Of a stretch of DNA of 20,000 nt, positions 1-20,000 are shown piece by piece. Source of the DNA: an uncultured virus (IMG/VR IMGVR_UViG_3300020577_011735). Its lineage: Duplodnaviria > Heunggongvirae > Uroviricota > Caudoviricetes. The DNA lies in IMG/VR virus record IMGVR_UViG_3300020577_011735; one strand, written 5' to 3'. Both the position numbers and the translations under genes were made by a program. The notes beneath the pieces were generated by a model that saw nothing but the letters and a program-made list of their open reading frames with translations, was not told the origin of the DNA and did not search any database. Numbering within the stretch: the stretch's first letter is position 1; each line of letters begins with the position of its first letter.

Positions 1-185
1 TTTTTTCTTTCCTTAATTGTTTTTTCATTTGATATTGAATATAATTTTCGATATTCTTTAATTTTATCTTTATTACGTTTTGCATATTCCTTTTTGTATT
101 CTGATACACAAGATTTACAAACACAACCCTTTTTTGGAAAATCTACTATTTCTTTTTCAATTAAACACTTATTACATAATTTCAT
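1..185 (-). CDS. Partial (runs off the window) Zn-finger protein, N-terminus typical of HNH/EndoVII-type homing endonucleases
   Basis: Not in the ORF track. Manual translation from ATG at 185 gives MKLCNKCLIEKEIVDFPKKGCVCKSCVSEYKKEYAKRNKDKIKEYRK..., open to the window edge. CxxC...CxxC is followed by a basic helical Y/K/E-rich tract. TTAATATATA motif upstream at 206-215 (-). Confidence 0.65.
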   Translation of the reverse strand, partial: MKLCNKCLIEKEIVDFPKKGCVCKSCVSEYKKEYAKRNKDKIKEYRKLYSISNEKTIKERK

Positions 186-224
186 ATAATTTTTACCATT
201 TTATTTATATATTAAATATAAAAA

Positions 225-512
225 ATGAATTTGAAACAGATTTTACAACTGATGATGAATACTATGAAAAAATATGAAGACTATAAAGATCTTAAAGATG
301 TTAAGTGGACTAAATACAAAATTGTAGTTCCAACAGAAGAAGATAGGCAAGAGTTGATGAAAGCCTTTAAACACTTTCATTATTCTGATATTGATACAAA
401 CTATGTTGCTGTTAATCAACTCGCACATGAGTATTTAACAGAAGAAGACCTACAGGGAAATCATAATAATATTATAGTTGATAAAGAGCTATATGAAAAA
501 CTAAATAAATAA
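225..512 (+). CDS. Hypothetical protein
   Basis: 95-aa ORF with natural composition, 1 nt before the next gene; the true start may be a later ATG. Confidence 0.65.
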   Translation: MNLKQILQLMMNTMKKYEDYKDLKDVKWTKYKIVVPTEEDRQELMKAFKHFHYSDIDTNYVAVNQLAHEYLTEEDLQGNHNNIIVDKELYEKLNK

Positions 513-513
513 T

Positions 514-1359
514 ATGAACATTTGCGTTATAATATCCTCACATAGTCCATCAGTTTATACTAAGCTAACAATTGCTACTTTATTAAGAGTAGTTCAAAAT
601 AATCATGATCTAAATATTCATATTGGAGTTCATTCTAATTATGCCGACTACACATCTGATTTATCTTTATTTAAAGATTTAAAAGGAATTGCTCAAATAC
701 ATTGTGTTGATGAAATTGATTGGATGGCTAACGCTAGGAATAACTATCGATATTCATTGATGCATTCCAAAAATATGGAAAATTTATTGAAGAATATTCG
801 ATACTATGATTTTGACTATGTTGTAATACTAGATAATGACCTTTATATAAAATCCGATTTTATTTCATTATTAACTAATAATGAGATTGAACATGACTTA
901 ATTTATAATTATTTTGTTAAAGATGTTAACACAATTAACAATGAGAGAAGACCAACTGGTGAATATACCGCCACAGTTCAATTTGCTCCAAAAATAGCAT
1001 GCTGGAACTTAATGATATCTAGAAAACTATATGATAGAATCATGGAAGATACGACCATTATCTATCCAGATAGAGTTACAGATCAATCACAAATAGATTT
1101 TTATAAATCTTATATCCCACAATTTGATGGAACATATCCAATCGTATTTGACACTCTATCTAAGGTTTTATTTTACTCACAATACATTTGGAAAGATATC
1201 AAAACATTAGAAGTGGGTATTAACGAAATGTCAGAAATGATTAAACATTTCTTCTGTAGTTCATTTAATTATGGAATCGGAATAGTCAATAATACAGAGG
1301 GTGAAAGTAATGTTACAAACATATACAATTCTGAGTTTCCAAATGGTTTAATAAAATGA
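514..1359 (+). CDS. Putative GT-A fold glycosyltransferase
   Basis: N-terminal beta strand MNICVIISS and a DxD motif in FDYVVILDNDLYI at the expected position. Confidence 0.6.
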   Translation: MNICVIISSHSPSVYTKLTIATLLRVVQNNHDLNIHIGVHSNYADYTSDLSLFKDLKGIAQIHCVDEIDWMANARNNYRYSLMHSKNMENLLKNIRYYDFDYVVILDNDLYIKSDFISLLTNNEIEHDLIYNYFVKDVNTINNERRPTGEYTATVQFAPKIACWNLMISRKLYDRIMEDTTIIYPDRVTDQSQIDFYKSYIPQFDGTYPIVFDTLSKVLFYSQYIWKDIKTLEVGINEMSEMIKHFFCSSFNYGIGIVNNTEGESNVTNIYNSEFPNGLIK

Positions 1360-1601
1360 AATTTTTAAAAGATATTCCTTTACAGGAAGGGGACTATATA
1401 GTTTGTGTAACTAAATCATGGAGTAAATATACCTACGGGAAAAAATATAAAGTTAACAGTTATAAAATTCGAAGTAGTATTATTGTCGATGTTTTAGATG
1501 ATGATGGATATAGAAGTTTGCCATGTTATTATGGTGTAGATGATAACTATTTTATTACGCTGCCAGAGTGGAGGGAAATGCAAATAGGTCATGTGATATA
1601 A
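1356..1601 (+). CDS. Small SH3/KOW-like hypothetical protein, paralog of 10296..10541
   Basis: GDYIVCV...YTYGKKYKV pattern; 4-nt overlap with the upstream gene; degenerate C-terminal tag WREMQIGHVI. Confidence 0.65.
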   Translation: MKFLKDIPLQEGDYIVCVTKSWSKYTYGKKYKVNSYKIRSSIIVDVLDDDGYRSLPCYYGVDDNYFITLPEWREMQIGHVI

Positions 1602-1619
1602 TTTTAATATATTTGTAAT

Positions 1620-1964
1620 ATGGGTAAATCTAAGCTTGATAGGGCTAATAAATTTATAAAATCTCAGGGGTTTGAAAATAACGTGCTGAGGTTTATACCT
1701 GATATAAGCCACATTAAGGTTAAGCCGGATGAGAATAAAAGGGGCTATTTTATAACCATTGTGCAGGATATAATAGAAGCCACGGATATTATTGATTACT
1801 TTACTGATCGGTTTAACAAAAGATTTTCAAAAAAGAATGAAAAGAATAAAATAGTATTTGAAGGATATTCACAAGGTGATAACAAAGGAAAGAAAGTCTC
1901 TATTATAAGATTTTATTATAGAGCAAATTTATTTGAAAGAAAATTATTATTTAAATCATTTTAA
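1620..1964 (+). CDS. Hypothetical protein
   Basis: 114-aa ORF in a co-directional array; TATATTTG at 1608-1615 just upstream. Confidence 0.65.
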   Translation: MGKSKLDRANKFIKSQGFENNVLRFIPDISHIKVKPDENKRGYFITIVQDIIEATDIIDYFTDRFNKRFSKKNEKNKIVFEGYSQGDNKGKKVSIIRFYYRANLFERKLLFKSF

Positions 1965-1967
1965 GTT

Positions 1968-2393
1968 ATGAGATTATTTGGAAAAATAAACGATAAATTT
2001 TCGGAGGAAATTCATAATCCTTTAGGATTAGAAACAGTTGATGGAAAAATTCCAATTCCACCCAAGCCTATTTTATATGGCAATAAATTTAAAATAAAAA
2101 TTTCTACCAGTGATAAGGCATCATCAATGGCAAATGCTTTGCATAATATATCTATATTCGGTATTTATCGTATAAACGCGTCAACTGACATAGCAAATTT
2201 TATAGCCTATCATCTCAATAAAATGAGTAAACAATTTTATACTGAAACGCTAGAAAAACTAGCTGATGATTACAGTTGTTTACCTGAATTAGGAAATCAG
2301 GAGTATTGCACAATAAGCTTTGAACTAAATAAGCAACAAACTATAGAGTTTATGGAGTTAATTGAAAAAGCAAGTCAAGGGGTTTCTATTTAA
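1968..2393 (+). CDS. Hypothetical protein
   Basis: 141-aa ORF, 3 nt after the previous stop. Confidence 0.65.
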   Translation: MRLFGKINDKFSEEIHNPLGLETVDGKIPIPPKPILYGNKFKIKISTSDKASSMANALHNISIFGIYRINASTDIANFIAYHLNKMSKQFYTETLEKLADDYSCLPELGNQEYCTISFELNKQQTIEFMELIEKASQGVSI

Positions 2394-2435
2394 ATATTAT
2401 CCAAACATTTCTATCCTTATATCATATAAAACAAT

Positions 2436-2567
2436 ATGAATAGGGAAGAAAAATTAAAAAAATTAGAGAGCCTGAAAAGGAAAGCTACAGAGCTTAAGAA
2501 GGACGTTGATTACTACAACGCAATTCAGACAGCTTTGAAGTTGGTACTTAATGGTTCTTATGTTTAG
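2436..2567 (+). CDS. Family B DNA polymerase, fingers helix and first half of motif B (5' segment of the interrupted gene)
   Basis: Below the ORF-track cutoff. Manual translation gives MNREEKLKKLESLKRKATELKKDVDYYNAIQTALKLVLNGSYV* (43 aa). QxAxKxxxNxxY is PolB motif B up to the conserved Tyr. Confidence 0.9.
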   Translation: MNREEKLKKLESLKRKATELKKDVDYYNAIQTALKLVLNGSYV

Positions 2568-2601
2568 TCCCCTTGCTGAAAGGTGAGGGGACAAAATGAA
2601 A
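2562..2601 (+). other. 40-nt intervening element (stop codon plus GNRA hairpin) splitting PolB motif B
   Basis: GTTTAGTCCCCTTGCTGAAAGGTGAGGGGACAAAATGAAA. Stem 2567-2577 pairs with 2582-2592 around a GAAA loop. Deleting it joins TAT(Y) to GGA(G) in frame. The boundary is ambiguous by 1 nt (2563..2602 is equivalent). Confidence 0.85.
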
Positions 2602-3891
2602 GGAGCATTCGCAACACAGTATTTCATACTGTTTAATGAACACGTAGCTGGTACTATTACCGCTCAGGGTCGTGACCTAACACAAACAATGCATCATGTG
2701 AATGAGGACTATTGGTATAATCAGTGGCACCTTGATACAGAATTGCATAAGAATCTCTGTGTTAAGAATGTGACACAGATATCTAAAGATGAAGGAGTTT
2801 CTATCTATGCGGATACTGACTCTCTATTCGTCTCTTTTAAGCCTGCAATTGATCACTCTGATTGGAAGAATTTAATCTTCAACAATATAAATGGTCTCAA
2901 AGATAGTTTTGTTGTATTGGAACATGCACACACAACCAAGATAGACAATGCAAATTGTCTAGGCACAGTTAATAATGTCAATGATTTAAAATCATTCTTA
3001 GAGTCAAATAATCCTAAAATAATTGTAATTGATGGTTATTATGTTAAGAATAGAGATTTAAAAAATGTAGATTTAAAAGATAAGAGAATTTTATGGAACT
3101 GGTCTAACGAACTAGATTATATACACGGAATTGACCATTTTAGATATGGTGGTTACTTTAAAAAGCAACTAGAAGAGTACGCTGATAAGTATGGTGTAGA
3201 AAATAAGGAAGACTTTGAATTAGAAAGAATATCAGAATCAATCATTAATATTGCTAAAAAGAAATATATTCAACATATTGTATATGAAGATGGTATTCCT
3301 TATGATAGATTAACCTATATGTATCCGAAAGGTGTTGAGCTCGTTAGATCGTCTACACCTTTGTTTGCAAGAGATAAGATTGTAGGAATTATCAAATATC
3401 TATTTAGTAATCCAGAAACCTTTAATATAAAAGAATTGTTGAAATTGGTTAAGGGATTAAGAAAAGAGTTTGATCTTTGTGTTCCTGATAAAATTGATGA
3501 AATAGCAATGCAATCATCCTGTTCTAATTATGAAGAAAAAGTATTGAACGATAAGAATAAATTAGAGTTTGTTAGTGGCGCTCACTTTGCAGTAAAAGCA
3601 AGTGCTTACTATAACTACCTTCTACATAAGAACGTTTCATTACATGAGAAGTATGAGTATATAAAATCTGGTACTAAAATTAAATATTATTATTGTAAAA
3701 ATAAATCAGTTAATGATATTTTTGCGTATATTCGTGGAACATATCCAGTTGAAATGGCACCAGATATTGATTTAGATGTTCAGTTTGAGAAATCAATTTT
3801 ATCACCAATAAATTCGATCATTGCACCATTAGGATTACCAGAAATAAATAAGAGATTGAGTGTTGTAATGGACATATTTGGTGGGGAATAA
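2596..3891 (+). CDS. polB: Family B DNA polymerase, C-terminal part (end of motif B, palm motif C, thumb); T4 gp43-like
   Basis: GAFATQYF...ITAQGR (after motif B), YADTDS (motif C), AKKKY, KGVELVRSSTP, and thumb motifs KIKYYY and IDLDVQFEK. No exonuclease domain or motif A is present in the window. Confidence 0.93.
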   Translation: MKGAFATQYFILFNEHVAGTITAQGRDLTQTMHHVNEDYWYNQWHLDTELHKNLCVKNVTQISKDEGVSIYADTDSLFVSFKPAIDHSDWKNLIFNNINGLKDSFVVLEHAHTTKIDNANCLGTVNNVNDLKSFLESNNPKIIVIDGYYVKNRDLKNVDLKDKRILWNWSNELDYIHGIDHFRYGGYFKKQLEEYADKYGVENKEDFELERISESIINIAKKKYIQHIVYEDGIPYDRLTYMYPKGVELVRSSTPLFARDKIVGIIKYLFSNPETFNIKELLKLVKGLRKEFDLCVPDKIDEIAMQSSCSNYEEKVLNDKNKLEFVSGAHFAVKASAYYNYLLHKNVSLHEKYEYIKSGTKIKYYYCKNKSVNDIFAYIRGTYPVEMAPDIDLDVQFEKSILSPINSIIAPLGLPEINKRLSVVMDIFGGE

Positions 3892-3910
3892 TTTAATATA
3901 AAAATCTATA

Positions 3911-4381
3911 ATGAGGAAAAATACATATAAAATACCAGCGATTGGATCTTGTGAGGTGTGTAAAAAAAAGAATGTTAATTTAACAAGAACATATTTTCAT
4001 TACGATAATGTAAAATGCTCTTGTCATTCGCCGAATCACTTTATAGTAATTGATCATTGTGATACTTGTGTTCCGGTAGAGCCAGCTGAGACAAAAATTC
4101 ATATTAAAACAAAAGATTTAGATAGCCCAATTGATAAGCTATCTATATCATTGCGTGATGATGAGGGTTATTATATATCATGGAAATCAAATATTGCTAT
4201 GGCTTTCTATGATGTTTTTATAAATAAATCTAATATTTCAAATCAAGAAATTCACAAATTATCAAATCAAGCTGCTGATAATTTTTTACAATTATTAATT
4301 TATCCTGAATCAGCGGCATCACATAGAAATAAAAAAATTGAAAAAATAATAGGTGTTGAATATATTGAATTAAAAAAATAA
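3911..4381 (+). CDS. Hypothetical protein with N-terminal Cys/His-rich Zn-binding region
   Basis: CEVC...CSCH...HCDTC; C-terminal RNKKIEKII tag. Confidence 0.7.
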   Translation: MRKNTYKIPAIGSCEVCKKKNVNLTRTYFHYDNVKCSCHSPNHFIVIDHCDTCVPVEPAETKIHIKTKDLDSPIDKLSISLRDDEGYYISWKSNIAMAFYDVFINKSNISNQEIHKLSNQAADNFLQLLIYPESAASHRNKKIEKIIGVEYIELKK

Positions 4382-4437
4382 AAAATGGAATACAGATATT
4401 TCAATAAAAATAGAAAGGAGAATTAAAATTTTAAATA

Positions 4438-4896
4438 ATGATAAGTAAAGTAATAATAGAAAATGAATTCTTTGATGAATTAGTTGAAGTTGCAAGAAAA
4501 TCAACTTGCCACCGATCTAAATGTGGATCTATAATCGTTAAAGATGGTAAAATAATTGGTGCTGGATATAACTCACAACCTTGTAATGTCGAGGGTGAGT
4601 GCTTTAAAGATTTTTTACCTAGTGAATTTAAGAGTGATAAGACTTGTTGCATTCATGCTGAACAGCGGGCTATCTTTGATGCACTTAAAAGAAATGGAAA
4701 TATGTTAGAGGGTAGTATATTGTTCTTTATTCGGTTAGATGAGAATGATAATCCAAAGAGATCTGGTGATCCATATTGTACAATATGTAGTAAATCAGCT
4801 TTGGATGTTGGCATAAGTAAATTTTGCTTATGGCATCAATCTGGATGGACAGCATATGAAACCGAATATTATAATAAATTATCCTTTAAATTATGA
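4438..4896 (+). CDS. dCMP deaminase / cytidine deaminase family protein
   Basis: KSTC..SKCGSIIVKDGKIIGAGYN, HAEQRA (HxE) and PYCTIC (CxxC) zinc-binding motifs. Confidence 0.9.
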   Translation: MISKVIIENEFFDELVEVARKSTCHRSKCGSIIVKDGKIIGAGYNSQPCNVEGECFKDFLPSEFKSDKTCCIHAEQRAIFDALKRNGNMLEGSILFFIRLDENDNPKRSGDPYCTICSKSALDVGISKFCLWHQSGWTAYETEYYNKLSFKL

Positions 4897-5051
4897 ATGT
4901 GGGTAAGATAATTAAAGAAATTAAAATTAAAAGATACAATCTTCAAAAGATGTATGAGTTCCATGAATTTTTGGCCTTAAACTTGCCACAAAAAGATAAA
5001 AAAAGTTTAAGAAATAAAAATAAAAAAATTGAAAATAAAAAAAATAATTAA
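4893..5051 (+). CDS. Small basic hypothetical protein (52 aa)
   Basis: Manual translation MNVGKIIKEIKIKRYNLQKMYEFHEFLALN...; ATGA overlap with the deaminase stop. Confidence 0.55.
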   Translation: MNVGKIIKEIKIKRYNLQKMYEFHEFLALNLPQKDKKSLRNKNKKIENKKNN

Positions 5052-5184
5052 ACAAATTAGAATTAAAAGGAATCTACTTAAGAATAGGAAAGATTATGCT
5101 AATTTTTTATATTCAATTGTTAATGAAGATGGATCCCCACGTTTTTCTATTGACTATTTAAAAAAAATTATCAATGCAAAGTAG
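5029..5184 (+). CDS. Small basic hypothetical protein (51 aa, TTG start), probable paralog of 4893..5051
   Basis: Manual translation MKIKKIIKQIRIKRNLLKNRKDYANFLYS...; shares KIIKxIxIKR with the preceding ORF and fills the gap. Confidence 0.5.
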   Translation: MKIKKIIKQIRIKRNLLKNRKDYANFLYSIVNEDGSPRFSIDYLKKIINAK

Positions 5185-5416
5185 ATACTTCGATACCTTT
5201 TCTGAAGCTGAAAATTATTTTAATGAAGTTAAAGAACATAGTAAATATGTATGTTTTTTATATAGTCATCATGCATATTCAGAAGGATATTGGATTGAGT
5301 TTGAAAATCCAACCAATTTATTTGGTACAATAATAAATATTCACGATATTGTAGATATTAGGGATGAAAAAATAAGAGAAATATTAAATGAAAAAGAGAA
5401 AGATATTAGTATTTAG
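5174..5416 (+). CDS. Hypothetical protein
   Basis: 80-aa ORF with the RDEKIREIL tag near the C-terminus. Confidence 0.7.
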   Translation: MQSRYFDTFSEAENYFNEVKEHSKYVCFLYSHHAYSEGYWIEFENPTNLFGTIINIHDIVDIRDEKIREILNEKEKDISI

Positions 5417-6107
5417 CGGAGCTGGTGTTTCCGCTGAAAGTGGAGTGAAAACATTTAGGGATCACGGTGGACTATGGGATAATTTCAAAGTAGAAGATGT
5501 TGCAACAATTGATGCTTGGAATGCAAACCCTCAACCAGTTATAGATTTTTATAACTTTAGAAGAAAGGAATTAAATGGAGTTTCTCCTAATCAAGCTCAC
5601 TACACTATTGCTGAGTTGGAAAAGGATTTTGATGTTACTGTATCAACACAAAATGTTGATGATTTGCATGAAAGAGCTGGTTCAAGCAATGTAATACATC
5701 TACATGGTGAATTAACCAAACTTAAAAGTGAAACAGATGACACTATCCTAAAATCATTTGATATTGATTTGAAGTTAGGAGACTTGGCACCAGATGGTGG
5801 TCAATGGAGACCTGATATTGTTTGGTTTGGTGAAGATTTAGATTTTATGAGAATGCATAATACTAAAGTTGCTGCTCAAGAATGTGATGTCTGTATTATT
5901 GTAGGTACTTCTATGAAAGTATCTCCTGCAAATGGAATTCCTTGGCAGACAAAAGAAACGACAATTATTTACTATGTTGATCCAGGTGATATGGATTTCT
6001 ATGTTCCTGAATATAGGAGAGGATTTTTCTATCACATACAAAAGCCTGCGACTGAAGGCATGAAAGAGGTTATGGATGATTTAAAAGAAATTTATCTTAA
6101 TCAATAA
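5388..6107 (+). CDS. cobB: Sir2/CobB-family NAD-dependent protein deacylase
   Basis: GAGVSAESGVKTFRD, PNQAH, TQNVDDLHERAG, HLHG, RPDIVWFGE and VGTS motifs. The Zn-ribbon cysteines are absent. Confidence 0.95.
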   Translation: MKKRKILVFSGAGVSAESGVKTFRDHGGLWDNFKVEDVATIDAWNANPQPVIDFYNFRRKELNGVSPNQAHYTIAELEKDFDVTVSTQNVDDLHERAGSSNVIHLHGELTKLKSETDDTILKSFDIDLKLGDLAPDGGQWRPDIVWFGEDLDFMRMHNTKVAAQECDVCIIVGTSMKVSPANGIPWQTKETTIIYYVDPGDMDFYVPEYRRGFFYHIQKPATEGMKEVMDDLKEIYLNQ

Positions 6108-6852
6108 TATTTGATTTTGGTGCAATAAAATAGGAAGGAAACACTGTTATTCCCTTACTTCGGAATACCTTTGTTTCCTTTTCATTTGTCACAATTAAGT
6201 AATCAGTTTTTAATTCTTTTAAGACCCCATCACAAAATATAATATAACTGGTTGGGTCCTTTTGATATGTCTCCATTTTAAATAATGGTTTTACTTGTAT
6301 AGTAAATCTTTTTCCTCTGTGCATAAAAGTTCCATCTATACCCCCATAGATATCTTCTTTTAGAGATGGATCTTCTATTATAACATCTATTCCTTTCTTA
6401 GCAGCTACCTCTCTAAATACTTTAAATGCATTATTTTCGAATTTCTTTCCTTTTTTAGAAGTACTAGATAATAAACCATATACATATCTGAAATATTTTC
6501 CATTATGGTTAAATAAATCAAAGGTATTATTCTTAACAAAATTAAAGAGTTCAGCTTTATTATTAACACCAGATACAATTTCTTTATTTGGATCTGATAT
6601 AATTTTTTTAAGTAGTGTTCTATTATTAACAGCTTTTGATAGGTATTCTGGGTTAATAGTTATTCCATCGACTATAAATGGTTCTCCATTTTTGTTTTTA
6701 TCTAAATTGTAAAATTGCTTTAAAGCATCAGCAATAATTTTGCACATTTCCATTCTTTCATTATTAGTTAAAACAATTCCTTTTGGCAAAGCCAAATTAT
6801 CGTGCCCAGCTGAATGACGGATATGTCCAGCATATTCTAATATAAACTTCAT
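6097..6852 (-). CDS. Hypothetical protein with a PD-(D/E)XK nuclease-like C-terminal motif
   Basis: GKKFENNA...EDIYGGIDGTF...TIQVKP resembles the E...D...QxK catalytic pattern. TTAATATATA lies directly upstream. Confidence 0.55.
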   Translation of the reverse strand: MKFILEYAGHIRHSAGHDNLALPKGIVLTNNERMEMCKIIADALKQFYNLDKNKNGEPFIVDGITINPEYLSKAVNNRTLLKKIISDPNKEIVSGVNNKAELFNFVKNNTFDLFNHNGKYFRYVYGLLSSTSKKGKKFENNAFKVFREVAAKKGIDVIIEDPSLKEDIYGGIDGTFMHRGKRFTIQVKPLFKMETYQKDPTSYIIFCDGVLKELKTDYLIVTNEKETKVFRSKGITVFPSYFIAPKSNIID

Positions 6853-6857
6853 GAATG

Positions 6858-6867
6858 TATATATTAA
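6858..6867 (-). promoter_or_regulatory. TTAATATATA putative phage (late) promoter motif
   Basis: Exact 10-mer 5 nt upstream of ATG 6852. The same 10-mer precedes genes at 206-215(-), 7586-7595(+), 12404-12413(+), 16150-16159(-) and 16945-16954(+). Confidence 0.55.
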
Positions 6868-6885
6868 AAATCAATATATAAATTC

Positions 6886-7143
6886 ATGAATAGTATTAAA
6901 GAACATTACTTATACCCAATGTATTTACAATATCTTGAGAAAAAGAGAATGTCTAAAGGAGCCTTAGAATTAAGTAAAATATGTGAAGAAGCGTTCTTTG
7001 AATTTAAATATATGTATGATAGTGATGATAAGTTTAGAAATAATCAGGAACAAATATATAAATCAATCGTTAGAGAAGATAAAATAAATGCTATTTTAGA
7101 TGATGAACCTAACAGAAACCTCAAATCCGGAAGACCGGCTTAA
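6886..7143 (+). CDS. Hypothetical protein
   Basis: 85-aa ORF with the REDKINAIL tag; TCAATATATA variant motif at 6871-6880. Confidence 0.7.
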   Translation: MNSIKEHYLYPMYLQYLEKKRMSKGALELSKICEEAFFEFKYMYDSDDKFRNNQEQIYKSIVREDKINAILDDEPNRNLKSGRPA

Positions 7144-7558
7144 TTTAATTTTGGACAAAATATCCCAAAATGGAATAAAAAAACTCAATAAAGAAGAAAC
7201 GATTTTTCTAGAATCTTATTCATTAGGAAAGGAAGAAGATGTGCATAAGAAATTATCAGATGAGGAAAGTAACAGAACTTTTTTATCTGATGATGGTAAT
7301 TTTATATTTAAACTAGATAATGTAGAATATATTGATGATGTTCAATATATCAATGGAACATTAATTGTACCTGATCTAATTCTTAAGAATAAGAAAAGAG
7401 TTAAAGGTGAATTAAAAGGTAGCATTATTGTTTTTTCTGATAGTCATATAGCAGTAGATTTTCATAGAGGTAGGTATGATATTTTTGAATTTGTTGATGG
7501 ATTGGAGTATGAATTAGATTGTTTTGTTGATGATTTAGTATATAAAATAGAAGGATAA
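7100..7558 (+). CDS. Hypothetical protein with an N-terminal DUF6576-like helical motif
   Basis: LNLILDKISQNGIKKLNKEETIFL resembles the ILDKIxxxGxxxLxxxExxFL motif. Confidence 0.65.
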   Translation: MMNLTETSNPEDRLNLILDKISQNGIKKLNKEETIFLESYSLGKEEDVHKKLSDEESNRTFLSDDGNFIFKLDNVEYIDDVQYINGTLIVPDLILKNKKRVKGELKGSIIVFSDSHIAVDFHRGRYDIFEFVDGLEYELDCFVDDLVYKIEG

Positions 7559-7585
7559 TAAATGAAAAAAAGTGAGGATTAAAAT

Positions 7586-7595
7586 TTAATATATA
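7586..7595 (+). promoter_or_regulatory. TTAATATATA putative phage (late) promoter motif
   Basis: Exact match in the intergenic region upstream of 7621. Confidence 0.55.
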
Positions 7596-7620
7596 ACTAA
7601 AATAAAAATTATTTTCAATC

Positions 7621-8175
7621 ATGAAATTAAAAAAATTTAATCAATTTATAAATGAGGATTTCGATCCTGAAAATGAAGTAGGATACGATAGTGTGGACGA
7701 CTTTAAAAGAGAACTAGGTGAAGAAGAATTAGGAGAAGAAGATTTCGATCATACTGATGATGATGATGATGATGATGCCTTTTCAACCGAAAGAGAGGAA
7801 GAATTCGCTGATGAACCTGAAGATATCGTAGGAGAACTAGGTGAAGATGGTTTTGAAGACGAAGAAGGTGAAGATGATTTTGAAGAAGAAGAAGAAGAGG
7901 GCCATGAGTATAAAGGAAATTTATTAATGAGAGAACTAGCTGATATGTTAGGAACAGAGGTAGTTAATAATCAAATTAATTATAACGGTCAAAAGATCAA
8001 TTATTATTCAGAAACAGAAAAATTCCATATTGGAAGAGAAAAATTTGAAACAATTGAAGAAGTTGTGGACTTTTTAAAACCACAAACTGATGTTGCTGAA
8101 GAAGCTCCTGAAGTTGTTAGAGAAGAAAAATTGGAAGGAGTAGGGGAATCCAGAAAATATATAAAAAGATTTTAA
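7621..8175 (+). CDS. Highly acidic protein, candidate head-internal/scaffold protein
   Basis: N-terminus MKLKKFNQFINE resembles the T4 capsid-targeting sequence; long D/E tracts; own upstream motif and terminator. Confidence 0.7.
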   Translation: MKLKKFNQFINEDFDPENEVGYDSVDDFKRELGEEELGEEDFDHTDDDDDDDAFSTEREEEFADEPEDIVGELGEDGFEDEEGEDDFEEEEEEGHEYKGNLLMRELADMLGTEVVNNQINYNGQKINYYSETEKFHIGREKFETIEEVVDFLKPQTDVAEEAPEVVREEKLEGVGESRKYIKRF

Positions 8176-8177
8176 TT

Positions 8178-8201
8178 AAAGGGGATAATTTCCCCTTTTT
8201 T
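8178..8201 (+). terminator. Intrinsic terminator
   Basis: AAAGGGGA-TAATT-TCCCCTTT followed by more T residues, immediately after the stop at 8175. Confidence 0.85.
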
Positions 8202-8211
8202 ATTTCTGGTT

Positions 8212-8688
8212 ATGATTAAATTGATAAGAAAAATCAAAGAAATTTACAGGGCTGAGCATTTACATTTTTTATTCGTAGATTATTCATTTTACAAAAAGTG
8301 GAAGTGGATAATTCGTATTGTAATTTTAATGAATAAAAGATATGTTTCTTGTGAAATATTTAGAAAGAAATACAAAATACATAAAAACTTGGTTATCATT
8401 GGATTAAAATGGAATGGAAAAAATGTCAAAAGAAGAACCAATGGATATGCAAAAGGACATCTTGAAGAAAACCAGGGATTAAAATGTATCTATTGTGATA
8501 AACTATTAACCACAGAAAATGCAACTTCTGATCATATTGTTCCAATATCGAATGGTGGAAATAATTGTCAAGTAAATATCGTTATCTGTTGCACAGATTG
8601 TAATAACGAAAGAGGTAATTTGGATTTTGAAACATATTTAAAAATGAAGAATATAAACTACAAGGATCAAAAACATCCTTTTGTTTAG
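8212..8688 (+). CDS. HNH endonuclease (McrA/HNH_5-like)
   Basis: CIYC...ATSDHIVPISNGGNN...NIVICCTDCNNERG. The true start may be downstream of 8212. Confidence 0.88.
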   Translation: MIKLIRKIKEIYRAEHLHFLFVDYSFYKKWKWIIRIVILMNKRYVSCEIFRKKYKIHKNLVIIGLKWNGKNVKRRTNGYAKGHLEENQGLKCIYCDKLLTTENATSDHIVPISNGGNNCQVNIVICCTDCNNERGNLDFETYLKMKNINYKDQKHPFV

Positions 8689-9077
8689 TGAAAGATGAAT
8701 TAATATACGATTTTAGCGAAAATAGAATTATAATAGCTCATACTATCAATGTATTGTTACTCACCAATAGTGGATATCTCGCTTTTGAAAGAAACAATGT
8801 TGAAATTACAATGATTGTAAGTAGTGATAATTTTATGTGGGCATCAGATTGGTTCTCAATCCAATACGATAAACAGGGATATTCAAATACATATAAAAAG
8901 AAGATACACGTTGAATCATATAACTTAATGTTATATGGATGTTATTTAAAGTCATATAATTCAGTACAAATAGGAGAGTCAGAAGTGATAATCGGTTGTG
9001 ATTATTATGAGCGGACTTCTGAAAATTTATATCAAAACTACTATCGAGATAAAAAAATAGATAAATTACTTAGTTAA
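8688..9077 (+). CDS. Hypothetical protein
   Basis: 129-aa ORF with a GTG start; ends in RDKKIDKLLS. Confidence 0.7.
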   Translation: MKDELIYDFSENRIIIAHTINVLLLTNSGYLAFERNNVEITMIVSSDNFMWASDWFSIQYDKQGYSNTYKKKIHVESYNLMLYGCYLKSYNSVQIGESEVIIGCDYYERTSENLYQNYYRDKKIDKLLS

Positions 9078-10220
9078 TTTCTTATAATATTTCTTTTCTT
9101 TTTTGGGGATATATTTCATATCCATTTCATCTTTACTAAAATATTGATCTAAATGCAGCTTTCTATAAGGATCGTTTGCTAACTCTGAAAGTTTGTTCAA
9201 ATCTTTAATCTTACTTATTCTATGCATTAGTTTATAGGGATCCTCCGATCCTTTCTTCTTTACAATATCTTCAAATAATTTCTTCCATAGAAATACTGGA
9301 TATCCTTCTCTTAATTTCTTTTCAGATTGTTCATATCCCGCACTATCATTATCAAGAAAAAATTGTATCTCTAAGTTATTGTTTTCCAGGAATTTAAAAT
9401 CAGTATTAACACCCACAACCCCAATGCTATTTGGATAAAAAAGTGAATCAAGATACCCCTCAAAAATAGTTATCATATGTCCAAAGTCAACATTTAGAAT
9501 ATTAAAATAATAACTTAATTTATTATAAATAACAAGTTGATTAATATCTATATCTATAATTTCCTCAACATTATGAATCCACTTATATAGTGTTTCATAG
9601 TTGTAGATTTTAAACATTCTTCTTTTGCCCTCTTTAATATTCCTAACCTGAGCTCCGAGAACCTTATCACCTCTTCGGTTTAGGAAGCACATAATTGGTT
9701 CATACCTATCTGAATTATACCAATATTTTGCCTCATAAATATCCCTATGATATTGTGGTGATATTCCCCTGCCAATCAAATAGTTAAAAATGATACTATT
9801 TTTTTGTATTGGTTGGAAATCTGTTATTGCATAATCACCACTTGTAAATATATCTTCTATATCTTTTATATTTAACATCTTATCTAAAGATGTTTCCATT
9901 ATATCATCCTCATAGTCTTTATAGGAAACAGCATTTTCTAAATGCTTTATTATTTCCATCTTTTTATCAGGATCTAATTGTTGATGATAATCCTTGGCAA
10001 CTCGGTCGAAATTTGTTTTCTTACCACAGTTAAAACATACATACATTAACTTATTGAAGTATAAATTACCCCTTTTTTTATGATCACTTTTACCATCACC
10101 ACAATAAAAACAACAGAAATTAATACGATCATGATATTCATGTATCTTTTTCCTTTCGGCAGATTTAAATTCATTGTTTAAAATATTTCGAATTATGTTT
10201 GTTATATAAACTTTATCCAT
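9066..10220 (-). CDS. DNA primase, T4 gp61-like
   Basis: N-terminal Zn finger NFCCFYCGD...KRG...CFNCG, YLIGRGI, TOPRIM motifs IFEGYLDSLF and LDND, and KDLN near the C-terminus. Confidence 0.9.
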   Translation of the reverse strand: MDKVYITNIIRNILNNEFKSAERKKIHEYHDRINFCCFYCGDGKSDHKKRGNLYFNKLMYVCFNCGKKTNFDRVAKDYHQQLDPDKKMEIIKHLENAVSYKDYEDDIMETSLDKMLNIKDIEDIFTSGDYAITDFQPIQKNSIIFNYLIGRGISPQYHRDIYEAKYWYNSDRYEPIMCFLNRRGDKVLGAQVRNIKEGKRRMFKIYNYETLYKWIHNVEEIIDIDINQLVIYNKLSYYFNILNVDFGHMITIFEGYLDSLFYPNSIGVVGVNTDFKFLENNNLEIQFFLDNDSAGYEQSEKKLREGYPVFLWKKLFEDIVKKKGSEDPYKLMHRISKIKDLNKLSELANDPYRKLHLDQYFSKDEMDMKYIPKKEKKYYKKLTK

Positions 10221-10257
10221 CTAATTCATATAGTGAATATATTATTGTAAGTTTGAT

Positions 10258-10288
10258 TTTGTAATTTTACAAAAAGTTATTATATTTG
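10258..10288 (+). promoter_or_regulatory. Bacteroidota-type housekeeping promoter (-33 TTTG / -7 TAnnTTTG)
   Basis: TTTG at 10258-10261, a 19-nt spacer and TATATTTG at 10281-10288, upstream of ATG 10296. Confidence 0.65.
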
Positions 10289-10295
10289 TATTTAT

Positions 10296-10541
10296 ATGGG
10301 TGAAATAAAAGAACATAAGGGATTTGTCGTAGGTGAAAAGGTTATTTGTATTTTAAATAACCGTTCTAGTTTAACGGTTGGTAAAGAGTATATAATTGAT
10401 TCACTTGAAGTATATTCAGGTGATGAAAATTTTTGGATATGTGTCATAAATGACACAAAATTCGGGCAAGCATATCATTATAGTCGATTCATAAGCAAAG
10501 GAGATTTTAGAAAACATATAATTGATGATATTTTAAAATAA
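10296..10541 (+). CDS. Small SH3/KOW-like hypothetical protein, paralog of 1356..1601
   Basis: GEKVICI...LTVGKEYII; ends in FRKHIIDDILK. Confidence 0.7.
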   Translation: MGEIKEHKGFVVGEKVICILNNRSSLTVGKEYIIDSLEVYSGDENFWICVINDTKFGQAYHYSRFISKGDFRKHIIDDILK

Positions 10542-10547
10542 ATAAAT

Positions 10548-10811
10548 ATGAATATAGTAGATTTCTACAAAAAACTATCCCGTATATTAGAAATGTGCCG
10601 GGAAAAAAGCATTTCACACAGTGATGCTCAATTTCAATTATCACAGTTATTAGAAGAAGCTGCGAAGTCAAATTTGGATGTTGATGTATCTGATAAAATT
10701 CTCAATATTGATAATCTTCTAAATTATGATGATGAAATGTCATATGAGGAACAATCCTATGATTCATATGAGTCTTCTTATGAGGATGGTGAAGAATCAT
10801 CTTATGATTAA
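10548..10811 (+). CDS. Hypothetical protein with an acidic Ser-Tyr repeat tail
   Basis: C-terminus SYEEQSYDSYESSYEDGEESSYD. Confidence 0.7.
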   Translation: MNIVDFYKKLSRILEMCREKSISHSDAQFQLSQLLEEAAKSNLDVDVSDKILNIDNLLNYDDEMSYEEQSYDSYESSYEDGEESSYD

Positions 10812-10822
10812 AAAATAATATT

Positions 10823-11737
10823 ATGTTAATTATTGGATCAAAAGCACTTACATACCATTATCCATCTTTAAATAGGAAGGTTAAGGATATTGATTTAATC
10901 GGATATAAATCTGATTTACAATATTTGATTAGCACATTAAACCCATCAAAAATTAAGGAAGGAGATGGTATCACCTCACTAATTGGAATTCAAAATAAGT
11001 CAGCATTCTACGATACTGAAAATGTAGAGGTTCTAATTGCAGATGAGTCCAGCTCACTCCGGTTATACCTTGATTTTGATTCTAGTGATCGTGGATTAAA
11101 ATGGGCTTCCTTAGAGGTTTTACTTTCTCTAAAGAAAAGTCATATACATTTCCCTATTAAATTTAATAAGCATATTGTTGACTATACCTTTTTAAATGAA
11201 AAATTAGGAGGAGATTATTTAGATAATATTACTAAACTACGTTATAAAGAAACCGAAGAAAGGCTTGGTAAGTTAAAAACGCCATCTTTAAATAAACCAA
11301 TTACTGAATTTTTCGGACAATCAAAGGGGTTTGTTAAATCTTATTTCATTCACGATGATATTCATAAAGCAGTTGCACATTATGATAAACCACTGTATTT
11401 AAATATGCAGAGGGATATAACTATTGCTAAATGTGAAAAAGATATGTGGAATAGATTTTCATTTGAAAACAAATGTAAATGTGTATTAGAAGAAGCCTAT
11501 GTCATTGCACTTGAAAGAAAAGTGTTACCTGGTATCTTTGGGAAAGCAAGTTGGGTTTCATCAAACGAAGCATTAGAATGGGCATTAATGAGGATATGCA
11601 CTAACTTATGTTCTGGATGGTTTCGACAATTTGCAACCGATTATTTCTTTAAAATAAAAGAGTTTGTTAATGATAACTACGTTGTAGACTTTTTAGAAAA
11701 ATATAATAATAACCAAATATGTCGGATCAAAGAGTAA
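10823..11737 (+). CDS. Phage protein with a nucleotidyltransferase-like N-terminus
   Basis: LIIGSKAL...KDIDLI matches the Pol-beta superfamily hG[GS]...DxD pattern; also LKKSH, HDDIH and EEAYVIALER motifs. Confidence 0.6.
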   Translation: MLIIGSKALTYHYPSLNRKVKDIDLIGYKSDLQYLISTLNPSKIKEGDGITSLIGIQNKSAFYDTENVEVLIADESSSLRLYLDFDSSDRGLKWASLEVLLSLKKSHIHFPIKFNKHIVDYTFLNEKLGGDYLDNITKLRYKETEERLGKLKTPSLNKPITEFFGQSKGFVKSYFIHDDIHKAVAHYDKPLYLNMQRDITIAKCEKDMWNRFSFENKCKCVLEEAYVIALERKVLPGIFGKASWVSSNEALEWALMRICTNLCSGWFRQFATDYFFKIKEFVNDNYVVDFLEKYNNNQICRIKE

Positions 11738-12030
11738 TAGCCAAGGCTATTAAAATTGAATCATTTCAAGAAGGTAAAGTACTACAAGTTAAAAAAGGTG
11801 ATATCCTTAATGGATATTTTTTTGAATGGCCTGTTGTAGGAAAAAGTTTTGTTATATATACATGTTCACCAGAAGATATTAATAGTTCACCTGCTCCAGT
11901 ATTTCCTATATTTACTACTGAGGTTAAAGAAATAATTGATGATAGAACATTTAAAACAAGAAACTCTATATATAAAATAGTTACATTAGAAGATGAAAGG
12001 GATGAAAAAATTAAAATTATTTTAAAATGA
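11719..12030 (+). CDS. Hypothetical protein
   Basis: 103-aa ORF with FKTRNSIY; ends in RDEKIKIILK. Confidence 0.7.
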   Translation: MSDQRVIAKAIKIESFQEGKVLQVKKGDILNGYFFEWPVVGKSFVIYTCSPEDINSSPAPVFPIFTTEVKEIIDDRTFKTRNSIYKIVTLEDERDEKIKIILK

Positions 12031-12383
12031 GTTTATTTAGACGAAGTGGATTTGTCGATAATATTAAAGATAAAAGAATTGGACTTCTTTTTCTAAAAGT
12101 AGGCTATGATACATCAACAAAACCAGCAATTACCGTAATAACACCAAATAACGGAAATTATGGAAACTATAATGTAATTATTGAAGTAAAGGAGGTTTAT
12201 TGTGATAAGTTATTATCAAAAATAAAAGTTATAACTACACCATTTAATAAGTCAGATTACAGTAGAAGACGAATTTTAGAAAGTAAATATTTTCCAGTAT
12301 GGACAGAAAATAAAAATATTTATTGGCTATCTCCACCAACTGATGTAGATAGAGATAATAAGTTAAAAGAAATTTTAAAATAA
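12027..12383 (+). CDS. Hypothetical protein
   Basis: 118-aa ORF, 4-nt overlap with the upstream gene; ends in RDNKLKEILK. Confidence 0.7.
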   Translation: MSLFRRSGFVDNIKDKRIGLLFLKVGYDTSTKPAITVITPNNGNYGNYNVIIEVKEVYCDKLLSKIKVITTPFNKSDYSRRRILESKYFPVWTENKNIYWLSPPTDVDRDNKLKEILK

Positions 12384-12403
12384 TTTTTTTTTCGATGGTA
12401 TTT

Positions 12404-12413
12404 TTAATATATA
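12404..12413 (+). promoter_or_regulatory. TTAATATATA putative phage (late) promoter motif
   Basis: Exact match 7 nt upstream of ATG 12421. Confidence 0.55.
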
Positions 12414-12420
12414 TAATTAT

Positions 12421-14370
12421 ATGTGTAAAAATACCAATCATACTCATGAGAGTATATTAAAATTTGACAATTTCTTATTAGAAAGTAAAATTGCTAAATT
12501 ATTACTTGAAGGAAATTTAATGGCATCTGATAAGTTTCTTACCCGATTATCAGGTATAAATAATAATCATATCGCTATTGACCTTTTAAAAGCATTTTCC
12601 GATAAAACATTTATTGATAAGGATCTACCACAAAACTGGGTTGATATAACAGATAAAGAGGATACCGTTAGCTTTATGGCAGATAGGGGAGCTAATAAGA
12701 TAATGCATGCGGGCGGTGATCCAGAGTTAATATTTACGTCTAAAAGTAGAAATGAAGTTAAAGTTGGTAGATTTGCAAGAGCAATTCTAACTGAGTTAGG
12801 TAAAACAGTTAGTGATAAGGATATTGAAAACTTCGTTAATATCTATAAATCATCAAAAGTAGACACATCTAAAAAATTTGAATTAGTTAGTGGATCACTA
12901 ATTAAGAAATATTATTTATATAGCAACTATTCGAAAAATACTGGATCATTGGGTGGATCTTGTATGAGAGGTAATGATTGTCAGAGATACTTTAAAATTT
13001 ACACAAAGAATCCAGAAGCTTGCCAATTATTAGTTTATCTTGATGAACAAGGTAAAGTATTGGGAAGAGCTCTTGTATGGAAAATTTTCAAAAAAGAATT
13101 ATATAAAACACCTGATCAAACTAAATTTGAGTGTGAATCAGAATATTTTATGGATAGAGTATACACTGCTAATGATTCTGATGTTATTAAATTTATAAAT
13201 TATGCTAAAGAAAAAGGATGGATTTATAAACAAAAAATGACTTCAGATGAAAGATTAGGATTAATATTTAAATATGGAGATCAAATAATTTTTGGTAAAT
13301 TAATAGTTAAACTTCATAGATTACATTTTAGTAAATACCCATTTGTAGATACACTATCTTTTTCAGATGGTGATTCAATGATAAGTAATGTTGGGTTTAC
13401 TATTGATGATGATGACGATGATGCTGATGAAGGATTTATTATGTGTGACACCGAAGGTAACCATGAATCTTGTAGCAATTGTGATGGAACAGGATATGAT
13501 GATGATGATGGGACGGAATGTAAAAAATGTGATGGAGATGGTGAGGTGATCTGTACAATATGTCGAGGTGGTGGTAATATAATATGTACAAAGTGTGATG
13601 GAGGCGGAGATATAAAATGTATTACTTGTGATGGAGATGGAGATGTTACTTGTACAGACTGTAACGGGGAGGGAGATATAAATTGTGCTGATTGTGATGG
13701 GAATGGACACAAAGAATGTAATACCTGTCATGGTGAAGGTGATATGGGTGAATGTAAGGCGTGTGATGGTCAATCATATGTTACTTGTGCTGATTGTAAA
13801 GGAGAGCCAATTACTTGTACTGGATGTAAAGGTGTAGGTGAAATAACTAGAAAATGGGGTAAGGGGACTAGAAGGGTTAAATGTCCAGACTGTGGCGGTG
13901 CCGGAAAAGCATCAAGTGGTGAAATTGGGAGAGAAGGATGTCGTTGTAAATCATGTTCAGTAGTAGGTTGGGATAAAACGTGGCGTAATAGACTTGAGGT
14001 ACCCTGTAAACAATGTGATGGTGAAGGTGTAATAGTTTGTAAAACTTGTAAAGATGAAGACGACCCCGGTCAAATTGAATGTAGGACATGTAAAGGACAA
14101 GGTACTAAAAGATGTACAAAATGTAATTGGGGTAGTATAGAGTGTAAAGATTGTAATGGAAGTGGAAGCAAGGGAGAGTGTAAAGACTGTAAAGGGAGTG
14201 GAAAACTTGGCAAATGTAAAACTTGTAAAGGCGGTCAAGTTAAATGTGATGTTTGTAATGGCACCGGAGATAGACCTAAAGGAAGTGATAAAGAACTTTG
14301 CCCTGAATGTGCAGGATTACTTAATGAACTTAAAAAAGATTTAGCGACAAACAAATATAGAATATTATAA
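12421..14370 (+). CDS. Large protein: globular domain (GSCM...GRALVW...MDRVY) plus 22 DnaJ-type CxxC(xGxG) zinc-finger motifs
   Basis: 649 aa; CxxC motifs counted from 13471 to 14316. No J-domain HPD motif, so it is not DnaJ. Confidence 0.85.
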   Translation: MCKNTNHTHESILKFDNFLLESKIAKLLLEGNLMASDKFLTRLSGINNNHIAIDLLKAFSDKTFIDKDLPQNWVDITDKEDTVSFMADRGANKIMHAGGDPELIFTSKSRNEVKVGRFARAILTELGKTVSDKDIENFVNIYKSSKVDTSKKFELVSGSLIKKYYLYSNYSKNTGSLGGSCMRGNDCQRYFKIYTKNPEACQLLVYLDEQGKVLGRALVWKIFKKELYKTPDQTKFECESEYFMDRVYTANDSDVIKFINYAKEKGWIYKQKMTSDERLGLIFKYGDQIIFGKLIVKLHRLHFSKYPFVDTLSFSDGDSMISNVGFTIDDDDDDADEGFIMCDTEGNHESCSNCDGTGYDDDDGTECKKCDGDGEVICTICRGGGNIICTKCDGGGDIKCITCDGDGDVTCTDCNGEGDINCADCDGNGHKECNTCHGEGDMGECKACDGQSYVTCADCKGEPITCTGCKGVGEITRKWGKGTRRVKCPDCGGAGKASSGEIGREGCRCKSCSVVGWDKTWRNRLEVPCKQCDGEGVIVCKTCKDEDDPGQIECRTCKGQGTKRCTKCNWGSIECKDCNGSGSKGECKDCKGSGKLGKCKTCKGGQVKCDVCNGTGDRPKGSDKELCPECAGLLNELKKDLATNKYRIL

Positions 14371-14373
14371 ATA

Positions 14374-14403
14374 AAAAACCCCTTCCAATCAGAAGGGGTT
14401 TTT
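14374..14403. terminator. Bidirectional intrinsic terminator
   Basis: AAAAACCCCTTC-CAATCA-GAAGGGGTTTTT, a perfect 12-bp inverted repeat between convergent genes. Confidence 0.9.
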
Positions 14404-14415
14404 ATTTAATCAAAT

Positions 14416-14697
14416 TTATTTCCAACTTTTAGACTCATATTCTAACTCAGAAGTTGGTTCAATTTCGGATTTAGAATCTTCTTCTTTAGCATTTAAAACC
14501 TCACTATATAAATTCTTTAATTGTGTATCATTCATTGATTTTAAATCATTTATATCATAAACATTCTGTAATTCAGAAAGTTGTTTAATTAAATCATCTA
14601 AAGAAGAATGTGAAACTTTTGTTTCATCCACGTTTAGTTCCTCTTTTATTTCGTAGTTTTCTTTTACGAAACCTTCGAATTTTAGAATGTTTCTCAT
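14416..14697 (-). CDS. Acidic hypothetical protein, candidate head-internal protein
   Basis: N-terminus MRNILKFEGFVKE; last gene of a 3-gene minus-strand operon. Confidence 0.7.
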   Translation of the reverse strand: MRNILKFEGFVKENYEIKEELNVDETKVSHSSLDDLIKQLSELQNVYDINDLKSMNDTQLKNLYSEVLNAKEEDSKSEIEPTSELEYESKSWK

Positions 14698-14700
14698 CTC

Positions 14701-15777
14701 TTATACTTTTTTTTTATCTACAACGGTTAGATCTTTTAATTGACCTATCTGATTTTTAAATTGATTATGATAATCGTCATTTGAAAAATCTTTGCTATTT
14801 GGATAAAGATTTTGAGTCATGTTATTCCATTTTGTGAATGGAATAACACTACTATCTGTTCCCCAAGTTCCAGCACCATTCCCCCAAGATGTTGTTGATT
14901 CTACTACTTGAGGATCTATTTTAGTTCTAACCCCACCTTTTATTTCTCTTTTGGATGTATCATAAATATTATAATTGATTAAATATTTTAATGATAATTC
15001 ATCTCTAAATAGTTTTTCAATATGTTTAACATTTTTAATATCATCATCAGAGAATCCTAAGGAAACACTTTTAGCACCAATTTTTTGACCAAATTCATTT
15101 ACTTGTTTAGTAAATTCTTTAATTGCCATTTCTTTTCCTTTTTCTGGATTGCCAGCATCGCCTAATCCAAATTTCTTAATACAGAAATTAGAGGAAACTC
15201 CATAATAATCACAACTATTTAAATAGTCTTGAATTAGTTTGGTTTTACTAAGCTGTCCTCTTGGTATTCTATCATATGAGTCATAATCAGCTCCAAATAA
15301 ATATGCAAACTTTAAACAATGTGCATATAAACTATGTTTTTGATTTTCAGTTAATATATTATCTATAATATATTCTACTGCCATTTTAATTGCATTTGGT
15401 TCATGCCCTCTTGCTGTAATTATAGCAAAGATAGTGCCTTGAGATAAATATTCAATAAATGCATCCCAACTAGGTCCAAAATCTCCATTATTTATAGCAG
15501 AAATGGTGTCTTCAAGGAAAGCTGTTTCACCTCTAGGCCCAAAATCTCTAAATTCGGAAAATGAATCATCTCTGTACCTCCAGTTTACTTTATCATTTCT
15601 AACAGTCGCAAACTTCGCAGTGGAAACAGGCTCATGCACCCATTCACCATCTACTAGATGGTCTAAGTGAATAAAGGTTGGCATATGTAGAATATTATCA
15701 TCCCAATCTAGTGCTAAATACTTTAGATCTATGCCAGGTGAACTTTCCAAAAGATACTCGTAATATCTTCTAATCAT
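14701..15777 (-). CDS. HAD-superfamily phosphatase-like protein
   Basis: Motif I LALDWDDNIL (DxD), motif II IITARG, a Lys in PEKGK and motif IV GFSDD. Confidence 0.75.
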   Translation of the reverse strand: MIRRYYEYLLESSPGIDLKYLALDWDDNILHMPTFIHLDHLVDGEWVHEPVSTAKFATVRNDKVNWRYRDDSFSEFRDFGPRGETAFLEDTISAINNGDFGPSWDAFIEYLSQGTIFAIITARGHEPNAIKMAVEYIIDNILTENQKHSLYAHCLKFAYLFGADYDSYDRIPRGQLSKTKLIQDYLNSCDYYGVSSNFCIKKFGLGDAGNPEKGKEMAIKEFTKQVNEFGQKIGAKSVSLGFSDDDIKNVKHIEKLFRDELSLKYLINYNIYDTSKREIKGGVRTKIDPQVVESTTSWGNGAGTWGTDSSVIPFTKWNNMTQNLYPNSKDFSNDDYHNQFKNQIGQLKDLTVVDKKKV

Positions 15778-15784
15778 TTAATAA

Positions 15785-16129
15785 TTATTTTCTTTTTTGG
15801 ATGAATGAATTAAAGGATTCTAATTTACCTTCTTCTTCAACATCTTCAAGGTCTTCTTCATAATCTTCGTCCCCTTCTGAAGGTTCTTCCATCTCTCCTA
15901 CTTCTCCCTCTTCACCTTCAAAATCTTCTGCATCATCGAAGTCACCCTCTTGAGCTTCTTCATCACCAAAAGCGTGTAATCCTTCCTCACCTTCTACTTC
16001 TTCACCTTCTTCACCTTCTAAAGTAAATTCCTCAACAGTTTCGTCATCTTTCAACGCACTAACTGATATATTACCTTCAGATTCTTCAATTACTATTTGG
16101 TAACCATGAATTTCAATTGTTGTTTTCAT
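15785..16129 (-). CDS. Highly acidic hypothetical protein
   Basis: E/D/G-rich; C-terminal KLESFNSFIQKRK; TTAATATATA upstream. Confidence 0.7.
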   Translation of the reverse strand: MKTTIEIHGYQIVIEESEGNISVSALKDDETVEEFTLEGEEGEEVEGEEGLHAFGDEEAQEGDFDDAEDFEGEEGEVGEMEEPSEGDEDYEEDLEDVEEEGKLESFNSFIQKRK

Positions 16130-16149
16130 ACTTTTTTATTATTTTCTTT

Positions 16150-16159
16150 TATATATTAA
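16150..16159 (-). promoter_or_regulatory. TTAATATATA putative phage (late) promoter motif
   Basis: Exact match upstream of the 16129 to 14416 operon. Confidence 0.55.
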
Positions 16160-16208
16160 ACTTTTATTTTCGTATTTTGTAAAATTCAAAAAGATATATA
16201 TATACTAC

Positions 16209-16874
16209 ATGAACAATCAAAAAGATTTTAGAAATTACCTCACCAAACATCATAGAATAAATAGCCTTGTAGTAGACGACTATTATAACTATCAAAACAA
16301 TACTCACCATATAATAGATGATAACATAAATGGAGTTATAGTAGATGTTTATTCTAAACTGGTAGAAAGTCGAATCATATTTTTATCTACCGAAATGGAG
16401 TCAGACGTTTGTAATTTAATAAAAGCACAACTACTCTATTTAGAACAGATAGGAGATGATGATATTAAAATATACATTGATTCACCCGGAGGATCTGTTT
16501 ATTCGGGACTAGGGTTACTAGATACAATTGAGTTTGTTAAGCCGGATATAATTACAATTAACACAGGATTAGCGGCTTCTATGGCAGCACTTATATTATG
16601 TAGTGGAACAAAAGGCAAAAGAAAGGCTTTAAAAAGATCAAGAACAATGATACATCAGCCATTAGGTTACACTGGATTTGCACAAGCATCTGATATCGAG
16701 ATTGATGCTAGACAAATAAACAATCTTAAAAAAGACTTATATGAAATCATTTCTGAAATGACAGGTCAAGCATATGATAAGGTTTCTCAAGATGGAGACA
16801 GAGATTATTGGATGAATGCTACTGAAGCAAAAAGATATGGTATGATTGATGAAATTATTTCTAAAAGAAAGTAA
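16209..16874 (+). CDS. clpP: ATP-dependent Clp protease proteolytic subunit
   Basis: DVYSKL..SRIIFL, AQLLYL, YIDSPGGSV; catalytic Ser in GLAASMA, His in MIHQP and Asp in DRDYWM; YGMIDEI. Confidence 0.96.
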   Translation: MNNQKDFRNYLTKHHRINSLVVDDYYNYQNNTHHIIDDNINGVIVDVYSKLVESRIIFLSTEMESDVCNLIKAQLLYLEQIGDDDIKIYIDSPGGSVYSGLGLLDTIEFVKPDIITINTGLAASMAALILCSGTKGKRKALKRSRTMIHQPLGYTGFAQASDIEIDARQINNLKKDLYEIISEMTGQAYDKVSQDGDRDYWMNATEAKRYGMIDEIISKRK

Positions 16875-16971
16875 TGTTAAATTAATATTAATTCAAAAAA
16901 TTTTATTGTTTTTTAAGGTATTCGTGTGATTTCTAATTATTTTATTAATATATAAGAAAAAGTAATTTAAT

Positions 16972-17391
16972 ATGTTAGTAAAAAATAGATATGAGGTGCA
17001 TAATACTCGCCAGACAAAAAAGAAAAGCGTCTTACGTATTCTTTTTTATTATTATACTTTTAAGCTATTTGGCCTAATGTATAAAATAAATAAAAAAATA
17101 ATTAAAATGTCAGACAATTTTTTTAAAAAAATCCAGAAAAAACTATTTGAAGAATTCATAACAAAAAAGGGAATCATTGAATTCACAACAGGAGACCATG
17201 AAGTATTCGTTAGAACTAAATGCGAATCGCACGAAAAAGTGTGGATACACATTGTAGATGATTCAGACCCGACTTGTAGTTATTTAGATAACGACATGTT
17301 TACTGTTAAAGATAAAGAAGTTCGTCATGGGTTCATTATACTAGCTCACATCGAGTCAAATAGTAGAAAAGTCTATTGGTTTATAAAATGA
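16972..17391 (+). CDS. Hypothetical protein (true start may be ATG 17107)
   Basis: ORF overlaps the next gene; TTAATATATA at 16945-16954 upstream. Confidence 0.55.
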   Translation: MLVKNRYEVHNTRQTKKKSVLRILFYYYTFKLFGLMYKINKKIIKMSDNFFKKIQKKLFEEFITKKGIIEFTTGDHEVFVRTKCESHEKVWIHIVDDSDPTCSYLDNDMFTVKDKEVRHGFIILAHIESNSRKVYWFIK

Positions 17392-18365
17392 TTATTTTCG
17401 TTTATGGTTGGTACAACCATGATAACTTAGGGGACGAAAGCTATAAATCTTCATTTAAGAAGACATGGCCAGAACATGAATTTACATTTTCAGATAAGGT
17501 TTTAGATGAGGATGTAAATAAGTATGATCTATGTATTATAGGAGGTGGTGATGTTATAAGAGAAAAGAGCCTTAAGCATATTTCCAGACTCAATTGTCCT
17601 AAAATATCAATATCAGTAACCATAACCTCCTTATCACTATTCCCAGATATTCATATATTAGATCATATATATGTACGCGATATGTCATCATATGATAATT
17701 TAGTTAAATTTGGATATAATAAGGTAACATATATTCCAGATATTTCCATTATTCTAGGAGGAGATAAAGAAAACGGTAATAAATTAATATCACAATTATT
17801 TGAAAAAAATAAATGTGATAAATATAATAAAGTTTATACTATTGTTGTTAATTCACATTTAGTCGGGAACTCTAATACATCTTTTAAGGATAAAATAATG
17901 TTTTTTAAAATGATAAACGATACGGTTGAATGTATAGATAGTACATCTGCGTCATTTTTATTTTTACCATTTTCAACGTCATTGCCTTGGGATGATAGAA
18001 TATCTAATGGATTGGTTAACTCATATTCTAAATTTTATAAAAAAAATTGTGTAATATACGATAGCTTATCAGTTAGTGATTCAATAGATATTATATCTGC
18101 AAGTGATATGATTATATCTAGTAGGTTCCATGGTTTAATATTTGGATTGGGAAATAATATCCCAACTGTTACAATAAGCTTTCATGATAAAATGAGCGGA
18201 TTTTGTGATACAATAGGGAAAAGTTACATAGATTATTGGAATTTTTCAGCATCAGAATTAAATAAACATATAAATAAATCTGAAGTGGTAAATATAGATA
18301 GAGAAAAAATTAAACAAGAATATCGTGAAAAAATACATTTCTTATGGAAAGGACAAGTCGATTAA
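17388..18365 (+). CDS. Polysaccharide pyruvyl transferase family protein (CsaB/WcaK-like)
   Basis: GWYNHDNLGD, IGGGD, YVRD, IPD and SSRFHGLIF motifs. ATG 17388 is preferred over 17376 because it gives a 4-nt overlap. Confidence 0.85.
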   Translation: MIIFVYGWYNHDNLGDESYKSSFKKTWPEHEFTFSDKVLDEDVNKYDLCIIGGGDVIREKSLKHISRLNCPKISISVTITSLSLFPDIHILDHIYVRDMSSYDNLVKFGYNKVTYIPDISIILGGDKENGNKLISQLFEKNKCDKYNKVYTIVVNSHLVGNSNTSFKDKIMFFKMINDTVECIDSTSASFLFLPFSTSLPWDDRISNGLVNSYSKFYKKNCVIYDSLSVSDSIDIISASDMIISSRFHGLIFGLGNNIPTVTISFHDKMSGFCDTIGKSYIDYWNFSASELNKHINKSEVVNIDREKIKQEYREKIHFLWKGQVD

Positions 18366-19578
18366 GGTTATATCAACATCTGATTTTGAACTAGTAGATT
18401 CAAAAGGCCATGTTGCAAAAACAGATGATCCAATAAGCTTATATCAAAAATTTATTAAAAAGGAAGATAAAGATACCCCTATTAAAATAGGGTATATTTG
18501 TAATTGGAATCAACAATGTGGCATATCAACTTATTCAAAATTTATATTTGATGAATTAAAATCACTTGTTGATGAATATAAGATATTCTCTGAGCTTCCT
18601 TTTGACCAAGAAGAAGATACAAAAGAAAATATTGTTTACTGTTGGAGGAGAGGGGAACATCTCAAAAAGTTATTAAATGAAATTAAAGAATATAATCCAA
18701 ATTTTATATTAATTCAACATGAATGGGGTATTTTTCCAAAAGCCGGATTTTTCATGTCCTTTATTACTGAATTAAAAAGATTACACATTCCAGTTATAGT
18801 TGCCCTACATAGTGTATATGATCACCTAGATAAAATAATTCCACTATCTGTATTAGATAATGTTATCGTTCATTCAAGTAATGCTAAAGGATTATTAGAG
18901 AGACTTAAATTTAAAGGAAATGTATTTGTAATTCCACATGGATGCCCTGAGGTTAAAAAATATGAAGAAGTTTGGAACATATTTCAAACACCTTATTTAA
19001 TTTTTGGATTTGGATTCGGGTTTAAATATAAAGGAGTAGAAATAGCAATAGATGCTATTAAATACTTAAAAGAAACTGATGAAAAATTTAAAGATATTTT
19101 ATACGTTTACGTTTGCTCTGAAAGTGATACTAACAAAGGAATACATGAATATTATTATAATACTCTATCAGAAAAAGTTGAGAAAGAAGGATTGGAAAAC
19201 AATGTTCTTTTAATTAGAGGATTTCTAGAAGATGAAATGCTTGATGTCTATTTAAAAACTGTTAAGATGGTTATATTTCCATATATATCTGATCCGACTA
19301 ATAGTGTATTTGGATCATCAGGGGCGATTAAAATAGCAATGTCATATAATATACCAGTTATCGCATCTAAATCACACTTATTTGATGATATAGAAGGATA
19401 TGCAATAAGAATTGGTGAATATAAAGAGTTAGCAATTGAGATTGATAAATTATTTAGTAGCGAAGATTATAGAAACCAAGTCATAGATAAAGCACATGAA
19501 TACATTGAAGAAAATACCTGGAAAAAAAGTGCTGAAAGATATTTTGATGTTATCAAAGAGGTTAGAGGATTGTATTAA
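18325..19578 (+). CDS. GT4 (GT-B fold) glycosyltransferase
   Basis: CGISTYS, IQHEWG, VIPHG, FGF..KYKGVE, FPY...SSGAIKIAMSYNIPVIAS. Confidence 0.88.
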   Translation: MKKYISYGKDKSIKVISTSDFELVDSKGHVAKTDDPISLYQKFIKKEDKDTPIKIGYICNWNQQCGISTYSKFIFDELKSLVDEYKIFSELPFDQEEDTKENIVYCWRRGEHLKKLLNEIKEYNPNFILIQHEWGIFPKAGFFMSFITELKRLHIPVIVALHSVYDHLDKIIPLSVLDNVIVHSSNAKGLLERLKFKGNVFVIPHGCPEVKKYEEVWNIFQTPYLIFGFGFGFKYKGVEIAIDAIKYLKETDEKFKDILYVYVCSESDTNKGIHEYYYNTLSEKVEKEGLENNVLLIRGFLEDEMLDVYLKTVKMVIFPYISDPTNSVFGSSGAIKIAMSYNIPVIASKSHLFDDIEGYAIRIGEYKELAIEIDKLFSSEDYRNQVIDKAHEYIEENTWKKSAERYFDVIKEVRGLY

Positions 19579-20000
19579 ACACGGGGATCTAAAAATATCA
19601 TAATGTCAAATAATATATATCCTCTATCTGGAAATTCATCAATAGAAATACTCTTACTTGTTTTTTCAAATTCAATTTTAATATCCGCCCATTTTTCCGG
19701 ACCGTCATTTATTATTTCGGACTTTATATCATTTGGTATATTGGGTGTAAGTTCTTCTGAGTCAGATAATCTGAATTTTATGTGATGTGTGAAGATTTTT
19801 TTAGGTAAAAGAAATTTTTTTCCATCTTGAAAATAGAAATCTCTTTGACCGAGAAATTTTTTTTGTAATAGATCCCTATTGAGAGTATCGGGATCGGGAT
19901 CATATTTTTTAAAATATAACTCTGCTTTATTATTTACGAGATGATATTTTTTTGATAATTTTGATATTTTTTTAAAAGCAAGATTAACTAATTCTTCCGT
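19575..20000 (-). CDS. Partial hypothetical protein (5' end outside the window)
   Basis: Not in the ORF track. The frame is open for 141 codons from the window edge and ends ...RGYILFDIMIFLDPRV*, convergent with the GT4 gene. Confidence 0.7.
   Translation of the reverse strand, partial: TEELVNLAFKKISKLSKKYHLVNNKAELYFKKYDPDPDTLNRDLLQKKFLGQRDFYFQDGKKFLLPKKIFTHHIKFRLSDSEELTPNIPNDIKSEIINDGPEKWADIKIEFEKTSKSISIDEFPDRGYILFDIMIFLDPRV

Follow-up and report, generated by a model that had tools for sequence, protein, structure and literature searches.

The C-terminal gene of a split family B DNA polymerase, carried on a 20,000-nt stretch of DNA from an uncultured virus of the class Caudoviricetes (the window, whose features are all given here on the plus strand), is interrupted in its motif B by a 40-nt insert (2562-2601) placed between the Tyr and Gly codons. 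The insert is best explained, with a probability of about 0.6, as a candidate translational-bypass cassette, a new and non-homologous counterpart of the T4 gene 60/MobA cassette. Comparison with related loci shows that it belongs to a family of such inserts in the C-terminal gene of the split family B DNA polymerase of huge phages, a family that would, as a bypass system, be previously undescribed.

The upstream open reading frame (2436-2567) encodes 43 amino acids ending in KLVLNGSYV and closes with TAG, and the downstream one (2596-3891) encodes 431 amino acids beginning with MKGAFATQYF, in the +1 frame relative to the first. Deletion of 2562-2601, or equally of 2563-2602, joins Tyr42 to Gly within a 471-aa protein, and motif B, which is whole only once these 40 nt are removed, then becomes identical in alignment to the uninterrupted motif of LR756502.1 and LR745206.1. 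An earlier note, made from the letters alone, had described a stop-plus-hairpin element whose exact removal repairs the motif, and these uninterrupted relatives confirm it. Exon 1 (2436-2561) runs from the start codon to Tyr42 and comprises 42 codons for a basic N-terminal peptide and the K..N..Y part of motif B, while exon 2 (2602-3891) begins with the Gly of motif B and ends with the stop codon. The cistron starts at the same position in relatives with and without inserts, and the basic 42-codon peptide is the same in insert-free relatives, with no cassette-specific nascent-peptide signal visible.

The putative take-off codon, TAT (2559-2561, Tyr42), is the last codon common to the uninterrupted relatives (junction mapping, n = 102/103). 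It is followed by a 6-nt leader (2562-2567), made up of the sense codon GTT and the in-frame TAG at the hairpin foot, and by a hairpin (2567-2592) with an 11-bp stem (2567-2577 paired with 2582-2592), a GAAA tetraloop and three G-U pairs that allow it to form in sense-strand RNA only. The 3' part (2593-2601) consists of an A-rich spacer (2593-2598) and of the triplet abutting exon 2, AAA (2599-2601), at the presumptive landing position. An in-frame ATG (2596-2598) lies two codons 5' of exon 2, with the G-rich run GAGGGG, which belongs to the 3' arm of the hairpin, ending 4 nt upstream of it and 7 nt upstream of the landing AAA. The minimum-free-energy (MFE) fold of 2540-2625 has -31.1 kcal/mol (z = -4.5), a fold equalled by 0 of 200 shuffles, and it includes pairing of the flanks (2550-2565 with 2594-2609), so extending the helix that ATG 2596 is itself paired in it. 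The G+C content is 45% in the insert against 28.8% in the window, and no U-tract lies 3' of the hairpin; in these respects the earlier description of the element holds throughout. Reading past TAG meets TGA three codons on and a +1 shift meets TGA at 2584-2586, as had been foreseen, and because the gap is 40 nt long with a stop codon in every frame, it is unreadable by plain translation. Within the 20-kb window there is no second such hairpin inside coding sequence and no tRNA gene; a search of region 2350-2750 against Rfam returned nothing at E up to 1, and megablast of 1900-4400 against phage records returned no match.

The insert is genuine DNA. A sequencing run spanning it, possibly the source run, shows 0 differences, and an independent DNA run from another study provides contigs over 2000-2580 and 2587-2767, likewise with 0 differences, which answers the earlier concern about misassembly; the window allele was seen in runs from several studies and years. 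The identity of the interrupted gene as the C-terminal half of the polymerase is given by a PF00136 match (E 6.8e-11) and by motif C (YADTDS) and KKKY in ORF 2596-3891. Three relatives were searched whole, LR756502.1 (642 kb) and two others with a completeness rating of 98%. In each, a single N-half gene and a single C-half gene lie far from one another, with no spare C-half gene in any of the three, one of which (G002) carries a cassette. A PF03104 match in the closest relative of the window (G001) was considered as its polymerase N-half and rejected, being a 263-aa stand-alone exonuclease-like ORF that is DnaQ-like by eye. Between the window and G001, exon 2 differs at 18 of 1287 nt and 2 of 429 aa (dN/dS 0.03), and the C-half gene is under strong purifying selection. 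Given this ratio, the single C-half gene of the searched relatives and the recurrence of the same allele in an independent run, the gene must still work, in agreement with what the earlier note had proposed.

Similar inserts are widespread among huge phages, being present in 50 of 76 evaluated loci on viral contigs and, as one cassette, in 35 of 72 metagenome loci, with two cassettes in one further locus (L144). In the pooled loci, 85 have one cassette and 60 are intact, and the downstream frames of the cassette-bearing loci (85/145) are intact. The alignment of homologues thus revealed what had been asked of it, an insert absent from some relatives and present with co-varying stems in others. 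There are 56 distinct cassettes of 36-49 nt, whose lengths fall into the three classes modulo 3 in the proportions 21/19/16, and all 56 are sense-oriented and lie at six codon boundaries inside 30 nt at motif B; none was found away from motif B in the DNA examined. Exact excision restores motif B in all 56, and where junctions were ambiguous (L077/L090, L087-89/L093) the chosen placement was the one common to sister cassettes that restored the motif exactly. A strict cassette DNA pattern run over the viral contigs hit five stretches, four of which either had no hairpin or did not interrupt a frame, leaving only that of G001 as real. The search for similar hairpins in other genes, suggested by the earlier note, came back empty, with no further copies in the window or in all 185 kb of G001, and the cassette is therefore not a dispersed repeat. 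Other C-run/G-run hairpins of the window and G001 were rejected as cassettes, as they are flanked by A- and T-runs and are terminator-like.

The cassettes share a common layout of take-off codon, 5-6 nt, a C-run/G-run hairpin, 4-8 nt and a landing triplet. The distance from take-off codon to stem is 5-6 nt in 48/56, the stem including the take-off codon in 7 more, and the distance from stem to landing triplet is 4-8 nt in 53/56. The 52 distinct hairpins show compensatory changes, with pairs 3-9 canonical in 94-100% and represented by 4-7 pair types, and their G-U pairs function in the sense strand only; 20 of the 56 loops are GNRA and 3 are UUCG. An in-frame stop follows the take-off codon directly in 5/56 and after one sense codon in 41/56, a total of 46/56 distributed over all six sites. 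In 38/56 cassettes, moreover, the triplet next to exon 2 encodes the same amino acid as the final codon of exon 1, while at each of the control offsets from -1 to -6 nt this is so in 0/56. Cognate landing triplets occur in 21/21 cassettes at site A, 5/6 at A' (the exception, L129, being mismatched, GCT/GTT), 5/5 at B, 2/2 at D, 1/1 at E and 4/21 at site C, the Tyr/Gly boundary used in the window. At site A the take-off codon varies at its third position only (CTT, CTG, CTC), and the landing triplet is always CTA, although the spacers around it vary. At the take-off position all 21 site-C cassettes carry TAT or TAC, and 17 of their 21 landing triplets are non-cognate, with A at position 2 in 20/21 and C at position 3 in 10/21, against 5% C in the spacers. 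The AAA of the window is not cognate to the tRNA-Tyr of TAT and could pair with it at the middle base only. The earlier remark that take-off and landing codons do not match is thus correct for this allele (TAT and AAA) and does not extend to relatives at the five other sites or to four of the 21 cassettes at site C.

In the mechanism proposed here, the ribosome would read 42 codons and reach TAT 2559-2561 holding peptidyl-tRNA-Tyr, where the stable hairpin 5-6 nt further on, at or in the A site, would block normal decoding, and the TAG at the hairpin foot would terminate those ribosomes that continue reading. The peptidyl-tRNA would be kept, the folded hairpin passed and translation resumed 4-8 nt past its 3' end, so that the next codon read would be GGA 2602, restoring motif B and giving the 471-aa protein. 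In most relatives the resume triplet is cognate to the take-off tRNA and at the Tyr/Gly site mostly only near-cognate; in the window allele, with its AAA, the landing point would depend chiefly on the geometry of the hairpin. According to one study, a stem-loop near the P-site codon can fill the A site and keep tRNA from binding (PMC7282821), although blockage was measured there at a distance of 11-12 nt and the hairpin here starts about 3 nt nearer to that codon. Also speaking against bypass are the non-cognate landing triplets of the window and of 17/21 site-C cassettes, and the position of the stop, mostly one codon past take-off, unlike most gene 60 cassettes. Gene 60 cassettes have a mini-SD 5-7 nt 5' of the landing codon, within A/U-rich flanks; such a role of the G-run is doubtful, since an SD-like motif is found at none of the 29 other candidate gene starts in the window. 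The two cassettes of L144, nine codons apart, would require two hops, which would be costly if each hop were inefficient.

Stop and restart, a possibility that the earlier note had listed, is an unlikely account of the window allele. Translation would end at TAG 2565 and start, or restart, at ATG 2596, and the 43-aa peptide and 431-aa protein would assemble non-covalently, adding a third polymerase piece. The ATG stands in frame, two codons ahead of Gly and with GAGGGG 4 nt 5' of it, the polymerase of this lineage is already divided into N-half and C-half genes, Aeromonas phages are said to have a gp43 split by a short intercistronic spacer, the landing triplet here is non-cognate, and a sister cassette (L125) has GTG at the ATG position. 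On the other hand, an in-frame ATG, GTG or TTG within six triplets is found in only 7/56 cassettes, with ATG in that of the window alone; the close sister L118 has TCG at this position, and in several site-C cassettes the triplet immediately before Gly is an in-frame stop (TAA or TAG). The absence of SD-like motifs from the other 29 candidate starts and the pairing of the ATG in the MFE fold also count against it, and breaks at an invariant Tyr/Gly pair and at six points across phages are hard to fit to one fold. Restart via ATG 2596 keeps some force as a rival for this one allele.

Removal at the RNA level ranks behind restart and is likewise unlikely. In this account the insert would be a mini-intron cut by a structure-guided nuclease and joined by a trans-acting RNA ligase of the phage or its host. 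Precise removal does restore the motif in 56/56 cassettes, the junction-hairpin distances are fairly constant, which an enzyme gauging RNA structure would require, splicing would be indifferent to the non-cognate triplets of site C, and pairing between the exon flanks is predicted for 29/56 cassettes, including most of those at site C. Bypass is nevertheless favoured over splicing, because splicing leaves unexplained both the cognate last three nucleotides (38/56 against 0/56 at neighbouring offsets) and the in-frame stops that occupy +4 or +7 at each of the six sites. Flank pairing, which the earlier note had pointed out, is present in the MFE fold, but the bulge-helix-bulge-like geometry it had proposed is not, as the fold has single-base bulges and 1x1 loops rather than two 3-nt bulges around a 4-bp helix; a bulge-helix-bulge intron was rejected for this reason and because flank pairing reaches 29/56 only. 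Group I and group II introns were also rejected, with 0 Rfam matches and a length of 40 nt, far under ribozyme size. In RNA data, the junction is covered in run X16 only, and there only with the allele of a relative: a 1782-nt metatranscriptome contig (depth 27.5) retains the G001-type cassette, which counts weakly against excision, as the contig may come from carried-over DNA; run X15 has no contig there. Spliced joints are absent from the contigs of all runs, although contigs hide minor spliced forms. A dead or dying allele, in which the insert would inactivate this polymerase half and another polymerase or co-infecting helpers would serve the phage, is very improbable. It would be consistent with the non-cognate landing triplet, and the C-half copy number is known from the genomes of relatives rather than of this phage; against it stand the dN/dS of 0.03 that two cassette-bearing phages show 3' of the insert, the single C-half copy in each of three relatives, one with a cassette, the intact downstream frames in the 85/145 loci with cassettes, and the recurrence of the same allele across studies and years.

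The distribution of the proposed bypass cassettes is linked to a homing endonuclease. A homing-endonuclease homologue (DUF7487, in PHROG 'homing endonuclease') is found upstream, in antisense orientation, at 22/41 insert loci against 0/25 intact ones, and in the metagenome set in 19/24 against 0/20, with one exception, the intact locus L160, which has it. The nearest annotated relatives of this endonuclease, by tblastn against phages, are F-Lim-type homing endonucleases. The window and G001 have exchanged a tract (1920-2640) in which identity is 53-85%, compared with about 100% on both sides, and which takes in the cassette together with the beginning of the C-half gene and a 141-aa ORF upstream of it. 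The G001 version additionally has a 389-aa homing-endonuclease gene, and within the swapped tract the two phages have different cassettes at different sites; the window allele is without the endonuclease gene, which has been lost. A 130-row tree requires at least 37 changes of site label. On this comparative evidence the insert is an endonuclease-linked mobile cassette, as seen in the neighbouring gene, the patchy distribution and the exchange tract. It would travel together with a homing-endonuclease gene just 5' of the polymerase gene, and it probably shields the polymerase gene of its carrier from that nuclease, as proposed for T4 MobA and gene 60. The idea of a regulatory switch on phage replication found no support, and the endonuclease linkage points to a selfish mobile cassette instead.

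Long-range translational bypass has been demonstrated at the bench for T4 gene 60. A survey of gene 60 cassettes places every known natural relative of gene 60 in that one topoisomerase gene, cites yeast mitochondrial byps as the only other case, and reports GNRA and UUCG loop types (Manning and Atkins, bioRxiv 10.1101/2022.08.31.505936). The cassettes resemble the 50-nt bypass of T4 and its homologues in several ways: an essential replication gene, itself in pieces, contains an untranslated gap of tens of nucleotides, here 33-42 codons into the downstream cistron and in T4 46; take-off and landing codons can be read by one tRNA, with wobble variants allowed, and a stop lies at or beside take-off; the stem-loop co-varies and has UUCG or GNRA loops, and the A/U-rich spacer that leads up to landing is free of premature landing triplets; and a free-standing homing endonuclease is progressively lost while the gap remains, with many recent gains. 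By contrast, the host gene here encodes PolB motif B and not the Toprim domain of Topo2L, with no homology between cassettes, and the endonuclease is of DUF7487, with F-Lim-type relatives, antisense and upstream, and not MobA. Six insertion points are used here and one, plus or minus one codon, there, sometimes with two cassettes per gene here; the stop usually comes one codon after take-off, and the hairpin starts 5-6 nt past the take-off codon instead of including it as in gene 60 (it includes it in 7/56), landing at the Tyr/Gly site is mostly non-cognate, and the phage genes do not use SD motifs. Judged by these sequence features, the cassette is an analogue and not a member of the gene 60/MobA lineage.

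Lang et al. are said to have described in 2014 the byps of Magnusiomyces capitatus mitochondria, which are reportedly gaps of 27-55 nt with G+C-rich hairpins in conserved genes of an A+T-rich genome. They resemble the phage cassettes in their relaxed matching of take-off and landing and in the possibility of several gaps per gene, but they are dispersed, derive from mobile G+C clusters and involve unassigned codons rather than stops, whereas the cassettes described here keep within one 30-nt target, use stop codons and show linkage to a homing endonuclease. Petrov, Ratnayaka and Karam reportedly described in 2010 a short intercistronic untranslated sequence, IC-UTS, that splits gene 43 in the Aeromonas phages 44RR and 25. 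Here too a T4-type PolB gene carries a short insert that does not code, with homing-endonuclease traffic and a polymerase in pieces, and the case fits restart as an account of the window allele; IC-UTS, however, generally supplies a stop, a ribosome-binding site and a start, while ATG is present here in 1/56 cassettes and most lack any start. Archaeal bulge-helix-bulge introns and protein-dependent mini-introns are also tens of nucleotides long and precisely removed with the help of local RNA structure. The present cassettes differ from them in having no motif of two bulges and a 4-bp helix, in cognate landings and stops that such introns do not predict, and in an RNA-library contig that keeps the cassette. 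A literature search found no paper on bypassing in huge-phage polymerases.

More tentatively, and at less than even odds, the cassettes may represent a second, independently evolved long-range bypass system, spread in huge phages by a homing endonuclease, in which a hairpin set off by about 6 nt on each side would let ribosomes step over 36-49 nt in SD-free hosts, landing by geometry at the Tyr/Gly site and possibly hopping twice within ten codons. If bypass is the true explanation, the 56 natural variants at six sites, with their simple symmetric architecture and with or without cognate landing triplets, would form a natural mutagenesis series on ribosome take-off, sliding distance and landing register. 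It would also be an example of homing endonucleases establishing themselves, with no intron or intein involved, in the best-conserved motif of a polymerase that is essential. Additionally, gene callers split or truncate these polymerases, which affects marker-gene phylogenies and estimates of huge-phage completeness.

Within the window, whose G+C content is 28.8%, the polymerase gene is read on the plus strand as two ORFs, one of 43 aa (2436..2567) encoding the first part of PolB motif B, followed by Val and a final TAG, and one of 431 aa (2596..3891) that opens with Met-Lys, continues with the rest of motif B in the +1 frame and carries PF00136 and the motif C YADTDS. Between Tyr42 and Gly, the 40-nt insert (2562-2601) forms a hairpin (z = -4.5) whose 11-bp stem includes three G-U pairs and is capped by a GAAA loop. 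The ORFs, frames, insert and hairpin had all been described in the earlier note, and each of these statements proved correct on recheck. The insert is real DNA, since one run spans it with 0 differences and an independent DNA run from another study provides two contigs, one ending and one starting within the hairpin, also with 0 differences.

By tblastn, the polymerase fragment has its closest matches in two uncultured huge phages, at 69% aa identity in LR756502.1 (642 kb) and 66% in LR745206.1 (635 kb), with more remote ones in phages of Flavobacterium, Tenacibaculum, Chryseobacterium and Prevotella. Both of these huge phages lack an insert and have an uninterrupted motif B (alignment A1). 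The nearest relative, G001, is a 185-kb fragment collinear with the window at 91-96% identity. In the same alignment it lacks the window's 40 nt, though exon 2 (the part after the insert) differs at only 18/1287 nt, and it has instead a different 36-nt insert, 18 nt upstream of the window's insertion point. The two inserts share their build: a T-rich leader with an in-frame stop (TAA in G001), then a C-run and a G-run on either side of a GAAA loop, and finally an A-rich tail. Other genes of the window include a dCMP/cytidine deaminase, a Sir2-family protein, a ClpP protease, a polysaccharide pyruvyl transferase and a group-1 glycosyl transferase (4438-4896, 5388-6107, 16209-16874 and 17376-19578), with Pfam matches for the deaminase (PF00383), the Sir2-family protein (PF02146, E 5e-41) and ClpP (PF00574, E 7e-66); such auxiliary genes are typical of huge phages. 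A 649-aa protein (12421-14370, plus strand) has a C-terminal half made of a long run of CxxCxGxG-type zinc-finger repeats, with a weak, below-cut-off DnaJ_CXXCXGXG match, and a 268-nt part of its gene (13132-13399) has 70% identical copies elsewhere in G001.

Junctions in further relatives were mapped against 20 uninterrupted reference peptides. The IMG/VR set together with the window and the two GenBank loci (76 + 3 loci fetched, 76 evaluable) contains 50 loci with an insert and 26 intact ones, one more (L021) being judged intact by eye. Of 80 metagenome loci, 72 were evaluable (five lacked an anchor and three lay too close to a contig end): 35 have one cassette, one (L144) has two, 34 are intact, one (L185) scored too low to call, and in one (L150) 24 nt are inserted or duplicated in frame in the part of the polymerase C-half gene that encodes its basic N-terminal peptide, an unrelated change that was not counted as a cassette. 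The two sets partly overlap through common contigs, and therefore distinct sequences were counted; pooled, one cassette is found in 85 loci, 60 loci are intact, and 56 cassettes are distinct.

These cassettes measure 36-49 nt, and their lengths do not favour multiples of three (length mod 3 = 21/19/16). They occupy six codon boundaries, all within 30 nt, and are always in sense orientation. Distinct cassettes number six at site A' (Ala/Leu), 21 at site A (Leu/Lys), five at site B (Val/Leu, including that of G001), two at site D (Gly/Ser), one at site E (Ser/Tyr) and 21 at site C (Tyr/Gly, including the window's). Measured from the start of the presumed take-off codon (the last codon of exon 1), the C-run begins at +10 in 40 cassettes, at +11 in 12 and at +9 in three, the single remaining value being an artefact of a C-rich leader. 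The outermost stem pair lies 5-6 nt from the take-off codon in 48/56, a longer stem taking in the codon in seven more, and the stem is 4-8 nt from the landing triplet, which abuts exon 2, in 53/56. An in-frame stop follows the take-off codon directly in five of the 56 and after one sense codon in 41. The stems covary: among 52 distinct hairpin sequences, pairs 3-9 are 94-100% canonical (88% for pair 9) with four to seven pair types each, and the numerous G-U pairs would turn into mismatches on the opposite strand. The loops are GNRA in 20 and UUCG in three. Scans of the rest of the window, of G001 over its 185 kb and of the 2.5-kb regions flanking the IMG/VR and two GenBank loci found no other hairpin of this kind.

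In 38/56 cassettes the landing triplet is synonymous with the take-off codon. Cognate pairs make up 21/21 at site A (CTT, CTG or CTC to CTA), 5/6 at site A' (GCT or GCC to GCT or GCA), 5/5 at site B (GTT to GTA or GTT), 2/2 at site D (GGT to GGT), 1/1 at site E (TCT to TCA) and 4/21 at site C (TAT to TAT or TAC). At each control offset, 1 to 6 nt towards the hairpin, synonymous triplets occur in 0/56, which also means that no premature cognate triplet lies in the spacer. At site A both codon copies are conserved between variable spacers, the upstream copy changing at third positions only. A cognate triplet and a stop are exactly what a ribosome moving its peptidyl-tRNA from take-off codon to landing triplet needs, and this signature points to the ribosome. 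Take-off and landing triplets, a stop, co-varying stem-loops with UUCG or GNRA loops, and A/U-rich spacers are the defining features that a preprint on T4 gene 60 gives for its cassette (Manning and Atkins, bioRxiv 10.1101/2022.08.31.505936). Translational bypassing, one of three mechanisms suggested in the earlier note, is accordingly taken as the best reading, with a probability of roughly 0.6.

The weak point of bypassing for the window's own allele is its non-cognate landing triplet together with an in-frame ATG. At site C the landing triplet is non-cognate in 17/21 cassettes (AAC 5, TAA 4, AAA 3 with the window's included, and TAG, AAT, GAC, AGC and CAA 1 each). Position 2 is A in 20/21 site-C triplets and position 3 is C in 10/21, against 5% C in spacers, so these triplets are still enriched for bases with which tRNA-Tyr could pair; AAA offers it only the middle base. 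P-site re-pairing has considerable latitude, as noted in the same preprint (Manning and Atkins). Termination followed by restart at the ATG is unlikely but is kept as a real rival for the window's allele, because AAA is non-cognate and this is the sole cassette with an in-frame ATG, two codons before Gly. It cannot be the general route, because an in-frame ATG, GTG or TTG lies within six triplets of exon 2 in only 7/56 cassettes and in several cassettes an in-frame stop immediately precedes exon 2; at the position of the window's ATG, one sister cassette has GTG and another TCG.

Excision of the cassette from the RNA, proposed in the earlier note as a mini-intron, is quite unlikely: neither the cognate triplet that ends the excised piece on its 3' side nor the in-frame stop, placed at +4 or +7 in each of six independent sites, serves any purpose in splicing. 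In a metatranscriptome run, a relative is represented by a 1782-nt contig (depth 27.5) that keeps a G001-type cassette, and no cassette-free joint was seen in any run; this is at most a hint that the mRNA is not spliced, because RNA libraries can contain DNA and contigs hide minor forms. A dead allele is very improbable, and the C-half gene has to be functional. Whole-record searches covered three relatives (LR756502.1 and two records of 483 and 597 kb rated 98% complete). In each, separate genes over 100 kb from one another encode the two halves of the polymerase: an N-half ORF of 515-531 aa, and a single-copy C-half, which in the 483-kb record bears a site-A cassette. Exon 2 is under purifying selection (dN/dS 0.03, window versus G001). 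In seven relatives (L061, L062, L074, L076, L087-L089) an intein-like ORF ending in ...VHN lies directly before the Ser of motif C (just before ...SLFVSF), and some C-halves thus seem to combine a motif-B cassette with a motif-C intein, whose Pfam match (Intein_splicing, E 8.9e-5 for L061) is below the curated cut-off. In L068-L072 the C-half match is about 500 nt longer than the window's (2501-4288/4314), indicating a further insertion within the gene.

The cassettes are linked to an endonuclease gene. In G001, a 389-aa antisense ORF between the upstream gene and the C-half gene has matches to DUF7487 (E 1.8e-23) and to two PHROG families annotated 'homing endonuclease', and in a phage tblastn search the annotated proteins closest to it are F-Lim-type homing endonucleases. 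Where 1300 nt or more of upstream sequence is available, a homologue, whole or remnant, occupies the same place in 22/41 insert-bearing versus 0/25 intact IMG/VR loci (Fisher p 1.6e-6) and in 19/24 versus 0/20 metagenome loci (p 3e-8); the rows are not phylogenetically independent, and the gene is nonetheless present at all six sites. The one exception found, with less upstream sequence, is a metagenome locus (L160) with an intact motif B and a homologue upstream (36% identity, cut by the contig end). Identity between window and G001 is about 100% at 1560-1919 and 2640-3900 and only 53-85% across 1920-2640, a tract that takes in the upstream ORF, the beginning of the polymerase gene, the cassette and, in G001, also the endonuclease gene. 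The upstream ORF of the window (141 aa, 1968-2393, plus strand) lacks Pfam or PHROG matches, has a shorter, diverged counterpart in G001 (83-96 aa) and may move together with the cassette. In a FastTree tree of exon-2 proteins (130 rows, from loci whose frame runs 380 aa or more to a stop), at least 37 changes of site label and at least 21 of insert presence are needed (shuffled labels, mean 61). Because of the swapped tract and these changes, the cassette is taken to be often gained, lost and swapped, like the MobA/gene 60 element. In the gene 60 case, the gap is proposed to shield its carrier from its own nuclease (Manning and Atkins). Elsewhere, the window encodes a free-standing 158-aa HNH endonuclease (8212-8688, plus strand; PF14279 HNH_5, E 2.4e-11) 4.3 kb downstream of the polymerase gene, and at another G001 locus (65464-68769, L097) a 259-aa ORF with a GIY-YIG-like N-terminus, recognized by eye, directly precedes a 263-aa stand-alone 3'-5' exonuclease-like ORF; the 259-aa ORF may encode a further homing endonuclease neighbouring a replication gene.

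Literature searches turned up no account of bypassing in a polymerase gene of huge phages or of any other phage, and the preprint places gene-60-type cassettes exclusively in the topoisomerase gene (Manning and Atkins). The huge-phage cassettes have no sequence in common with gene 60 and involve another gene, the polymerase, and another endonuclease. In the proposed bypass, the ribosome would stall with the take-off codon in the P site, since the foot of the hairpin follows 5-6 nt later; stem-loops close to a P-site codon can insert into the A site and keep tRNA from binding (PMC7282821), and compared with that measured case the loop in the cassettes is about 3 nt closer. The stop at the hairpin foot would eliminate ribosomes that continue decoding, and the others would slide beyond the hairpin, ribosomes being described as able to slide without codon-anticodon contact (PMC11194080), and would resume 4-8 nt past it. 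The symmetry of about 6 nt on each side suggests that the hairpin, refolded behind the ribosome, helps set the register, which would suit a host without Shine-Dalgarno pairing; 0/29 other candidate starts of the window have a Shine-Dalgarno-like motif. In the metagenome locus with two cassettes (L144), about 200 nt before the end of motif B, a site-A cassette (CTT TTT TAA ... CTA) is followed nine codons on by a site-C cassette (TAT GCT TAG ... TAA), an arrangement that would require two successive hops.
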